From positions 288,001-352,000 of the forward strand of contig CAWCNY010000005.1 in NCBI GenBank assembly GCA_963797095.1: a stretch of 64,000 bases of DNA. The letters run 5' to 3'. The translations under genes and the position numbers were made by a program. The first letter of the stretch is position 1, and each line of letters opens with the position of its first letter. Source of the DNA: an uncultured Chloroflexia bacterium (lineage in GTDB: Bacteria > Chloroflexota > Chloroflexia > QHBQ01 > JADMIH01). This document shows positions 1-64,000 of this stretch, piece by piece. The notes below the pieces were generated by a model. That model did no database searches and was not told the DNA's origin. It worked only from the letters and a program-made list of their open reading frames with translations.

Positions 1-176
1 AGGACCAAAATCAGATGAGGGTGGGCAATGCTCCCCAGGTGCTGGCGGCGCTGCGCAATGCTATCCTTAACCTGGTACGTTCCAAAGGCTGGACTAACAT
101 CGCCGATGGCCTACGTCATTATGGAGCCTTCGTGCATCGTGCCCTAGCCCTCGTTACCTCCCTTAATCTTCCTTGA
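1..176 (+). CDS. ISAs1-family transposase, C-terminal end (cut by window edge)
   Basis: Frame 3 reads DQNQMRVGNAPQVLAALRNAILNLV...LNLP*, typical of the ISAs1 C-terminus; followed by the IR-like ACAGCCCT at about 178-185. Confidence 0.75.
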   Translation, partial: DQNQMRVGNAPQVLAALRNAILNLVRSKGWTNIADGLRHYGAFVHRALALVTSLNLP

Positions 177-339
177 CACAGCCCTACTCATACCGGCCAT
201 ACAGCTCTTACAAGGTCAGTGCAGGGCTGTATGGCATGCAAGCCAGGTCTACGGGTCATCCCTGAGGATAACAGCCGCAGGTTGAGCGTCTCTGGAGGCA
301 GGTGTCAAGTAGCCCCCGGATAAATCCGGGGGCTTGTCC

Positions 340-1559
340 CTAAGCGGGAGCTTGAGACGATAAGCCGCTTGACGGCTGCCCGTAACCCAAGGGTATACCG
401 AGAGCTACAAGGTGTTTATCGCGTATGTTCCTGGAAGCATTCAAGTCCGCGTTTAGCGAATAGTCGCACGAGCGACAAAGGTAAAGAGATTGAGAGCGGC
501 GGTTACTATGATGTCGGAAACCACACTTAGAGCAGGTCTGGCTCGTGTGTCGAGGGTCTATTGCGACCACGCACATACCCGCTTCTTTGGTCTTGTACTC
601 CAGGAAGGAGCGCAACTGCCTGAAAGACCATGCGTGCAACCGTCTTTGCCCCTCTCCCCTGCGCAAGCGAGCGCGTTGGCGGATGTCTGTGAGGTTTTCA
701 ACAACGATAGTAGCCCCAGCAATAGCCGGCTGAACGATACGCTTAGACAATACGTGGTCTCAAAGTGGTCTCAAAGTGGTCTCAATCGCGGTCACAACGT
801 GGTCTCAATCGCGGTCACAACGTGGTCTCAATCGCGGTGGAATCGCAGTTGCTTGCCAGCCAACTTACGCAGATGGCGGCGAGCCGACTTCGACCCTTTC
901 GATTGCACCGTACCCTTGAGCCTGAAGTATCGCTTATCAACATCCTTCCACGCTCTCTTACCCAGGAAGGCACCCCGACGTCCCGAAGTGACGGGGGCCT
1001 GTTGAGACCCAGGTCTACACCAATGACCTGCTCACCGGCGACAAACTCACTACCTTTCAAGCTGACTACGATATGCAACCAGAAACCACCCTTGCGGTAG
1101 AGCAGGTCGGCAGTAGCAGTCGGATTGCCTATATATCTAAGCGCATAAGGCGGCACGGTGAAGCCGATACGCATCCTACCCTGTGTAGTGGACAGGCTAA
1201 CTTCCGCTTTAGGCCAATACACTTTGTAGGTGTGCAGGTTATAGCGCGCCGCGCACAGTTGAGAGTATGGTTGAGAGACTGCTCTACCCTGCTTTTGTCT
1301 GGTAAACGCACTCTTGATAGCCTCAGTAGCCTTGACGCGGGCCTGAATAATCAGGTCGGAGACAAGAGATGGGCATTGGGCCTTGATGGGGTAGCAGGTT
1401 TCGTGGTGCAAGCGCACGCCGTTCCGCTCGGTGTTTCTTTTTTGCCAGCCGTATTCGCACACGGCATTGAAAGCATTTGTGAAGGAGGCAAGCGTCTCTT
1501 ACAGAGAGTAAGCTTGTTCAGGTGTCGTATTCAAGCTTGACGCGAACCATCCTAACCAT
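340..1559 (-). pseudogene. tnpB: TnpB RNA-guided nuclease pseudogene
   Basis: RuvC-I IGVDLG, RuvC-II VVENL, Zn finger CSKC/CRSC, RuvC-III NADLNAS; broken by frameshifts near 1535 and 995, an in-frame TAA near 1508 and a repeat expansion at 754-838. Confidence 0.85.
754..838 (+). repeat. Tandem expansion inside tnpB (11-bp and 23-bp units)
   Basis: GTGGTCTCAAA x2, then GTGGTCTCAATCGCGGTCACAAC x2 plus a partial copy. Confidence 0.85.
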
Positions 1560-1727
1560 AACTCACCTACACCATATAAAGGGAGAATATGCACGATATG
1601 CACGATATACACTTCAAGAAAAGAGGAAGTGCTTGCTCCTCACCATGCCTGAAGGCAGCTGTACCCCTAAGCACGCAGATTCGATGGAATTGGGCGGGTT
1701 GTTGCCGGTGCTGAGTAGCGCGGGTGG

Positions 1728-2735
1728 CTAGAGTTGGCGGTGCAGTCTGCGAAGGGGGTTAAGTTCCTGGTCGTAGCTCTGGAGCGTGCGAATGTAATGA
1801 GCGCGTTCAAAGGCACTGGGGTCCTTGCTCTTCTCCTGGCTGGCTATTCCCTGGATCTGCTGGACAAACTCGTAGTTGTGCTCTTCGAGCCATTGGCGCA
1901 GGCCCGCTTCAAGTTTCTTGATATGAACAATCCTGTTTTGAAGCAAGACCGAACAGAGCAATGTGACAGATGCGCCCGCCATCAGCATCTTGACAATGTC
2001 GCCTACCTCATGTAAGCCGCCGCTGGCAGCAAGATCCATCCCAACACGCCCGCGTAAGATAGCGATCCACCTGAGAGGTAAGCGAGTAGCAAAGGAAGTG
2101 CTGAGATTAAAGCGGGAAGTTACACGCAAGGTCTCGATGTCTATGTCGGGTTGGTAAAAGCGGTTGAACAGGACCAGAGCGTTAGCACCTGCGCGCTCGA
2201 AGCGCCCGGCCATTTCGGCAAGATTGCTGAAGAAAGGGCCAAGCTTCACCGCGAGCGGTAGAGACACCGCCGATCTCACTTCTTCAACTATCTTGATATA
2301 GATGTTCTCGACCTCGGAGCCGGGCAGGTCTTCTTCCGTAGGAATGTAGTAGATGTTGAGCTCCAGAGCATCGGCCCCCGCCTGCTCTATCTGCTTGGCG
2401 TACTCTACCCATCCACCGATGCCGGAGGCGTTGAGGCTGGCAATAATGGGGATATCGACCGCCTCTTTGGCTTTATGTATATGATCCAGGTATTCATCGG
2501 GGCCGAGGAAATAGTCCGATTGTTCGGGAAACTCACTTTCCTGGAGTTCGGCAGCGCCTGCACCGTCTTTGGTGTAAGCAAGTTGCTCTTCGAAAAGAGA
2601 TTGCAGCACAACAGCGGCAGCGCCCGAGTCTTCCATTATCCTAATGTTGTCAATCAGTTCGGAGAGGGGAGAAGCCCCAGCAAGAAGTGGGGATCGCAAA
2701 TTCATCCCCATATAGGTTGTTGAGAGGTCGACCAT
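1728..2735 (-). CDS. Dihydroorotate dehydrogenase-like FMN protein
   Basis: MVDLSTTYMGMNLRSPLLAGASP start after GGAGG; ELNIY, VKLGP, LFNRF and SGG motifs. Confidence 0.85.
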   Translation of the reverse strand: MVDLSTTYMGMNLRSPLLAGASPLSELIDNIRIMEDSGAAAVVLQSLFEEQLAYTKDGAGAAELQESEFPEQSDYFLGPDEYLDHIHKAKEAVDIPIIASLNASGIGGWVEYAKQIEQAGADALELNIYYIPTEEDLPGSEVENIYIKIVEEVRSAVSLPLAVKLGPFFSNLAEMAGRFERAGANALVLFNRFYQPDIDIETLRVTSRFNLSTSFATRLPLRWIAILRGRVGMDLAASGGLHEVGDIVKMLMAGASVTLLCSVLLQNRIVHIKKLEAGLRQWLEEHNYEFVQQIQGIASQEKSKDPSAFERAHYIRTLQSYDQELNPLRRLHRQL

Positions 2736-3100
2736 CGTATGTACCTCCTTAGCAGATCGGGTCTCACGATCATGAACCAGGGGTGAAAGCAGGGAAGATG
2801 ATCCGTAGATACTGGATGATAGTTGATAGATCTGTAAAAAACGGTATAGGTTAGTAAAAGGCGGGTGAAAGTTCGGTGAAAAGGACCGCCCACCTCTTCT
2901 GAACACTTTCAGCCCTCATTGACTTGACTCCACCCACCCTCAAACCGTATATTAATGTGTTAGACTTAAGAATCATCATCCCAAAAGATATACAATAGAT
3001 ACAACTCAGCAGAACCGCTGCGCTTGATAGAACAAAGGGGTGCAGGGGTCTCCCCACTCTCCTTCCTTCTTTTCCGTCCCGGTGGTGAAACTACAAAACA

Positions 3101-4195
3101 ATGCTAGAAGACAAACTCAACTCAATAGAACAAAGATACAACCAGCTCGAACAAATGATGAGCGAGCCTGACGTTGCCACCGACCCCAGGCGCCTCATGG
3201 AGCTTGGCAAGGAGCGCGCCGACCTCACCGAGCTTGTAGACCTCTACCGGACCTACAGGGAAACCAATCGCCAGCTCACCGACACCGAGACCATGCTCTC
3301 CGAGGACGGCTCAGACCCTGAGCTTGCCGAGCTTGTGCGCGCCGAGATCGAAGACCTCAAAGCAAAGCGCGATACGCAGATGGACGACATCAAGCAGCTT
3401 CTCCTACCCAGAGACCCCAACGACGATAAGAGCGTCATCATCGAGATCAGGGCGGGCGCGGGCGGCGACGAAGCGGCACTCTTCGCCAATGAGCTTTACG
3501 GCATGTACGCCAAATACGCCGAAAAGCGCGGCTGGAAGACCGACATCCTCTCCAGCAACCCCAACGACATCGGTGGCATGAAAGAGATCATCTTCGAAGT
3601 CAAGGGCAAGGGCGCATACAGCAACTTCAAGTACGAAAGCGGCGTCCACCGAGTGCAGCGCGTCCCCGTCACCGAATCCCAGGGTCGTATCCACACCTCC
3701 ACCGCTACCGTCGCCGTCATGCCCGAAGCCGAAGAAGTAGACGTAGACATCCGCGACGAAGATATCAAGCTCGATGTCTACAGGTCGGGCGGCCATGGCG
3801 GCCAGAGCGTCAACACCACCAACTCAGCCGTCCGCATCACCCACCTCCCCACCGGCATAGTCGTCACCTGCCAGGACGAGCGCAGCCAGCTAAAGAACAA
3901 GCTCAAGGCCATGACCGTCCTCCGCACCCGCCTCTACGAAATGGAGCTGGAGCGCCGCCAGAAAGAGATGGGCGACGAGCGCCGCTCCCAGGTCGGCACA
4001 GGCGACCGCTCCGAAAAAATCCGCACCTACAACTTCCCCGATGACCGCGTTACCGACCACCGCATCAAGCGCACTGTTTCCAACGTACCGCGTGTCCTCG
4101 AAGGCGATCTCGACAACTTCATCGAAACCCTCCGTGTCACCGACGAGGCCGAGCGCCTCAAGCACGAAGGTCTCGATGGCTCCAACGGCAAGTAG
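3101..4195 (+). CDS. prfA: Peptide chain release factor 1
   Basis: GGQ motif, PVT tripeptide, YESGVHRVQRVP, IRTYNFP. Confidence 0.98.
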   Translation: MLEDKLNSIEQRYNQLEQMMSEPDVATDPRRLMELGKERADLTELVDLYRTYRETNRQLTDTETMLSEDGSDPELAELVRAEIEDLKAKRDTQMDDIKQLLLPRDPNDDKSVIIEIRAGAGGDEAALFANELYGMYAKYAEKRGWKTDILSSNPNDIGGMKEIIFEVKGKGAYSNFKYESGVHRVQRVPVTESQGRIHTSTATVAVMPEAEEVDVDIRDEDIKLDVYRSGGHGGQSVNTTNSAVRITHLPTGIVVTCQDERSQLKNKLKAMTVLRTRLYEMELERRQKEMGDERRSQVGTGDRSEKIRTYNFPDDRVTDHRIKRTVSNVPRVLEGDLDNFIETLRVTDEAERLKHEGLDGSNGK

Positions 4196-5029
4196 ATGAC
4201 CGTCGACGAGGCGCTCCGTTGGGGCAAAGAGCGCCTTTCCCTCCACTCCACAACCCCCCGCCTCGACGCCGAAATTATCCTCTCCCATCTCCTCGGCATG
4301 GATCGTGCTGCCATCCTGGCACGCCCATCCCAACCCCTCGATCCCCAATCCCTCAATTCCTACCACCACCTCATCGCACGACGCGAGCACGGTGAGCCGG
4401 TGGCCTACATCACCGGCCACAAGGAATTCTATGGACTCGACCTGATAATCACCCACGATGTGCTCGTCCCCAGGCCTGAAACCGAAAGCATGGTGCAAGC
4501 CTCCCTCGACGCCCTCCCCGCTGCTCGGCCCGCTACCTTCGCCGACATAGGCACAGGCTCAGGCGCAATCCTTGTCGCGGTGACTGTCCACCGCCCCAAT
4601 ATTCGCGCCTACGGCACCGACATCTCCCCCCAGGCCATAGCGGTAGCCGCCCGCAACTGCGACCTTCAGGGTATCTCCCCCAACGTGCGCCTCTTCGTCG
4701 GCCACCTCCTTGAACCTCTACCCGAACCCGTAGACGTGATAGCCGCCAACCTCCCCTACGTCTCCCCCGGCGAAGCCGAACCCGACGTAGCCACCTGGGA
4801 GCCGCAGGTCGCCGTCTTCGGGGGCGGTGACGACGGCGCAGCCACCATCCGCGATTTCCTCTCTCAAGCACCCGCCTATCTCAACCCCAACGGCACCATA
4901 ATCATGGAAACCGCCCACTTGCAAGGCAAAATAGTGTCCGACCTGGCCCGCGCCGCCTTCCCCAACGCCCATATCCAGGTCAGCAAAGACCTGTCAGGTT
5001 ACGATAGAATAGTAGTAATCAAATCGTGA
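4196..5029 (+). CDS. prmC: Release factor glutamine methyltransferase
   Basis: EPVAYITG, VLVPRPETE, DIGTGSG, NLPY; directly downstream of prfA. Confidence 0.96.
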   Translation: MTVDEALRWGKERLSLHSTTPRLDAEIILSHLLGMDRAAILARPSQPLDPQSLNSYHHLIARREHGEPVAYITGHKEFYGLDLIITHDVLVPRPETESMVQASLDALPAARPATFADIGTGSGAILVAVTVHRPNIRAYGTDISPQAIAVAARNCDLQGISPNVRLFVGHLLEPLPEPVDVIAANLPYVSPGEAEPDVATWEPQVAVFGGGDDGAATIRDFLSQAPAYLNPNGTIIMETAHLQGKIVSDLARAAFPNAHIQVSKDLSGYDRIVVIKS

Positions 5030-5050
5030 GTTCGGAACCAACAGCAAAGC

Positions 5051-5138
5051 AATAAGCAATACGAAGTACGCAAAATAAGCAATACGAAGTACGCAAAATA
5101 AGCAATACGAAGTACGCAAAATAAGCAATACGAAGTAC
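5051..5138 (+). repeat. 23-bp tandem repeat, about 3.8 copies
   Basis: AATAAGCAATACGAAGTACGCAA units start at 5051, 5074, 5097 and 5120 with no spacers. Confidence 0.95.
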
Positions 5139-5143
5139 CACCC

Positions 5144-5986
5144 ATGACAATCAAACTCCTCGCCCTGGACCTCGACGGCACCATCTTCGGTGACGACCTC
5201 CATATCACCCCCCGCACCCACAAAGCCATCGCCGACGCCCAGACAATGGGTGTCATAGTCACCATAGCCACCGGGCGCATGTTCCGGGCTGCCCGCTATA
5301 TCGCCTCCGATCTCAAAATTGATGGCCCCATCATCTGCTACCAGGGCGCTCTTATCCGCGACCCCCTCACCGAAGAAACCCTCCTCCACAAGACCATCCC
5401 CTATCTCCTAGCTCAAGACGTAATCCGCCTCACCTCATCCACCAACCTCCATCTCAACGTCTACCTGAACGACAACCTCTACGTCGAAAAACTCACCCCG
5501 GAGGCCGAGTTTTACGCTCAAATCAACATGGACCTCCCACTCAATGTGGTTGGCAACCTGTCAAACTGGCTCGACATCCAGCGCCCCCACGAACCTACCA
5601 AGCTCGTAATCGTCACCGATCCTGTTCAGACTGATGCTGTACTCAACTCATATACCAAAATATACGGCAGCAGGCTCCAGGTCACCAAGTCGCACGCCCG
5701 CTTCACCGAATTCACCAACCACGACTGCTCCAAAGGCCGCGCCCTCGCCCAACTCGCCAGGCACTACCATCTCGACCGCAAAGAAGTGATGGCAATCGGC
5801 GACGGCCACAACGATTTCGATATGCTCCAATGGGCGGGCCTCGGCGTCGCCATGGAAACCGCCCCGCAAGCCGTCCGCGACATAGCTCGCGAGGTTTGCC
5901 CTCCCCTGGCCCTGGACGGCGCAGCCGACGCCATCGAGCGCTTCATCTTGCGTCAACGCCATACTACCGCGCCTGACGTACACTAG
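5144..5986 (+). CDS. Cof-type HAD-IIB hydrolase
   Basis: DLDGT, ATGR, SKG and GDGHND motifs. Confidence 0.93.
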   Translation: MTIKLLALDLDGTIFGDDLHITPRTHKAIADAQTMGVIVTIATGRMFRAARYIASDLKIDGPIICYQGALIRDPLTEETLLHKTIPYLLAQDVIRLTSSTNLHLNVYLNDNLYVEKLTPEAEFYAQINMDLPLNVVGNLSNWLDIQRPHEPTKLVIVTDPVQTDAVLNSYTKIYGSRLQVTKSHARFTEFTNHDCSKGRALAQLARHYHLDRKEVMAIGDGHNDFDMLQWAGLGVAMETAPQAVRDIAREVCPPLALDGAADAIERFILRQRHTTAPDVH

Positions 5987-6033
5987 AATATGTCACGACC
6001 TTTTCGCGATCTTTGCGTTATAATGAAATCGCG

Positions 6034-7899
6034 ATGAAGGCCGAAACCAAGAAGAGTACAAAGACCCACCAACCATCACCCCAAACGGAGCAATCTGAAC
6101 CTGTTACTAATGGGCAGCGCGACGATGCGGAATCATCTTTGATCGAGGCGGAGTCCGGTGATTTCACAAACGGTGCTGAAATAACTCCCGCTCCCACAAG
6201 CGCTGACGGTCCCTTCGCCATTCTCACCAACCCAAGCCCGCAGACCCTCACACAACCCGCCCCTGCCTCCCAACAGGTCGATACAAGCTGGCAAGCAAGG
6301 CTCAGACGGTTCCGCAACAACTCAAGCCAGGTCCTCGGCGGCCTGAGCCTTGACGACCGCTTGGGCCGTATCCTCCTTTCCATCGTCTTAGCCGTCTTGC
6401 TCTGGTTCTACGTCACCGGGCTTGAGAATCCCGCACAGGACACCCACTTCGGCGGTCTCGTCATCGACGTGCGCGGCACCGAGCCTAACCTGAAATTGAT
6501 CACCACCGAGCCACTCCCCACGGTCGATGTGACTTTTCGCGCTCCGCAGAACATCCTCAACACCCTCCAATCCGCCGACATTCATCCATACATAGACCTC
6601 ACACGGCTTACTGCCGGCGTCCATCAGGTTCCGATCCAGATCGACTTCAACAGGGGCATCGGCAACAGCATCACAAACCTCAACATCACCCCTCCCGACG
6701 TTCAGGTGCTCCTCGAAGTGCAGGTAACCCGCTCATTCACCGTCGAGGCAAGCATAAGCGGCACCCCCGCCCTCGGCTACCTGCCCGAGTTGCCTCCACA
6801 GGTTGATCCGCCCCAGGTAACCGTTACAGGCTCCCAGAGCGCTATAGATCGCATCGCCACGGTCGGCGTCACAGTCGACGTAGATGAGAAGGCAACCACC
6901 CAGCGAGGTCTTAAGACGCCCGTTGCTTATGACAGCACCGGCCAGGAGATTTCCGGTCTCACTTTCAATCCCACCTCCGTTGAAGTCACCGTCCCCATCA
7001 AAGGATCTTTGAGCAACAAACTCGTCCCTGTGCAGGTGCCGATCGTGGGCAACCCCGCCCCCGGTTATAGCGTCAATGACATTGAGATCGATCCAACTAA
7101 CGTCACCCTCTGTTGCGCGGCCAGCGACATTCTCGAACAGATTCAGTTGGTCAACACAAATCCCGTCGCCATCACAGGCACAACCTCAACTATCGTCACA
7201 ACTACAGAGCTAATCTTGCCCGCCGGTGTGGGCCTATATCCCGGCCAGAGCCACACTATTACCGTCACCGTCGGCATAAGAACATTCAATACCACCTGGC
7301 AGCTATCCGTCGCCCCCGCCGTCGTGGGCCTGCCGCCCGACTACTCGGTGGTTGTATCCCCCAACTCGCTCGATCTCACCCTCTCAGGCACCTTCGCCCA
7401 GTTCCAGGCGCTGACGCCCGCCGACGTGAGCGCCACCCTCGATGCCTCCAATCTCGCGGCCGGTACCTATGAGCTAGCCCCTCAGATCACAATCCCGGAC
7501 GACATCAACCTTGTTTCCATCAACCCTCCTACTATCACCGTCAGCCTGATCGCGCCCACTCCCGTGCCGCCCACCCCGACCGAAACCCCCATTCCTGTGC
7601 CCACTGGGACGCCCACCGAGACTCCCACCGAAACGCCTACCCCCTTCGACACACCCCTGCCCTCAGGCACACCAACCCCCACCCATACTATCACCCCCAC
7701 CGCTACAATCTCCCCTATCTCTACCTTCCCACCCACAAGCCAGCCAATCCCCACCGAGACCAATACTCCCACTGAAACACCCATCGACACCCCTACCGTG
7801 GTCGAGCCGGAGCCAAGTCCGGAAATTACCAGCACGCAATCGCCCGCCCAGCCCACCCCCGGCATCCTCTCCCCGACCCTCTCCCCCGGCCCGCCATAA
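6034..7899 (+). CDS. CdaR/YbbR-like membrane protein with Pro/Thr-rich tail
   Basis: LSIVLAVLLWFYV anchor, four YbbR-like beta repeats, PT-rich C-terminus; start uncertain. Confidence 0.8.
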   Translation: MKAETKKSTKTHQPSPQTEQSEPVTNGQRDDAESSLIEAESGDFTNGAEITPAPTSADGPFAILTNPSPQTLTQPAPASQQVDTSWQARLRRFRNNSSQVLGGLSLDDRLGRILLSIVLAVLLWFYVTGLENPAQDTHFGGLVIDVRGTEPNLKLITTEPLPTVDVTFRAPQNILNTLQSADIHPYIDLTRLTAGVHQVPIQIDFNRGIGNSITNLNITPPDVQVLLEVQVTRSFTVEASISGTPALGYLPELPPQVDPPQVTVTGSQSAIDRIATVGVTVDVDEKATTQRGLKTPVAYDSTGQEISGLTFNPTSVEVTVPIKGSLSNKLVPVQVPIVGNPAPGYSVNDIEIDPTNVTLCCAASDILEQIQLVNTNPVAITGTTSTIVTTTELILPAGVGLYPGQSHTITVTVGIRTFNTTWQLSVAPAVVGLPPDYSVVVSPNSLDLTLSGTFAQFQALTPADVSATLDASNLAAGTYELAPQITIPDDINLVSINPPTITVSLIAPTPVPPTPTETPIPVPTGTPTETPTETPTPFDTPLPSGTPTPTHTITPTATISPISTFPPTSQPIPTETNTPTETPIDTPTVVEPEPSPEITSTQSPAQPTPGILSPTLSPGPP

Positions 7900-7918
7900 T
7901 CTCCTCCGTTCTTGAGCC

Positions 7919-8821
7919 ATGTGCGCTAACCGCTGGTCCTATCAACCCGCTCCACGCGAAGGTTACTTCCCTGTCGCAAATGCCGAGCTATATTATCGCG
8001 AAGTAGGTCATGGGCAGCCGGTCGTCATTCTGCATGGCGGCCCCGATTTTGACCACAACTACTTACTCCCCGACATGGACCTCCTGACAGGCTCCTACCG
8101 CCTCATCTACTACGATCAGCGTGGGCGCGGTAACTCCGCGGCCAACATACACCCCCACGAAGTAACAATCCAATCAGAGATGGAAGACCTGGAGAGCCTG
8201 CGGCAGCATCTTCATCTGGAATCGGTGGCGGTCTTGGGCCACTCATGGGGCTGCCTCCTGGCGATGGAGTACGCGATCCGCCATCCTGGCCGCGTTTCCC
8301 ACCTGATACTCATGAATACCGCACCCGCTTCTCACGACGACTACATGCTCTTCAGGCAGGATCGCCGCGCCAGGGTGGCTGCTGATATAGAAAAACTGGT
8401 CGCAATTTCATCTACATCCCGGTACCAGGAGGGCGATCTCGAAAGTGATGCCGCCTACTATCGCATTCATTTCCGGGCAGCTTTCAGGCAGCCTGAGAAC
8501 CTCGAAAAAGTGGTCAACAGCCTGCGATTGAACTTCACTGAGAAGGGCATCGTAAAGGCAAGGCAAATAGAAGATCGGCTAATGGCCGAAACGTGGTTGT
8601 CCGGCGATTACAACTTGCTTCCCGGTCTCAAATACCTTGCCATCCCTGCACTCATAATCCACGGCGATCACGATTTAGTCCCCATAGAATGTGCTATCCA
8701 CATTGCGCAGGCGATCCCCGGAGCCAGCTTCGTCCTCCTGAAAGATTGCGGCCACTTCACCTATCTGGAATGCCCGGATCAGGTTCGCAGAGCAATCACC
8801 CGCTTCTCCCAAAGCACTTGA
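7919..8821 (+). CDS. Alpha/beta hydrolase (proline iminopeptidase-like)
   Basis: HGGP, YDQRGRG, GHSWG nucleophile elbow, C-terminal CGH. Confidence 0.88.
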   Translation: MCANRWSYQPAPREGYFPVANAELYYREVGHGQPVVILHGGPDFDHNYLLPDMDLLTGSYRLIYYDQRGRGNSAANIHPHEVTIQSEMEDLESLRQHLHLESVAVLGHSWGCLLAMEYAIRHPGRVSHLILMNTAPASHDDYMLFRQDRRARVAADIEKLVAISSTSRYQEGDLESDAAYYRIHFRAAFRQPENLEKVVNSLRLNFTEKGIVKARQIEDRLMAETWLSGDYNLLPGLKYLAIPALIIHGDHDLVPIECAIHIAQAIPGASFVLLKDCGHFTYLECPDQVRRAITRFSQST

Positions 8822-9070
8822 TTCAAGATCAGCACATATATTAAAGAACTGTAATATGAATCATCCCGAATTCTAGGAGCAAGTTCGCAAGCGTGTAACC
8901 CCGATTCTAAAATTTGGGGAGGGGTTGGGGTGGGGTCTTTGGCTGCCCTAATCTATTTTCCGCATGAATCAAAAACAGGGGATGATTCATGTTCGTAAGA
9001 ATCATGAGCCCTCAGGCGTGGTATAATTATGCCTGTCAATCCATTTGGTTTAAAGAAGGGAAAAACATAA

Positions 9071-10915
<1,845 letters not shown>

Positions 10916-10919
10916 GGGC

Positions 10920-11861
10920 CTACTGCCCCGACACGCTATCCACCTGCCCGAACAACTCCACCAACCGCCGGTGCAACTCATCGGGCAGTGGCGGCTTCAG
11001 GATCGCGGCGATGTTCTCCTCCAGGTGCTTCAAGTTGCCCGTGCCGCTCAGCACCACATTGATCCCAGGCTCGGCCCGGCAGAACCTGTAAGCCGCTTCG
11101 GGCAAACTCCCTACCCCTTCCCACCGCGTCACAAAACCAAGTGGGTCGCTCAGGTCCACTTTGTTCGGGTCGATATTCCCTTCCTGCGCCAATTGTCTGA
11201 CGATCTCGCGCAATCGATCCGGCCTGCTGAAAGCGTTGCGCACCGCGAACATACAAAGCACCCCGATGCCGCGCTTCATCGCCTCCGCCAGCACTTTCCG
11301 CCGTGCGCTCTGGTTCAGGATATTGAACCCCACCATGATCACGTCCCACACGTCGTCATTCACCGCGCGCTCCAACATCGCGTGAGTCGGCTCTGCGCCG
11401 AAATGTTCCGTCACTCCCAGGTACCGAATCTTCCCCTGGTCGCGCAGCTTCACCAGCGCGGGCACCAGTTCCTCCCTGGCATAGTCGTACTCGCCCACCG
11501 CCACCGCATGCAGGTGGTAAATATCCACGTAATCCGTGCCAAGCCGCGACAGGCTCCGTTCGAGGCCCCATGTAAGCTCCGCACCATTAATCATCGTCCG
11601 GTTCTCGCTGAGCGTCTTCTTGGTCGACAGCACCACACGCTCCCGGCCTATCTCCCGCAACGCCTCCCCGATCAGCGGCTCCGTCCCATACAACTCCGCC
11701 GTATCCAGGAAGTTGACGCCCAGGTCAACCGCCCGATGCACGATCTCAAGCGAGGTCTCTCTCGGCACGCCCGTGCCCGTCCCCAGGCGGCTGAACCCGC
11801 CCCCACCAAGCCCCATCACGCTAACGCGCAATCCCGTCCTGCCTAATATTGTGTAGTCCAT
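10920..11861 (-). CDS. Aldo/keto reductase
   Basis: LGRTGLRVS, DTAELYG, TK and LGTDYVDIYHLH motifs. Confidence 0.9.
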   Translation of the reverse strand: MDYTILGRTGLRVSVMGLGGGGFSRLGTGTGVPRETSLEIVHRAVDLGVNFLDTAELYGTEPLIGEALREIGRERVVLSTKKTLSENRTMINGAELTWGLERSLSRLGTDYVDIYHLHAVAVGEYDYAREELVPALVKLRDQGKIRYLGVTEHFGAEPTHAMLERAVNDDVWDVIMVGFNILNQSARRKVLAEAMKRGIGVLCMFAVRNAFSRPDRLREIVRQLAQEGNIDPNKVDLSDPLGFVTRWEGVGSLPEAAYRFCRAEPGINVVLSGTGNLKHLEENIAAILKPPLPDELHRRLVELFGQVDSVSGQ

Positions 11862-11868
11862 ATCGTAC

Positions 11869-11897
11869 ATTATAGGCAAGCGCTTCATCCTTGCCAA
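11869..11897 (-). promoter_or_regulatory. Sigma70-like promoter, probably leaderless
   Basis: TTGGCA-17 bp-TATAAT, 7 nt upstream of the ATG at 11861. Confidence 0.5.
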
Positions 11898-11905
11898 CCG
11901 CAACC

Positions 11906-12913
11906 CTATCTCACTGCCAGCCACTCACGCACATACGCCAGTTCCCGCCCCACCCTCTCCTCCGACCATTCCCAGCCCGGCCTCCCGGCCATGTCTGCTA
12001 GCCACAAAGCCCGCGCCATCTTTCGCGCCGCGATGAACATCTCAACGACTTCGCTTTCCCGGTCGTTCAGGGCCTCCCGTCTGAGCCCTGCATACCCCTC
12101 AAGAAATGCCTCGCGCAACCGCTCATAGTCCGGGTATCGCCCTACCAGCGTTGAGAACGCCACCCCAATATCGTATAGATAATACCCACACCCGCAAAAG
12201 TCGAAGTCAATAACCGCCGTCCTATCCCGAAGAAAGAGATAATTGCCCTGGTGGAAGTCGCCGTGGATCATGCCAAAAGTCGTTGGCACCCTTTCCATCC
12301 CCGGCAGTTCTCGCACCAACACGCCACGCATTGCCTCCACAATCCGCCAGTTCGCCTCCCCAATCACAGCGCGACAGCGACCCAGGTCTACGTTCAGAGT
12401 GCCTCCCATGAACGCTGCTAAGTCCCATATTGGTCGGACAAAATGCTCAGTTGGCCGAAAGCTTCTCGAATGTTCGTGGATCGAAGCCAGCAACGCCCCT
12501 GCTTGCCGCGTGCAAGCCCCGGTCAAAGACCGTCCGCGAAATCGGCCCTCCAACCACATAAACAAGGTGCAATACCATATCCCACTCTCACTATTCTCCC
12601 CTACCTCTACTATAGTCTCCCCAGCTCGAGTTCGTACAACCTGTGGCACCGCCACTCCAGCGTCCAGGCGCAAAGCCTCTATCCACACTATCTCCGACTC
12701 GATCAATTCTCTCTGACCTGGGCCGCCTCTCCGCACCCGCAGTGCGAATTGCTGCCCTCCACCTTCCACGCGGTAAGTAGCATTCAGCCAGTATTGCACT
12801 GATCTGAGTCGGCTCGCCTCCACGCCAAACGCGCGAAGAGCCGTCTCGGCCAGTGTCCTCAACCTGACTAGCTGACATCGACGGCTCAACTCGTGAAACG
12901 CGATCTTGCTCAT
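11906..12913 (-). CDS. Phosphotransferase (APH / homoserine kinase type II-like)
   Basis: IHGDFHQGNYL and IDFD motifs. Confidence 0.85.
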   Translation of the reverse strand: MSKIAFHELSRRCQLVRLRTLAETALRAFGVEASRLRSVQYWLNATYRVEGGGQQFALRVRRGGPGQRELIESEIVWIEALRLDAGVAVPQVVRTRAGETIVEVGENSESGIWYCTLFMWLEGRFRGRSLTGACTRQAGALLASIHEHSRSFRPTEHFVRPIWDLAAFMGGTLNVDLGRCRAVIGEANWRIVEAMRGVLVRELPGMERVPTTFGMIHGDFHQGNYLFLRDRTAVIDFDFCGCGYYLYDIGVAFSTLVGRYPDYERLREAFLEGYAGLRREALNDRESEVVEMFIAARKMARALWLADMAGRPGWEWSEERVGRELAYVREWLAVR

Positions 12914-12930
12914 GGCACGCCCGCGCTCAA

Positions 12931-15615
12931 CTACGGTGTAAGCGTCAGCACACCCTCTTTGTTGGCGTCTATCTGTGCCTTATCGTAGTACATCGGCAGG
13001 TACTGGTAATCCAGCCAGAGCGGGTACATATTTCCCCAGAACTTGCTGCCAGGCTGCCCCAACTCCCCGGTGCCAAAGATCGCCTCCGACTTACTCCAAT
13101 CGTTCAAGTCGATGATCATCCTGTACGATTGGTGCCCGGTCACAGTAAACGGCTGCAACGGGAACGCAGCCACCGGCAGCGGGTACGATGCCACCGACAC
13201 CGTCGTGTTGTCACCACCCATCGCCGCGCTCGCCAACGTGAACAGCCCTCCTATCAACTGCGCGTTGCTGAACTCGTGCGATGGCTGGATAATATGCACC
13301 TTGCCCCACTGCCAGTCCGCCATATTATCGCCCAGCACATTCGTCAGGTCGCCAAGCGCGCCGGTCAGCGAAGCCTGCAAAATGTCGTCCCGCGTCTCCT
13401 TCTGCGTGGTACCCTTATCATCCCACAACGGGTCGTCAGGCTTATTCAGCAGGTCTGCTATTGACAACAACGCTTCGCCCTTGAAATTATCGAGATACTG
13501 CGCGAACAGATTGCTCGTATCCGTATTGAACTCTCGCCCCAACTCATCGCTGAAGGTGCGCGTCAGCACCTGGTGGTACGTGATCTCGTAGATCGATGCC
13601 GCCACGCTGTCAGATGTCACATTCCCATCCCAGCTCTTAAGCATATCTATCGCTTGCTTCCCCTGGTCGTCGGCTCTTTGTATCGCCGTGAACGATGGAA
13701 GCACCCGCTTTGCCAGCAGAGACATGGTATCGCTCTGTATCGCCTCGAAATCGATCTCACCCAGCTTATCTTTCGCCGTCAGCAAGTCCCGGATACGGTC
13801 GATACGCCACGGCTTGGCATAATAGCCCGGTATGTCGTACTGGTATTCCGCCCCGTAAGGCTTCTGGTTCGCCGTCGCTATAAAGTGGTCAGGCGGATTG
13901 TACGCCCTCGGCAGATCATCGAACGGCACATACCCGCTCCAATCGTACTCACCCGTCCACCCCGGCACCGGCGCCGACCCATCCCCTTTCTTCCGGATCG
14001 GCACCTGCCCGGTCATCTGGTACCCGATATTCCCATCTTTATCCGCGTACACGAAGTTCTGCCCAGGTACATCCCACTCCGAAAGCGCCTGCCTGAAATC
14101 GTCCCAGTTCTTGGCTGTCTGCAAGTCCACCAGTGCAGCCATCAGCCTCTCAGGCTGCAAAGCCGACCACTCTATCGAAAAGGTGCCGGAAATCGAGCTG
14201 CTGATTGTTGGGGTCACTGGAAATGAATCGCTCAAGATCGGCCCATGATTGGTGATCCTGACCGTCTGCATGACCGGTTCCCCTCCCGCCACGTTGATCG
14301 TCTCCGTTACAATCTGCAACGGCAGCCATTGGTCGCCCGATTGGTACTGGCCTGGGTGGTTCACATCATCCAGGTGCTCCAGAAACACATCCTCCACGTC
14401 CGCCTCGGTGTTGGTCACGCCCCAGGCGATATTCTGGTTGTGTCCCGTCACGATGCCCGGCGCTCCCGCGAACCCGAAACCCTCGTTATCGATCTGTCCG
14501 TCCGTGGTGGTCAGATGAATCTCATACCAGATCGAAGGGTTGCGCACCCCCAAATGCGGGTCATTAGCAAGCAAAGGCTTGCCCGTAGTAGACTTGGTGC
14601 CATCCACCACCCAGTTATTGGAACCTACACCCTCGTTCCAACTCCCCAGCACATCGGTAACGTTCTTATTGTACTGCGCGATCACACTGTCCCACGACCC
14701 GCTGCTAGCGCCCGGCACCGTAACGGGCGCGTCCGCAGGATACCCAGGCAATAGCTCGGCAGCCGCTTCCGGCCCCAGCTTCTGCACAATATCCGACTTC
14801 ACAAGCTCATTCTGCCACGTCTCGGTCAGGTCCCGCGCCTGTAGCTTGCCGAACGCAATTGTATCCACCGGCTGCCAGTCCTCAAACCCAACACCGAGCA
14901 GCGTAAACTCCAGTGGCAGCTTGTCCGCATGCGTATGCACAAAGGCATTCACCCCATCCGCGTACCACTGAAGTTGCTCTTTCACATCGGGCCGCAAAGT
15001 GGCATATTCCGCTTCCGCCGCTCTCCTGAAACCTATCACCCGCAAATATCGGTCCGAGTCGATCAGGTCGGCGCTGAAAAGCTCCGCTAGCCTCCCCTCC
15101 CCTGCCGTCCTGAAGAAGAACATCTGGTAAAGCCTGTCCTGTGCATGCACATACCCCTGCGCCATATACAGGTCATGTATATTCGCGGCGACAATATGTG
15201 GTACCCCGTTCGTATCCCGCGTAACCGTCACATTGGCGCTCAGGCCCGGCAACTGGGCGCTGCCGTTGATGGTCGGCAGAGGCTTGTTGATCTCGTTCCA
15301 TACATAGAATGCGATCCCCACCACCACCAGCACGACCACCACTCCAATAGTTATGAATACATTACGGCGCGTGAACAGCCTCCGCTGCGTCGCCACCGGT
15401 CCGGACCCTATAGGAGTAGTAGACGAGCCGGTCGCCCCACTTCCCGGCGCGCTATACGCCATGTTCCGGCGGCCATTGACAGGCACACTCCGCGCTCTGC
15501 TCCCCCCCCTCGACCCTGAGCCGGTGCCTGATCCTGAGCGCCCCTTCGCGCCTCCGCTTCCCTGGTTCTCCCCTGATGAAGAGCCTCCTGATCCTGCCAT
15601 GCCCGATCCTCCCAT
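12931..15615 (-). CDS. Membrane-anchored penicillin acylase family (S45) Ntn hydrolase
   Basis: GVPHI, GYVHAQDRL, GSNNW, LANDPHL; N-terminal TM helix. Confidence 0.93.
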   Translation of the reverse strand: MGGSGMAGSGGSSSGENQGSGGAKGRSGSGTGSGSRGGSRARSVPVNGRRNMAYSAPGSGATGSSTTPIGSGPVATQRRLFTRRNVFITIGVVVVLVVVGIAFYVWNEINKPLPTINGSAQLPGLSANVTVTRDTNGVPHIVAANIHDLYMAQGYVHAQDRLYQMFFFRTAGEGRLAELFSADLIDSDRYLRVIGFRRAAEAEYATLRPDVKEQLQWYADGVNAFVHTHADKLPLEFTLLGVGFEDWQPVDTIAFGKLQARDLTETWQNELVKSDIVQKLGPEAAAELLPGYPADAPVTVPGASSGSWDSVIAQYNKNVTDVLGSWNEGVGSNNWVVDGTKSTTGKPLLANDPHLGVRNPSIWYEIHLTTTDGQIDNEGFGFAGAPGIVTGHNQNIAWGVTNTEADVEDVFLEHLDDVNHPGQYQSGDQWLPLQIVTETINVAGGEPVMQTVRITNHGPILSDSFPVTPTISSSISGTFSIEWSALQPERLMAALVDLQTAKNWDDFRQALSEWDVPGQNFVYADKDGNIGYQMTGQVPIRKKGDGSAPVPGWTGEYDWSGYVPFDDLPRAYNPPDHFIATANQKPYGAEYQYDIPGYYAKPWRIDRIRDLLTAKDKLGEIDFEAIQSDTMSLLAKRVLPSFTAIQRADDQGKQAIDMLKSWDGNVTSDSVAASIYEITYHQVLTRTFSDELGREFNTDTSNLFAQYLDNFKGEALLSIADLLNKPDDPLWDDKGTTQKETRDDILQASLTGALGDLTNVLGDNMADWQWGKVHIIQPSHEFSNAQLIGGLFTLASAAMGGDNTTVSVASYPLPVAAFPLQPFTVTGHQSYRMIIDLNDWSKSEAIFGTGELGQPGSKFWGNMYPLWLDYQYLPMYYDKAQIDANKEGVLTLTP

Positions 15616-15748
15616 AGAGTATTATCCGTCAGCCCTTGACGTACTATTCCCCTACGATGCGCGGTCGCTGATTGCCGGTAAAACTGAAAAATCAAAAAAG
15701 AGGTTTGAGCATAGCCACATACAAGCTACTCAACCTCTCAGCAACATG

Positions 15749-15820
15749 AGCCGACGGGGGGATTCGAACCCTCGACCCGTCGCTTACGAAGCGACTGCTC
15801 TACCACTGAGCTACGTCGGC
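15749..15820 (-). tRNA. tRNA-Thr(CGT)
   Basis: GCCGACGTAGCTCAGTGGTAGAGCAGTCGC-TTCGTAA-GCGACGGGTCGAGGGTTCGAATCCCCCCGTCGGCT; cloverleaf; CCA not fully encoded. Confidence 0.95.
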
Positions 15821-15830
15821 GAACGCCCCT

Positions 15831-15859
15831 ATTATAACCTCTTTCCCCGCACTTGGCAA
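15831..15859 (-). promoter_or_regulatory. Promoter of tRNA-Thr
   Basis: TTGCCA-17 bp-TATAAT. Confidence 0.75.
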
Positions 15860-16340
15860 ACCACAAAACATAAATCGTCCCGGAATTTGATCGCAGATTT
15901 GCAGCCGCGCAACCTGCGTCTAACAAGGCAAAAGGGGGGTAAAAGGGGGTGCAGGCGGAACTGCCTGCCGGGGGTTTGGGGGGTGTCCCCCAACTCTACT
16001 TCTTCTTTCTAAACTCCACTCTCCCCATTTCGTGGGGAGAGTGGTCGGGGGTGAGGGGTGTTCGCATTCACTCGCCCAAGAGTTCCAACAAAATACCTGT
16101 ACTCGAAAGCCCAATTAGGGAATGCCTTCTGAGGGCCCCTCCCAATCTATTCCACGCCACGAGCTAAGATTCTGAATGACCCATATTTTGGGAGCCATAC
16201 TTAGCCCACGGCGTGCAAGGCATAGTACCTCAATGGTACCAATGGGTTATCCACAAGTACCATCCACTTTGTTACAATGGAGATTGAGAGATAAAGTAAG
16301 AGCCGCGTACCTCGTGTACTCGATTTTGCTCCTACATGAA

Positions 16341-16370
16341 AGAGAGACCTTGCGGGAGGTCTCTCTTTTT
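16341..16370 (+). terminator. Intrinsic terminator, possibly bidirectional
   Basis: AGAGAGACCT-TGCGGG-AGGTCTCTCT followed by a T run. Confidence 0.7.
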
Positions 16371-16444
16371 GTTGCATTCCGAAGCACCACGAGCCACTCC
16401 CGCCCCTTTGACCCACGATCCCCGCATCGCAACTTACACCCTTC

Positions 16445-16705
16445 CTATGACCCCTCGCTGTCCATCTCAATATAGAGGATGCTGTGCCACGGGATCACGA
16501 AATCATACGTTTTGGCTCGGTCGCCCAACTCGTCAGCGTGCGCAACGGCGCGCACATACTGCTCCTCAAAGCTCAATTCACCCTGTATCCATGAGATCCG
16601 TTCCTCGTAGCCTGGGCCTGTGCCCGCTTCGCTCCGAGGGCGACGGGCTGCTCTGTAGTACACTTTCCCTGTCTTAGCTGCCGGCATTTTGGGCCTCCTG
16701 CTCAA
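16445..16705 (-). CDS. Small hypothetical protein
   Basis: 86-aa ORF with protein-like composition, co-oriented with the upstream HD gene. Confidence 0.5.
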   Translation of the reverse strand: MSRRPKMPAAKTGKVYYRAARRPRSEAGTGPGYEERISWIQGELSFEEQYVRAVAHADELGDRAKTYDFVIPWHSILYIEMDSEGS

Positions 16706-16812
16706 GTGTATGTGGTAGTTGGTTTGCTGGCTTCCCTGAAAAATGCGTCATGGGCTTCGCCTCAGGGTTTGACCTTCATCTTGTTGCGTCGTAGACCCTT
16801 CACCTTGCTACT

Positions 16813-17400
16813 TCACAAACCAAGTTCCTCGGATATCCCTTGCAAGGCGCGTACCACGAATTCGATATGTTCCTCCAATGGCCGTCCCAGTTCTTGCGCA
16901 CCCTGCACAATATCCTCCCGGTTGACGTTTCTCGCGAACGCTTTGTCCTTCATCTTCTTGACAACTGAGCGAGTGTCAACTTCGACCAGGCTGCGGTTCG
17001 GCTTGACCAGCGCGGTAGCGACTACTAAGCCGCATAGTTCGTCGCATGCAAAGAGCGCGCGGTCCTGCGCCTCGGTCCGTGATACATTAGTATACGTAGC
17101 ATGTGACAGAATGGATCTTACAAAGTCCTTGGGCCAGCCCCACTCCAACAGCATTTTCGCCCCCTCCATCGGGTGCGTGTCAGCCGTCGGGTGTATCTCC
17201 CAGTCCCAATCGTGGATCAGCCCAAGTGTTCCCCAATAATCCGGGTCGCCATCATACAGCGGAGCATACGCGCGCATAGCTGCCTCCACACACAACATGT
17301 GCTTCCGCAACCCCTCATTCTGCACGTTTTCCCTAACAAGCTGCCAGGCGTCCTCCCTACTCTTACCGTTCAAACTCTCCTTCGTGGAAGTACTGGACAA
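16813..17400 (-). CDS. HD/HDIG-domain phosphohydrolase
   Basis: KHML, LIHDWDWE, HP, ILSH, ACDELCG. Confidence 0.88.
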   Translation of the reverse strand: MSSTSTKESLNGKSREDAWQLVRENVQNEGLRKHMLCVEAAMRAYAPLYDGDPDYWGTLGLIHDWDWEIHPTADTHPMEGAKMLLEWGWPKDFVRSILSHATYTNVSRTEAQDRALFACDELCGLVVATALVKPNRSLVEVDTRSVVKKMKDKAFARNVNREDIVQGAQELGRPLEEHIEFVVRALQGISEELGL

Positions 17401-17467
17401 AGTGCGTTCTCCTCAGCTAATAATTGCCTAATTATACCTGCTGAGCACCTGAAACGCCATCTGCCGC

Positions 17468-18451
17468 CTAAACTCGTTCCAACAACTCGTCGATCCGCCG
17501 CATCTGCTCCGCGCTAAGCGGCCCATACTCCCCCGCCCCCACGTTCTCCTCCGCCTGCACCACCGACTTGAACCCCGGTATCGGCACCGCGTCCGGCTTC
17601 TTCGCCCATATCCATCCAAGCGCCCCCTGCGCATCCGTCCGCCCGCCCTCCGTAAGCACTCCCCTCATCAACTCCGTCTGCCGGATCCTTTCCGCCGCGA
17701 TCCCCTCCCGCATATTGAAATCGTGCCGCCCATCGTTCTCCGCAAACGTAGTATCAGGCGTGAACTTCCCCGTCAAAAACCCGCTATTAAGCGGCGTCCT
17801 GATCACGCTCCCCAGCCCAAGCTCCCTCGTAACCTCCAACATCCGCGAAGCGTCCCACGTGATGTTCATCCTGTACTGAATGCTGGCGCAATGCTCTCCC
17901 TCGGCAAACACCCGCGCCCGCTCAGGGTCGTCGGTGCTCCACCCATACCACCTGATCTTCCCTTCCTCCACCAGTCTCTCCAATATCTCGCGCACCTCGC
18001 CTGCCCGCTCGGCCGGGTATTCCCCCGCGTGGAAGTGGTAAAGATCTACATAATCCGTCTGCAACCGCCGCAGACTCCCCTCACAAGCAGCCCTGATCTC
18101 CTCGTAGGTCATCGGCAGATCCCGGTCGAAGTACACCATCCGACTCAACTCATCGAACACCGTAGCAAACTTAGTCGAGATCACCACCTCATGCCTCTTC
18201 CCCTCCAGGGACCGCCCAAGCACCGTCTCGCTGTGCCCTGCCCCGTAATTATTCGCCGTATCAAAGAAGTTGCACCCCAGTTCAATCGCCCGGTGCACCG
18301 CCCGCGCGCTCTCCGCGTCGTCAATGTCCCCCCAACCGAACGGCTGTGCCTCCTCGCCGACCATAACATCCACAGGCCCCCCTATTGCCCAGCACCCAAG
18401 CCCTGCCGGGCTTACAAGTAGATCGCTCTTCCCTATTCTGTGCTTTTCCAT
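17468..18451 (-). CDS. Aldo/keto reductase
   Basis: GLGCWAIGG, DTANNYG, STKF, LQTDYVDLY. Confidence 0.92.
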   Translation of the reverse strand: MEKHRIGKSDLLVSPAGLGCWAIGGPVDVMVGEEAQPFGWGDIDDAESARAVHRAIELGCNFFDTANNYGAGHSETVLGRSLEGKRHEVVISTKFATVFDELSRMVYFDRDLPMTYEEIRAACEGSLRRLQTDYVDLYHFHAGEYPAERAGEVREILERLVEEGKIRWYGWSTDDPERARVFAEGEHCASIQYRMNITWDASRMLEVTRELGLGSVIRTPLNSGFLTGKFTPDTTFAENDGRHDFNMREGIAAERIRQTELMRGVLTEGGRTDAQGALGWIWAKKPDAVPIPGFKSVVQAEENVGAGEYGPLSAEQMRRIDELLERV

Positions 18452-18729
18452 AACGATACCAATCCCTCCATAATGCGTCCACGAAATAGCAAGCGCCGTG
18501 GGGGATTTACGCGCCTTATGCCTTAACTACATTTCTGCTCCTTGGTCGGTTCATGTCCCGCACCCGCCCCCCGACATCCTGTGCCACTCAACCTGGATGA
18601 GCCAGGCCGCTCCACGCCACGCATCTTACTCGGGGCCACGAGAAACTTGTAGTATACTAACCGCGTAGTCACGGTCGGCTTTTCATACTATTTCATCCGG
18701 CACCGCGGCACTCATCAGGAGGCAAACCA

Positions 18730-19401
18730 ATGGACAAAATAATCGACGAGCAAATCGCCTACTACCGCGCCCGCGCCCAGGAATACGACGCCTCCCTGTC
18801 AGTCGCCACCCCCTCCTCACCTGGCATACCCCGGGTCGATCAATTCCAGGGCGAATTGGCTTCCGCCGCCAACCTTCTCAAGCAGCAAGGCCCCTCCAAC
18901 GAAACGTTGGAGCTTGCCTGCGGCACCGGCATCTGGACCCAACTCCTTCTCACAATCTCCAATCATGTGACCGCCCTCGACGCCGCCCCCGAAATGCTAG
19001 CCATTGCCCGCGCCAAACTGGGCGACGACCGCATTGACTACCACCAGGCCGACCTCTTCCAATGGCAGCCCGACAAACAATACGACCTCGTCTTCTTCGC
19101 CTTCTGGCTCTCCCACGTCCACCCCGATGCCCTCGACTCTTTCCTGGACGCCGCGAGCCGCGCCGTCAAACCTGCCGGTCGCCTCATCATTATCGACCAG
19201 TACGTCCCCACCAACTCCGATGCCCAGGTAGCCAGGGACGAAATCTACGCCGAGCGCCCGCTACAGGACGGCCGTACCTTCACAATCGTCAAGGTCTTCT
19301 ACAGCCTCGACCTCCTCCGCGAAAAGCTCACCAACCTCGGCTTCTCGGTCCAGCCCGTGCCCGTGGGATCCTCCTTCTTCTACCTGTCGGCCCAACTCTG
19401 A
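18730..19401 (+). CDS. Class I SAM-dependent methyltransferase
   Basis: YYRARAQEYD, LELACGTG, FWLSHV. Confidence 0.9.
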   Translation: MDKIIDEQIAYYRARAQEYDASLSVATPSSPGIPRVDQFQGELASAANLLKQQGPSNETLELACGTGIWTQLLLTISNHVTALDAAPEMLAIARAKLGDDRIDYHQADLFQWQPDKQYDLVFFAFWLSHVHPDALDSFLDAASRAVKPAGRLIIIDQYVPTNSDAQVARDEIYAERPLQDGRTFTIVKVFYSLDLLREKLTNLGFSVQPVPVGSSFFYLSAQL

Positions 19402-19480
19402 AAACCCCGCCCTAACCCTGATCCTGGGTGGCCTATCACCGTCCGGAACAGGTCCTGTCACGAGACAGTCACTTCTCGCC

Positions 19481-20836
19481 ATGGACGTCCTCCATCCAGC
19501 GGGACCTCTACCAGGCAAGACGGCCACCACAGGTACCGCTTCGCACCAACATGCAAAGCTGGCCCTAATCCTCCTGCTGGGCCTCTTGATCCGGTTGCCC
19601 TCAATCCTGACCGCCTACCCGCATTCCGATGATGTCCGCACATATAAGGAGTGGGGTGCGACAATCCAGGCTCACGGGCTGCCCGCCGCCTACGACGACC
19701 CCACCATCAATTATCCGCCTTTACTCCTCTACCTGATCCGCGGTGCTGCATGGCTGCAAGCGAACATCACTTCGCTGCCCACCGCATCCCCAAACGATTA
19801 TAGCCTCGTATCCCTCACACTCCAGATTGCCACCGCCGCCACCGATCTCGCTACCGCCTGTCTCCTGGCTGCCCATTTTTGGCGCCGCCGAGGCAACCTC
19901 GCCCTGCTCGTCGCGGGCCTTTACCTCTTCAATCCCGCCGTCCTCTACGTCTCCTCAGTCTGGGGCCAGCTCGATTCGATCTATACCCTCTTCATGGTTG
20001 CCGCCGTGCTCGCTCTCGAACGCCGTGCCGTCCTCCCCGCCTGGCTCTTGGTGGCCATCGCGCTCGCCACCAAGCTCCAGAGCATCTCCCTCACCCCCAT
20101 CTTCCTCGCCTGGACCCTTGTCAAGCATGGCATACGTGGCCTCCTCTCCGGCCTGGCAACCGCCGTCGCCACCCTCTCTCTCCTCTGGGCCCCTTGGCTT
20201 CTGTCCGGCCACACAGACCCCCTCCTAAAAGTCTACACCTCTCCAGGTGTGGAGCGAGCCGTAGTCAGCGGCTTCAACCTCTGGTACCTCCTCCTGGGAG
20301 GAGACCTATCCATGCCTTCGACGGCCCAACCAACCTCCCTACCCCTTTCCTACCAAACCATTGGTGAGATACTCTTCGCGCTGTTGGCCGCGCTCATCAC
20401 ATGGCTGGCCGTCAGCAGGGGCCACAGCCTCCCAATCCCATCCGCGGCCCTCGCGCTCGCGCTCTTCACCGTCCTTCCCGACATCCACGAACGCCACTCC
20501 TACCCCACCCTGGCGCTCCTCCTCCTCGCCGCCGCCCACCATACCCTCGAATGCTCTCGCTCCACCGCCCACTTTTCGGTCCACTGGTGGGCCTATGGCG
20601 CTCTCACCATTGTGACCCTCTTCAACCTTGTAACAATATACCCCGCGCCTCCCCTCGAACCCCTGAGCCTCCTGGAGAACCCTCCCAACTCTCCAATCGA
20701 GCTCGTACTGAAGGACCTCTCCTTTCTGGCCGCCATCGTGAATATCGCCCTCCTGGTCTGGCTGATCTGCAACCTCCTGCCCACAAGACAGCATGAGGCA
20801 TCCTCGACCCCCACGACTGAACTGCATCCTGATTGA
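19481..20836 (+). CDS. Polytopic GT-C type glycosyltransferase (GT87/PIG-M-like)
   Basis: NYPP, FNPA...SSVWGQLDS, TKLQ, HERH; many TM segments. Confidence 0.7.
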   Translation: MDVLHPAGPLPGKTATTGTASHQHAKLALILLLGLLIRLPSILTAYPHSDDVRTYKEWGATIQAHGLPAAYDDPTINYPPLLLYLIRGAAWLQANITSLPTASPNDYSLVSLTLQIATAATDLATACLLAAHFWRRRGNLALLVAGLYLFNPAVLYVSSVWGQLDSIYTLFMVAAVLALERRAVLPAWLLVAIALATKLQSISLTPIFLAWTLVKHGIRGLLSGLATAVATLSLLWAPWLLSGHTDPLLKVYTSPGVERAVVSGFNLWYLLLGGDLSMPSTAQPTSLPLSYQTIGEILFALLAALITWLAVSRGHSLPIPSAALALALFTVLPDIHERHSYPTLALLLLAAAHHTLECSRSTAHFSVHWWAYGALTIVTLFNLVTIYPAPPLEPLSLLENPPNSPIELVLKDLSFLAAIVNIALLVWLICNLLPTRQHEASSTPTTELHPD

Positions 20837-20938
20837 CATGCAAAGGTCAGGATGCTAATATGTGCGGGCTTACACACCAACAACACCCCAATCGCTTCGG
20901 CCACTTGCCGCCGTTCGAGGAGAAGGAGTATTGAGATC

Positions 20939-21586
20939 ATGACCAGTTACGGATCACCACCGGGCGGCACGCCGCCGGGAGACCAGTCGAACATACCCCC
21001 CGGCGGTTACCAGCCACCGCCAGGATACCCACCGCCACAGGCGTATCCACCTCCACAGGGTCAGCAGCCTCAACCGGAGGCGCAACCCCCACAGTACATA
21101 CCCCCACAGTACATACCCCCACAGGGCGCTATGCCCCCGCCCGGCGCGCCGCCACCCATGGCACCCGCTCCCGGCCCCCCGCGCAGAAGGTCGCCCTTGC
21201 TCATCATCGTTGGCATTGTGGTGGCCGCGATTCTGGTGTGTGTGTTGGCGGTCTTCCTGCTCGTTGGCGTGGTCTTTACCGCTACACAACCCGTTGTCGA
21301 TGCGGGTGACGCTTTTATGCGTGCCTTGCGCGATGGCGATTACAACGCAGCCTTTGACCTTTCAGCCCCCTCCCTCCAGGCCGAGGCGGGCAACCCGGCG
21401 GGCATTGAAACCGCACTCAGCTTCAAGCAACCCGCAAGCTGGAGTTTCACCTCCCGCAACATAAACAACAACGACGGCAGCCTCTCCGGCACAACCACCT
21501 ACAAAGACGGTTCGACCGGCACAGTCGAAATGGCCCTCACAAAGGTCGGCAACGACTGGAAGGTGACAGGCATCAACCTCAAGTGA
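20939..21586 (+). CDS. Pro-rich membrane protein with extracellular NTF2-like domain
   Basis: Pro/Gln-rich N-terminus, one TM helix, FMRALRDGDYNAAFDL...DWKV; GGAG RBS. Confidence 0.65.
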   Translation: MTSYGSPPGGTPPGDQSNIPPGGYQPPPGYPPPQAYPPPQGQQPQPEAQPPQYIPPQYIPPQGAMPPPGAPPPMAPAPGPPRRRSPLLIIVGIVVAAILVCVLAVFLLVGVVFTATQPVVDAGDAFMRALRDGDYNAAFDLSAPSLQAEAGNPAGIETALSFKQPASWSFTSRNINNNDGSLSGTTTYKDGSTGTVEMALTKVGNDWKVTGINLK

Positions 21587-21886
21587 CCTGAACTTGCCAT
21601 AAGCTCCAAATAAGGGAGCCACTTCCAGCACCGGCCTCCCGACCCAGGTCCTCCGCACAATAGCGTGCCACTTGACAGCCCTGGTCCCGCCCCCGAAATG
21701 CTAGTCAGCGCCTGCGTCAAACCAGGCGCTTTGTTCTTCTCCCTCACTGCTCAAACACACTTAGCAATCACATCTTGTATCGTGTGCTATAATATACCTC
21801 AACTCATGATGGCATCCCTTGTCGATTGGGAGGCACATGAATCCCGTACCAGGTAACAGGCCGGAGATATCCACATTGGAGGGGTT

Positions 21887-22297
21887 ATGGCAGGCAATAA
21901 CAACGGTGTCACTACTAGCGATCCTCAAGCGCAGGAACGAATCACCTCCACCAGAAAAGCACAACCCAAACCAATGCCCAAATGGGAATCCGACGTGCGC
22001 GAGCGCATCAAGACTGCGATCCGCCGCTATACACCTCACTTGAACGGCCTCGTGTCGCGCGATGCCAACGAAGGCGATACTCGCCTGCTGATAACCGACT
22101 TCTTATGTGACGCTCTTGGCTACGACAAATATTCGGACTTAACCACCGAGTATCTTGTCAAAGGCGAATTCGCCGATTACGGTGTTCGAATAGACAAACA
22201 ACTGGTGGCGTTTATCGAAGTCAAACGCGCCACCACTAAACTTGACAAGAAACACCTGCGCCAGGTAGAGATGTACGCGGTAATACCAGTGAGCTAA
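21887..22297 (+). pseudogene. HsdR N-terminal-like (PD-D/ExK) restriction nuclease domain, probably 3'-truncated
   Basis: NEGDTR..LGYD..EY..ADY..IEVK..QVEMYA then an abrupt stop. Confidence 0.6.
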
Positions 22298-22396
22298 CAC
22301 AGTCTGATCATTGGGGAAAGCTGTCAAAGCGGCTGTCCATCTTAACCAAACAGGGACGCCTGCAAAACAAACGTCCCTTTATAGTATTCAGTTCTC

Positions 22397-22434
22397 TGGT
22401 CGGGGCGCCGCGATTCGAACGCGGGACCTCTTGA
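22397..22434 (-). tRNA. tRNA-Pro(GGG) 3' exon
   Basis: TCAAG AGGTC CCGCG TTCGAAT CGCGG CGCCCCG A CCA immediately after the intron 3' end (CCCTAC). Confidence 0.93.
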
Positions 22435-24906
22435 GTAGGGTAAAAGACCAGCTCTTGGCTTTTGGACCAAGAAACCAACCTCTGCCCTCCGAACCGGACG
22501 TGCGACTTTCATCGCATCCGGCTCTCCAAGAATCTCACTCTTCCAACTGATTAGCGTTGGCGCAGGTCGTATAACAGGTCCGCAAGCTTGATACTGTCGT
22601 ATTCTCCCCTGTGGACTTTTCCGTGACACGACTGGCATACAGGAACTTGCTTTCTGTTGAGAGCACGCATGATGGCTTTGAAGCCAATTGCCGGTTTACC
22701 GTCTGCCTTTCTGATGTGGCGAACGTGGCGCATAACCACCCCATCCGTCTCACCGCAGATTACGCAGGGGTATCCCAGCTTTGAGCGCGTTCTCATCCTC
22801 GTCGCCATCTGTATCAGGTCTGTAGGTTGGTCGCCGTTTGCAAAGGCGTACCTATCTACTTTCCAGTCCCGGTTGACGTAGAACTTGACCGTGCGGTCCT
22901 TCCTCCCGTCCTGGGCTTTGATTACAAACGTAAGCTCTCGCCCATGTTTGCGGTAGATGGAGGCCGAGGTTGCTTTGAGTTTCATACTCAACGTCTTTGC
23001 ACAAGACATTGATAAGACGAATTGGATTCTCGTCAGGCTTCCAAAATTGTCGGTGAACCTGTAGTAACTCTGTATCCCACGATTGATACCGCTGTACAGA
23101 CTTACTATTTGGTCCACGTCCAGGTTTGTCCAGCCTGCTTTGGCCGTTGGTTCCCCTTCTTTGGTACAGAACCCCCTGTCTGCAAGTTTCTCAACAATTC
23201 TCGCTATCGGGGCTTTCATGACCGTCTCCCAGCCAGTGGAGCACCTTTTGAAGGGCTTTCCCCACCTGTTGGTAGTGGTCACGATTTTCGGCTCTCCACC
23301 GTCGCCGGGGCCGATTTGAAGGAGCGTTCCGAGAAATGTAGCTTCTTCTTTCCTGGCTTGGGTGATCCGGGTTTTCTCCTCGCTGAGCGTCAGTTTTAGT
23401 TCCTGACTAAGGAAGCATTTGAGTTCTTCCTTTATCTCCACCGCGAGTGAGTGCGGGCCTTGAATTCCAATTAGCCAGTCATCGGCGTATCGCAGGTATT
23501 TTATCCGGATGAAGTTCGGGTCCGCCGGGTCAATAGCTGGGGTGGTTCTGATTTGCCTGGATAGCGTTTTGAACTCTAGACTTTGTCTGTCGCCCCGTTT
23601 CCGTAGAGTATCCCTACGTTCGACAAGGCTCCGGTACTTGGCATTTCGGCGTTTCGTCTCGCCCCTTTCGTACCTCACTCTTAGCTGTTCAACTCTCTGG
23701 TCTAGTTGGTCTAAGTAGATATCGGCTAAGATTGGGCTTACTATTCCGCCTTGTGGCGTTCCCGCAAGACTGTCTTTGCGCTCGTCCCGCATATCCATGT
23801 ATCCGGCTTTCAGTAGCTTTCGAATTAGGTTGATAAACCGTTCGTCCGCTATCTTCGTGCGCAGGATACTTTCCAGAACTCCGTGGTCTATCTCATCGAA
23901 GCAGGCCCTGATGTCCCCTTCAATTATCCAGTTTACCGCCGACCACCTGGTACGGAACTCTCGCAGCGCCGTATGGCAGCTGCGATTTCGTCTAAACCCA
24001 TGACTTGACTGGTGGAAGTACGGCCCTTGTGAGCTGTCGTAGATAGCTTCCAAAATCATTCGCATGACTTCTTGGACTATCTTGTCTCGTACTGACGGTA
24101 TTCCGAGTCTCCGCATCTTGCCGTTGGCTTTCGGTATAAGTACCGTTCGCACAGGTTTGAATTGAAAGGTCTCGTCACGCATCTGCCGGATTATTCTCTG
24201 GATTTCGTCCATTGAAAATCCATCGAGCGTTTCGCCGTCCGTTCCTGGGGTCATGTTTCCGGGCTTAGACTTGACTCTCTCGTAGGCCAGTACGTACAAG
24301 TCTTCCCTGTACATGAACCTATAGAGGTCTTTGTTTTGCCAGTCCCTGGTGCTATTCAGTTGTTCAAGTGCCTTCACTCTCTGGAAGGCCTGTTCATTAC
24401 TCATCCGAGTAAGCCCTCCTTTCGATGAAGTTAGATTCTCTGTGGCCCTTTCCCGTGTCTCACCCATTACGGTGAGTTTTTGAGTACTATGGCCACTCCG
24501 TAACCCTGGCCCTCACGGGCTTTAGGTCATCCCGAAGTTGCTTAGAAGTCTCGGTTCGTACTTAGGTGCCCATTTCGTTAGTATCCCGCTCCCTGCGGTC
24601 GTCCCCGGTAAGAGCGTTCGCCAGAACTGGGGTTCACTTCCGGCGATACCGGGCTTAGGCATCAACGTCACTGCCTAAGAGTCCTTGATTGACTGACCTA
24701 ACTTGGGTTCGAGTAGTATAACCCTCACCATATACGACCTGGCTGACTGTCCATCTCGATGGTGACGTTCCATCTCAAACAGCCTTTTGGCATCATGCTG
24801 CTGTCCCCTCTCCCTTTCGGGTTCAGGTAAGATGCTGCTTTAGTCACTTTCGCTCTAGTGACACCACACCTCCTGTGGCAGAAACTTCTAAACCACATCG
24901 GCGCAC
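22435..24906 (-). mobile_element. Group IIA intron (2472 nt) inserted in tRNA-Pro(GGG)
   Basis: 5' GTGCG; domain V GAGCCGGATGCGATGAAAGTCGCACGTCCGGTTC (22491-22524); domain VI with bulged A 7 nt from the AC end; EBS1/EBS2/delta match the exons. Confidence 0.95.
22551..24404 (-). CDS. ltrA: Group II intron RT/maturase with C-terminal HNH-like domain (LtrA-like)
   Basis: TPGTDG, IPKANG..RLGIP, GFR, GTPQG, YLRYADD, CxxC...CxxCH; AAAGGAGG RBS before MSNEQ. Confidence 0.93.
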   Translation of the reverse strand: MSNEQAFQRVKALEQLNSTRDWQNKDLYRFMYREDLYVLAYERVKSKPGNMTPGTDGETLDGFSMDEIQRIIRQMRDETFQFKPVRTVLIPKANGKMRRLGIPSVRDKIVQEVMRMILEAIYDSSQGPYFHQSSHGFRRNRSCHTALREFRTRWSAVNWIIEGDIRACFDEIDHGVLESILRTKIADERFINLIRKLLKAGYMDMRDERKDSLAGTPQGGIVSPILADIYLDQLDQRVEQLRVRYERGETKRRNAKYRSLVERRDTLRKRGDRQSLEFKTLSRQIRTTPAIDPADPNFIRIKYLRYADDWLIGIQGPHSLAVEIKEELKCFLSQELKLTLSEEKTRITQARKEEATFLGTLLQIGPGDGGEPKIVTTTNRWGKPFKRCSTGWETVMKAPIARIVEKLADRGFCTKEGEPTAKAGWTNLDVDQIVSLYSGINRGIQSYYRFTDNFGSLTRIQFVLSMSCAKTLSMKLKATSASIYRKHGRELTFVIKAQDGRKDRTVKFYVNRDWKVDRYAFANGDQPTDLIQMATRMRTRSKLGYPCVICGETDGVVMRHVRHIRKADGKPAIGFKAIMRALNRKQVPVCQSCHGKVHRGEYDSIKLADLLYDLRQR

Positions 24907-24945
24907 ACCCCATTCAAGTGCGCTACCGGGCTGCGCTACGCCCCG
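24907..24945 (-). tRNA. tRNA-Pro(GGG) 5' exon
   Basis: CGGGGCG TA GCGC AGCCCGGTA GCGC A CTTGA ATGGGGT directly followed by GTGCG; C1-G72 and A73 Pro identity elements after joining. Confidence 0.93.
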
Positions 24946-24977
24946 AAACCGTGCCTCATCTCAGCGGCACGACCCTA

Positions 24978-25006
24978 ATTATACCAGAACCGCCCCAACC
25001 CTGCAA
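24978..25006 (-). promoter_or_regulatory. Promoter of the intron-containing tRNA-Pro
   Basis: TTGCAG-17 bp-TATAAT, with TG just upstream of the -10. Confidence 0.7.
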
Positions 25007-25024
25007 ACCACCCCGACCCAAACA

Positions 25025-25190
25025 CCAGGGCGGACGCAAAGTCAGGCACGAACCCGCAATTATGGTCGCTGGAACCCTTTCCGAGAAAGTAGCTCTTGCC
25101 ATTGACGCCTAGCCGGACCTGGCAATATGCCGGTCACGGTTGCCCAACCAGCTAACTTCGCATTGACGCCTGACTTTGCATCCGCCCTGG
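25025..25190. mobile_element. 166-bp MITE with ISAs1-like CAGGGC termini
   Basis: 23-bp terminal inverted repeats CCAGGGCGGA(C/T)GCAAAGTCAGGC with one mismatch; no transposase ORF. Confidence 0.7.
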
Positions 25191-25293
25191 ACCCAAAACA
25201 AAAGAGGCACCCCAAACAAAGAGTGCCCCATGACTACCAACAAGCAACCAGGAACTTGGAACTTGGAACCCCAATCCGACTACCGACTACCAA

Positions 25294-26124
25294 CTACTCC
25301 CTCTCCACCGGAAACTGTATCTCCGTAACCCACTTCGACTGGTCCCCATTCCTCTTGTACTCCAGGTTCAACTCCCGACTTGGCCCCGCGATCTTATACC
25401 CCGACCGCTCAAGCCAGCTACCAATCGCCCCATAAGCCGCGCTCAGCGTCGAAAACGGCCCGTGATGCACCACGCTCGCCATATTCTCCACCCCGGGCAA
25501 CTCCTCGATCCTCACCCGCTCGCTATCCTTGATCCTGCTGTTAGTAGGGATCGATATCCCCACTTGCACATCATTAGGCTGCACCCCAGGGTCGCCGAAC
25601 CATAGCGCCGTGGGCGGACCGCTAATCTCCCCACCATTCCTCGCCACATGCTCCAGCACCTCGTCAAACAACCGGTCAAAAGTCACACCCACCACGTCCA
25701 TACTGGGCACAACATCGCGCACCATAGCCACGCGCACCGGCTCGACGCGCTTCACAACAACCTCATAGTCAGGCATCTTACCCTCCAATTCAATCTGCTC
25801 GATGCGGGCTTCAACCCGCGCCAATCTCTCCTTGATCTCATGCGCCTGCGCCTGAAGCTCGGCCCGCTTCACCTTCAACATCCCCCTGATCTCCTCCGTC
25901 GGAAGCTCATCGCCCAGCAATTGCCTTATCTGCTCCAACCACAGCCCCAACTCCTTCAAAGCCAGTATCCGGTGCAGCATCCCCAGTTGGTCGAACGAAT
26001 AATACCGGCACCCTGTCCACCGGTCCACGTCCGCAGGTCGCAGCAGCCCTACCTCGTCGTAATACCGCAACCCCGATACCGACACCTGCCCCAATCGCGC
26101 AAACTCTCCAATCTTCAGTCGCAT
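25294..26124 (-). CDS. MerR-family (BmrR-like) regulator with GyrI-like effector domain
   Basis: KIGEFARL..LRYYDEVGLL..RYY; C-terminal HHGPF..Y..WL..RE..TEIQFP. Confidence 0.92.
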   Translation of the reverse strand: MRLKIGEFARLGQVSVSGLRYYDEVGLLRPADVDRWTGCRYYSFDQLGMLHRILALKELGLWLEQIRQLLGDELPTEEIRGMLKVKRAELQAQAHEIKERLARVEARIEQIELEGKMPDYEVVVKRVEPVRVAMVRDVVPSMDVVGVTFDRLFDEVLEHVARNGGEISGPPTALWFGDPGVQPNDVQVGISIPTNSRIKDSERVRIEELPGVENMASVVHHGPFSTLSAAYGAIGSWLERSGYKIAGPSRELNLEYKRNGDQSKWVTEIQFPVERE

Positions 26125-26161
26125 AACACTCCCCACTTCCCACTCGAAGATCTTCACCCCC

Positions 26162-26192
26162 ACCATACACCTTCAACCAACCTGAGAGTCAA
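26162..26192 (-). promoter_or_regulatory. MerR-type promoter/operator
   Basis: TTGACT-19 bp-TATGGT with an imperfect dyad (ACTCTCA...TGAAGGT) overlapping the -35 and spacer. Confidence 0.75.
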
Positions 26193-26978
26193 TACCATCA
26201 CCCTCAATTCACCCCAAAATCGCAAAAAACTACCCATTTGGCAGTATCCAAAACCAAACAAATGTGCTAAGATCCTACATAGAAGTACTTTCACCTCCCT
26301 GCTGCGCAGCATGGAGGACATAGAGACAAGACTGGTGTCCCTATGCAGCTTTGCGTTTGTACCTTACAAACCACATAAACAACCACCACAACTACCAGCA
26401 CTTTACAAACCAAAAGAATGGTCAGCCAAAAGCCGGTGGCTGTCTCAACACCACCAACCGCTCCGGTCTCCCACCACCGGCCCCTAACGGGACCAACACG
26501 GAGCAGTAATCCAGTGTGCATTCGTGTCACACCCTCTATAGGCACGAGGAACCCTGCGCCACACGTACCAGTTGCGCCATAGGGACATCATTCCTACAAG
26601 CAACCCACATAATAAGGACGAAGGGTGCATGAAACCCCAAAGACCCACATGCACCCCCTTCCCCATACCCACCAACCAATAAGCACTAACCAATACGAAA
26701 TACGCAGTACGCAATACCAACCCACTTCGTGCCCTTCGACTTCCTTCGCTTCTTCGCGTACATAAAGACCCAAAGTCCACCAGCCCCCTGCCATGACACC
26801 AACCCCCACTTCCTCACTCCTCACTCCTCACTCGTCTTCTCGTCTTTTTCGTCCTTGCATATTCCAACGGTTGTGCTATAATCATCTACGGTCTGCCCAA
26901 TTCCTACGGGCCGATCAACGTGCATGTGTCAATCAAGAGGAGTGAGCAGTTCATATATATCTCGAAAGGAGTAAAGGT

Positions 26979-28829
26979 TTGAAAAGCACCAAGCGTGTCC
27001 TGACAACCGCCCTGATGGCCACATTGGTCCTTCCGGCAGTGTCATTTTACGGCTCCCGCCCCGCCGCCGCCGCCGACTTTGCCGACCCCGCGTTCCAGGC
27101 AGTCTGGAACCGCACCGACAAACTCGTCGCTGACAGCCAGGTCAACCGTTCCTGGTACTGGGGCCCCACTCCAGGCGAAACCAAAATGGAATCCTATGCC
27201 GAAGGCCAGGGAGGCGAGAGGCTTGTCCAATATTTCGACAAGTCCCGCATGGAGATCAACGATCCCACAGCCGACCCCACCGACCCCTTCTACGTCACCA
27301 ACGGCCTCCTTACCGTCGAGCTTATCTCCGGCAAGATGCAGACCGGTAACAGCCGCTACGAAACCCGCTACCCCGCCAACATCCCCCTCGCCTCCGACAT
27401 CGACGATAAGAACGCCCCCACCTACGCCTCCTTCTCCCTTATCGCCAACAGCCCCCTGGGCGACCACCCCTTCCCCGACCTCACGGGCAACAACGTCACT
27501 CAGGTAGTCAACAAAGCCGGTATCGTTTCCCGCAGCACCGACTTCGATAAGTACGGCGTCAAATTCGGCTACTACAACACCGATACCAAGCACAACATAG
27601 CCGACGTATTTTGGAACTTCCTCAACCAGACCGGACCCGTCCTTGGCACCGATGGCAACACCACCGATGCTAAGCTCTCTGACCCCTGGTACTACACCAC
27701 CGGCTTCGCCATCTCCGAGCCTCTATGGGCTAAAGTCAAGATCGCCGGGAAGCAAGAAGACGTGCTCATCCAACTCTTCGAGCGCCGCGTCCTCACCTAC
27801 ATCCCCAGCTACGCCCCCGAATGGCAGGTCCAGATGGGCAACATCGGCGCTCACTACTATGACTGGCGCTACAATGACGCCGGCAAGCGCGCCTCCCAGG
27901 CTGTCACAGTCACCCCCGTCAAGCCCGCAGCAGGCGAGCTTGGCTCCGCCGAGAACCCCATCAAAATGGCCTTCGTCCCCTCCTCCAACACCACCGGCGT
28001 GCTGGCAAACGGCACACCCCTCGGCCAGCTTCTCGGCCAGATCACAGGCTATGAGTTCAAGGTCTCCGTTCCTACCTCCTACGCCGCCGTCATCGAAGCT
28101 ATGGGCTCCGACAACGTTGATGTAGCATGGCTCGCCCCCTTCTCCTACGCCCTCGCCAATCAGAAATACGGAGCGCAAGTCATCCTTGGCACTGTGCGTT
28201 TGGGGCAGGTCACCTACCCCTCCGTCTTCATCACAGCCGACCCCAATATCAACACCATAGCCGACTTCAAAGGCAAGAAATTCGCCTTCGTTGACCCGGC
28301 TTCCGCTTCCGGCTACCTCTACCCAACCGCCTACCTCAAGAACGCAGGCCTCGTCACAGGCTCCCCGCCCAACCTCGAAGCCTTCTTCGGCAGCGGTAAC
28401 GTAGTCTTCGCCGGTGGACACGACAAAGTCGCTACCGCCGTCTACAACGGACAGGTATCAGGCGGCGCTGTCTTCGGCGGCCCCTTCAACTCACTGACAG
28501 GCCAGCCCACCGATGCGCGCACCCTTATCCGCTCCACCTACCCGGACGTCCTTAGCAAAGTCCGGATCATCGGCGAAACCCAGCAGATCCCCAACGATAC
28601 CGTGTCGGTTCGCAAGGGTCTCCCCGCTGATATGGTCCAGCAGATCCAGAACGGACTCCTTCAGCTAGCCCAAACCACAAAGGGCCATCAACTCCTCTAC
28701 AACCTCTATCAGATCGATGACCTTTCACCCACTACCGACGCCTTCTACGATCCGCTACGCCAGGTGGCTGAGGACGCGGGCATCACCAACTTCGAAGCCC
28801 TCTTCCCAACCCCCACGCCGAAGCCCTAA
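26979..28829 (+). CDS. Secreted surface-domain / PhnD-like phosphate-phosphonate binding protein fusion
   Basis: Signal peptide; FADPAF..W.RTD..WGP..QYFDKSRME..QLFERR domain; C-terminal half SYAAVIEAM, FVDPASASGY, GGHD, IPND. Confidence 0.8.
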   Translation: MKSTKRVLTTALMATLVLPAVSFYGSRPAAAADFADPAFQAVWNRTDKLVADSQVNRSWYWGPTPGETKMESYAEGQGGERLVQYFDKSRMEINDPTADPTDPFYVTNGLLTVELISGKMQTGNSRYETRYPANIPLASDIDDKNAPTYASFSLIANSPLGDHPFPDLTGNNVTQVVNKAGIVSRSTDFDKYGVKFGYYNTDTKHNIADVFWNFLNQTGPVLGTDGNTTDAKLSDPWYYTTGFAISEPLWAKVKIAGKQEDVLIQLFERRVLTYIPSYAPEWQVQMGNIGAHYYDWRYNDAGKRASQAVTVTPVKPAAGELGSAENPIKMAFVPSSNTTGVLANGTPLGQLLGQITGYEFKVSVPTSYAAVIEAMGSDNVDVAWLAPFSYALANQKYGAQVILGTVRLGQVTYPSVFITADPNINTIADFKGKKFAFVDPASASGYLYPTAYLKNAGLVTGSPPNLEAFFGSGNVVFAGGHDKVATAVYNGQVSGGAVFGGPFNSLTGQPTDARTLIRSTYPDVLSKVRIIGETQQIPNDTVSVRKGLPADMVQQIQNGLLQLAQTTKGHQLLYNLYQIDDLSPTTDAFYDPLRQVAEDAGITNFEALFPTPTPKP

Positions 28830-28957
28830 AACCCACTCAAACAATGACGGACATGAAACGTCCCGAATTCCACGAGCAGGTCTACAAGCGTGGTCCATCT
28901 CTAACCAGGAGACAATCCGAACTTTAGATGCAGCTTAGCATGCGTGCAATCTACTTC

Positions 28958-29001
28958 TAAAACAAGCAAAATGGCGGCTTCGCCGCCATTTTGCTTGTTT
29001 T
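28958..29001. terminator. Long perfect hairpin, likely bidirectional terminator
   Basis: AAAACAAGCAAAATGGCGGC-TTC-GCCGCCATTTTGCTTGTTTT. Confidence 0.75.
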
Positions 29002-29129
29002 AGAAAGCCCCTCCCGAAAATTTGGGGGGTTGGGGTGGGTCTTTGGTACGCATCTTGCAGCCCCAACCACCCACCATCTTCCCATTGATGGTAACTACAC
29101 AAGATCCAACCAAACAGAGGAGATCCAAG

Positions 29130-29570
29130 ATGCCAAAGGCAGATAGAAGCGCCCAGGTACAATGGCAAGGCAGCCTGCTCGAAGGGAGCGGCACCATCAC
29201 AAACACAGGTAGCGGCGCGTTCAGCGCCATCTTCCTCCCCGTCACATGGGCCGCCCGCACCCAGGAATCCAACGGCATGACCAGCCCCGAAGAGCTTATG
29301 GCAATGGCCCAGGCCTCCTGCTTCGCCATGCAGTTCTCCAGCGTGCTCGCCAAAGCGGGCCACCCACCCGCTCAACTCGATGTCAGCGCCATCTGCACAT
29401 TCGACCCCCCCAAAATCACCACCATGAAGATCGACGTGCACGGCAAAGTCTCAGGTCTTGACCAGGCAGACTTCGAGCGCCTGGCCGATCAGGCCGAGCA
29501 ACTCTGCCCGGTCGCCAATGCCATCCGCAACAACGTAGACATCCAGCTTACGGTCCACTTGGATCAATAA
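29130..29570 (+). CDS. osmC: OsmC-family peroxiredoxin
   Basis: WQGSLLEGSG, TSPEEL..ASCF, CPVANA; GAGGAG RBS. Confidence 0.9.
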   Translation: MPKADRSAQVQWQGSLLEGSGTITNTGSGAFSAIFLPVTWAARTQESNGMTSPEELMAMAQASCFAMQFSSVLAKAGHPPAQLDVSAICTFDPPKITTMKIDVHGKVSGLDQADFERLADQAEQLCPVANAIRNNVDIQLTVHLDQ

Positions 29571-29576
29571 CAGCAA

Positions 29577-29602
29577 AGGGGCGGGTATTCAAACCCGCCC
29601 TT
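29577..29602. repeat. REP-like palindrome
   Basis: GGGCGGGTATTCAAACCCGCCC; related copy at 60324-60350. Confidence 0.55.
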
Positions 29603-29621
29603 GCAATTGCCTGGCTGCTCC

Positions 29622-31907
29622 CTAGTGCCTTCCGGCCACAGGCTCAGCCCACTTCCCGTGCGCCTTGATGATATCAATCAGGCGGTCAACCGCCTGCCCG
29701 GTTGGCACACCTTTCTCCACGCACTCCTTCCCCACGAACAGGTTCACCTTGTCCGGCGCGCCCCCCATATACCCGAAGTCCGCATCGGCCAGTTCCCCAA
29801 GCCCGTTCACAATGCACCCCATCACGGCGATCTTCACACCCCTGAGGTGCCCCGTCGCCTTCTTGATCCTCTCCGTTGTCTCCTGCAAATCGAACAGCGT
29901 CCTCCCGCACGAAGGGCAAGCCACAAACTCGGCCTTCACCGTCCGCGCTCCCGCCGCCTGCAACACATTGAACGCCAGCGCCACCCGCTCATCAGCCGTG
30001 CCGCTCCCGTTCACCTCCACGCTGCTCCCAATCCCGTCACAAAGCAGCGACCCCAGCTTCAACGAAGGCCCGATCAGCCACCCATCCGAATTGCTGGCAT
30101 CCGCCTCCCTATCCTCACCCTTTCTAGGCGGCAAACCCCATTCCCCCGTATGCGCGATCAGGTGGATAGGATACTTCCGCCCCCACTCCACCAATCTGCT
30201 CGACAACAACCTGTTGGCCCGCACCATATAGGAAGGCGTCACGTCAAACGCATCTACCGATAGCACCAACCCTCGGTGCCCTAGCGCACGCGCCCGCTGC
30301 GCCATCTCCAACACCAGGTCCACTTCCGGGAATGTCGCGTCGCCTCCAACTACTTCCACGAAATGCGCGCCCACGGGCCTCATATTGGTCGCCTTCAACC
30401 ACAGCGGCACGCGTGCCGCCAGCGCCGCCCGAACGCACTCCTCATATTCCCGCCATCGACCATCATCAAGCAGGCTATCAACACCCAGCTCAATACCGAG
30501 GCCACCCACACCCATCAATTGCGGCGCAATCGCGGCAACTCCGCCAAAATCGCTACCGGCATTCACGATCAGTGCCAGTGCCGACTTGCCCGCCCCAGGG
30601 TCCTCTTCCTCGCTCCGCCTGCGCAGTTCATCCGCAAGCGGCGCAACATCGTCCAATTTCGCTAAAGGCAACCGGATGATATCGGGTCTGATCGCGTTCT
30701 GTCCCTTTCTCTTAGCTAAGTCGGCCACAGTCGCGAACGGATCGATATCCGGCCATCGCAGATCAGCCGAAGCCAGCACATGCACCGCCTGCATCCCCCC
30801 AACCTTCACAGCCCCATTAGCCACCTCGTAAGTAGACCGAGGCATATAATGGTAAGGGTCCCGCAAATCCGGCAACGCCATCCTATCGTCCGCCTTCGTC
30901 CTTCGTCCTTCGCCCTTCGTCAGCACAGCAAGTTCGTTGTACGGCTTCACCAGCGCGAACGCCACCGGGATCTCATACTCCGGGTCCTCCGTCAAAGACA
31001 CTCGCACCGTATCCCCCAACCCATCGTCCAGCAACGACCCGATCCCAGCCGCCGACTTGATCCTTCCATCCTCAGCGTTCCCCGCCTCCGTTACCCCCAG
31101 GTGCAGCGGGTAATCCCACCCAAGCACATCCATCCGCGCCACCAGCAGCCTGTAGGCCGCGATCATCACCTTCGGGTTGCTCGCCTTCATCGAGAAGATC
31201 ACATCATGGTAGTCGTACTTCCTGCAGATCGTCATAAACTCCAGCGCCAACTCCACCATCCCCTCAGGCGTATCCCCGAACCTGTTCATAATCCTATCGC
31301 TAAGCGACCCGTGGTTCGTCCCGATCCTCATCGAGATCCCGCGCTCCTGGCACCTCAACACCACCGGCTTGAACTTCTCCTCGATCCGCGCCAGTTCCTC
31401 TTCATACTCGCTATCCGAGTACTCTCGCACGTTCCACCGCTTCTCGTCCGCGAAGTTCCCAGGGTTGATCCTCACCTTATCCGCATATAGCGCGGCTTCC
31501 ATAGCCGCCGCCGGGCTAAAATGGATATCCGCCACCAGCGGCACATCCACCCCTATCTCCAGCAGCCGCCTCTTGACCTCTCCCAAGGCCCGGGCATCAG
31601 CCGAGGTGGGCGTAGTGACCCTCACGATCTCACACCCAACATCCACCAGCCGCAACGTCTGCGCCAGCGTAGCCTCTACATCCTTCGTCAGCGTGGTAGT
31701 CATACTCTGCACCCGAATTGGGTTATCCCCGCCCACGCCTACTTTACCCACCATAACCTCGCGCGTCTTACGCCGCCTGTAAATATATGGATCGCCCACA
31801 TAAGGCAGCTTCACCGCCCCACCAACTGAACTGAGACCCACTATAGTGCTCACTCTTCTATCCTTCGCCGAATCCCATCGGCCCAAATCTTCTTCATATA
31901 AGTTCAC
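29622..31907 (-). CDS. ispG: HMBPP synthase, long form with central insert domain
   Basis: VQSMT, VADIHF, RINPGN, RIGTNHGSLS, HLGVTEAG, GDTVRVSL, CPSCGR, VMGCIVNG; start uncertain. Confidence 0.95.
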   Translation of the reverse strand: MNLYEEDLGRWDSAKDRRVSTIVGLSSVGGAVKLPYVGDPYIYRRRKTREVMVGKVGVGGDNPIRVQSMTTTLTKDVEATLAQTLRLVDVGCEIVRVTTPTSADARALGEVKRRLLEIGVDVPLVADIHFSPAAAMEAALYADKVRINPGNFADEKRWNVREYSDSEYEEELARIEEKFKPVVLRCQERGISMRIGTNHGSLSDRIMNRFGDTPEGMVELALEFMTICRKYDYHDVIFSMKASNPKVMIAAYRLLVARMDVLGWDYPLHLGVTEAGNAEDGRIKSAAGIGSLLDDGLGDTVRVSLTEDPEYEIPVAFALVKPYNELAVLTKGEGRRTKADDRMALPDLRDPYHYMPRSTYEVANGAVKVGGMQAVHVLASADLRWPDIDPFATVADLAKRKGQNAIRPDIIRLPLAKLDDVAPLADELRRRSEEEDPGAGKSALALIVNAGSDFGGVAAIAPQLMGVGGLGIELGVDSLLDDGRWREYEECVRAALAARVPLWLKATNMRPVGAHFVEVVGGDATFPEVDLVLEMAQRARALGHRGLVLSVDAFDVTPSYMVRANRLLSSRLVEWGRKYPIHLIAHTGEWGLPPRKGEDREADASNSDGWLIGPSLKLGSLLCDGIGSSVEVNGSGTADERVALAFNVLQAAGARTVKAEFVACPSCGRTLFDLQETTERIKKATGHLRGVKIAVMGCIVNGLGELADADFGYMGGAPDKVNLFVGKECVEKGVPTGQAVDRLIDIIKAHGKWAEPVAGRH

Positions 31908-31975
31908 AATCTTTACCTATGTTATACGTCTCAACAAGCACTCAAGTATGAACCTGGCATCTAATGTCTGAGGTA

Positions 31976-32416
31976 TCACGTCTCACGCCTGCAATCCGGG
32001 CACAGCCCAAACAGAGCAAAGTGGTCCAGATTCGTCGTAAATCCATAGCTCTCAAGCAAACTGGCCCGTAAAGGCTCCAACAATCGGTCATCCACCTCGA
32101 TCCGCGCATGGCATCGCTCGCAAATCAAATGGTGGTGCGGCTTGCCCAGCAACTCGTACTCCAGCCTGCCGCTTCCCAGATCGGTCACTGCCACCATCCC
32201 CAGCGCGCTCAACAACTCCAGAGTCCGGTATACCGTAGTCTTATTCGTCGAAGGATGTAGAGCCTGCACCTCGGCCAGTATCTCATCACCGGTCAAATGC
32301 CCAGCATGCGCCGCCAGCACCTTCACCACGGTCAATCGCCGTGGCGTCAGCCTGTAGCCCTTTGCCCGCAACTCCCTATCAACTTCGGCAGTCTTATTCT
32401 TCGTTTCCAAACCCAT
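31976..32416 (-). CDS. Fur-family transcriptional regulator
   Basis: RLTPRR, TVYRTL, HHHLICERC, CPDC. Confidence 0.92.
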   Translation of the reverse strand: MGLETKNKTAEVDRELRAKGYRLTPRRLTVVKVLAAHAGHLTGDEILAEVQALHPSTNKTTVYRTLELLSALGMVAVTDLGSGRLEYELLGKPHHHLICERCHARIEVDDRLLEPLRASLLESYGFTTNLDHFALFGLCPDCRRET

Positions 32417-32607
32417 GTTTCCTCGACCCTCTACCACAAGTATACCAGAGCCATCATATCGCCCAAAGATTGCGCCACAGGCCTCTGCGCCAACACCGGG
32501 CACCTCAGCAATATAGGGGTGATGCATGCCTCGCCCAATCCGGTCAAACCAGGCAGTGATCCTGGTTCATAAGAGACAAATGACCCCCCATTCCAGGCTG
32601 ACGATAT

Positions 32608-32636
32608 TTGACAGTGCGGAGCCGCGCAAGTATAAT
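32608..32636 (+). promoter_or_regulatory. Consensus sigma70 promoter of tRNA-Met
   Basis: TTGACA-17 bp-TATAAT. Confidence 0.85.
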
Positions 32637-32668
32637 TATTGGGCGTGCGCGCCCAATCCAGCACGTAT

Positions 32669-32743
32669 GGCGAGGTAGCTCAGCGGCAGAGCAGGGGACT
32701 CATAAGCCCTTGGTCGTGAGTTCAAATCTCACCCTCGCCACCA
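32669..32743 (+). tRNA. tRNA with CAT anticodon, probably elongator Met
   Basis: GGCGAGG...CTCATAA...TTCAAAT...CCTCGCC-A-CCA; the G1-C72 pair excludes fMet; Ile2 not fully excluded. Confidence 0.9.
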
Positions 32744-32826
32744 AACAGCGAATCGTTCTAAATGCACGCACAAAAAGAGGCTCCAGTGGGCCTCCTTTTC
32801 ATTCTTGGTCACAATTAGGTCACACA

Positions 32827-33366
32827 TCATCCACCAAGCAACCTGTCGAGCCGGTCGGCGGCTTCTCGCTGCATATCCATCGAAACATGGCTATATCTGC
32901 CCATCGTAATATTGATATTTGCGTGACCTAATCGCTCCTGCACGATCTTTGGGTGCTCTCCGTTTGCCAGCATGAGAGTAGCGCAGGTGTGACGCAGGTC
33001 GTGGAAGCGTATGCGTGGCACACCTGCCTTATCAGAGAGTAGGTGGAAATGCCTGACCAGCGTGTTCGGGTGGATAGGATAGCCGTCCGCTCTCGCAAAA
33101 ACAAGGTCAATGTCATTGTCTGCTGATCCTAATCCTAGACGGTGCTCGGCCTGTTGTGCGTGGTGTTTGCGCAGGCTCTGCACCACCGATGCCGACAGAG
33201 CAATCGATCGCTTACCTGCTATGGTCTTTGGTTCGCCGAAGACCAGAGTACCGTCGCTGGCACGACTCAGAGTTGAGCGTACGGCTAGGACGCGCCGCGC
33301 AAGATCCACATCTGCCCAACGTAGGGCTAGTATTTCACCCTGTCGCATTCCAGTAGCTACGGCCAA
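32827..33366 (-). pseudogene. Tyrosine integrase C-terminal fragment, truncated by IS3
   Basis: TGMRQGE, K, FHDLRHT, LGHA, RY catalytic motifs; N-terminal half replaced by the IS3 end. Confidence 0.88.
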
Positions 33367-33367
33367 T

Positions 33368-34510
33368 TGGGATTCCCCAAGAGAAGTGGACATGAGAAAG
33401 ACTCTGATCCACAATATGGAGGAAGACCTAGATGATGCCTAACAACCATAACAAGCCACAAGCACTAAAGCCGAGCCAACCCAGCCAACCCAGCAAAATG
33501 CCTCCCAAGAAAACCTACACCCGCGAATTCAAGCTTGAAACGCTACGCCTGCTCAAAAGTAGCGGCAAGACCAAGGCTGAACTGGAAAGAGAACTCGGCT
33601 TGTACCCCGGCCAGATCCACCTGTGGGAAAAGGCATTCAATAAGGAAGGGGGTAACGTGAACCGCTTGGACCAAGCCTTCCCAGGTACAGGACACCAAAG
33701 CGATGCCGAAGCTGAAGTAAGTAGGCTGAAGCGTGAATTGGAAATCGTTCGTCAAGAAAGGGACATACTAAAAAAAGCCATTGCCATCTTCTCCAAGACG
33801 CAAGACCAGGACTAAAGTTCGCCTTTATTCACAAGCACAGAGGACAGTACGAACTCCAGATAATGTGCAGAGTACTCCAAGTATCCAGAGGCGGATACTA
33901 CACATGGGTCAAGCGTCAGGACGAGCCGCCTTCCCGAAGACAGATGGCTAATCAACAGCTAACAGCGGCAATCCAATCCATATTCACAAGGAGCAGAGGC
34001 ACGTATGGAGCACCAAGAATGCATGCTGAACTGAACGCAACAGGCACACCATGCAGCCTAAACCATGTAGCCCATCTTATGCGTAAAGCAGGCATCAAAG
34101 CTCGCAGACGCCGCACGTACAAAGTAACCACCACACTTTCCAAGCACAACTACCCGGTTGCTCCCAACACTCTGAACCGCCAGTTCTGGGCTCAAGGACC
34201 AAATCAAAAGTGGGTCGGGGACATAACTTATATAAAAACGAGTGATGGGTGGCTGTATTTGGCGGCCATGCTGGACATCTACTCACGCAAGGTAGTGGGT
34301 TGGTCAATGGACAAGCACATGGAGGAAGAGTTGGTGTCGTCAGCCTTGCAGATGGCAACTGCTCATCGCCGGCCTGCAGGAGTGGTGCTGCACCACACAG
34401 ACCGAGGCAGTCAATATGCATCAACCGGATATCAACAACTGCTGAAGCACAATAATATGGAAGGAAGCATGAGCAGAAAAGGGGATTGTTATGACAACGC
34501 CATAATGGAG
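33368..34510 (+). mobile_element. IS3-family element, 3'-truncated (orfA about 33435-33815, orfB about 33812-34510)
   Basis: TG...AAGTGGACA left end, A7G slippery site 33770-33777, WVGDITYI, HTDRGSQY, YDNAIME then a break. Confidence 0.9.
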
Positions 34511-34543
34511 GTGCGACCCGTTCTCACATAATTGTCGTTATTG

Positions 34544-35038
34544 CTACCCAACAATAGGAGCAATAGCGACTCGAATGTGAGACTGGGGAGGATGGATGCC
34601 GACCATTCTCCCTTGATAACTTGGTATTCGATGTGGGATGAGGTCTAGGTGCGGTCTAGTCCAATTCCCCTCCCTTGAGATGAACAAGGAAATGCCCCAC
34701 CCACATGGGTGCGACTGACCATCAAATCTGTGCGGTGCATGGGTGGAACGCAAGGGCTTGCCCCAGGCGCGTTCCAATTCGACCATTGTTTTGTGTGGCT
34801 CCAAAGGCATTATCCAAATATCGAAGAGCAATTCTAGTTCGCTCTCCTTCTCACCGGGGATAAGGCGCGCAACCACGATCCCGCCATAGTCTATCAGGGA
34901 TTCAGGCTTGACATCCCAAGAGCACGCAAGAATTCCGCCAACAATCGGCTCTATCCTTCTCAGGGCCATATGGAGCCAACGGAAAAAGCCGTGCACAGTA
35001 ATATCCAAAAGGTAAATGTCTGAGGAAGGCTGCCGCAT
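34544..35038 (-). CDS. Hypothetical protein (island cargo)
   Basis: 164-aa ORF with no recognised motif. Confidence 0.35.
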   Translation of the reverse strand: MRQPSSDIYLLDITVHGFFRWLHMALRRIEPIVGGILACSWDVKPESLIDYGGIVVARLIPGEKESELELLFDIWIMPLEPHKTMVELERAWGKPLRSTHAPHRFDGQSHPCGWGISLFISREGNWTRPHLDLIPHRIPSYQGRMVGIHPPQSHIRVAIAPIVG

Positions 35039-35441
35039 ACTATAGGCTCGCTCCGACCTCTAGCAATGGAAAACCCCGGCCTAACTGATACCAGCAGTCA
35101 GATCAGGGTTCTGCAAAATTAGTATACTATCTTTTGGGGAGCTACACCTGGTATCTGTAGCCGTCTCTAGGCACAATTTTAGCACATTAGTTCTCAGAAT
35201 GGAAGCCCTAAGCGCGTACAAGTGCCCAATCCTATGAGCAATTCCGCCATTTTTTGGTCACAATAAGGTCACAAGCAATATGAAATGACCTTCGACAAGG
35301 TGGTATGAGATGGGATATGAGCCTAACGAATAGGCACGAAATGGGGTTAAAAACAGTCAGAAAGGTTGAGAGCTTGGATACCCTTGATAATCTCACCCTC
35401 GCAAGCACTGCTTATGATTATGCGAGAAAGGAGTAATTGCC

Positions 35442-35855
35442 ACGGCTTGGTACGCAGCCCATATTGTGTCTTACGCAAAGTTCAAAGACGGGGTTCAGGA
35501 CAGATTCCCTGTGTGGGAGAATATTGTCTTGATAGAAGCGGAAACTGATGAAGAGGCTTTTACAGATGCGGAACTTATAGGCAGGGATAATTACGATGAT
35601 ACGATGGGCGAGGATAGTGGGGCCATGACCTTTGATGGTCGACTCGTATATTGGGCTTTTGCCGGAGTACGTAAGCTTAGTAGATGCACACCTATCGCGA
35701 AAATTCAAGCAGAAGCAAATATATTTGCAACTGACCCCGACTTCAGGCCAGGGCATGGGACAGAAGTCACATATTTAGATTTGGAGCTTAGAACCCAGGA
35801 AGAGCTAACGAAGTTTGTCGATGGAGAACCGGTTACGGTACTCTATGAAAGATAA
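35442..35855 (+). CDS. DUF4288-like protein with apparent ACG start
   Basis: AWYAAHIV...WENIVLIEAETDEEAF...FAGVRKL; GGAG 8 nt before an in-frame ACG. Confidence 0.55.
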   Translation, partial: TAWYAAHIVSYAKFKDGVQDRFPVWENIVLIEAETDEEAFTDAELIGRDNYDDTMGEDSGAMTFDGRLVYWAFAGVRKLSRCTPIAKIQAEANIFATDPDFRPGHGTEVTYLDLELRTQEELTKFVDGEPVTVLYER

Positions 35856-36242
35856 TGTGCGCAGCAGGAACTGGAGTATTCTGCTCAAATTGGCTATCCC
35901 TATCCCTATTTTGCTGAACAAGGTGCTGAGTTCGAGCACTCTATCTACAACCCTTTCGGCTACACAGGAGCCTGACCCGAACGCTGAGAACACTAGAGGC
36001 AGGCTAAGTCCACACCAACGAACCATACGCCCTCAACTCTTGGTATTCGGTCCAACAGGCAGGTTCGTAAGTGTTCTATTATATAAGAGCGTCACTTTAT
36101 CTAGCTCTCGCGCCCGGTTATCTTCTCAATCGTGTGGGTGCTCCTCCGTGTTGCACCCACCGGCGGACCGACACAAAGGCCATAGTTGCGGCCACGCTCG
36201 GCAGCATTCACCCGGCAGGGTTGCGACGGAAAGGAGATGAGG

Positions 36243-36881
36243 ATGTTCCGCACTCATACAGATCCTACTATTGAGATGATGCAAGCCCTGGGGTTCACAC
36301 AAGACGATCTGGAGAATAACCGCAAAGGCCAACTCTCAGTCTCACAACGCGAGCAAATGGCCCTCAGGAAGCAATCGGCTATCAGGACTGGGCAAAGGGC
36401 CTCAAAGAGTACACCCCTGGTCATGCTCTACGTGATCGTGGTTCTTGGCATAATAGCTGTTGCGTTCATATCTACCGGTTCGTTCCAATATGTGCAAGAC
36501 GCTCTGGGCGAGTGGGCGATTCCTGCAATGATTGGCATAGCTGCATTGATACTTCTGATCGTGATAAGGATCCCCCGCCAGTTCCAGCGATCTGTGGCCG
36601 AATATAATCAGGGAGCCGCCAGTATGCCGCTCGACTATGTAGTGCTCTCTGTAATGGGCGAGATGAAGGTCAGAACCCGCTCGTTCGGGAGTAACGTTGA
36701 AACTCCCGACACTGTTACCCTCTATTACCTCAATGTAGGAGGTAAGGATTTCTCAGTTTCGGAATCCAGGTACAAAGCGCTCAAGAACGCCATCAACAGA
36801 GGCGCTGTGTACAGACTCTACTATGCCGAGTATGGAAAAACGACCTTCATACTCAGTGCGGAAGCGGCTGGTAACCGGTAA
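36243..36881 (+). CDS. Hypothetical two-TM membrane protein
   Basis: ALGFTQDDLENNRKGQLS, two TM helices, YRLYY...LSAE C-terminus. Confidence 0.7.
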   Translation: MFRTHTDPTIEMMQALGFTQDDLENNRKGQLSVSQREQMALRKQSAIRTGQRASKSTPLVMLYVIVVLGIIAVAFISTGSFQYVQDALGEWAIPAMIGIAALILLIVIRIPRQFQRSVAEYNQGAASMPLDYVVLSVMGEMKVRTRSFGSNVETPDTVTLYYLNVGGKDFSVSESRYKALKNAINRGAVYRLYYAEYGKTTFILSAEAAGNR

Positions 36882-36944
36882 CGATTCCACCAATTCCATC
36901 ACTGGGCATATGCTGCTTAGCTCGACTGATCTGAAAATCGTGGC

Positions 36945-38260
36945 TCAAGCTGCCTCAACCACGGGGGCCAGTGTCACCTGGAAGCCGAGTCTTTCAATCT
37001 GCTTCGCCAACCTTCTTGCGGTGGCCTCTGGTCTGCGCTTCTCGAAGTAATCAGCTCCCAACTCTCGATAGGGCTCCTTACGAAGGATAACATGGTAAGC
37101 TATCACCAAAATCGAATGAGCTACCGCCACCAAAGCCCGCTTGTCCCCACGTCTGGTGACCAACCGCCGGTACTGGGCCGCCAGGTACGTCCCTCTGGTG
37201 CGTACCGCCGCCCGTGCTGCTTGCACAAGTCCCACCCGAAGCCACGCGTCTCCTTTGCGCGTCTTGCCCGACCGCCTCTTACCCGCACTCTCGTTGTTCC
37301 CAGGTGCCACTCCCGCCCAGGCTGCCAGGTGTCCGGCCGTCGGGAAACGGGTCATGTCCGTCCCGATCTCGGCCACCAACATCTCAGCCACCAACATCTC
37401 AGCCACCAACATCTCAGCCACCAACATCTCAGCCAACTCCCGCCCTACACCCGGGATTGTATCAAGCAAGCTGATCACCTCTTCGTTCCCATCAGCCTGA
37501 CACGCTGCGCGGATCTCGTCATCAAAGTGGTCAATCGTTTCGTCCAGAGAGTCGATCTGGCACAACAACTCGGTCAACAGGAAGCGGTGATGAGGTCGCA
37601 CTCTGCTTCTCAAGGCCCCTTCCAATTCGGAGCGTTTGCTGCGCAGCCTCCCCACCGCCAAACTGGCAAGCACTTTGGCATCGGTTTCGCCACTGATGAT
37701 GGCCGTAAGGATCGCCCGCCCCGACACACCCATCACATTGGTAGCTACATCGCCCAGCTTGAGGTTAGCTCCCTCACGTCCTTCGTCCTCAGCACTTTCT
37801 GCACACGGTTCACCAACGTAGCTCGCTGGCGCACGAAGTTGGTGCGCTCACGGGTCAAGTCTCGCAAGTCACGCTGAGATTGTGGTGGGATGAAGGAGGG
37901 CTGCACTAAACCATGACGCAGCAAATCAGCCAACCACTCGGCGTCTTTGACATCTATCTTGCGGCCAGGCAGCTTCTTTACGTGCTGGGCATTGAGTACC
38001 CAGACAGTGAAATTGCCTTCCAACAGGTTGAAGATGGGTTTCCAATAGACCCCGGTGCTTTCGAGGGCTACATGTGTCACTCCCCCCTCGCTCAACCAGT
38101 CACTGAGATGCAGCAATTCGGGGATGGTGGTGCCAAAGGAGCGGGTCTGGGTCTCGCTGTGAGGCGACACAGTGGACCCTGCAAGCATTCGACACGCTAC
38201 CACACTTTGTTTATGCACGTCCAATCCAGCGCAGCGCTCAAACATTACGTTCATCGCCAA
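36945..38260 (-). pseudogene. IS110 recombinase, frameshifted
   Basis: GLDVHK, LESTG, KIDVKDA, IPGVG, ESAGK; 14-nt insertion at 37776-37789; AEMLV x4 expansion. Confidence 0.9.
37372..37435 (+). repeat. 15-bp tandem repeat x4 inside IS110
   Basis: GCCACCAACATCTCA x4, encoding AEMLV on the minus strand. Confidence 0.95.
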
Positions 38261-38274
38261 TACCTCCTGAGTTC

Positions 38275-38495
38275 ATTGAGCTCAACAAGGGCGAGTTGTC
38301 GAGGCTGGATATCGGCGGGGAGGAGGATACCCGATGGATCAGAAACTGATCTACGCGCTTCCAGCTTCCATTGCACAGAGTGGGCCGTGGAAAACGGAGC
38401 AGCAAATGGTGGTGCTTGCGGGTATCCGGGTCAGTCTTTGTATCAGGCTCATAGCACCAAGTCGAGGCGACCGCATGGTTCGCCGAATCCATCCA
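38275..38495 (-). ncRNA. Candidate IS110 bridge RNA (ends approximate)
   Basis: Loop with CTCGACT and TACAAAG matching both target halves; second loop closed by GGATACCCG/CGGGTATCC containing AGATCAG that matches the element end. Confidence 0.7.
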
Positions 38496-38679
38496 TTGCT
38501 AGCATACATCTATACACCCATTTTCATCCGGGGTGGTGACCGTGACCCGGGGGTCATGGCGTCTTTGTACAAAAATGAAGGGAGGTGAGGACGGGTACAA
38601 CGGGTAAAGGGACCCGCAAACCCTTTGTTGTAAGATGGAAGTCTACCACAACACCATCTGAAAACAAGGAGAACTCACG

Positions 38680-39515
38680 ATGTCCCTACCCGACCCGATT
38701 ATACAGATTCTGCTCCATTTCCGACCAGTTTTCACTCGTCCTACCTGGCAAAAGGCTTTGGTATTGGTGGTCGGTACTATCCTGGCGCGTGGTCGACGTA
38801 CCGTAACAGCGGCCCTCAAGCAGATGGGCTTGCAAGACGAGGAGGACTTCACTCTGTTCCATCAGGTGCTCAATCGAGCAAGCTGGTCCTGCCTGACACT
38901 GAGTCGTTTGCTGCTCCAATTGCTGGTTAGCACCTTTGTTGGTGCTGGAGGCACAGTCCACATTGCTATTGACGAAACGCTGGAAAGAAGATGGGGCCGC
39001 AAAATCACCAAGCGTGGTCATTACCGAGACGGCGTACAATCGAGTAAGGAGCAATCGGTCTCAACAAGCGGGTTGCGCTGGGTGGTAATGATGCTGGTAG
39101 TACAAGTACCCTGGTCAAGTAGAGAGCGGGCTCTTCCTTTCTTCTCGGTGCTCGCGACTACTCCTAAAGTGAGCGGTGGACCATAGAGGTGACCTTTGAA
39201 GAGAGCCGAGCGCACCTGGGAGTGGAAACGCAACGGCAATGGTCAGACCTGGCAATTGAGCGCAGTACACCCTGCCTACTGGGCATGTTCAGCCTGGTTG
39301 CGCTATTTGGAAAGGCCCTGCACCCAGACGGCAAAGTGCCGGTACAGCGCACGGCGTGGTACGCCAAGAGGGAGGCTACCTTCTCTGATGTGTTAGCCGC
39401 CGTCAGGCGTCATTTGTGGGGCAACTTCACTTTTCAGACATCCCCAACAGACCCTGATGTCTGTTTAGTCCCACGCTCACACGTGGACAGGCTCGCTTAC
39501 GCGGTCTGCTATTGA
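38680..39515 (+). pseudogene. IS701-like DDE transposase with internal deletion
   Basis: IAIDETLERR..GLRW..ALPF joined out of frame near 39175 to RWTIEVTFEESRAHLG. Confidence 0.8.
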
Positions 39516-39597
39516 ATTGGTAATGTACAAAGTCGAGCTTAGAGCCTTATAATCTTAGCAGCAGCCATGCTACCTCTCACAATGCAAGGAGCCTGAT

Positions 39598-40689
39598 ATG
39601 GTCGATTTGACCGATTTCAAGTTCGAACCTGACCTGGCACACGCATTCACCCTTCCGGCCCGCTGGTATATCTCCCCGGAGTTCCTGAGCCTTGAAAAGG
39701 ACAAGATATTCAACCGATCATGGCAGGCGGTAGGCCGTATTGACGAAGTGGTCCGCATAGGTGACTTCTTTACCTGCGAGGTACTGGGTGAACCCCTGGT
39801 TGTCACGCGCGGCACTGATGGCATATTGCGTGCCTTCTACAACGTATGCCGCCATAGAGCGGGTAATGTTGCAGCCGGAAAAGGCAACCGCAAATCGCTC
39901 CAATGCCGCTATCACGGCTGGACTTATGCACTGGATGGCCGCCTGATGACCACCCCGGAGTTTGAGGGGGTGCAGGATTTCGACAAGAGTTGCTACGGAC
40001 TACACCCTGTGCAAGTAGATACATGGGGGCCATTCGTTTTCGTCAACCTGGACCCCGATGCGGCACCCCTTACTGCCACCCTGGGTGTAATCCTGGACGA
40101 GACGGCCCATATCCCACTGGCCGAAATGCGCCCAGTGGAGAGGCGTGACTACATCATCGACTGCAACTGGAAGGTCTACATCGACAATTATCTGGAAGGC
40201 TACCACCTTCCCATTGCCCACCCTGGCCTTTACCGCGAGCTAGACTACGAAAACTACAAGGTGGAGACGCACAGATACCACTCGCGCCAGTTAGCCCCAC
40301 TTCGCCCTGTCACAGGCAGCAGCGCGGGACGCCGCTACGCTGAGGTACGAGCCGACGACGAGGTACTTTACTACTGGATCTTCCCCAACTTCATGGTCAA
40401 TATCTACCCTGACAACATGTCGTCCAACATCATCCTCCCCCTCGGCCACGAGAAGACCCTCACTATCTTCGAGTGGTATTTCCATGAGCAGGGCGGAGGC
40501 GAGGCCTGGGAAGGCGTGCAGCAGGCAGTAGCCTTCAGCGACGAGATTCAGCAGGAAGATATCGTCATCTGCGAGAATGTGCAGCGTGGGCTGGCATCAC
40601 GCGTCTACGACCAGGGGCGGTTCTCCATCAAGCGAGAAAACGGCGTGCATCACTTCCACTCCCTGGTGCATGAGTACCTGACAAGTTAG
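39598..40689 (+). CDS. Rieske oxygenase alpha subunit (choline monooxygenase-like)
   Basis: CRH...CRYHGW Rieske motif; NWK..DNYLEGYH...H; ED..ICE.VQRGL. Confidence 0.9.
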   Translation: MVDLTDFKFEPDLAHAFTLPARWYISPEFLSLEKDKIFNRSWQAVGRIDEVVRIGDFFTCEVLGEPLVVTRGTDGILRAFYNVCRHRAGNVAAGKGNRKSLQCRYHGWTYALDGRLMTTPEFEGVQDFDKSCYGLHPVQVDTWGPFVFVNLDPDAAPLTATLGVILDETAHIPLAEMRPVERRDYIIDCNWKVYIDNYLEGYHLPIAHPGLYRELDYENYKVETHRYHSRQLAPLRPVTGSSAGRRYAEVRADDEVLYYWIFPNFMVNIYPDNMSSNIILPLGHEKTLTIFEWYFHEQGGGEAWEGVQQAVAFSDEIQQEDIVICENVQRGLASRVYDQGRFSIKRENGVHHFHSLVHEYLTS

Positions 40690-41073
40690 AACTGCTTCGC
40701 ACCTGACCGAACGTGGCTGGCGGCAGGTGGGAATGGTCCTTGAGCATTCTTAGCGCGCATGCCAGAATATAACCCTGCCATGGGGCTTGCCGAGCAAAAG
40801 TGTAGTCCGGTTGCCACATGGGTCGATCTATGCTACAATCCCATAGGCCACAGCGCGGTGTCGAAAGCTCTACTTTTCCACAAACAAGCCAGATGGGCGG
40901 CTGGCATGAGCACGACCCACAGGAGGAAAACCCCATTTCGTGGTCTTTTTGCCTTTAGGGCCGCGAGGGGTTTCGTCCTTTAACTTCATGAGGGAGCCGA
41001 TAGACTGACCACGTTACCTGATTTTCAAGAAAGCTCCTGCACTACCGTTGCTGTAAGGAAGGAGGGATCTAGC

Positions 41074-42303
41074 ATGCAGATTCCGATGTCCTCTCCTGAC
41101 ATCGGTGACGCGGAGATCGCCGCAGTCAACGCCGTTCTACGTACGCCTCATCTGAGCATTGGCCCGCAGATATTGCAGTTTGAAGAAGCTGTGGCCCGGC
41201 GCGTTGGGGCCGTACATGCGATTGGTGTCAACTCCGGCACAAGTGGACTTCATCTCTGCGTCATAGCCGCCGGCATACAATCCGGTGATTTTGTAATTAC
41301 AACTCCTTTTTCTTTCGTCGCATCAGCGAACGCCATACTCTATGAGCGCGCGGTGCCGATCTTTGTAGATGTGGACCCTTTATCCGGCAACATCTCACCG
41401 GATGAAGTGGCCGCCGCCGCCGACGCATTGTTGAATGGAGGAAAGACCGCCGAGCAGTTCTTGCCCCGTGCTCTGCGCGGTAAGCGGACCACCGAGGGCG
41501 GACAGTTGCGGGCACTCCTGCCTATCCACGCCTTTGGGCAACCGTCGGATATGGACTCGATCCTTGCCACCGCACGACAACACAATCTTATCGTGATCGA
41601 GGACGCGTGCGAAGCTATCGGAGCCGAATATCGCGGCAAGCCCGCGGGCACACTGGGCGATGGAGGCGTGTTCGCGTTCTACCCCAATAAGCAGATGACA
41701 ACCGGCGAAGGGGGCGTAATTGTCACGAACCGGGAGGACTGGGCCCAGCTATGTCTGAGCCTTCGCAACCAGGGGCGCGATGTGTTCGATGCCTGGCTCA
41801 ACCACACTCGCCTCGGCTACAACTACAGGTTGGACGAAATGAGCGCTGCCCTTGGTGTGGCGCAGTTGGGCCGCCTGGAGGAGTTGCTGGCGAATCGTGA
41901 CCGAGTGGCCGGTTGGTATAACGAGCGCCTGGCAGACCTGGACGGAGTGGAAACTCCCATCATAGTGCCAACCACCACGCGGATGAGTTGGTTCGTGTAT
42001 ACAGTTCGTATCACCCATCCATTGGGGCGGGACGCTGTGATGAAGCGCCTTCTTGAGGCAGGCATTCCCAGCCGTCCATATTTCACACCGATACACTTAC
42101 AGCCCTTCTATCGAGACAGATTTGGTTATGAGCGCGGCGATTTCCCGGTCACCGAATATCTAGGCGATGTGACGCTGGCGCTCCCCTTCTCAGGTGTTAT
42201 GGCTGAGGAACAGGTGACTTACGTTTGTGATACGCTCAGGCGTCTGCTTAGGCCCGGTGGGATGCAGGCCCGGCACACGGCTACGGCAGAGGTGGGGGCC
42301 TGA
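41074..42303 (+). CDS. DegT/DnrJ/EryC1/StrS sugar aminotransferase (PglE-like)
   Basis: NSGTSGL, IEDACEA, FYPNKQMTTGEGG, GYNYR. Confidence 0.93.
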   Translation: MQIPMSSPDIGDAEIAAVNAVLRTPHLSIGPQILQFEEAVARRVGAVHAIGVNSGTSGLHLCVIAAGIQSGDFVITTPFSFVASANAILYERAVPIFVDVDPLSGNISPDEVAAAADALLNGGKTAEQFLPRALRGKRTTEGGQLRALLPIHAFGQPSDMDSILATARQHNLIVIEDACEAIGAEYRGKPAGTLGDGGVFAFYPNKQMTTGEGGVIVTNREDWAQLCLSLRNQGRDVFDAWLNHTRLGYNYRLDEMSAALGVAQLGRLEELLANRDRVAGWYNERLADLDGVETPIIVPTTTRMSWFVYTVRITHPLGRDAVMKRLLEAGIPSRPYFTPIHLQPFYRDRFGYERGDFPVTEYLGDVTLALPFSGVMAEEQVTYVCDTLRRLLRPGGMQARHTATAEVGA

Positions 42304-44333
42304 TGGAAGGACTGGGTTTGTTCATGTCGAAGCTGCGCAATCGCCACTTCCTAGTGATTGACATCCTATCGTTCCTGATAACCCCGCTACTGGCGCTGAT
42401 ACTGCGTATGGACGGTAACGTGCCCTTCGACCGGTACAGCGGCTCATTGATCGTAGCCACGATCGTGTTCCTCCTAGTTAAGCTGGTGGTGTTCTACAGA
42501 GGTGGCCTGTATAGCCGCTTCTGGCGCTATGCTGGACTGGATGATCTGGCCCACCTGGCCTTTCTAGGCGTGGTGGCTCTCCTTTTCCAGACGGCGCTCT
42601 TCTTACTGGTGTTGCAACCCAACGGCTGGATCGGGCGTGATTTCCCGCGCTCCATGCCTATTGTCGAAGGATTGCTGGCACTATTGGTGGCAGGCGCGTT
42701 TCGCTACAGCGTACCTTTCACCGCTCGCCTCGGCCAGCAGCGCAGCAGTAATCCCGATGCGCGACTTGTACTGATCGCCGGGGCAGGCTCGGCAGGCGTG
42801 ATGATGGTCCAGGAGATGCAACGCAACCCCGACCTCGGCATGTGGCCTGTGGGCTTCGTTGACGATGCAGCCGATAAGCAAAAAATGCGCATAAGGGGTG
42901 TACCTGTGCTTGGGCGCTGTGCGGATATAGCCCGTGTGGTTGAACAGACCGGCGCTCAACAGGTGGTGATCGCTATGCCGACCGCCCCAGGCAAGATCAT
43001 CCGGGACATAGTTCACCTTTGCGAACAGGCAGACATCCAGACCAAGACGATGCCCGGCATGTACGAATTACTGGGAGGCCGGGTCAGTATCAAACAGTTG
43101 CGCGATGTGGAGATCGAGGACCTGTTGCGCCGCGAGCCTATACAGACCGATATCGCGGCGGTTGCCGAGTTGTTGAGAGGCAAGAGGGTGCTCGTAACAG
43201 GCGGCGGAGGCTCCATAGGAGGCGAGCTTTGCCGCCAGATGCTCCGGTTTGACCCGGAGTCGCTGGTAATTCTGGGGCATGGGGAGAACTCCGTTTTCCA
43301 CATCCACCAGGAGTTACTGCGACTACAGGAGCAGTCTCAAGCCACCGGTGCAGGAGGCATGAGCACCGAGATTCATACCGTAATCGCCGATATCCGCTTC
43401 CAGGACCGCATCTTAAGAGTCTTCGAAGAATATCAGCCACAGGTTGTATTCCATGCGGCGGCTCACAAACATGTGCACCTTATGGAATTGAACCCTTCTG
43501 AAGCGGTTACTAACAACGTGCTGGGAACTCGCACTCTGCTGGAGGCATCACAGACAGTTGGGGTCGAGCGTTTCGTGATGATCTCCACCGACAAAGCAGT
43601 CAACCCCATCGGCATCATGGGCGCGAGCAAGCGAGTGGCCGAGAAACTGGTGCATCAGGCCGCCATGCAAAATGGACGGGCCTATGTGGCGGTACGCTTC
43701 GGAAATGTGTTGGGCAGCCGAGGCAGCGTGGTCGAGATATTTAAGGATCAAATCGCCGCCGGGGGCCCCGTCACGATCACACACCCACAGATGATGCGCT
43801 ATTTCATGACCATCCCGGAGGCGGTGCAATTGGTATTGCAAGCGGCAACGCTTGGCCGTGGGGGCGAGGTCTTTATGCTCGATATGGGCGAACCGGTGAG
43901 GATCGTTGATCTTGCACAGGACCTGATCGAGTTGTCAGGGCTTACAGTTGGTCACGATATTGACATTGTCTTCACCGGCGTTCGACCCGGCGAGAAGCTA
44001 TCTGAAGAACTCTATCTCGCGGGCGAGGAATATGAGGCTACGGAGCACGAAAAGATCCGCATTGTAAGGCAGACCGCAGACGTTATGCCGCAACGACTGG
44101 AGAGAGCAGTCACTACCCTCGTTGCGGCGGCACATGCAGACAACCGGCGCAGGATCATGGCCGGGCTCCGGCTACTTGTGCCGGAATTTCAACAGACAGC
44201 ACACGGCGCAGAAGCACAAACCCACCTGCTAGACGGGTTGGACCTGAGCATGCCCGTACCGTATACACCCGACGAAAGCGTGCATTTGAGCCACACCGCT
44301 GAGCCGCCGGGACCCACAGATGCCCCCCCTTAA
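42303..44333 (+). CDS. Membrane UDP-GlcNAc 4,6-dehydratase (PglF/CapD-like)
   Basis: Four TM helices, EDLLRR, TGGGGSIG, HAAAHKHV, STDKAVNP, RFGNVLGSRGS, RPGEKL. Confidence 0.93.
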   Translation: MEGLGLFMSKLRNRHFLVIDILSFLITPLLALILRMDGNVPFDRYSGSLIVATIVFLLVKLVVFYRGGLYSRFWRYAGLDDLAHLAFLGVVALLFQTALFLLVLQPNGWIGRDFPRSMPIVEGLLALLVAGAFRYSVPFTARLGQQRSSNPDARLVLIAGAGSAGVMMVQEMQRNPDLGMWPVGFVDDAADKQKMRIRGVPVLGRCADIARVVEQTGAQQVVIAMPTAPGKIIRDIVHLCEQADIQTKTMPGMYELLGGRVSIKQLRDVEIEDLLRREPIQTDIAAVAELLRGKRVLVTGGGGSIGGELCRQMLRFDPESLVILGHGENSVFHIHQELLRLQEQSQATGAGGMSTEIHTVIADIRFQDRILRVFEEYQPQVVFHAAAHKHVHLMELNPSEAVTNNVLGTRTLLEASQTVGVERFVMISTDKAVNPIGIMGASKRVAEKLVHQAAMQNGRAYVAVRFGNVLGSRGSVVEIFKDQIAAGGPVTITHPQMMRYFMTIPEAVQLVLQAATLGRGGEVFMLDMGEPVRIVDLAQDLIELSGLTVGHDIDIVFTGVRPGEKLSEELYLAGEEYEATEHEKIRIVRQTADVMPQRLERAVTTLVAAAHADNRRRIMAGLRLLVPEFQQTAHGAEAQTHLLDGLDLSMPVPYTPDESVHLSHTAEPPGPTDAPP

Positions 44334-47013
44334 TCGCCTGCTCTGGTGGCTGGTGCCTATCGTCGCATTGGGCCTGGTGCTACTGACCAGCTACCAGGCG
44401 ATCACCTCGCGACGATATGACAGGGCAAATGGAATAACAGGCGAGCTACTTGCGGGAAGCAGCATAGGCCAAACCTTTATAGCACGCTATGCCAATTTAT
44501 CAGGCGTAGAATTGCACCTCGGCACGTACGACCCGAATCCCGCGCCTGCTAAGGCTTCTCTCGTATTGCATTTGAGGGCGGAAGCAGGAAACGGCCCGGA
44601 CCTGGCGACCGCCCAGATGCCCGCAGGTGCTCCACTCGCCCACGACCCCTGGTATCTCTTTTCGTTCCAGCCCATCGCCGACAGCCAGGACCGCTCATTC
44701 TATATTGAAGTGGAGTCGCCCGATGGAGCGCCGAGCAAGGCGCTGACCGTATACTGGTGGCAACCCAGCCCCGACGGCGATGCCTACCCAGACGGCACGG
44801 CCTACTTGGACGGCCAACCCCAACCGGGTGACCTGACATTCGGCCTTCACTACGAACCATCACCTCTGGCCGCTATGGCTCAGGTTGGGCGCGCTCTATC
44901 GACCAATATGCCTGTTGCGATGATGCCTCTCTTGTTTGGGGGAGCAGCCATAGGCGTGTGGGCGCTCATATACTTACCCATTAGGCTCCGCGACCCCGAT
45001 CGGCGGCAACGCTGGCTAAAGCGCTGGTCTTTGCCGTTCGTGCTTGGCGCCGCCTTCATCAATGGGCTGATTTACCTGTTGGTGGTGCCACCCTGGCAAG
45101 GGCCGGATGAGCACACACATTTCGCCTACGCTGCCCTGCTTGATCGATATGACCTCGATTCGAGCAAGGCACAGGCGCTCTATTTGCAAGAGCAGGCAAG
45201 CGATGACCGGCTAGCAGGTGTCGTGAGGGATGCCATGGCTCGCCACGACTTTACGCGCCTGCTGCTTGGCAGTGCTGCGCCCGGCACGCCACCCGACGCA
45301 CGTGCCACCCTGTTTTACTCTGTGCGCCAGCCGCCACTATATTACTGGCTGGGAGCGTTGGCGCTACGCTCCGGCCGCTGGCTGGGTATCTCTGCCGATC
45401 CTTATAGCGACCCTGATACGGCGCTCCTTGTGCTACGGTTCGTGTCGCTGGTGCTTGGCCTGGTGGTCGTTGCGCTGGCGTGGGTGGCCGCGCGACTGAT
45501 CTCTGCGGAGGGCTATAGCTGGCTGCGCTTGCTGCTACCCTTGACCATCGCGTTGCTGCCAATGCTCACCTTCGATTCGACAATCGCGAATAATGACGTG
45601 CTTGCTGAGGTCGCCGTGTCGGCGTTGTTTGTGACATTGGCCGCGCTCTTGCGATGGCCCACCGGGCGGCGAGGATTAGCGCTGGCTGCGCTTGCAGTGT
45701 TGCTGGCGCTGCTGGGCGTTTTCACGAAGTCGACTGCGACGGCGGCGGCGCTTCCGCTGCTGGCGACCGGCCTGGTTGTGTGGGTCGGAATGCTGGTGAC
45801 GAAGGCGCTTGAGCGGCGGACCGAACGTAAAGGCGTGGCAGGCAACCGGATGTTCGTACCGGGCATCCTGGGTGGGCTGAGCCTGCTGCTGGTGGTTGGT
45901 GCACTGCTCTTAGCCTATGAGCCTCAGGAGAGGGCAGCGGGTTGGGTACTCAGCAGGGTTCCGCTCTGGCGAATGCCGCGTGTTGAGACGCCGACGGCAC
46001 ACGATGGGCATTATGTGCTGGAACTTGGGGCGCAAGGCCAGCAGGCGGTGATGGCGTTCCAGGTAGTGGTGCTGCCCACCTACCACCCGGCTATGACGAT
46101 GACTGTATCTGGGTGGGTGAGGGCGGTGCCTGCCGCAGGCCCACCCCTGGTCGCAGCGCCAACCGCCGCGCTGAAGATAGAGGAGGGCGGCTTCTTGATG
46201 GGGCGATCCGACGTGTTCCTCGACCAGTCGGGGGAATGGCAACGGATCAGCGCCATGGCCCACCTGATCGAAGGCACCCAACAGATAGTACTGAGGATCA
46301 CAGCCGAAGACGAGCGGGCGCAATTCGACGATTTCAGTATGCAGCTTGATGATGGGCCGGTGGCGTGGCACGACCCGGTCTTCCGTACTACTCTGCTCAA
46401 CCCGTCCGCCGAGTCGGGCACGCTGGGATTGAGGCAGTTCCTTGTTGATCGATTGCCTATAGAGGTCACGACGGCGGCCGAGGTGCTGCCTAACCCGCAA
46501 GCGTTCGATGTGCCTGCGCTGTGGCTCCAGTACGGCAGAGAGCAGTATGATACTTTCTGGGGCAGCTTCGGGTGGGAGTCGATTCCTCTGTCCGATATCG
46601 GGTATACGTTGCTGGGTATCATCATCGTAGTTTCGATAGCGGGTCTGGTGGTGCGGGCTGTGCGCCGGTGGGGGCAATGGACCTCACTTTACTGGCTTGG
46701 GTTCTCGGCAATACTCGCATTGGTCATTTCCATGGTGGCAGTGTTCGCCTGGCAGACAGCGCGACTGGCTACGCAAGGGGTGATAGGTGGGTTGTATGGG
46801 CGCTATTTGTTTGTGCTGATTATTCCCATTGTCTGGCTCCTGATTGCCGGGTTGGGCGGGATCGTATCGCTCTTCCGCCGCTCGCAGCCTGAGCAGAGGG
46901 ATATGGAGGCAGCAGCCGGGCTTCCCTGGGCCGTGTGGGCGTGGAATATCGGATTGGTGGTGTTCGCAGTCTATTGTTTGCTAACGCTGATCATACCTTA
47001 CTATTACGCTTAG
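44320..47013 (+). CDS. Large GT-C-like membrane protein (DUF2142-like) with beta-sandwich extracellular domains
   Basis: PPWQGPDE..H, QPPLYY, NND, FWGSFGW, GRYLF motifs. Confidence 0.65.
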   Translation: MPPLNRLLWWLVPIVALGLVLLTSYQAITSRRYDRANGITGELLAGSSIGQTFIARYANLSGVELHLGTYDPNPAPAKASLVLHLRAEAGNGPDLATAQMPAGAPLAHDPWYLFSFQPIADSQDRSFYIEVESPDGAPSKALTVYWWQPSPDGDAYPDGTAYLDGQPQPGDLTFGLHYEPSPLAAMAQVGRALSTNMPVAMMPLLFGGAAIGVWALIYLPIRLRDPDRRQRWLKRWSLPFVLGAAFINGLIYLLVVPPWQGPDEHTHFAYAALLDRYDLDSSKAQALYLQEQASDDRLAGVVRDAMARHDFTRLLLGSAAPGTPPDARATLFYSVRQPPLYYWLGALALRSGRWLGISADPYSDPDTALLVLRFVSLVLGLVVVALAWVAARLISAEGYSWLRLLLPLTIALLPMLTFDSTIANNDVLAEVAVSALFVTLAALLRWPTGRRGLALAALAVLLALLGVFTKSTATAAALPLLATGLVVWVGMLVTKALERRTERKGVAGNRMFVPGILGGLSLLLVVGALLLAYEPQERAAGWVLSRVPLWRMPRVETPTAHDGHYVLELGAQGQQAVMAFQVVVLPTYHPAMTMTVSGWVRAVPAAGPPLVAAPTAALKIEEGGFLMGRSDVFLDQSGEWQRISAMAHLIEGTQQIVLRITAEDERAQFDDFSMQLDDGPVAWHDPVFRTTLLNPSAESGTLGLRQFLVDRLPIEVTTAAEVLPNPQAFDVPALWLQYGREQYDTFWGSFGWESIPLSDIGYTLLGIIIVVSIAGLVVRAVRRWGQWTSLYWLGFSAILALVISMVAVFAWQTARLATQGVIGGLYGRYLFVLIIPIVWLLIAGLGGIVSLFRRSQPEQRDMEAAAGLPWAVWAWNIGLVVFAVYCLLTLIIPYYYA

Positions 47014-48304
47014 GAGGCACGCGGAAACAAAGCAGGCAAAGTGAGAGAAATGTGATAAACTGAGCGAATGAAAGATTTCTCTCAGCAAGATCAATACAAA
47101 GTGATGCATGGAGTGCTCAATGAGCGACAGTGGCGGCTGTATGTGGCGAGCCAGGCCAAGCGGTTAGGCAGGGGAGGCATAAGCCGAGTGGCACGCGAGG
47201 CCGGGGTCACTCGTGAGACTATCTACAAGGGGATGCTAGAATTGGAGGCAGGAGAGGTCTATCAACCGGGAGGTAGGATACGCAGGTATGGTGGTGGGCG
47301 CAAGCAGGTCACAGCCATAGATGAGACGTTGCTCCCCGATTTGGAAAGCCTCCTTGAGCCCAAGGGTGACCCGATGAGCTTGCTCAAATGGACCACCAAG
47401 AGTGTGGCCCATCTCAAAGAGGCTCTAGAGGGGATGGGGCATGTGCATGGGGTGGCCGAGACTACAATCCGTCGGATTTTACACGACCTTGGCTACTCGC
47501 TACGAGCTAATAAGAAGAACATCGAAGGAGTATCCCACCCCGACCGAGACGCCCAATTTGCCCACATCTTGGGCAAGTGCCACTCGTTTGAGGAGGCGAG
47601 CAACCCGATAATATCGGTGGACTGCAAGAAGAAGGAGTTGATAGGGCTTTTCAAGAACAACGGGGAGGAGTTGGTGGCCAAAGGGGAAGATACTCAGGTG
47701 TCGGTGTACGACTTTGCCTCCCTCTCCGATGGCAAAGCCATCCCTTATAGGGTGTACGACCTGGTACACAATAGGGGATTTGTGAATGTGGGCATCGACC
47801 ATGACACAGCTGAATTTGCGGTGGAGAGTATCCGCAGATGGTGGAAGGAGTGGGGCCAGCGGCTGTATCGGGGCAAGAAGGCATTGTTGATCACGGCAGG
47901 TGGAGGTGGTTCCAACGGGGCCAGAAATCGGTTGTGGAAGAAGCAACTGCAAGCACTGGCTAATGAAGAACAACTGTCCATCTCGGTGGTGCATTATCCA
48001 CCAGCTACCAGCAAATGGAACAAGATAGAGCACCGGTTGTTCTCCTACATCTCGATCAATTGGAGAGCCACCCCACTCACCTCGCTGGAGGTGGTGTTGG
48101 AACTGATATCACATACAACGACCGAGGAGGGGATAGAGGTGGTAGCGCTGAAGGACAGTCAATTGTATCCTACAGGGCGGAAAGTGAGTGATGAAGAAGT
48201 GGAGGGCCTAAATCTGGTGCGAGAGGGGTTTCATGGCGAATGGAACTACACCATTTCCCCACAACATTCACCCTCTTCTGACCAGCTTATTTAGGAGGGC
48301 CTCC
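47013..48304 (+). mobile_element. ISAzo13-family element
   Basis: GGAGGC/GCCTCC termini, TTA duplication at 47010-47012 and 48305-48307. Confidence 0.85.
47068..48294 (+). CDS. ISAzo13 transposase, likely inactive
   Basis: GDPMS, HPDRDAQF, SVDCKKKE, SKWNKIEHRLFS; ITAGGGGSN where ITADGGGSN is expected. Confidence 0.88.
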   Translation: MKDFSQQDQYKVMHGVLNERQWRLYVASQAKRLGRGGISRVAREAGVTRETIYKGMLELEAGEVYQPGGRIRRYGGGRKQVTAIDETLLPDLESLLEPKGDPMSLLKWTTKSVAHLKEALEGMGHVHGVAETTIRRILHDLGYSLRANKKNIEGVSHPDRDAQFAHILGKCHSFEEASNPIISVDCKKKELIGLFKNNGEELVAKGEDTQVSVYDFASLSDGKAIPYRVYDLVHNRGFVNVGIDHDTAEFAVESIRRWWKEWGQRLYRGKKALLITAGGGGSNGARNRLWKKQLQALANEEQLSISVVHYPPATSKWNKIEHRLFSYISINWRATPLTSLEVVLELISHTTTEEGIEVVALKDSQLYPTGRKVSDEEVEGLNLVREGFHGEWNYTISPQHSPSSDQLI

Positions 48305-48452
48305 TTAAATTCAGGAACAATGTAGACCTAAGTCGATCCCGTGATCCGTTTTTGGGGTATCAAAAGGAAGGTGCCTGGTTCTCCCCTCATATAGCAAATG
48401 ACATTGGTGGGACAAAACGGGACACGTTTTGGGGTGTACTTTGGTACAGTTT

Positions 48453-49088
48453 TTAGCGCTGCCAGCGGGCCGGGACACCTATGGCGGTGACGCCACCCGG
48501 TACATCGCGAACGACTACCGCGCCCGCACCGACTACCGCCCAATCGCCTATGGATTTGCCTGGAGCGACGCTGCCGCCAATGCCAACCAGGACCCCTTCG
48601 CCGACGCGCACATCGCCTGAAAGGTGAGCGCCCGGCGCGATATGGGCGTAGTCGTCTACGATACAGTCGTGGTCGACGGTGGCCCCGGTGTTCACTATTA
48701 CGTGGTCACCCACCGCGGCATCGGGGTTGATTACGGCCCCGGCGGCGATCACCACGTCTTGCCCCAGGCGCACTGAACGGGCTACGATAGCGCGGGGGTG
48801 GACCGCCTGCATCCACAAAGGAGAAGCTTGAGCACCCAAGCGCTCGACTACACGGCGACGTGTTTTGTTGTCGCCTACGCCCATAACCAGGCCATCGGGG
48901 GTATAGGAAGCGTAGGTGTCTATAGCGCCCAGCACCGGCAAATCGAGGCGTATCTGGCCCCAGAATGTGGGGTCGTCGTCCAGGAAGCCAATGACGAGGA
49001 GACCCTGAGACATAAGGATGTCGGCCACTACTTTGCCGTGACCGCCCGCACCAAGCACCAGTATGCCGTGTTGGAGGGTGTGGGTCAT
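48453..49088 (-). CDS. Sugar acetyltransferase (PglD/NeuD-like)
   Basis: LGAGGHGK, GFLDD, hexapeptide repeats, DHDC, GVPAR. Confidence 0.92.
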   Translation of the reverse strand: MTHTLQHGILVLGAGGHGKVVADILMSQGLLVIGFLDDDPTFWGQIRLDLPVLGAIDTYASYTPDGLVMGVGDNKTRRRVVERLGAQASPLWMQAVHPRAIVARSVRLGQDVVIAAGAVINPDAAVGDHVIVNTGATVDHDCIVDDYAHIAPGAHLSGDVRVGEGVLVGIGGSVAPGKSIGDWAVVGAGAVVVRDVPGGVTAIGVPARWQR

Positions 49089-49711
49089 GAGTTGGCCTCC
49101 GGCGGGGGCGTGCTGCCCATGAACTCGGACATGGTGGCGTGACCGTCCTGGCTGATCAACTCGCGGCGGATTACTTTGCCGAGAGTTTGAACGAGGATCC
49201 GGAGATCAAGGCCGAGCGATTGGTGGTCTACGTACCAGCAATCGAGAGCGAACTTTTGCTCCCAGGTGAGGGCGTTGCGGCCGTTGATCTGCGCCCAGCC
49301 AGTGATACCTGGGCGAAGATCGTGGCGCCGCATCTGTTCAGGGGTGTAGCGTTCGAGATATTGCATAAGGAGGGGGCGCGGGCCAACCAGGCTCATATCG
49401 CCTTTGAGGACGTTGAGCAGTTCAGGCAATTCATCAAGGCTGCCGGCGCGAAGGAAGCGGCCAAATGGAGTAAGACGCTCACTATCCGGGAAGAGATGGC
49501 CTTCGGCATCGCGCTTATCGGTCATGGTGCGGAACTTTAGGAGGGTGAAAGGGCGACCATGGAGGCCGGGCCTGCGCTGGCGAAAGAGGACGGGCGAACC
49601 GAGACGCTGACGGACCAGAAGCGCCAGGATCAAAAGCAGGGGCGAGAGAAGGATCAGCGCGGGGAACGTGATCACCAGATCAAGCAAACGTTTGCCGAAG
49701 GCGTTATACAT
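49085..49711 (-). CDS. Initiating phosphoglycosyltransferase (PglC-like)
   Basis: KRLLD, KFRTM, SLDELP, MSLVGPRP, PGITGWAQ. Confidence 0.94.
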   Translation of the reverse strand: MYNAFGKRLLDLVITFPALILLSPLLLILALLVRQRLGSPVLFRQRRPGLHGRPFTLLKFRTMTDKRDAEGHLFPDSERLTPFGRFLRAGSLDELPELLNVLKGDMSLVGPRPLLMQYLERYTPEQMRRHDLRPGITGWAQINGRNALTWEQKFALDCWYVDHQSLGLDLRILVQTLGKVIRRELISQDGHATMSEFMGSTPPPEANS

Positions 49712-49723
49712 TACTCGGCTACC

Positions 49724-50935
49724 TCATGCCTCCACCGGGACGGCGGTTGGTATTTCATTCGGCTGAGGAACGGGGAGGCCCTTTTTGCTGAGCAGGCGAG
49801 CGTACTCGCTTATTATGCAGCGGATCACTTTGCTCTCGTCGAAGCGCTCTTCGGCAACTTTGCGCCCTTCCTGTCCCATTCGCTGTGCCTTGTCAGGGTC
49901 GGTGAGGATTTCGAGGATTGCAGATTCGATGGCGGGCACATCACCGAGAGGCACAAGGAGGCCGCTGCGACCGTTGTCGACGGCCTCGCGGTTGCCGCGC
50001 ACATCAGTTACGACGGAGGGAACGCCCATCGCGGCGGCTTCCATCACTACCTGGGGCATACCCTCGAAGAGGGAGGGGAGCACAAGCACATCCATGCTCT
50101 TGAGTAGGATGGGCAGTTCGTGGTTGGGACGCTGGCCGACGAAGACGCAGCGGTCGGCAAGGCCATAGTCGGCGGCCACCTCAGGCTCGACAGCATCGGG
50201 CTTGCCGTGGTCGGCCTCGCCCACGATCAGGAAGCGCACATCGGGCAGTTTAGCGGCCAGAATCTTACCCGCCGCCAGAAAGTCGAGGAAACCCTTACGC
50301 TTGGCCGCCAGACGGCCCACGAAGCCCACCACGGGCGCATCGGGGGCTATGCCAAGGTCGGCACGGCGGCGGGCTACATCCTCGACTGAGAAGCGTGTGG
50401 GATTGAAAACGCTTATGTCGATGCCGTTGCCCAGGTGCTTGATCTTGGAGGGTGGGCAGATGCCTTCACGGATGGCGGTGGCGATGTCCTCGGTGTTCTG
50501 GGAGAGGAGGAGGTCGGAGCAGCGGGCGGCGATCTTCTCGGTGGTGATGTAGAAGCGGCGGCCGCGCTTGCCCATGTTATCGTGGAAGTAGAAACCGAGG
50601 ACAGTGGTGACTACAACGGGCACGCGCGCCATGCGAGCGGCGAGCTGGCCGAGGAGGACAGCCTTGGGGGTGTGGGTATGGACGATGGTGGGACGCTCGC
50701 GGCGCATGAAGCGGAAGAGGAGCCAGAGCGAGCGAAGATCGGCGAGGGGGGAGAGGTTGCGGCTCATTGGCACCGGGACGAAGCGGATGCCACCCTCGCG
50801 GATGAAAGGTACGTCAGGGCCGGGGCTTGAGGCGGCAACCACCTCATAGCCTGAGTTTTGGACGGCGTGCATCTGGTCCATGAGGAGATAGCGCAACGAA
50901 AGGTCTACGGTTGTGAGATAGGCAACTTTAGTCAT
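49724..50935 (-). CDS. GT4 glycosyltransferase (PglA/CapM-like)
   Basis: HTHTPK, GNGID, VGRL, EGMPQVVMEA. Confidence 0.9.
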   Translation of the reverse strand: MTKVAYLTTVDLSLRYLLMDQMHAVQNSGYEVVAASSPGPDVPFIREGGIRFVPVPMSRNLSPLADLRSLWLLFRFMRRERPTIVHTHTPKAVLLGQLAARMARVPVVVTTVLGFYFHDNMGKRGRRFYITTEKIAARCSDLLLSQNTEDIATAIREGICPPSKIKHLGNGIDISVFNPTRFSVEDVARRRADLGIAPDAPVVGFVGRLAAKRKGFLDFLAAGKILAAKLPDVRFLIVGEADHGKPDAVEPEVAADYGLADRCVFVGQRPNHELPILLKSMDVLVLPSLFEGMPQVVMEAAAMGVPSVVTDVRGNREAVDNGRSGLLVPLGDVPAIESAILEILTDPDKAQRMGQEGRKVAEERFDESKVIRCIISEYARLLSKKGLPVPQPNEIPTAVPVEA

Positions 50936-51842
50936 GTCGGTTGAGGTTCTTCCAGACCGCCTGCCATTGGGCTTCTTCGGCGGGCGTGGTGGTGCGCGCC
51001 CTTTGTCGCAGGAGGCGGTAGCGGAGGCCAGTGGCAACGGCGGCAACGTCTACAGAAGCCCTGAGAGCCTGGGCCGCGAGGCTGCGGACGGCGAGGAGCC
51101 ATTGGCCGTGGCGGCGAAAGTAGGCGAAGTAGCGCGTGGCGATGTTGCGCCGGCTTGTGATGAGTTTCTTGAGGTTGATCTGTTCCTCCCGGTAGCCCAG
51201 AAGGATTTCAGGCACGTTGGCGAACCTGCTTTTGCTATGAGCGCGTAACAGCAAGTCCTGGTCCTGGGAATATCCCATTGTCTGGTCATATTTGTTGGCG
51301 CGAAACCACTCGGCGCTTGCCATGAAGGTGGGGTGGACGATCAGGAAGCCGGAGTGTGGGTGGGAAGTGATGGCCTCGTGCTGTTCGGGGCCCGCGCGCT
51401 TGCCGAGGGGATTGCCGTCACGGTCGAATACGAGCACCCAGGAGCCGACGAGGTCTATACCGGGGTGCGATTGGAGGTAGGCAAGCTGGCGCTCAAGGCG
51501 CTGAGGGTATGCTACATCGTCACCATCCATGCGGGCGATGTAGGAGCCGCAGGCAGCTTCGATGGCCTCGTTGAGGCGATGTGCTAGGCCGAGGGAGCGC
51601 CCATCGGAGATGATCTTGATGCGTAGATCGTGGTAGGAGCGGGCGATCTCGAGGGTCCTATCCGTGGAGCCGTCATCGATCAGGAGTAGCTCCCAATTAA
51701 GGTAGGTCTGGTCGAGGATTGAGCGGATGGCCAGGTCGAGCGTGCGCTGGTTGTTGCGGACGGGCATGGCGATGGTGATTAGTGGAGAGTCAGGGGCAGG
51801 GTTCGCCACGGGGATGGGGAGGGTGTGCGTGAGAGGTTTCAT
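50928..51842 (-). CDS. GT2 glycosyltransferase
   Basis: IDDGSTD, RMDGDD, QDQDL. Confidence 0.9.
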   Translation of the reverse strand: MKPLTHTLPIPVANPAPDSPLITIAMPVRNNQRTLDLAIRSILDQTYLNWELLLIDDGSTDRTLEIARSYHDLRIKIISDGRSLGLAHRLNEAIEAACGSYIARMDGDDVAYPQRLERQLAYLQSHPGIDLVGSWVLVFDRDGNPLGKRAGPEQHEAITSHPHSGFLIVHPTFMASAEWFRANKYDQTMGYSQDQDLLLRAHSKSRFANVPEILLGYREEQINLKKLITSRRNIATRYFAYFRRHGQWLLAVRSLAAQALRASVDVAAVATGLRYRLLRQRARTTTPAEEAQWQAVWKNLNRHD

Positions 51843-53218
51843 TCGCCCTGGTGGGAGGCGGGGCCAATCGAGCGCGTAGCTGTGCCGCCAAGCGAGGGTT
51901 GCGTGGGATTCGCGCCAGATACCTGGGGTTGTGAGATAGCGGGCACAGACCCGCGCAACAGGTCAAGAATAGCGCCTTTGCGAACGAACACATAGTGGAG
52001 GCCCATGCCCACAAGCGCCATCATCCCGAAGGTCAGCAAAATGGCTGGAAGGTTGTAGCCACAGAGCCAGAGGGCCGCAAGTCTGCTGGGGACCGCCAGG
52101 GTGGGCACGCGCAATTGCCAGCGATCGAGGATGCCCATCGCCAAACCGTAGACGATGAGGCCGGGCACTACGAGGAGGATACCGGCGTTGAGCATCAATT
52201 CCTCGATCATGCCAATGCCCAGGCCCCAATAGGTTTCTTCCGGCTCGGTGCCCGCCACGTAAGCGGTGTAGTAGTGGGCCGTTGAGACGCCTTTGAAGGG
52301 GACGATGGAGCGGGGGACGAAGAAGAGCGCGCTATAGACGTAACCCGACATAGGATAGGGCACTATTCGAGTGCCCCACGGCTCGGACTGCTCAAGGACA
52401 GTACGCAGAACGGGGGCGCGTGCCAGGTCGTTGGAGAGAGTTTCGGTGAGCAGTTCGGGGGTGCCGATGTCGGACTGAGCGTAGGCGAACTTGAAGAAGG
52501 AGAGGAGGATAGCCGCCGATACTACAAGGATAGCCAGGGCAGCAGCCAGGCGGGTGACAGTCATCTTGAAGCGGAAAAGGGCAAGCACGAGGAAGGGTAG
52601 GAGGATGGTGGTGCGCTGGCCGATCACTATTGTAGAGAGGACGGTGGCGACGGCAAGCGCCAGGCAAAGTATAGTGCCCTTCCAGGTGCGAGAGTCGCGC
52701 TGGATAACGTAGAACGCCAGGAAATGCAAAGGGAAGTAGAGGATGATTATGAACGGGCCCCAACTGCTTGTGACGTTCAGACGGGTGAGCCACACTGGAT
52801 TGCCACCAAGGGTTTCAAGGAGGCCGTAGAGGGAGAGGGGGACGGCTATGAGGGCGAGGAGCCAGTAGAACAGGCGGCGTCTTTCGGGCGCAATGGCGGT
52901 GATAGGCTCGGCGGGGAGGCGACGGCCCTCGCGATTGGTGAGCCAGGAGCCTAGATGTACAAGCCAGGGGCCGAGAGCGATAAAGAGGACTGAGAGCATA
53001 AATATAGAGTCGCGGGCACCCAGGAGGGGCAAGAACCAATCGCTTGTGTAGGGGATGCCGATCACCTCCATGAGAATGCCGATATCGTAGTAGAGGATGA
53101 AGGAGAGCACGGCAAAATCGGAGGTGGCTGGCCTCCTGTCGCTGAGCATGCTGGTCACGAAAGGTATCAAGGCCAGCCCATGCGATATGAAGATAATGGC
53201 TATGTCAATGATACGCAT
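51839..53218 (-). CDS. Wzy-like polysaccharide polymerase
   Basis: About 11 TM helices, GQR and VPRS..P.K loops, position in the cluster. Confidence 0.75.
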   Translation of the reverse strand: MRIIDIAIIFISHGLALIPFVTSMLSDRRPATSDFAVLSFILYYDIGILMEVIGIPYTSDWFLPLLGARDSIFMLSVLFIALGPWLVHLGSWLTNREGRRLPAEPITAIAPERRRLFYWLLALIAVPLSLYGLLETLGGNPVWLTRLNVTSSWGPFIIILYFPLHFLAFYVIQRDSRTWKGTILCLALAVATVLSTIVIGQRTTILLPFLVLALFRFKMTVTRLAAALAILVVSAAILLSFFKFAYAQSDIGTPELLTETLSNDLARAPVLRTVLEQSEPWGTRIVPYPMSGYVYSALFFVPRSIVPFKGVSTAHYYTAYVAGTEPEETYWGLGIGMIEELMLNAGILLVVPGLIVYGLAMGILDRWQLRVPTLAVPSRLAALWLCGYNLPAILLTFGMMALVGMGLHYVFVRKGAILDLLRGSVPAISQPQVSGANPTQPSLGGTATRSIGPASHQGE

Positions 53219-54425
53219 CGCTTGTTCGGGCACGCGTCCGGGCCAGGGGGAGGTCACGTGAGGAGGATGCCCAGGCGCGAGCATAGAAATCGGTCAATTC
53301 GTGCACACTGCTTTCGATGGCGAAGGGGCTGGAAGCAACACGCTCCAGGGCCTCGCGCCGGGTGGGAAGTGAGGGTTGGGTGGCGACTGATAGCACGGTT
53401 TCGGCCCAGGCGGAGGCGGGATCTTGAAGAGACATAGTATCGACCAGTGAGGGGACAACAATGGCCTCTTGAGGAACCGTGTCGGATGCCACACAGGGCA
53501 AGCCTGCTGCCTGGGCCTCTACAAGGCTCAGGCCGAGACCTTCATCTATGGAAGGGAAGAGGAAGAGGTCCATCGCCCCTACGAGCAAACGCGGAATGTC
53601 GGGGCGCGAATGGGCGAATATTATCCTGTCCGAGATGCCGTACTGTGCAGCCAACTGCTCGATCTGGGGAAGGAGAGGGCCTTCCCCGACGAGAAGGAAG
53701 CGTGCTCTCGGTTCGCGTCGGGAGAGTTCCGAGGCGATTTGCAACAGGAATTTGTGGTTCTTCTGCTCCGTGAACCTGCCTACATGGCCGATAACAAGGT
53801 CGGTGGGACCAAGACCTAGCTCGGCACGTACAGTTGCTGCGTCACCGGTTGAACGGAAGGGTTCGATATCGATGCCGCAGTAGAGAACGCGCCAGCGGGG
53901 GTCGGCCTGCCAGTTGGGGCCGAAGAGGGCGCTGGCGGCAGGGCGGCTGGCCGCAAGGCCTGCGGTTGCGTAGCGGGCCACCCAACGTTCGGTCAGGGAG
54001 AGATAGAGGCGGCGTGGGAGCGACCCGCTCCCTGTGTGGGTGCGAGTGTTGAGGCTGTGGCTATGGGCGAGCCTCACGGGTACGCCCGACCGGCTAGCCA
54101 GGCGGAGAATGTAGCCGCTGAAGTGGTGTACGTGGCTGTGGATGATATCGTAGGGGCCGGACTCGGCCAGGATGCGAAGAAAGTTGCGGCGATATAGCCA
54201 GGGGCGCGACGCGCCGGGGCACGGCAGGACCTTGGAGCCGAGGGCGCGTACTTCGTCGTCGTAAGCGCCGAGCTGTTCCGAATGGACCAGGAAGTCGATT
54301 TGGAAGCGTTCGCGGTCGATATGGCGCAGGACGCGCAGAAGCCAGGTCTCGGTGCCGCCGGGATTGAGGGCGCCGACCACGTGGAGGATACGCAACGGTT
54401 TGTCTGTAGATATTTGCGCTTGCAT
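53205..54425 (-). CDS. GT4 glycosyltransferase (EpsF/Cap1E-like)
   Basis: GGTE, HSHS, HVGRF..QKN, EGLG...EAQAAG. Confidence 0.9.
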   Translation of the reverse strand: MQAQISTDKPLRILHVVGALNPGGTETWLLRVLRHIDRERFQIDFLVHSEQLGAYDDEVRALGSKVLPCPGASRPWLYRRNFLRILAESGPYDIIHSHVHHFSGYILRLASRSGVPVRLAHSHSLNTRTHTGSGSLPRRLYLSLTERWVARYATAGLAASRPAASALFGPNWQADPRWRVLYCGIDIEPFRSTGDAATVRAELGLGPTDLVIGHVGRFTEQKNHKFLLQIASELSRREPRARFLLVGEGPLLPQIEQLAAQYGISDRIIFAHSRPDIPRLLVGAMDLFLFPSIDEGLGLSLVEAQAAGLPCVASDTVPQEAIVVPSLVDTMSLQDPASAWAETVLSVATQPSLPTRREALERVASSPFAIESSVHELTDFYARAWASSSRDLPLARTRARTSDAYH

Positions 54426-54453
54426 AGCTATCAGGACCCCATTGTACCGCACA

Positions 54454-55485
54454 TCATGCGGCAATGCGCGACCAGATGGTGCAGAAGTTGGCCCCATCAA
54501 GAGGGTATTTGTGGTGGAGTTGGTGGGAGAGACGGGACCATTTTGCGGGCAGTTCCTCTTCGTGAAACATGCCCATGAAGGCGTAGGTCTCAAGCCAGCG
54601 ACGGGACCAAAGCCCGGCAAAGTCGCGTTCGAGCTTTTCGAAATCGAGGCCACGCCCCGAAGCCGCCTCGGTGGCAGAGTGAGCTACGTGGAAGTCTACA
54701 AGGCGCTGGATGATCACGGGAGGCGGCTGCTGGGAAAAGAGGCCCTGGCGGTGTGCCTCTCGCGCGGTCTGGAGGGAGGGGTTGCTGCGGCGGCCCAGGG
54801 CTATTCCAAGTCTTGTGATGTAGAGGTCGGGCGCGAAGAAGCGCCGCCAGCGTCGCTCACGCAGATAGGCTTCGTAGGTTGCCAGACATTCGGGATTGGC
54901 GTAGAAGCGGCTGGAAGGCTCGTGGCCTGCGATCCAGTAAGCGTCTTGAGTGAGGAGCGGGAGGAGAGAGTTGATGTCGCCTGTGGGGTCGGGCAGGTGG
55001 TGGAGGAGGGAATTGGTGGTGAGGAGATTGAACATAGCGCCCTGGATTGACGATCTGAGAACCTCCAGGTCATCGAAGAAAAAGGCGTCCGGGAAAATAG
55101 GGGCGATGCGGGTGCGGCATCGCTCAAGCATCTCTGGAGAGGGATCGTAGCAGACAAGGGAGGCTATCCTGTCATGTGGGACGTTTGTCAGGAGTTGCTC
55201 GGCCTCGAAGCCTGTGCCGCATCCGAAATCGAGGATGCGCCAGGTATCGGAGGTGGTATGCGACGTGACGAAGGAGACCATTTTCTTCCAGAGAGGCGGT
55301 AACTGTGAGGCGATTTCGGGGTGACGGCGGTCGTAGTCATGGGCCTCGAACGCGTGGTAGATTCGGTTTACTTCGAGGACGAGGGTGGTTATATCGGTTT
55401 GAGGACCGTATGGGGCAAGGAGGCGAGCGATATATTCTCTGTTGGCCTGGGTGGGGGGTGCGGTTTGTTGTGATAATGGGTTCAT
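54454..55485 (-). CDS. SAM-dependent methyltransferase in the polysaccharide cluster
   Basis: ILDFGCGTG, DPSPEML, SLLHHL, HEP. Confidence 0.82.
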   Translation of the reverse strand: MNPLSQQTAPPTQANREYIARLLAPYGPQTDITTLVLEVNRIYHAFEAHDYDRRHPEIASQLPPLWKKMVSFVTSHTTSDTWRILDFGCGTGFEAEQLLTNVPHDRIASLVCYDPSPEMLERCRTRIAPIFPDAFFFDDLEVLRSSIQGAMFNLLTTNSLLHHLPDPTGDINSLLPLLTQDAYWIAGHEPSSRFYANPECLATYEAYLRERRWRRFFAPDLYITRLGIALGRRSNPSLQTAREAHRQGLFSQQPPPVIIQRLVDFHVAHSATEAASGRGLDFEKLERDFAGLWSRRWLETYAFMGMFHEEELPAKWSRLSHQLHHKYPLDGANFCTIWSRIAA

Positions 55486-55491
55486 ATGAGA

Positions 55492-56820
55492 TCAGACTAG
55501 CAACAGGGCGTAGGCCAGCACTCCCACTGAGGAAGAAATAGTGGTCGAGATAGCTGCGCCCCACAGGCCGTAGGCCGGAATAAGCGCGTAGCATGAGATG
55601 ATGGAGGCCAGCACGATGGCGACGAGCGCGATGGGCTGGTAGCCGATCCTGCGCCGGGCAGTGGCCGCGTAGCCCAGGACCGAGGTGATATACCAGAGAC
55701 CTGCGCCAAGCATCACCCACACGAATACATCAGCGCGTGCTCCATATTCAGGAGAGTAGAGGATCGTGAGCACTTCGCGCCCGGCGATGATGGCGACCAG
55801 GACACCGGTTGCGCCTATGATGATGCTCAAGGCCAGGAGTTTGCCGGTGAGCGAACGGAAGGCACGGCTGTCGCTACCGGCGTGGTAAAAAGCCAATCGT
55901 GGCGAAGCGGCCTGACCGACCGCGCTGATGACGGTCGTACCCGCGACCATGAGGTAGGTAATGGCGGTGAAGATGCCGAGGTCGGATTCTGTGCGGAAGT
56001 ATTCGATGAAGTAGCGCGGGATGTTGGTGTTAAGGGAGATAAGGAGCATCGCGACACCCAGCGGCAGCGAGAGCCAGGCCAGCCGAAGGAGGCGGGTTGG
56101 GTGCCATGATGCCCGCAGGGCAATGGTATTAGCAGACTCGGGCGATAGAGAGGTGCCGTGTTGCTGCGCCTGTATCGAGTTGCGGAGCACGGATGTTGCC
56201 ACCCTGATATCGTAGCTGGCGAGTACGATTGCCCAGGCGGTGGCAAGGCCCACCGCGCCCCAGAAGACGCTGCCGGTGATGGCTACACCCAGGCCCAGGG
56301 CTACCAGGGAGAGGGTGCCCTTGACCATCATTGAAATGGCGATGCGATCCATACGTTCACGTTGTTGTAGCAGACCGTAAAAGACATCGCTGATAAACTC
56401 GAAGGTCTTGGCAAGGCCCACCATGAGGATGATCCCGGCTGTTTCGCCGGTGTACCCGCCCACCAGCACCAGGGCTATGATTACGAGCAAAGCGAGGAGG
56501 GACATTACGAGGCGCAGGCCAAGATATTCGTCGAAGGCGTATTGGTGGCGGGCGTCGGTAGCCTGCACCTGGCGCAGTTGGAGATTGGTGAAGAGGAGGA
56601 TGGGCGCAGTTAGGGCCAGAGCCAGGCCAAACTGACCGACCATGGAGGTTGTGCCGAGTTTGGCGAGCACCACAAGCATAGCCCACTGGCAGCCTGCGTA
56701 TACGACGTTGCCGGCCAGCGTCCATGCAATGTTGGCTCGCAGGGAGAGACGTATTGCCGGTCGGAGTGAAGTGCTACCTGCCGCCACGTCTTCCTGCGGA
56801 GCCGTCAGTAGATCAGCCAT
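55492..56820 (-). CDS. Wzx flippase
   Basis: About 12 TM helices; N..W...GN..YA..QW, N.NIPRYFI. Confidence 0.85.
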   Translation of the reverse strand: MADLLTAPQEDVAAGSTSLRPAIRLSLRANIAWTLAGNVVYAGCQWAMLVVLAKLGTTSMVGQFGLALALTAPILLFTNLQLRQVQATDARHQYAFDEYLGLRLVMSLLALLVIIALVLVGGYTGETAGIILMVGLAKTFEFISDVFYGLLQQRERMDRIAISMMVKGTLSLVALGLGVAITGSVFWGAVGLATAWAIVLASYDIRVATSVLRNSIQAQQHGTSLSPESANTIALRASWHPTRLLRLAWLSLPLGVAMLLISLNTNIPRYFIEYFRTESDLGIFTAITYLMVAGTTVISAVGQAASPRLAFYHAGSDSRAFRSLTGKLLALSIIIGATGVLVAIIAGREVLTILYSPEYGARADVFVWVMLGAGLWYITSVLGYAATARRRIGYQPIALVAIVLASIISCYALIPAYGLWGAAISTTISSSVGVLAYALLLV

Positions 56821-56849
56821 ACGTGTGCTTGACGCCTAATCGCTTATGC

Positions 56850-58322
56850 TCACCCGTTGCTATTGGCGGGCGCTACCCTCTCGCTGCTTCTGCGGAAGCG
56901 ATTCTTGAAGGCGGAGTTGGTGCTGAAATTGGGCCGCCAGAGATGTAGGAGGTAGGCCAGGATAATGCCCAGCACCACTGCCAGCAGGAGACCCTGACCA
57001 ACCGTTAGCAGTATCAATCGGGTGGTGCTGCGCGAGCTTGCAGCCTCCAGTTCATTGGCGGGCGAGGCAACATCTACGATGCGACTTATCACTTCGTTGA
57101 CCTGTTGTTCAGCAAGGCGGTTACGCAACAGGTCGTAAGTGCTCTGGCGCAGGTCCCTGGTCTTTTGAAGTTGATCCTTCTGGAAGATAAGTTGCTCGAT
57201 CTGGCTTTCCAACTCATTGCGCCGCTTGATCTGCTCTACAAGGTCGGCGGGTACATTGCTGATAGTACCGGCGGTAGGGGCAGGCAGAGGTGCCTGTAGC
57301 TCGGTATCCAGTTGCTGGACCTGGAGTTGGAGGTCCTCTTGCAGCTTTTGGGCGGCTGCGAGGGCCGCGTCAATCTCGGACAACTGATTCGCTTTGGTGA
57401 GAGTTGTGGCAGTATTATTGCCAATGTTGAACTGCAACTGCAAATCAGCACCCGCATTGGCGGCAGCCATTTTGTTTTGCAAGACGATAAGGCTGATCTG
57501 ATTTCCGTAGAGGACATCGGGCTGATCGGGGCCTTGCTCTATGCGGGTACGTAGCGCCTGGATCTCGGTAGTGGTCTGGGCCAGGCTGTAGACCGAGGTA
57601 TAGGCGTCGGCGAGTTTATCTTGTGCCGCTGCGCGCTCGGAATTGTAGAGCACAAACTGGGTATTGGTATAGCTTTCGGTAGCAGAAGTGATGAAGCTGT
57701 TGGTTTGCGCGAGTTCTTGCTTCAAGCTGTTGAGCTGGCTATCTGCAAGGAACTCTTGCAACTCGTTCTCAGCGGTGGTTAGCTCTTTCTGGGATTCGTC
57801 AAGCGCATCGCTCACTCGTGAGGAGGAGACCGCGTAAAGGTGGTTTACTTTGGTGACTGCTTCGGCTCCCCAGTTATTCGCCAGCCAGGTAGCCGCCTTA
57901 GGAGTGTCGGCCTGTGCCGAAATATAGATGAGATCACCCTTCACTTCCACCTGGGTCGCCCCGGCGAGGGCCAGGACGTCGGTCGTACCCAACGGCTGTA
58001 TGTCGGGGTCAGTGCTGGCGCGAGCATCAGCAACAACTGCTTCCGCCACATCAACTGAGGACATTAGAGCTTGCAGGTTGCGTACCTCGCGGTTGGGGTC
58101 TATATCGTTGGCCTGAAAATCGGCCTGACCGGTCAACACCAGCCGATCACTGCCATTGCCCTTGAATAAGAGAACGGCCTGAGCTTCATAAGGAAGCAAA
58201 TGTCCGTATGACAGGGCAGTTATCAAACCTCCCACAACCGCGACCGCCGCCAATAATATGATAAGCAGGCTATGTTTGCTCAGCGGGCGCAGATAGTACC
58301 CGATCCCTTGTCCATCTGGCAT
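56850..58322 (-). CDS. Wzz/GumC-like polysaccharide co-polymerase without kinase domain
   Basis: N- and C-terminal TM helices flanking a long coiled coil. Confidence 0.75.
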   Translation of the reverse strand: MPDGQGIGYYLRPLSKHSLLIILLAAVAVVGGLITALSYGHLLPYEAQAVLLFKGNGSDRLVLTGQADFQANDIDPNREVRNLQALMSSVDVAEAVVADARASTDPDIQPLGTTDVLALAGATQVEVKGDLIYISAQADTPKAATWLANNWGAEAVTKVNHLYAVSSSRVSDALDESQKELTTAENELQEFLADSQLNSLKQELAQTNSFITSATESYTNTQFVLYNSERAAAQDKLADAYTSVYSLAQTTTEIQALRTRIEQGPDQPDVLYGNQISLIVLQNKMAAANAGADLQLQFNIGNNTATTLTKANQLSEIDAALAAAQKLQEDLQLQVQQLDTELQAPLPAPTAGTISNVPADLVEQIKRRNELESQIEQLIFQKDQLQKTRDLRQSTYDLLRNRLAEQQVNEVISRIVDVASPANELEAASSRSTTRLILLTVGQGLLLAVVLGIILAYLLHLWRPNFSTNSAFKNRFRRSSERVAPANSNG

Positions 58323-58488
58323 ATTAAAGAGTTGTCCTTCCTCCTGATTCTGTAACCCGCCGGGCGTTTGTACCCCAGCTAGTATACCATATCGTACTGG
58401 ATCATACGGACGGTGGAGAACACAAGCAATTCAAGGCAAGACCCGAAGACGATGAAATGAGAGATAAGATTTCGGGACTGTCTAAAAG

Positions 58489-58522
58489 AGCAGAATGGAC
58501 GGCCTGGCCGTCCATTCTGCTT
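58489..58522. terminator. Hairpin terminator
   Basis: AGCAGAATGGACGGC...GCCGTCCATTCTGCT. Confidence 0.7.
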
Positions 58523-58570
58523 GCTCTGCTCGCTTAGACACAGCTATGCGGAGAACTGCGCCATACAGGT

Positions 58571-60025
58571 TTAGTCCTGAGGCTGGCCGGGAGTAACCAC
58601 AGCAGGAGCGATTACCGGAGCATCGGGTACATCGTACACCGATCCGCCTGTCGTCGGGGCTGGCATCGCTGGCGCCATCCTCTCCGTCTCATGCCCTGTC
58701 CTCAATGCGTCTATCCTCCAGTCGAAACTGAAGTTCCCTGTCCCCTTCCCTAGCTCCCTCACCTCAAAGCTCGTGGCCGTCTTGTTGACGACCGCCAGGC
58801 CAAGAGTATCAGCCGAGCCGGGGGTAACGAAAACCTGATATGTGGAGTTGAGGTTTACACCGGCGGCGTACACAGGGTCGATGTTGATCACCGCTCGTCC
58901 ATTCACCAACTGCGCTGTCCCCTGGTCACTGTACACGTTCTGCGTAAACTCCACAGCGTACATCTGCCTCTCTGACCCGTCCGACTGCTTCACCGAGCTG
59001 CAGCATGTCCCTGTCACATGCAGGTTGCCTGTCACATACACATGCCCGTATGTGTTGGGGAGACTGCCTGTGATCAGTGCGTAGTAGGAGGAGTTGCGGG
59101 TGTAGAAGCGTGCACCCTCGGTGGTGTTGGAGCCCATAACTCCACCAGGGCCGTTGGCCGAGTAGCCGTAGAAGCCCGAGCCTGAGCCTGAGTTGGACCC
59201 AAAGAGAGCCACACCTGTGGAGGAGGTGCCATACACACCGTTACCTGAGGAGCTTATGCCATACACCCCATAGTTGGTCCCGTTGCCGTAAACTCCGATA
59301 TTGCCACTGGTGCCGTACACTCCATAGCTACCTGAGCCACTACCAGTGCCGTATACGCCCTTTCCACCTGTGCTACCGGAGCCATACACTCCTATGTACC
59401 CGCCGCTGGTGCCGTATACACCAAGACCTGAGGCGCTAGACCCATAGACACCCCAGCCGCTACCATTCTGAGAGCCCCACACACCGATGCCACTGCCGCT
59501 CGTGCCGTTGTTTTGGCCGCGCACACCGGTGCTGGACCCACCTGGGGATGTAGGCGTTACCTCACCATAGATCGCGTATGCGCTGCCTGTTGTGGAAACA
59601 GTATTCCCGTAGACAGCGGCATTAGCAGCGCCTGCACCTGTGGTTCCCAGGTGCTGGGCATAGACGCCTCGACCATTGGTAGATTGCGCCCAGAGCGCCG
59701 TGCCGTTGGTCGCAGATGACTGGTAAGCACGTAGCGAGACGGAACCGTCTGTGGAGCTGCTGGAGGTAAAGTACCAGGCACCGGCACCGGAGCTGCCATA
59801 GGAGCTGGAAAAGTTGGTAATGCCTGTGCCGCTGTTGCTGGTATCGCCCTGGAGGGCATAGGCGTCGGGTGAGTTGGTGACTTGCTGGCCGTTGGCATCG
59901 CCGGAGGCAGAGCCGGAGCCTTTGGGGGTGGCCGCGAAGCCTGGGGTAGCCAGGGCTGCGATAGCCAGTACCGAGATAAGGATAGTCAGTAGCCGAATGC
60001 GCTTGTGCGAGATACGTGCAAACAT
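58571..60025 (-). CDS. Secreted GVYG-repeat protein, copy 1
   Basis: Signal peptide, 10-12-aa GVYGxS repeats, C-terminal E...D.G.A.L.NG.A.I.IDP...YQVF.T...FDWRI domain. Confidence 0.8.
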   Translation of the reverse strand: MFARISHKRIRLLTILISVLAIAALATPGFAATPKGSGSASGDANGQQVTNSPDAYALQGDTSNSGTGITNFSSSYGSSGAGAWYFTSSSSTDGSVSLRAYQSSATNGTALWAQSTNGRGVYAQHLGTTGAGAANAAVYGNTVSTTGSAYAIYGEVTPTSPGGSSTGVRGQNNGTSGSGIGVWGSQNGSGWGVYGSSASGLGVYGTSGGYIGVYGSGSTGGKGVYGTGSGSGSYGVYGTSGNIGVYGNGTNYGVYGISSSGNGVYGTSSTGVALFGSNSGSGSGFYGYSANGPGGVMGSNTTEGARFYTRNSSYYALITGSLPNTYGHVYVTGNLHVTGTCCSSVKQSDGSERQMYAVEFTQNVYSDQGTAQLVNGRAVINIDPVYAAGVNLNSTYQVFVTPGSADTLGLAVVNKTATSFEVRELGKGTGNFSFDWRIDALRTGHETERMAPAMPAPTTGGSVYDVPDAPVIAPAVVTPGQPQD

Positions 60026-60323
60026 GGTCTCTCCTTTCGATTGCGTAGTCCGGCAGCACGAGGAACTTAGCTAGTTTGTCCCCATCAGGATGCTGCCTAA
60101 CAACTATCTGCAACTCCGGATCTGCTACTACGAGGCGTAACGCGGACTCGACGGCCTGATGCTAGATTAAACCATAAAGTTAGCAATAATGGAAGCCCCT
60201 AAACAGGTTACCTTCACCAAATGTGAATTTTATCAGGATGTACATAGCGCCCACCTTCGTTTACCGGAGCGCACAGCCTGATCATCAACCTGGCTAGGAT
60301 CATAACCCCTTACGGAAGCCCAA

Positions 60324-60350
60324 GTAGGGACGGGTTTGAAACCCGTCCCT
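60324..60350. repeat. GTAG-type REP-like palindrome
   Basis: GTAGGGACGGGTTTGAAACCCGTCCCT. Confidence 0.6.
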
Positions 60351-60399
60351 GAGGTAATCCCTGAGCTAAATTGTATGCGTGGGCTATAGAAGGTCTAGC

Positions 60400-61998
60400 C
60401 TAGTTCTGAGGCTGGGTGGGAAAATCAGCAGGAGGGGCAGCCTTGCTGGGGGCAGTCACAGCAGGAGCGATTACCGGAGCATCGGGTACATCGTACACCG
60501 ATCCGCCTGTCGTCGGGGCTGGCATCGCTGGCGCCATCCTCTCCGTCTCATGCCCTGTCCTCAATGCGTCTATCCTCCAGTCGAAACTGAAGTTCCCTGT
60601 CCCCTTCCCTAGCTCCCTCACCTCAAAGCTCGTGGCTGTTTCGTTGCCTACCGCGAGACCGAGGGTATCGAAGGACTTGGGGGTAACAAACACCTGATAA
60701 CCGGCACTCAGGTTGACGCCTGCAGCGTACACAGGGTCGATGTTGATCACCGCTCGTCCATTCACCAACTGCGCTGTCCCCTGGTCACTGTACACGTTCT
60801 GCGTAAACTCCACAGCGTACATCTGCCTCTCTGACCCGTCCGACTGCTTCACCGAGCTGCAGCATGTCCCTGTCACATGCAGGTTGCCTGTCACATACAC
60901 ATGCCCGTATGTGTTGGGGAGACTGCCTGTGATCAGTGCGTAGTAGGAGGAGTTGCGGGTGTAGAAGCGTGCACCCTCGGTGGTGTTGGAGCCCATAACT
61001 CCACCAGGGCCGTTGGCCGAGTAGCCGTAGAAGCCCGAGCCTGAGCCTGAGTTGGACCCAAAGAGAGCCACACCTGTGGAGGAGGTGCCATACACACCGT
61101 TACCTGAGGAGCTTATGCCATACACCCCATAGTTGGTACCTGTCCCGTACACTCCTATATACCCGCTGGTGCCGTACACTCCGTAGCCTGAGGTGCTTAT
61201 GCCATATATACCTGCACCAGTGGCTGTACCATACACGCCGACATTGCCGCTGCTGCCGTATACACCAAAGCTGGATGTGCCGGTGGCCGCGCCGTATACA
61301 CCGTAACCGTTTGTGCCGCCGCCGCCGTATACGCCATAGCTGCCAGAACTGGCACCGTAGACGCCATAGCCGCTGGTGCTGGAACCATAGACCCCAAGGC
61401 CTGAAACGCTGGTGCCCAGAACACCCCAGCCGCTACCATTCTGAGAGCCCCACACACCGATGCCACTGCCGCTCGTGCCGTTGTTTTGGCCGCGCACACC
61501 GGTGCTGGACCCACCTGGGGATGTAGGCGTTACCTCACCATAGATCGCGTATGCGCTGCCTGTTGTGGAAACAGTATTCCCGTAGACAGCGGCATTAGCA
61601 GCGCCTGCACCTGTGGTTCCCAGGTGCTGGGCATAGACGCCTCGACCATTGGTAGATTGCGCCCAGAGCGCCGTGCCGTTGGTCGCAGATGACTGGTAAG
61701 CACGTAGCGAGACGGAACCGTCTGTGGAGCTGCTGGAGGTAAAGTACCAGGCACCGGCACCGGAGCTGCCATAGGAGCTGGAAAAGTTGGTAATGCCTGT
61801 GCCGCTGTTGCTGGTATCGCCCTGGAGGGCATAGGCGTCGGGTGAGTTGGTGACTTGCTGGCCGTTGGCATCGCCGGAGGCAGAGCCGGAGCCTTTGGGG
61901 GTGGCCGCGAAGCCTGGGGTAGCCAGGGCTGCGATAGCCAGTACCGAGATAAGGATAGTCAGTAGCCGAATGCGCTTGTGCGAGATACGTGCAAACAT
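60400..61998 (-). CDS. Secreted GVYG-repeat protein, copy 2
   Basis: Same architecture as copy 1 with additional repeats; AGGAG RBS before MFARIS. Confidence 0.8.
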   Translation of the reverse strand: MFARISHKRIRLLTILISVLAIAALATPGFAATPKGSGSASGDANGQQVTNSPDAYALQGDTSNSGTGITNFSSSYGSSGAGAWYFTSSSSTDGSVSLRAYQSSATNGTALWAQSTNGRGVYAQHLGTTGAGAANAAVYGNTVSTTGSAYAIYGEVTPTSPGGSSTGVRGQNNGTSGSGIGVWGSQNGSGWGVLGTSVSGLGVYGSSTSGYGVYGASSGSYGVYGGGGTNGYGVYGAATGTSSFGVYGSSGNVGVYGTATGAGIYGISTSGYGVYGTSGYIGVYGTGTNYGVYGISSSGNGVYGTSSTGVALFGSNSGSGSGFYGYSANGPGGVMGSNTTEGARFYTRNSSYYALITGSLPNTYGHVYVTGNLHVTGTCCSSVKQSDGSERQMYAVEFTQNVYSDQGTAQLVNGRAVINIDPVYAAGVNLSAGYQVFVTPKSFDTLGLAVGNETATSFEVRELGKGTGNFSFDWRIDALRTGHETERMAPAMPAPTTGGSVYDVPDAPVIAPAVTAPSKAAPPADFPTQPQN

Positions 61999-62310
61999 GG
62001 GTTCTCTCCTTTTCGTTGCAAGCCGGGAATCTGGCAAATACGAAGACCGTAGCTCGCTAACTCCTCGCCAGGATGATCCTGGAAAACAAAACGTTGAACC
62101 CTGACAATCGTCTCAAGTGAGGTAAGCGGAAATAGCTACGGTAAAGTAGATTAAAGCACAAATCAGGGGAGAATGGAAGACCTTTGGTGTACCAGTTTAC
62201 TACCAACTTTCGTAGGCATGTAGGACGCACGAGTGGGAGAGACTGGAATACCGTTGGCCCAGGCAGAAGGCTACCCTGCAAATGTCATCAGGGTAGGTCA
62301 GGAAAAGACA

Positions 62311-62730
62311 CTAAGAGGAGGCTTCCTCGAACAGGATGTCTTGTGCACCCTCCCAAAGGGCAAGTTTGCCGAGGTCGCTGAGGTGTTGATGGCCGTCGAT
62401 GATGGTAAGGAAGTGGTTGCCCGCGAGTTGCCCCACTTTGCTGGCGAAGCGACAACTGCCGTATGGGAAGAGAATTTCAGTCTCGCTCAGGCCGCCGGGA
62501 TAAAAGAGGATTTCGCCTTTGGAGGGGTGCGAGGTGTGGTTTTCGTAACCCACTCCCAGGTCGAAGTCGCCAAGAGGTATCCAACAAGCTTCTCCGCTCC
62601 AACGAGCGTGGATGATCTTCTGGCGATAAGGAAGGAGCTTCGTGAAGGCGGCGCAAGTAGCAGGAGCGTCGTCAAGCTCCAGGCGAGCGGTGAATAAGTA
62701 AGGACCGGCGGCGATCTTGAGCAGTTTCAT
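62311..62730 (-). CDS. DUF3830 cyclophilin-like fold protein
   Basis: APATC, HARWSGE, EN.T..P..G, ETEIL..YG, GNHF. Confidence 0.82.
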   Translation of the reverse strand: MKLLKIAAGPYLFTARLELDDAPATCAAFTKLLPYRQKIIHARWSGEACWIPLGDFDLGVGYENHTSHPSKGEILFYPGGLSETEILFPYGSCRFASKVGQLAGNHFLTIIDGHQHLSDLGKLALWEGAQDILFEEASS

Positions 62731-62740
62731 CAAGCCCTCC

Positions 62741-63217
62741 TCATTCCGACGACACAAGTAGCTCGCGCAGTTTTGCGAGGCATTTGAGGACGTCGGCGCG
62801 GTTCTTGCCGAGCTTCATCCATTCAGGCAGCCTGCTGGCGAGGGTGGCATTCCAGTGTGTCTCTCGGAAGTCGGCGCGCACGAAGTCCTCCATGAACTGG
62901 AGGTGGTGCTGGTTGATGGCCCAGAGAAGCTCGCCGGAGCAGTTCGTTTGCAGCCAGAGAGGAAAGCCAAAATACCAGTCGTTGCCGCCCGCGGCCTTAA
63001 CGCGCTTGCCCTCCCATTCTTTCACGTAACCACAGTATTCGCAGGTGATCCGCCTGGGCGCGAATAGCAGGCGAGTGTACGGATAGGGGTGGGCCAGCCA
63101 GTCTGTCATATCGCGAGGCATTATTCGAGCGCATTTGTCGCAGCGCGGGCAGCGCACAAGGAAGAGGTCGCTGAACTCGTAAAGATATCTTCGGTTGCCT
63201 TTGAAGTGAGTGCTCAT
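62741..63217 (-). CDS. Zn-ribbon hypothetical protein
   Basis: CPRC...CEYC, FGFPLWLQT, LWA.N..HL, RLPEWM. Confidence 0.7.
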   Translation of the reverse strand: MSTHFKGNRRYLYEFSDLFLVRCPRCDKCARIMPRDMTDWLAHPYPYTRLLFAPRRITCEYCGYVKEWEGKRVKAAGGNDWYFGFPLWLQTNCSGELLWAINQHHLQFMEDFVRADFRETHWNATLASRLPEWMKLGKNRADVLKCLAKLRELLVSSE

Positions 63218-64000
63218 GGTTTTGCTAGTGCCGCCAGTACGCGTTCCGGGGTGATTGGTTGCTGGGAGAGCCACACGCCGGTGGCGTCGTGGATGGCTAT
63301 GGCGACGGCAGCAGTGAAGGGGACCAGGGGCATTTCGGCCATCCCGCGAGCGCCATAGGGGCCGTCGGGATCGGCATTCTCCAGGATGATGGGGGTTATC
63401 TCATCGGGCATATCGAGAGCAGTGGGGAGGAGGTAGGTGCTGAAATAGGGCGTTATCACTTTGCCGTCCTGCATCTGGAAGTCTTCGAGGAGGGCGTAGC
63501 CGAGGGCCTGGGCCAGACATCCTTCGACCTGGCCTTCTACTAGCTGCTTGTTGACCGCTTTGCCCACATCGTGAACGCTTATCACCCTGGTGACGCGCAC
63601 CAGGCCGGTTAGGGTATCAACGTCGACCTCTACGGCCTGGGCCGCATAGCCGTAGGCATAGTTGGGTCTGCCCGCTGTGGTCTCTTTGTCAAGGGGTGTG
63701 GTGGAGGGAGGGCGATATTGTACGCGAGCGCGAGCAGGACGCTCGCCCGACTGCCACTTTTCGAGGGCGGCGCGGGCGGCATCGTGCACGGCCCTGCCGC
63801 CCATGAAGGTCATGCGCGAAGCGGAGGCGCTCCCGGCGTTGGGAGCCTGGGCGCTGTCGTCGGTGACCATCTCGATCAGAGGAGCCTCACCCGCTCCGCT
63901 CTCGTGCTCGAAGGGCAGGCCGAGTGCTTCGGCAGCGATTTGCCGCAAGATCGTGTGCGTGCCCTGGCCAACATCGGCAGCGCCCACCCGCACGGTCGCA
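63214..64000 (-). CDS. Xanthine dehydrogenase-family molybdopterin-binding subunit, C-terminal part
   Basis: GQG, SASR, DVGKAVN, GQVEG, GPYGARGMAE; open to the window edge. Confidence 0.9.
   Translation of the reverse strand, partial: ATVRVGAADVGQGTHTILRQIAAEALGLPFEHESGAGEAPLIEMVTDDSAQAPNAGSASASRMTFMGGRAVHDAARAALEKWQSGERPARARVQYRPPSTTPLDKETTAGRPNYAYGYAAQAVEVDVDTLTGLVRVTRVISVHDVGKAVNKQLVEGQVEGCLAQALGYALLEDFQMQDGKVITPYFSTYLLPTALDMPDEITPIILENADPDGPYGARGMAEMPLVPFTAAVAIAIHDATGVWLSQQPITPERVLAALAKP

What the first reader, a model, noticed from the sequence alone, without database searches (positions are those of the whole stretch)
24621..24700. Intron exon-binding sites are tailored to, and mimic, the tRNA anticodon arm
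Seen on the intron strand: the hairpin CGCCGGAA-GTGAACCCCAG-TTCTGGCG displays ACCCCA (EBS1, 24628-24633), complementary to exon -6..-1 TGGGGT. It is preceded by TGA, complementary to +1..+3 TCA (delta). A second hairpin AGTC-AATCAAG-GACT displays TCAAG (EBS2, 24684-24688), complementary to -12..-8 CTTGA. EBS2 is identical to the 3' strand of the anticodon stem. Inference: this is the cognate homing site rather than an ectopic insertion, the anticodon itself is part of the recognition sequence, and stem refolding after ligation may drive product release.
Basis: partly seen in the sequence, partly recalled or inferred. Interest (0 to 1): 0.7.

Follow-up and report, generated by a model that had tools for sequence, protein, structure and literature searches.

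The report
Group II intron splitting a bacterial tRNA
A self-splicing mobile intron sits inside the anticodon arm of a soil bacterium's only proline tRNA(GGG) gene and recognises that arm by base pairing, an arrangement otherwise familiar from plant chloroplasts rather than bacteria.

Summary
On the minus strand, a 2,472-nt group II intron (24906..22435) splits the genome's only tRNA-Pro(GGG) gene between tRNA positions 38 and 39. ACCCCA (24633..24628) and TCAAG (24688..24684) are complementary to exon positions -6..-1 and -12..-8. TGA (24636..24634) is complementary to +1..+3.

These are the true exon-binding sites:
- In 58 non-redundant homologous introns, the same two hairpin loops covary with each intron's own exons. 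EBS1 pairs fully in 40/58, against 177/3230 mismatched controls. EBS2 pairs fully in 32/58, against 272/3256.
- The flanking helices show compensatory changes.
- Delta is 2 nt across the family; the window's third pair is private.

The encoded protein is LtrA-like (RT, maturase, HNH), so this is an ordinary IIA mechanism. The host gene is what is unusual. 21 of 24 congeners have the empty site. Diverged copies occupy the same Pro(GGG) site. Relatives sit at the same 38/39 junction of Gly(CCC), Lys(CTT), CAT, Ser(TGA), Arg(CCT) and Val(GAC) tRNAs, each with matching EBS1.

Relatives in five of these tRNA species also carry a whole tRNA gene of the same anticodon inside the intron. Splicing itself was not shown. 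Ten literature searches found no described bacterial counterpart.

The parts
24978..25007 (-). Promoter-like site (TTTGCA, 18 nt, TG-TATAAT) about 33 nt upstream of the tRNA 5' end
   Evidence: 10 of 12 matches with an extended -10 TG. This is a consensus scan only.
24907..24945 (-). tRNA-Pro(GGG) 5' exon, tRNA positions 1-38
   Evidence: joined to the 3' exon it folds as tRNA-Pro(ggg), 77 nt.
24914..24918 (-). IBS2 CTTGA (-12..-8), the 5' strand of the anticodon stem (positions 27-31)
24907..24912 (-). IBS1 TGGGGT (-6..-1), which is U33, anticodon GGG, G37 and U38
22435..24906 (-). Group II intron, 2,472 nt, 5' GTGCG ... CCCTAC 3'; single full copy in the genome
24680..24694 (-). EBS2 hairpin AGTC-AATCAAG-GACT; EBS2 TCAAG is at 24688..24684
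   Evidence: MFE fold. The two outer pairs are solid in 56 homologues and the inner two are weak; helix 2 is 70.5% paired. Loop covariation with -12..-8.
24619..24645 (-). EBS1 hairpin; delta TGA 24636..24634 and EBS1 ACCCCA 24633..24628 lie in the 11-nt terminal loop
   Evidence: helices 4 and 5 (16 bp) are 92-97% paired and every pair shows compensatory changes. Loop covariation with exons.
22551..24404 (-). Intron-encoded protein, 617 aa. The ATG at 24404 follows AGGAGG; an upstream in-frame ATG at 24467 would give 638 aa. Domains: RT (YADD present), maturase domain X, HNH endonuclease
   Evidence: RVT_1, Intron_maturas2, AI2M-like HNH. LtrA is the best solved relative, E 6.9e-90. The start is conserved in homologues.
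22435..22526 (-). Domains V and VI with a bulged branch-site region
   Evidence: RF00029, 67.3 bits, full-length model match.
22397..22434 (-). tRNA-Pro(GGG) 3' exon, positions 39-76 including CCA; delta' TCA is at 22434..22432
22352..22378 (-). Terminator-like hairpin and T-run about 19 nt after the CCA end
   Evidence: 12 pairs, 6 of them G-C. This is a consensus scan only.

Best explanation
A mobile, LtrA-like (mitochondrial-like class, IIA-type) group II intron has homed into the only tRNA-Pro(GGG) gene of a Chloroflexia genome. It sits at the junction between the anticodon loop and the 3' strand of the anticodon stem (positions 38/39).

The gene is transcribed from its own promoter as exon 1, intron, exon 2. 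In the precursor three intron elements hold the anticodon arm:
- The loop of a short domain-I hairpin (EBS2) pairs with stem positions 27-31.
- The terminal loop of the long domain-I hairpin (EBS1) pairs with positions 33-38, which include the anticodon.
- The two or three bases just 5' of EBS1 (delta) pair with positions 39-40 (and 41).

Both strands of the anticodon stem are therefore held by the intron instead of by each other. The encoded RT-maturase-endonuclease helps folding. Branching at domain VI and exon ligation then give tRNA-Pro(GGG) (inferred).

The same 13-14 base pairs let the excised RNP find and reverse-splice into intron-less tRNA-Pro(GGG) genes (inferred). The target is identical across the genus. 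The pairing is what any IIA intron does; the tRNA target is the unusual part.
For: - Intron identity and boundaries.
- The joined exons give a canonical tRNA-Pro(GGG). There is no other Pro(GGG) among the genome's 71 tRNA genes.
- The ORF is intact, with RT, domain X and HNH. LtrA is the best solved relative, E 6.9e-90 over residues 46-618.
- EBS1 and EBS2 lie in hairpin loops whose stems show compensatory changes. 90.9% of cells are paired, against 66.6% in shuffles (0/500 shuffles reach the observed value) and 37-41% when the 3' partners are slid.
- The loops covary with each intron's own exons: 40/58 against 177/3230, and 32/58 against 272/3256.
- Delta sits next to EBS1 and pairs with +1 and +2 in 28/31 and 29/31 introns, which is the IIA arrangement.
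- All nine tRNA-hosted relatives examined have a Watson-Crick 6/6 EBS1 in the homologous loop.
- The same Pro(GGG) site is occupied by copies with 94, 89 and 71% protein identity (L040-L042).
- 21 of 24 same-genus genomes have an uninterrupted gene and none has the intron there. Three of the 21 (G016, G021, G022) are unpublished genomes; without them the count is 18 of 21.
- A promoter-like and a terminator-like site bracket the split gene.
- RNA-library contigs from four soil or rhizosphere studies cover most of the intron. Some are identical to it, and one crosses the 3' junction by 35 nt.
Against: - No direct evidence of splicing or mobility.
- The RNA data are assembled contigs from metatranscriptomes, which may contain DNA. 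The only exon-exon joint (one contig, depth 2, with 3 odd letters between the sides) cannot be told apart from the uninterrupted tRNA of other organisms.
- From recall, tRNA-Pro(GGG) is dispensable in other bacteria where tRNA-Pro(UGG) reads all CCN codons. This genome has 2 UGG and 2 CGG genes. The cell could therefore tolerate a non-splicing insertion.
- Only part of domain I (about 110 nt) was modelled, not the whole ribozyme.
- The inner two pairs of the EBS2 stem are weak in the family.
- In L042, the most diverged Pro(GGG) copy, the EBS2 loop pairs only 4/5 with its exon.
Confidence: 0.85

Rival explanations
1. The intron is an inert insertion. It no longer splices, and tRNA-Pro(GGG) is a tolerated pseudogene because other proline tRNAs read CCN codons.
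For: Splicing was not shown. The genome has 2 tRNA-Pro(UGG) and 2 tRNA-Pro(CGG) genes. One relative (L133, G630) has a decayed outer tRNA-Val: its D-arm and T-arm are degenerate and its anticodon stem no longer pairs. Decay of the host gene therefore does happen in this family.
Against: Every testable part is intact in the window. These are the 5' GTGCG, D5-D6 at 67.3 bits, a 617-aa ORF with no stops and with YADD and HNH, all 14 EBS-IBS pairs Watson-Crick, and a canonical tRNA after joining. Near-identical and 89-94% copies at the same site in independent metagenomes argue for recent activity.
Confidence: 0.1
2. The complementarities are chance matches, or the real exon-binding sites lie elsewhere in domain I. 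An example would be a IIB/IIC-type EBS3 instead of delta.
For: Short motifs recur. Other G-U-containing 5/5 matches to IBS2 exist in the intron. In L042 a perfect complement of its IBS2 lies just 5' of the hairpin rather than in the loop.
Against: Loop-specific covariation across 58 introns. Delta covariation next to EBS1. A covariation-supported hairpin presents EBS1. Relatives in six other tRNA species each carry the expected EBS1 in the homologous loop.
Confidence: 0.02
3. The intron is retained as a regulator: splicing efficiency sets the supply of tRNA-Pro(GGG), and mobility is secondary.
For: It sits in the sole Pro(GGG) gene and is driven by the tRNA promoter. Organellar tRNA introns are stably retained (PMC3607583, passages read).
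Against: The intron is missing from 21 of 24 congeners and from nearly all genomes sampled. That is the pattern of a recent mobile gain, not of a conserved regulator.
Confidence: 0.03

Closest known systems
Ll.LtrB intron with LtrA (Lactococcus lactis; IIA, mitochondrial-like class)
   Same: The protein architecture is the same, and LtrA is by far the best solved relative (E 6.9e-90). EBS2 and EBS1 lie in two domain-I loops, and delta sits directly 5' of EBS1 and pairs with the first bases of the 3' exon. That Ll.LtrB itself has this layout is recalled, not tested here.
   Different: From recall, Ll.LtrB sits in a relaxase gene on a conjugative element. This intron sits in a chromosomal tRNA gene, and its target is a structured, universally conserved RNA gene.
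Streptophyte plastid group IIA introns in trnK(UUU) (matK), trnV(UAC), trnI(GAU) and trnA(UGC)
   Same: These are IIA-type introns in tRNA genes. In broccoli, exon II is 35 bp in all four genes (PMC8870505, Table 3 read). The window's 3' exon is 35 nt plus CCA, which implies the same 38/39 junction. This is inferred from lengths and was not checked on sequences. The subfamily's proteins give weak matches over the whole MatK_N profile (19-33.5 bits; L024 is above the 31.4 cut-off) and strong Intron_maturas2 scores (87-105 bits). Two other bacterial ML-type proteins give no MatK_N match and score 37-46 bits.
   Different: According to PMC4424553 (passages read), MatK has lost RT motifs 0-4. Here the protein has a full RT and an HNH endonuclease, and the intron looks mobile. 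No tree with MatK was built.
Florideophyte plastid trnMe group II intron with RT/maturase ORF (PMC3607583)
   Same: An ORF-bearing group II intron in the anticodon loop of a tRNA(CAU) gene.
   Different: It is reported after the third anticodon base (36/37) and descends from the cyanobacterial/plastid RT radiation (passages read). It is neither at 38/39 nor LtrA-like.
Bacterial group I introns in tRNA genes (cyanobacteria, alpha- and beta-proteobacteria)
   Same: Self-splicing introns in bacterial tRNA anticodon loops. A 2014 review lists these as the bacterial tRNA introns (PMC4033280, passages read).
   Different: They are a different ribozyme class and a different site, and they are not retroelements. 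Rfam finds no group I match here.

Membership tests
Group II intron | Domain V/VI consensus with a branch-site helix at the 3' end | tested here: met
   RF00029 scores 67.3 bits against a gathering score of 40, model 1-77/77.
Group II intron | 5' GUGYG start and EBS-IBS pairing with the 5' exon | tested here: met
   GTGCG at 24906. EBS1 is 6/6 and EBS2 5/5 Watson-Crick. Covariation in 58 homologues.
Group II intron | Self-splicing or protein-assisted splicing that gives ligated exons and a lariat | tested here: inconclusive
   RNA-library contigs cover the intron and both junctions. No attributable ligated-exon or lariat joint was found.
Mobile group II intron (retroelement) | Domain-IV ORF with RT (YADD), domain X and a DNA endonuclease | tested here: met
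   RVT_1, Intron_maturas2 and AI2M-like HNH. YADD is in the translation. TIGR04416 scores 263 bits, below its equivalog cut-off of 300.
Mobile group II intron (retroelement) | Retrohoming into an intron-less allele | not testable with these tools
   Indirect evidence only: empty sites in 21 of 24 congeners, and diverged copies at the same site.
IIA / mitochondrial-like (LtrA-type) subclass | Delta-delta' pairing directly 5' of EBS1, rather than an EBS3 elsewhere | tested here: met
   +1 is paired in 28/31 and +2 in 29/31, against controls of 0.38 and 0.61.
IIA / mitochondrial-like (LtrA-type) subclass | Protein of the LtrA / aI2 type | tested here: met
   LtrA at E 6.9e-90; the next best solved RTs are at 1e-34 or weaker. 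AI2M-like HNH.
IIA / mitochondrial-like (LtrA-type) subclass | Complete IIA secondary structure of domains I-VI and its tertiary contacts | not tested
   Only about 110 nt of domain I and D5-D6 were modelled.
Plastid trnK/matK-type tRNA introns | Insertion at the same tRNA position | tested here: inconclusive
   Matching 35-nt 3' exons (against PMC8870505 Table 3). No plastid sequences were examined.
Plastid trnK/matK-type tRNA introns | MatK-type protein (degenerate RT, no endonuclease) and specific common ancestry | tested here: not met
   A full RT and an HNH are present. MatK_N scores 25.2 bits, below its cut-off of 31.4. No phylogeny was built.

The most novel reading that the evidence does not exclude
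The window's intron belongs to an undescribed bacterial lineage of LtrA-like IIA introns. The lineage uses the 38/39 junction of tRNA genes as a portable homing platform and moves between tRNA species by rewriting EBS1 and EBS2. Hosts seen are Pro-GGG, Gly-CCC, Lys-CTT, CAT, Ser-TGA, Arg-CCT and Val-GAC.

For five of the seven host species, the introns also carry a complete tRNA gene of the same anticodon as the gene they split. The carried tRNA has a different anticodon stem, so it matches EBS2 and delta poorly. It reads as a built-in replacement that makes invasion of an essential tRNA tolerable.

Because the site and the intron type match the chloroplast trnK/V/I/A introns, the lineage may be the free-living counterpart, or the source, of those introns.
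Probability: 0.35. Interest if true: 0.85.

Novelty: new variant of a known kind. Interest (0 to 1): 0.66.

Why it matters
Bacterial group II introns are described as mostly avoiding housekeeping genes (PMC4424553). The bacterial tRNA introns listed in a 2014 review are group I (PMC4033280). An apparently active IIA retroelement in a bacterial tRNA gene, at the junction used by chloroplast tRNA introns, would give three things:
- A tractable bacterial model for how tRNA introns of the plastid type arise and are tolerated.
- A natural series in which the same protein scaffold is retargeted between tRNA species by EBS changes alone.
- In the relatives, a possible new way for a selfish element to pay for the damage it causes, by carrying a spare copy of its target.

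The pairing itself is textbook. The value lies in the host, the site and the family pattern.

Tried and rejected
- RNA evidence for splicing. Only assembled contigs of soil metatranscriptomes were available. The single exon-exon joint (X7, depth 2, shorter side 25 nt, 3 extra letters) cannot be assigned to this organism, because congeners carry identical uninterrupted exons. It is not used as evidence.
- ARAGORN with introns allowed did not detect any of the split tRNAs. The exons had to be joined by script.
- A strict regular expression for domain V missed most loci. It was replaced by nhmmer profiles.
- RNAalifold did not predict the short EBS2 stem. It was added by hand and counted, and only its outer two pairs hold family-wide.
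- A shared protein-recognised motif in the distal exons was looked for by eye. Only universal tRNA features are common to the hosts, so nothing can be concluded.
- The paper PMC1370086 is not held.
- Supplements were not consulted.
- Print search. Ten searches found no description of a group II intron in a bacterial tRNA gene, or of a tRNA gene inside a group II intron. The library lacks most subscription journals and the intron databases, so this is not proof of absence.
Full report
**What is there**

Read on the minus strand, the window holds one transcription unit.
- A promoter-like site lies at 25007..24978, and a terminator-like hairpin at 22378..22352.
- Between them is a tRNA gene, 24945..22397.
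- The gene is split by a 2,472-nt group II intron, 24906..22435. The intron starts GTGCG. Its last 92 nt match Rfam's domain V-VI model end to end (67.3 bits, cut-off 40).
- ARAGORN and Rfam do not see the split tRNA.
- The exons joined by script fold as a canonical 77-nt tRNA-Pro(GGG) with an encoded CCA.
- The 5' exon ends at U38 and the 3' exon begins at position 39. The intron therefore lies at the junction between the anticodon loop and the 3' strand of the anticodon stem.
- The genome (6.0 Mb, 8 contigs, 93% complete) has 71 tRNA genes. They include Pro(UGG) x2 and Pro(CGG) x2 but no other Pro(GGG).
- It holds one full copy of this intron.
- Titles of related records place the organism in the Chloroflexia.

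**The intron-encoded protein**

- The ORF 24404..22551 follows an AGGAGG and encodes 617 aa.
- It has RVT_1, Intron_maturas2 (domain X) and AI2M-like HNH domains, plus a sub-threshold MatK_N match.
- LtrA, the protein of the IIA intron Ll.LtrB, is by far the best solved relative. It scores E 6.9e-90 over nearly the full length, and the next RTs score 1e-34 or weaker.

**Checking the observation**

- Every motif is at the stated coordinates.
- EBS1 ACCCCA lies in the 11-nt loop of an 8-bp hairpin. TGA sits directly 5' of it.
- EBS2 TCAAG lies in the 7-nt loop of a 4-bp hairpin about 50 nt upstream.
- They are Watson-Crick complements of -6..-1, +1..+3 and -12..-8.

**Are these the real exon-binding sites?**

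I collected homologous introns from three sources:
- 15 loci from reference genomes;
- 80 from metagenomes, with proteins 57-94% identical to the window's;
- further loci from genome searches.

Boundaries were set with nhmmer profiles of the 5' 330 nt and of D5-D6.

The results:
- 67 introns had a known 5' exon, and 58 of them were non-redundant.
- The loop homologous to the window's EBS1 loop can pair 6/6 with the intron's own -6..-1 in 40/58. Mismatched intron/exon pairs do so in 177/3230.
- The EBS2 loop pairs 5/5 with -12..-8 in 32/58, against 272/3256.
- In 31 non-redundant introns with a clear EBS1 and a known 3' exon, the base 5' of EBS1 pairs with +1 in 28. The next base pairs with +2 in 29. 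The third pairs with +3 in only 4. The controls are 0.38, 0.61 and 0.14.
- Delta next to EBS1 is therefore real and of the IIA type. It is 2 nt in the family, and the window's third pair is its own.

Structure:
- On a 56-sequence alignment of this part of domain I, RNAalifold predicts 25 pairs, and 24 of them show compensatory changes.
- With the EBS2 stem added, 90.9% of cells pair. The figure is 66.6% in shuffles (0/500 reach the observed value) and 37-41% when the partners are slid.
- The EBS1 hairpin is very well supported.
- Only the outer two pairs of the EBS2 stem are.
- The single-sequence fold of the window gives both hairpins (z = -3.4).

**Is it the home site?**

- Three metagenome copies whose proteins are 94, 89 and 71% identical sit in the same tRNA-Pro(GGG) site (L040, L041, L042).
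- In 21 of 24 genomes of the same genus the two exons are adjacent, that is, uninterrupted. 20 of these come, and G015.
- Three of the 21 (G016, G021, G022) are unpublished genomes. Without them the count is 18 of 21.
- None of the 24 has the intron there.
- The exon halves are 100% identical in most of these genomes, so the site is a conserved target.
- This is the pattern of a recent gain by homing.

**The family pattern**

Relatives with known exons occupy the same 38/39 junction of other tRNAs:

| Host tRNA | Source |
|---|---|
| Gly(CCC) | congener G015; 70% nucleotide identity |
| Lys(CTT) | metagenome locus L112 |
| CAT | Massilia and Cupriavidus |
| Ser(TGA) | second Massilia intron |
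| Arg(CCT) | G574 |
| Val(GAC) | G630 and G686 |

- Each has the exact complement of its own loop positions 33-38 in the homologous EBS1 loop.
- Where it can be read, EBS2 equals the 3' stem strand.
- In a quick maximum-likelihood tree of 92 proteins, the tRNA-hosted introns occupy the deep branches of the subfamily.
- The window, L040, L041, L042 and G015 form a clade with 100% SH-aLRT support, together with one copy of unknown host.
- Two large derived clades sit in protein genes or inside other group II introns. This was a quick search without bootstrap, and the long branches are uncertain.
- Of the 80 metagenome loci, 74 had a readable exon, and 4 of those are tRNA exons.
- The subfamily is rare in reference genomes. 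Close homologues were found in 0 of 300 other Burkholderiales sampled and in 4 of 400 other Chloroflexota.

**Mechanism**

Shown:
- the anatomy;
- the pairing potential and its covariation;
- the intact parts.

Inferred:
- The precursor's anticodon stem is kept open because EBS2 holds its 5' strand and delta holds the start of its 3' strand, while EBS1 holds U33-U38.
- The maturase assists folding.
- Branching and ligation release tRNA-Pro(GGG).
- The RNP reuses the same pairs on DNA for retrohoming.

The 'mimicry' of the 3' stem strand by EBS2 is a geometric consequence of the 38/39 site. That intramolecular stem formation helps exon release is plausible, but it was not tested.

**RNA data**

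- Twenty RNA runs from 11 studies hold part of the stretch.
- Contigs from four studies cover most of the intron at 95-100% identity.
- One contig crosses the 3' junction by 35 nt. Another reaches 24 nt into the 5' exon.
- These are contigs from libraries that can contain DNA.
- They show presence in RNA libraries. They do not show splicing.

**Comparison with what is known**

- The pairing scheme is that of IIA introns such as Ll.LtrB (recalled).
- Group II introns in tRNA genes are known from streptophyte plastids and from florideophyte trnMe. Both are covered in PMC3607583 (passages read) and PMC13578239 (passages read).
- In broccoli, exon II of trnK, trnV, trnI and trnA is 35 bp (PMC8870505, Table 3). 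That equals the window's 3' exon without CCA, so the site is probably the same. This is an inference from lengths.
- Reviews describe bacterial group II introns as mostly lying outside housekeeping genes, and mention tRNA only for plastid trnK (PMC4424553, passages read).
- A 2014 review lists bacterial tRNA introns as group I (PMC4033280, passages read).
- My ten searches found no bacterial case. The limits of that search are given under Tried and rejected.
- The subfamily's proteins give weak, full-length MatK_N matches and high Intron_maturas2 scores. Two other bacterial ML-type proteins do not. This is a hint of affinity to MatK that needs a proper tree.

**Verdict**

- The interest lies in the host gene, in the plastid-like site, and in a family that hops between tRNA species. 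In several relatives the intron also carries a tRNA of the same anticodon.

Noticed in passing
L029 2847-2923; L030 2844-2920; L129 3508-3595 (minus strand); L023 2361-2435; L131 (minus strand) 1327-1400; L132 782-856; L133 779-852: Relatives of the window's intron that split a tRNA gene carry a complete tRNA gene of the same anticodon inside the intron. The cases are CAT in CAT (Massilia, Cupriavidus), Ser(TGA) in Ser(TGA), Gly(CCC) in Gly(CCC), Arg(CCT) in Arg(CCT) and Val(GAC) in Val(GAC). The inner genes sit at three different places: in a domain-I hairpin, before the ORF and after the ORF. In the Gly, CAT, Ser and Arg cases the inner tRNA keeps the anticodon loop but has a different anticodon stem. 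The window clade (Pro-GGG) and L112 (Lys-CTT) have none.
   Followed up: partly
L133 (G630:C9) about 650-709 and 3512-3550: The outer tRNA-Val(GAC) split by the intron looks decayed. The G18/G19 region and the T-arm are degenerate and the anticodon stem no longer pairs. The inner tRNA-Val(GAC) is intact, as if the carried copy had taken over.
   Followed up: partly
L047, L050, L054, L055, L058, L059, L081, L087 (5' exon ...GCATG/A + 7 nt) and 15 loci such as L048, L052, L060 (5' exon ...ATAGTA or ...GTAGTA): 23 of the 62 metagenome relatives with a readable 5' exon appear nested in other group II introns at two recurrent sites. Extra domain-I profile hits lie upstream in several of these loci. 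L055, L058 and L059 show three successive intron 5' ends within about 200 nt.
   Followed up: partly
L023, L028, L035, L095, L100 (contig ends): Several assemblies break exactly at the first base of the intron. In G015 the 5' exon lies on another contig (L038). This suggests repeats or mixed filled and empty sites in the samples.
   Followed up: no
window 25025-25190: A 38-nt imperfect inverted repeat (79% complementary, 90 nt between the arms) with an internal 16-nt direct repeat lies just upstream of the tRNA promoter-like site. Short tandem motifs lie at about 25250-25295.
   Followed up: no
G000:C4:422431-422541 (L002 1460-1560, minus strand): A second, different group II intron domain V-VI elsewhere in the same genome.
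   Followed up: no
L029 2270-2310 and L030 1913-1953: The 41-nt 5' exons of the split tRNA(CAT) are identical in Massilia and Cupriavidus, which belong to different families. The split gene may have moved horizontally as a unit.
   Followed up: no
L031 (contig labelled Flavobacteriaceae MAG): The 3' exon of this related intron has the look of a plastid or cyanobacterial petD gene, and a tRNA-Ser(TGA) lies upstream. The contig is probably algal plastid DNA binned with a bacterium. This is judged by eye; no translation or search was run.
   Followed up: no

What the first reader, a model, noticed from the sequence alone, without database searches (positions are those of the whole stretch)
38275..38495. 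Readable bridge RNA whose guides match the observed target and donor
Seen on the recombinase strand: the stem GGTCG/TGACC encloses CTCGACT (38460-38466, target left half plus CT core), a small hairpin, and TACAAAG (38436-38442, reverse complement of core plus right half). A second 9-bp stem (38325-38333/38419-38427) encloses AGATCAG (38346-38352), the reverse complement of the element end CTGATCT. I could not identify the fourth guide. Known: IS621-type bridge RNAs carry paired target and donor guide loops that each end at the core. Inference: a natural programmable recombinase aimed at a transposon IR; the CT core reads on the strand opposite the recombinase gene.
Basis: partly seen in the sequence, partly recalled or inferred. 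Interest (0 to 1): 0.72.

Follow-up and report, generated by a model that had tools for sequence, protein, structure and literature searches.

The report
Bridge RNA of a decayed IS110 element
The stretch upstream of a broken jumping-gene recombinase encodes a folded guide RNA that spells out both the insertion site (the end of another jumping gene) and the element's own ends; this kind of system has been known since 2024, and this copy belongs to a branch with an unusual layout.

Summary
An IS110-family element lies on the minus strand (36928-38562). It is inserted in the left terminal inverted repeat of an IS701-family IS. Its 5' non-coding end (about 38306-38495) folds into a two-loop bridge RNA.

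Forty-one homologous loci support four helices by covariation. They also show that four loop segments covary with their own DNA:
- the 5' target guide with the right flank;
- the 3' target guide with the left flank plus core;
- the 3' donor guide with the element's right end plus core;

The "CT core on the opposite strand" is real. It equals the guide order published for IS1111-type seekRNAs, not IS621, although the RNA lies upstream as in IS621.

The fourth guide is non-canonical. It has the same strand sense as the third and lies 23 nt from the crossover, beyond a conserved DNA hairpin.

The recombinase is broken identically in both genomic copies, so this copy is probably dead. No expression data exist. 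This scan has reported bridge RNAs on other DNA before. Verdict: new variant of a known kind, moderate interest.

The parts
36928..38562 (-). IS110-family element (1635 bp without the flanking core)
   Evidence: Boundaries come from two copies with different outer flanks and from the empty site at 39524-39537.
38563..38564 (-). Core dinucleotide at the left junction: AG on the recombinase strand, CT on the + strand
   Evidence: These are the only bases shared by both junctions and the empty site.
36926..36927 (-). Core dinucleotide at the right junction (AG / CT)
38306..38495 (-). Bridge RNA, from the closing stem P1 5' arm to its 3' arm. The true RNA ends are unknown.
   Evidence: P1 (38495-38481 with 38317-38306) appears in the MFE folds. 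The four inner helices are supported by covariation.
38468..38472 (-). Target-loop outer stem, 5' arm (GGTCG)
   Evidence: Helix 1 is 87.1% paired across 42 sequences; 3 of its 5 pairs show double changes.
38460..38467 (-). 5' target guide CCUCGACU. Its 7 nt CUCGACU are the reverse complement of core plus right flank (AGTCGAG).
   Evidence: Cognate match of 6 nt or more in 11 of 22 homologues against 3.6% of non-cognate pairs.
38446..38458 (-). Inner hairpin of the target loop
   Evidence: Helix 2 is 93.2% paired; 4 of its 5 pairs show double changes.
38436..38442 (-). 3' target guide UACAAAG, identical to left flank plus core on the recombinase strand
   Evidence: Match of 6 nt or more in 35 of 40 homologues against 7.7% of non-cognate pairs.
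38434..38435 (-). Handshake-type dinucleotide AC, equal to the first two bases of the element
   Evidence: In 32 of 41 loci the identity with the left junction runs two bases into the element (my count on the rows).
38429..38433 (-). Target-loop outer stem, 3' arm (TGACC)
38419..38427 (-). Donor-loop outer stem, 5' arm
   Evidence: Helix 3: 8 of 8 pairs show double changes.
38408..38414 (-). 5' donor guide CACCACC (the fourth guide), identical in sense to left-end segment 38532-38538
   Evidence: Match of 6 nt or more in 22 of 41 against 12.5% of non-cognate pairs; the reverse complement gives 0 of 41. Its 7-mers hit only the bin just before the left-end repeat: 24 hits against 0-4 in any other bin. 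The relation persists where the RNA lies at the other end of the element.
38355..38403 (-). Inner stem-loop of the donor loop (GCUGCUCC ... GGAAGCGC)
   Evidence: Helix 4 is 95% paired.
38346..38352 (-). 3' donor guide AGAUCAG, identical to right end plus core on the recombinase strand. It can also pair with CUGAUC at 38342-38337.
   Evidence: Match of 6 nt or more in 22 of 23 homologues. The hairpin with its own complement is visible.
38325..38333 (-). Donor-loop outer stem, 3' arm
38540..38559 (-). Conserved DNA (or leader) hairpin at the left terminus, 3 nt from the core
   Evidence: One search lists it as an 8-pair stem. RNA-parameter MFE folds of the corresponding left-end windows have 6 or more pairs in total in 26 of 40 homologues, with varying sequence.
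38532..38538 (-). Left-end segment CACCACC, cognate of the fourth guide
38520..38527 (-). Left subterminal inverted repeat ATGAAAAT
   Evidence: Present, with at most 1 mismatch, upstream of the gene in most of the 80 loci.
36932..36938 (-). Right subterminal inverted repeat ATTTTCA, 4 nt from the core
37745..38254 (-). Recombinase N-terminal ORF (DEDD / RuvC-like domain), ending in a premature stop
   Evidence: PF01548, E 2e-28.
37776..37789 (-). 14-nt insertion (two 7-mers) that shifts the frame. Its placement is ambiguous by a few bases.
   Evidence: Three-frame translation compared with intact homologues. A soil-metagenome relative lacks bases here (table 4).
36945..37736 (-). Recombinase C-terminal ORF (Tnp domain) in another frame
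   Evidence: PF02371, E 1e-21.
37366..37435 (-). 15-nt tandem repeat, 4.7 copies (AEMLV repeated in frame)
   Evidence: The second genomic copy of the element is 165 bp longer overall. A metagenome relative skips 45 nt here (table 5).
39524..39537 (+). Intact copy of the target, inside the right IR of the host IS
   Evidence: The 20-bp IR pair of an intact host IS copy is shown.
38563..39543 (+). Remnant of the IS701-family host IS (internally deleted). Its left IR is split by the insertion; the outer half is at 36916-36927.
   Evidence: PF13546 on the 168-aa fragment. Intact copies of about 1.49 kb exist elsewhere in the genome.

Best explanation
The left non-coding end of a decayed IS110-family insertion sequence encodes a bridge (seek) RNA on the recombinase strand. 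The RNA has a closing stem and two internal loops.

The first loop names a 12-bp target, TACAA-AG-TCGAG, inside the terminal inverted repeat of an IS701-family IS. Its 5' guide pairs with the recombinase-strand right half plus core. Its 3' guide pairs with the opposite strand of the left half plus core.

The second loop names the element itself. Its 3' guide copies the right end plus core. Its 5' guide copies a 7-nt left-end segment that lies between a terminal DNA hairpin and the left subterminal repeat.

A working recombinase of this clade would bring target and circularised element together on this RNA and exchange strands at the CT/AG core.

Shown here: the anatomy, the structure covariation, and the covariation of all four guides with their DNA.
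Inferred: that the RNA is made, that it binds the enzyme, and that it directs recombination.

In this genome both copies carry the same frameshift and an in-frame repeat expansion, so the system is most likely inactive.
For: - Domains: PF01548 and PF02371 on the two ORFs.
- Family: a profile of 7 intact homologues matches the IS621 transposase, 8wt6_A, E 1.3e-25, with the D, E and DxxD motifs and the ES serine aligned.
- Boundaries and target: two independent insertions plus one empty site.
- Structure: 25 pairs in 4 helices, 89.8% of cells paired against 77.5% when shuffled. There are 148 double-change cells against 43.7, with 0 of 500 shuffles as high. Slid controls give 28-50%.
- Strand: conserved G.U pairs (26, 37 and 39 sequences at three positions) fit the recombinase strand only.
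- Guide-to-DNA matches of 6 nt or more, cognate against non-cognate: 35/40 vs 7.7%, 11/22 vs 3.6%, 22/23 vs 11%, 22/41 vs 12.5%. Opposite orientations sit at background.
- After removing duplicate guides, 0 of 2000 permutations reach the observed mean for any of the four relations.
- Chance of the three 7-mers together is about 1.4e-6.
- Six intact clade members in the same genome carry the same RNA layout with other guides.
Against: - There is no expression evidence. No RNA run holding the stretch was listed, and no sigma-70-type promoter was found in 36850-38700.
- Rfam 15 has no matching family.
- The single-sequence MFE fold does not reproduce the target loop. Its z-score is only -0.96 for the 308-nt end and -2.11 for the 201-nt core.
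- The recombinase is broken in both copies.
- Nine or ten intact targets in IS ends remain unoccupied.
- The fourth guide has the same sense as the third and is not next to the core, which the IS621 model does not explain.
- The 41 loci are related to one another, so the counts overstate the number of independent events.
Confidence: 0.88

Rival explanations
1. The fourth relation (38408-38414 equal to 38532-38538) is not an RNA-DNA guide contact. Both segments would instead be copies of one recognition element, such as a protein-binding site, a promoter part, or a leader that mimics the donor loop. The left donor half would then be recognised by the terminal DNA hairpin and by protein.
For: - The two segments are identical, not complementary, and have the same sense as the third guide.
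- The segment lies 23 nt from the core, beyond a conserved hairpin.
- No RNA segment complementary to the first left-end bases was found, apart from the 2-nt handshake.
- A DNA stem-loop as a second specificity layer is published for ISPpu10 targets (10.64898/2026.03.19.712850, abstract read).
Against: - The variable positions after the conserved ACC covary in many distinct combinations.
- The relation persists in the sub-clade whose RNA gene lies more than 1.3 kb away, at the other end of the element. It is clear in 1 of 4 loci (L063, 8 nt); the other three share 5 nt.
- A protein site would not need to covary.
Confidence: 0.3
2. The region is only a structured 5' leader controlling recombinase translation, and the matches to flanks and ends are coincidence or carry-over of junction sequence.
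For: - The RNA lies directly upstream of the RBS and start codon.
- The 3' target guide plus handshake equals the present left junction over 9 nt, which could in principle be copied junction DNA.
Against: - The joint chance of the matches is about 1.4e-6.
- All four relations covary across homologues with different targets.
- The same layout occurs downstream of the gene in a sub-clade and in IS4321 of R751. The family's RNA guidance is experimentally established (PMC11208160, PMC11187229).
Confidence: 0.03
3. The element is not dead. Its RNA is still used in trans by one of the six intact clade recombinases in the same genome, or the frameshift is bypassed.
For: - Two copies at different sites share the identical frameshift and are otherwise 100% identical, so the lesion may predate the second insertion.
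- Intact relatives exist in the genome.
Against: - Those relatives are only about 55% (N-terminal) and 46-52% (C-terminal) identical and carry their own RNAs.
- Intact target sites in IS ends are unoccupied.
- Gene conversion, or a lost or unassembled intact copy, explains the shared lesion equally well. The genome is 93% complete.
Confidence: 0.1

Closest known systems
IS621 bridge RNA (IS110 group; Durrant et al. 2024, PMC11208160; Hiraizumi et al. 2024, PMC11208158)
   Same: - The RNA is encoded in the left non-coding end, upstream of a DEDD recombinase.
- The target loop comes first and the donor loop second.
- Each loop is a stem, a 5' guide, an inner hairpin, a 3' guide and a stem.
- The 5' guide ends in CU and the 3' guide in AG, so both include the core.
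- Two bases after the 3' target guide read the donor (handshake).
- A profile of the clade's proteins matches the IS621 transposase.
   Different: - In IS621, CT is on the recombinase strand and the left target is joined to the left end (PMC13626964, passages). Here the strand the RNA treats as top is antisense to the recombinase, so the RNA's 'right donor' is the element's right end.
- The subterminal repeat is 7-8 bp rather than 2-3 bp.
- The left-donor guide does not sit at the core and has the same sense as the right-donor guide.
- The window's recombinase halves gave no single-sequence match to any PDB chain at E 0.001 or better. The IS621 match appears only with a profile of homologues.
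IS1111-family seekRNAs (ISEc11, ISKpn4, ISPa11; Siddiquee et al. 2024, PMC11187229) and IS4321 in plasmid R751
   Same: - The complement of the top (transposase) strand precedes the bottom-strand match (passages).
- I saw the same order and the same stem / guide / hairpin / guide / stem layout in the 3' non-coding region of IS4321 (sequences printed).
- Subterminal inverted repeats are present.
- The target is the terminal IR of another transposon, as for IS4321/IS5075 (title of Partridge and Hall 2003, seen only in reference lists).
   Different: - The RNA is upstream of the gene, not downstream.
- The repeat is 7-8 bp, against the usual 11-13 bp.
- The left terminal extension is about 35 nt with a hairpin, against 7 bp.
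- The clade proteins translated are 402-418 aa, against about 340 aa. An intact clade homologue (L022) is only 22% identical to the IS4321 transposase.
ISPpu10 sequence-structure dual match (bioRxiv 10.64898/2026.03.19.712850; abstract only)
   Same: A DNA stem-loop next to the crossover site is conserved alongside the RNA-guided match.
   Different: There the stem-loop is in the target. Here it is in the donor's left end, and its role is untested.

Membership tests
IS110-family DEDD recombinase | N-terminal DEDD (RuvC-like) domain plus C-terminal Tnp domain with a catalytic serine | tested here: met
   PF01548 (E 2e-28) and PF02371 (E 1e-21). Close homologue L022 scores 286.5 bits on NF033542, cut-off 140. 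In the profile alignment to IS621, the D, E, DxxD and ES motifs align. The same motifs are readable in the window's frames.
IS110-family DEDD recombinase | Uninterrupted reading frame | tested here: not met
   A 14-nt insertion after ...QKVL shifts the frame, and an AEMLV repeat is expanded. Both genomic copies have the same 175-aa open frame.
IS621-type bridge RNA | Encoded on the recombinase strand in the long non-coding end | tested here: met
   The left end is 308 nt and the right end 16 nt. Conserved G.U pairs fit only this strand.
IS621-type bridge RNA | Two internal loops, each closed by a stem and holding an inner hairpin | tested here: met
   Four helices; 19 of 25 pairs show double changes; 0 of 500 shuffles as high.
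IS621-type bridge RNA | The two target guides pair with opposite strands and overlap at the core | tested here: met
   CUCGACU and UACAAAG against TACAAAGTCGAG. Homologues.
IS621-type bridge RNA | The 5' guides read the bottom strand where top is the recombinase strand; CT core on the recombinase strand; left target joined to the left end | tested here: not met
   The 5' target guide is complementary to the recombinase strand. The core on that strand is AG here, and AG or AA across the clade. The IS621 rule was read.
IS621-type bridge RNA | 3' donor guide complementary to core plus adjoining element end | tested here: met
   AGAUCAG against ...CAGATC|AG. Match of 6 nt or more in 22 of 23 homologues.
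IS621-type bridge RNA | 5' donor guide pairs with the other strand, directly beside the core | tested here: not met
   The only cognate of the 5' donor segment is 23 nt inside the left end and in the same sense.
IS621-type bridge RNA | RNA is expressed, binds the recombinase and is required for recombination | not testable with these tools
   No RNA run holding the stretch was listed.
IS1111-type seekRNA element | Top-strand complement lies 5' of the bottom-strand match | tested here: met
   Rule from PMC11187229. Seen directly in IS4321.
IS1111-type seekRNA element | Subterminal inverted repeats (7-17 bp per PMC11208160; usually 11-13 bp per PMC11187229) | tested here: inconclusive
   ATTTTCA / TGAAAAT, 7-8 bp, is at the lower limit.
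IS1111-type seekRNA element | Long non-coding region downstream of the transposase gene | tested here: not met
   It is upstream in the window and in 41 aligned loci. It is downstream only in a sub-clade: L058, L061, L063, L085.
IS1111-type seekRNA element | Transposase related over its full length to that of IS1111 | tested here: inconclusive
   22% identity over 335 aa to the IS4321 transposase. No tree with ISfinder references was made.

The most novel reading that the evidence does not exclude
This clade uses a donor-recognition geometry not described for bridge recombinases. Both donor guides would read the same DNA strand. The left-donor guide would address a subterminal segment next to the left inverted repeat, and a conserved DNA hairpin would bridge the 20-25 nt between that segment and the crossover. 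The donor would then be recognised by sequence plus structure. The same RNA module has moved between the two ends of the element within one clade.
Probability: 0.3. Interest if true: 0.6.

Novelty: new variant of a known kind. Interest (0 to 1): 0.4.

Why it matters
Bridge and seek RNAs are under active development as programmable recombination tools, and the rules in use come from IS621 and a few relatives.

This clade mixes features of the two published groups. The RNA is upstream, but the polarity is IS1111-type and there are short subterminal repeats. Its left-donor contact does not fit the IS621 model.

If the fourth relation is a true guide contact, it would show a second way for the RNA to hold the donor. 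It would also add a structural element (the terminal hairpin) to the donor code.

For this genome the result is ordinary biology: a dead insertion sequence that once homed to the ends of another insertion sequence.

Tried and rejected
- Rfam 15 at E up to 10 gave only two chance matches (Ref64, Prion_pknot) and no bridge-RNA family.
- Single-sequence folding of the whole left end was not distinctive (z -0.96). RNAalifold on the MAFFT alignment returned only 10 pairs, so I wrote the helices by hand from column counts and tested them.
- Sigma-70 promoter scan: 0 sites in 36850-38700. I saw TAnAnT-like boxes a few bases after ATGAAAAT in several homologues but did not test them.
- Expression: no RNA holder was listed.
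- I looked for an RNA segment complementary or identical to the first left-end bases and found none beyond the 2-nt handshake.
- I looked for a reverse-complement cognate of the fourth guide anywhere in the elements and found no enriched bin.
- A wobble-asymmetry test of which strand the fourth guide reads was uninformative, because the positive control (the 3' target guide) showed no asymmetry either.
- phmmer of the two window ORFs against PDB gave no hit at E 0.001 or better. A profile was needed.
- Choi et al. 2003 on IS621 is not held.
- A Monte-Carlo version of the chance estimate timed out and was replaced by the analytic one.
- Reading the RNA from the + strand was considered and rejected. 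Conserved G.U pairs would become A.C mismatches, and no guide order would fit.
- Placement in the IS1111 or IS110 group by a protein tree was not done, for lack of labelled references.
- Supplementary files of the cited papers are closed. Predicted bridge RNAs of ISfinder elements in those files may already include relatives of this clade.

Full report
**What is there.** On the minus strand lies an IS110-family element, 36928-38562. Its recombinase gene starts at 38254 behind an AGGAGG box. It is split into an N-terminal ORF (37745-38254, PF01548, E 2e-28) and a C-terminal ORF in another frame (36945-37736, PF02371, E 1e-21).

Comparison with intact homologues shows two lesions:
- a 14-nt insertion made of two 7-mers, right after ...QKVL;
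- an in-frame expansion of a 15-nt unit (AEMLV, 4.7 copies).

A second copy in the same genome is identical except that it is 165 bp longer, in the repeat region. It has the same 175-aa open frame. Contigs of two soil metagenomes hold 90-97% relatives. One skips 45 nt of the repeat, and one lacks bases at 37770-37782. Both lesions are therefore peculiar to this genome's copies.

**Boundaries and target.** The two copies share nothing outside the element except TGTACAAAG on the left and AGTCGAG on the right, read on the recombinase strand. The uninterrupted 14-mer TGTACAAAGTCGAG lies at 39524-39537. Only AG (CT on the + strand) is common to both junctions, so it is the core.

The 12-mer TACAAAGTCGAG occurs 11 times in the 6.0-Mb genome:
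- eight in both ends of four intact IS copies of about 1.49 kb;
- one in the window's right IR;
- one 170 bp from the second copy, forming a small IR pair;
- one elsewhere.

The host IS is IS701-family (NF049999, 333.8 bits against a cut-off of 170) with 20-bp terminal IRs. The window's copy is internally deleted. Both insertions have the left end facing the interior of the host element.

**The observation.** The three 7-mers are expected 0.019, 0.005 and 0.015 times in the 308-nt left end, jointly about 1.4e-6.

**Comparative test.** A scan of one genome per species returned 80 loci with relatives of the N-terminal domain. The best hits are in Chloroflexota; others are in Acidobacteriota, Deltaproteobacteria, Spirochaetia, Bacteroidota and Methanotrichaceae.

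Forty-one loci with an upstream non-coding region of 150-300 nt were aligned with the window (42 rows). The rest were left out for one of three reasons: too little upstream sequence, a short left end, or being exact duplicates. L085 was dropped from the guide counts because its row was misaligned; its RNA lies downstream.

I wrote four helices from column counts. They hold 89.8% standard pairs against 77.5% in shuffles and 28-50% when slid. They have 148 double-change cells against 43.7, with 0 of 500 shuffles as high. Three positions keep G.U in 26, 37 and 39 sequences, so the RNA is on the recombinase strand. A closing stem (38495-38481 with 38317-38306) appears in the MFE folds.

**Guides.** I compared each locus's loop segments with its own DNA and with the DNA of all other loci. 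Matches of 6 nt or more:

| Loop segment | DNA it matches | Cognate | Non-cognate |
|---|---|---|---|
| 3' target segment | left flank plus core, same sense | 35 of 40 | 7.7% |
| 5' target segment | right flank, reverse complement | 11 of 22 | 3.6% |
| 3' donor segment | right end plus core, same sense | 22 of 23 | 11% |
| 5' donor segment | 16 nt just before the left subterminal repeat, same sense | 22 of 41 | 12.5% |

The opposite orientations are at background: 7 of 40, 1 of 22, 0 of 23 and 0 of 41.

With duplicate guides removed (34, 19, 16 and 39 distinct guides), none of 2000 permutations reaches the observed mean. In 37 of 41 loci the 3' target segment is contiguous with the left junction for 6-11 nt. 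By my count on those rows, 32 run two bases into the element, which is the handshake position.

**The fourth guide.** In the window it is CACCACC at 38414-38408. Its cognate is at 38538-38532.
- Its 7-mers hit only the 20-nt bin before ATGAAAAT: 24 hits against 0-4 in any other bin. They hit nowhere in reverse complement.
- The relation also holds where the RNA lies downstream of the gene (L058, L061, L063, L085). L063 shares 8 nt and differs from the others at the same position as its left end does; the other three share only 5 nt.

Between this segment and the core lie 3 variable bases and a hairpin (38559-38540). MFE folds of the corresponding left-end windows have 6 or more pairs in 26 of 40 homologues, with varying sequence.

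[quoted passage not shown] The element carries CT at both boundaries in the order left end, recombinase, right end, and the left target is joined to the right donor at the left end (PMC13626964, passages).

Here the RNA itself looks canonical: the 5' guide ends in CU and the 3' guide in AG. But the strand it treats as top is antisense to the recombinase. Across the clade the right end reads ATTTTCA, four bases, then AG or AA.

Siddiquee et al. report exactly this reversal between families. In IS1111-family seekRNAs the top-strand complement comes first; in the IS110-type ISEc21 it comes second (PMC11187229, abstract and passages). I saw the same order and loop layout in the 3' non-coding region of IS4321 in plasmid R751.

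What is unusual is the combination:
- the RNA is upstream;
- the subterminal repeats are only 7-8 bp;
- the left terminal extension is about 35 nt, with a hairpin;
- the proteins are 402-418 aa, and an intact clade homologue is 22% identical to the IS4321 transposase;
- similarity to IS621 is detectable only by profile.

**What remains open.** The fourth guide is identical, not complementary, to the recombinase strand, like the third guide. Both would therefore pair with the same DNA strand, and the fourth does not touch the core. Neither the IS621 rule nor its mirror image predicts this.

I could not tell whether it is a true RNA-DNA contact. An attempted wobble-asymmetry test was uninformative. 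Nothing is known about expression here: no RNA run was listed, and no consensus promoter was found.

**Literature.** Three full-text searches listed no paper describing this layout. I read passages of PMC11208160, PMC11208158, PMC13626964 and PMC11187229, and the abstracts and outlines of two preprints. Supplements are closed.

**Earlier notes.** Earlier notes of this scan report bridge or seek RNAs on other DNA, including elements homing to IS ends. None concerns this genome's locus.

**Verdict.** The finding is a real, well-supported bridge RNA in a dead copy of an IS110-family element. It is a new variant of a known kind.

Noticed in passing
Own genome: C6:793661(-), C6:822457(-), C8:92755(+), C8:94400(+), C5:606371(+), C5:608043(+): Six further IS110-family genes of the same clade have open frames of 426-527 aa. 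They are about 55% identical in the N-terminal domain. Each is preceded by the same two-loop RNA layout with different guides. In both C8 and C5, two of them sit head to tail about 1.6 kb apart.
   Followed up: partly
L023, L031, L032, L041, L069, L098 (left flanks); L023 vs L047: Several clade members are inserted directly behind a sequence that looks like the right end of another clade member (ATTTTCA, four bases, AG). L023 abuts a 93%-identical L047-like copy. These elements appear to home to each other's ends.
   Followed up: no
L058, L061, L063, L085 (3' non-coding regions): A sub-clade with about 45-56% identical proteins carries the homologous two-loop RNA downstream of the recombinase gene. 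It keeps the hairpin, the fourth-guide cognate and ATGAAAAT in a short left end. The RNA module has moved between the element's ends within one clade.
   Followed up: partly
window 37366-37435; own genome copies listed: IS110 elements of this genome carry short tandem repeats. There is a 15-nt unit in the coding region, 4.7 copies here; the second copy of the element is 165 bp longer. Other copies carry GGATCAGATC x4 and GAACGC x10 between the RNA and the RBS.
   Followed up: no
G000:C1 about 486326-486510 (L021): The second copy sits in one IR of a roughly 190-bp unit bounded by the same inverted 14-mer as the IS701-family element. This is a MITE-like derivative or a solo IR pair.
   Followed up: partly
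window 38563-39543: The host IS701-family copy is about 990 bp, against about 1.49 kb for intact copies. Its transposase is reduced to fragments of 168 and 108 aa.
   Followed up: partly
window 38336-38352: The 3' donor guide forms a perfect 6-bp hairpin with its own complement (GAUCAG UUU CUGAUC). A comparable self-pairing is visible in many homologues. It might mask the guide, but this was not tested.
   Followed up: no
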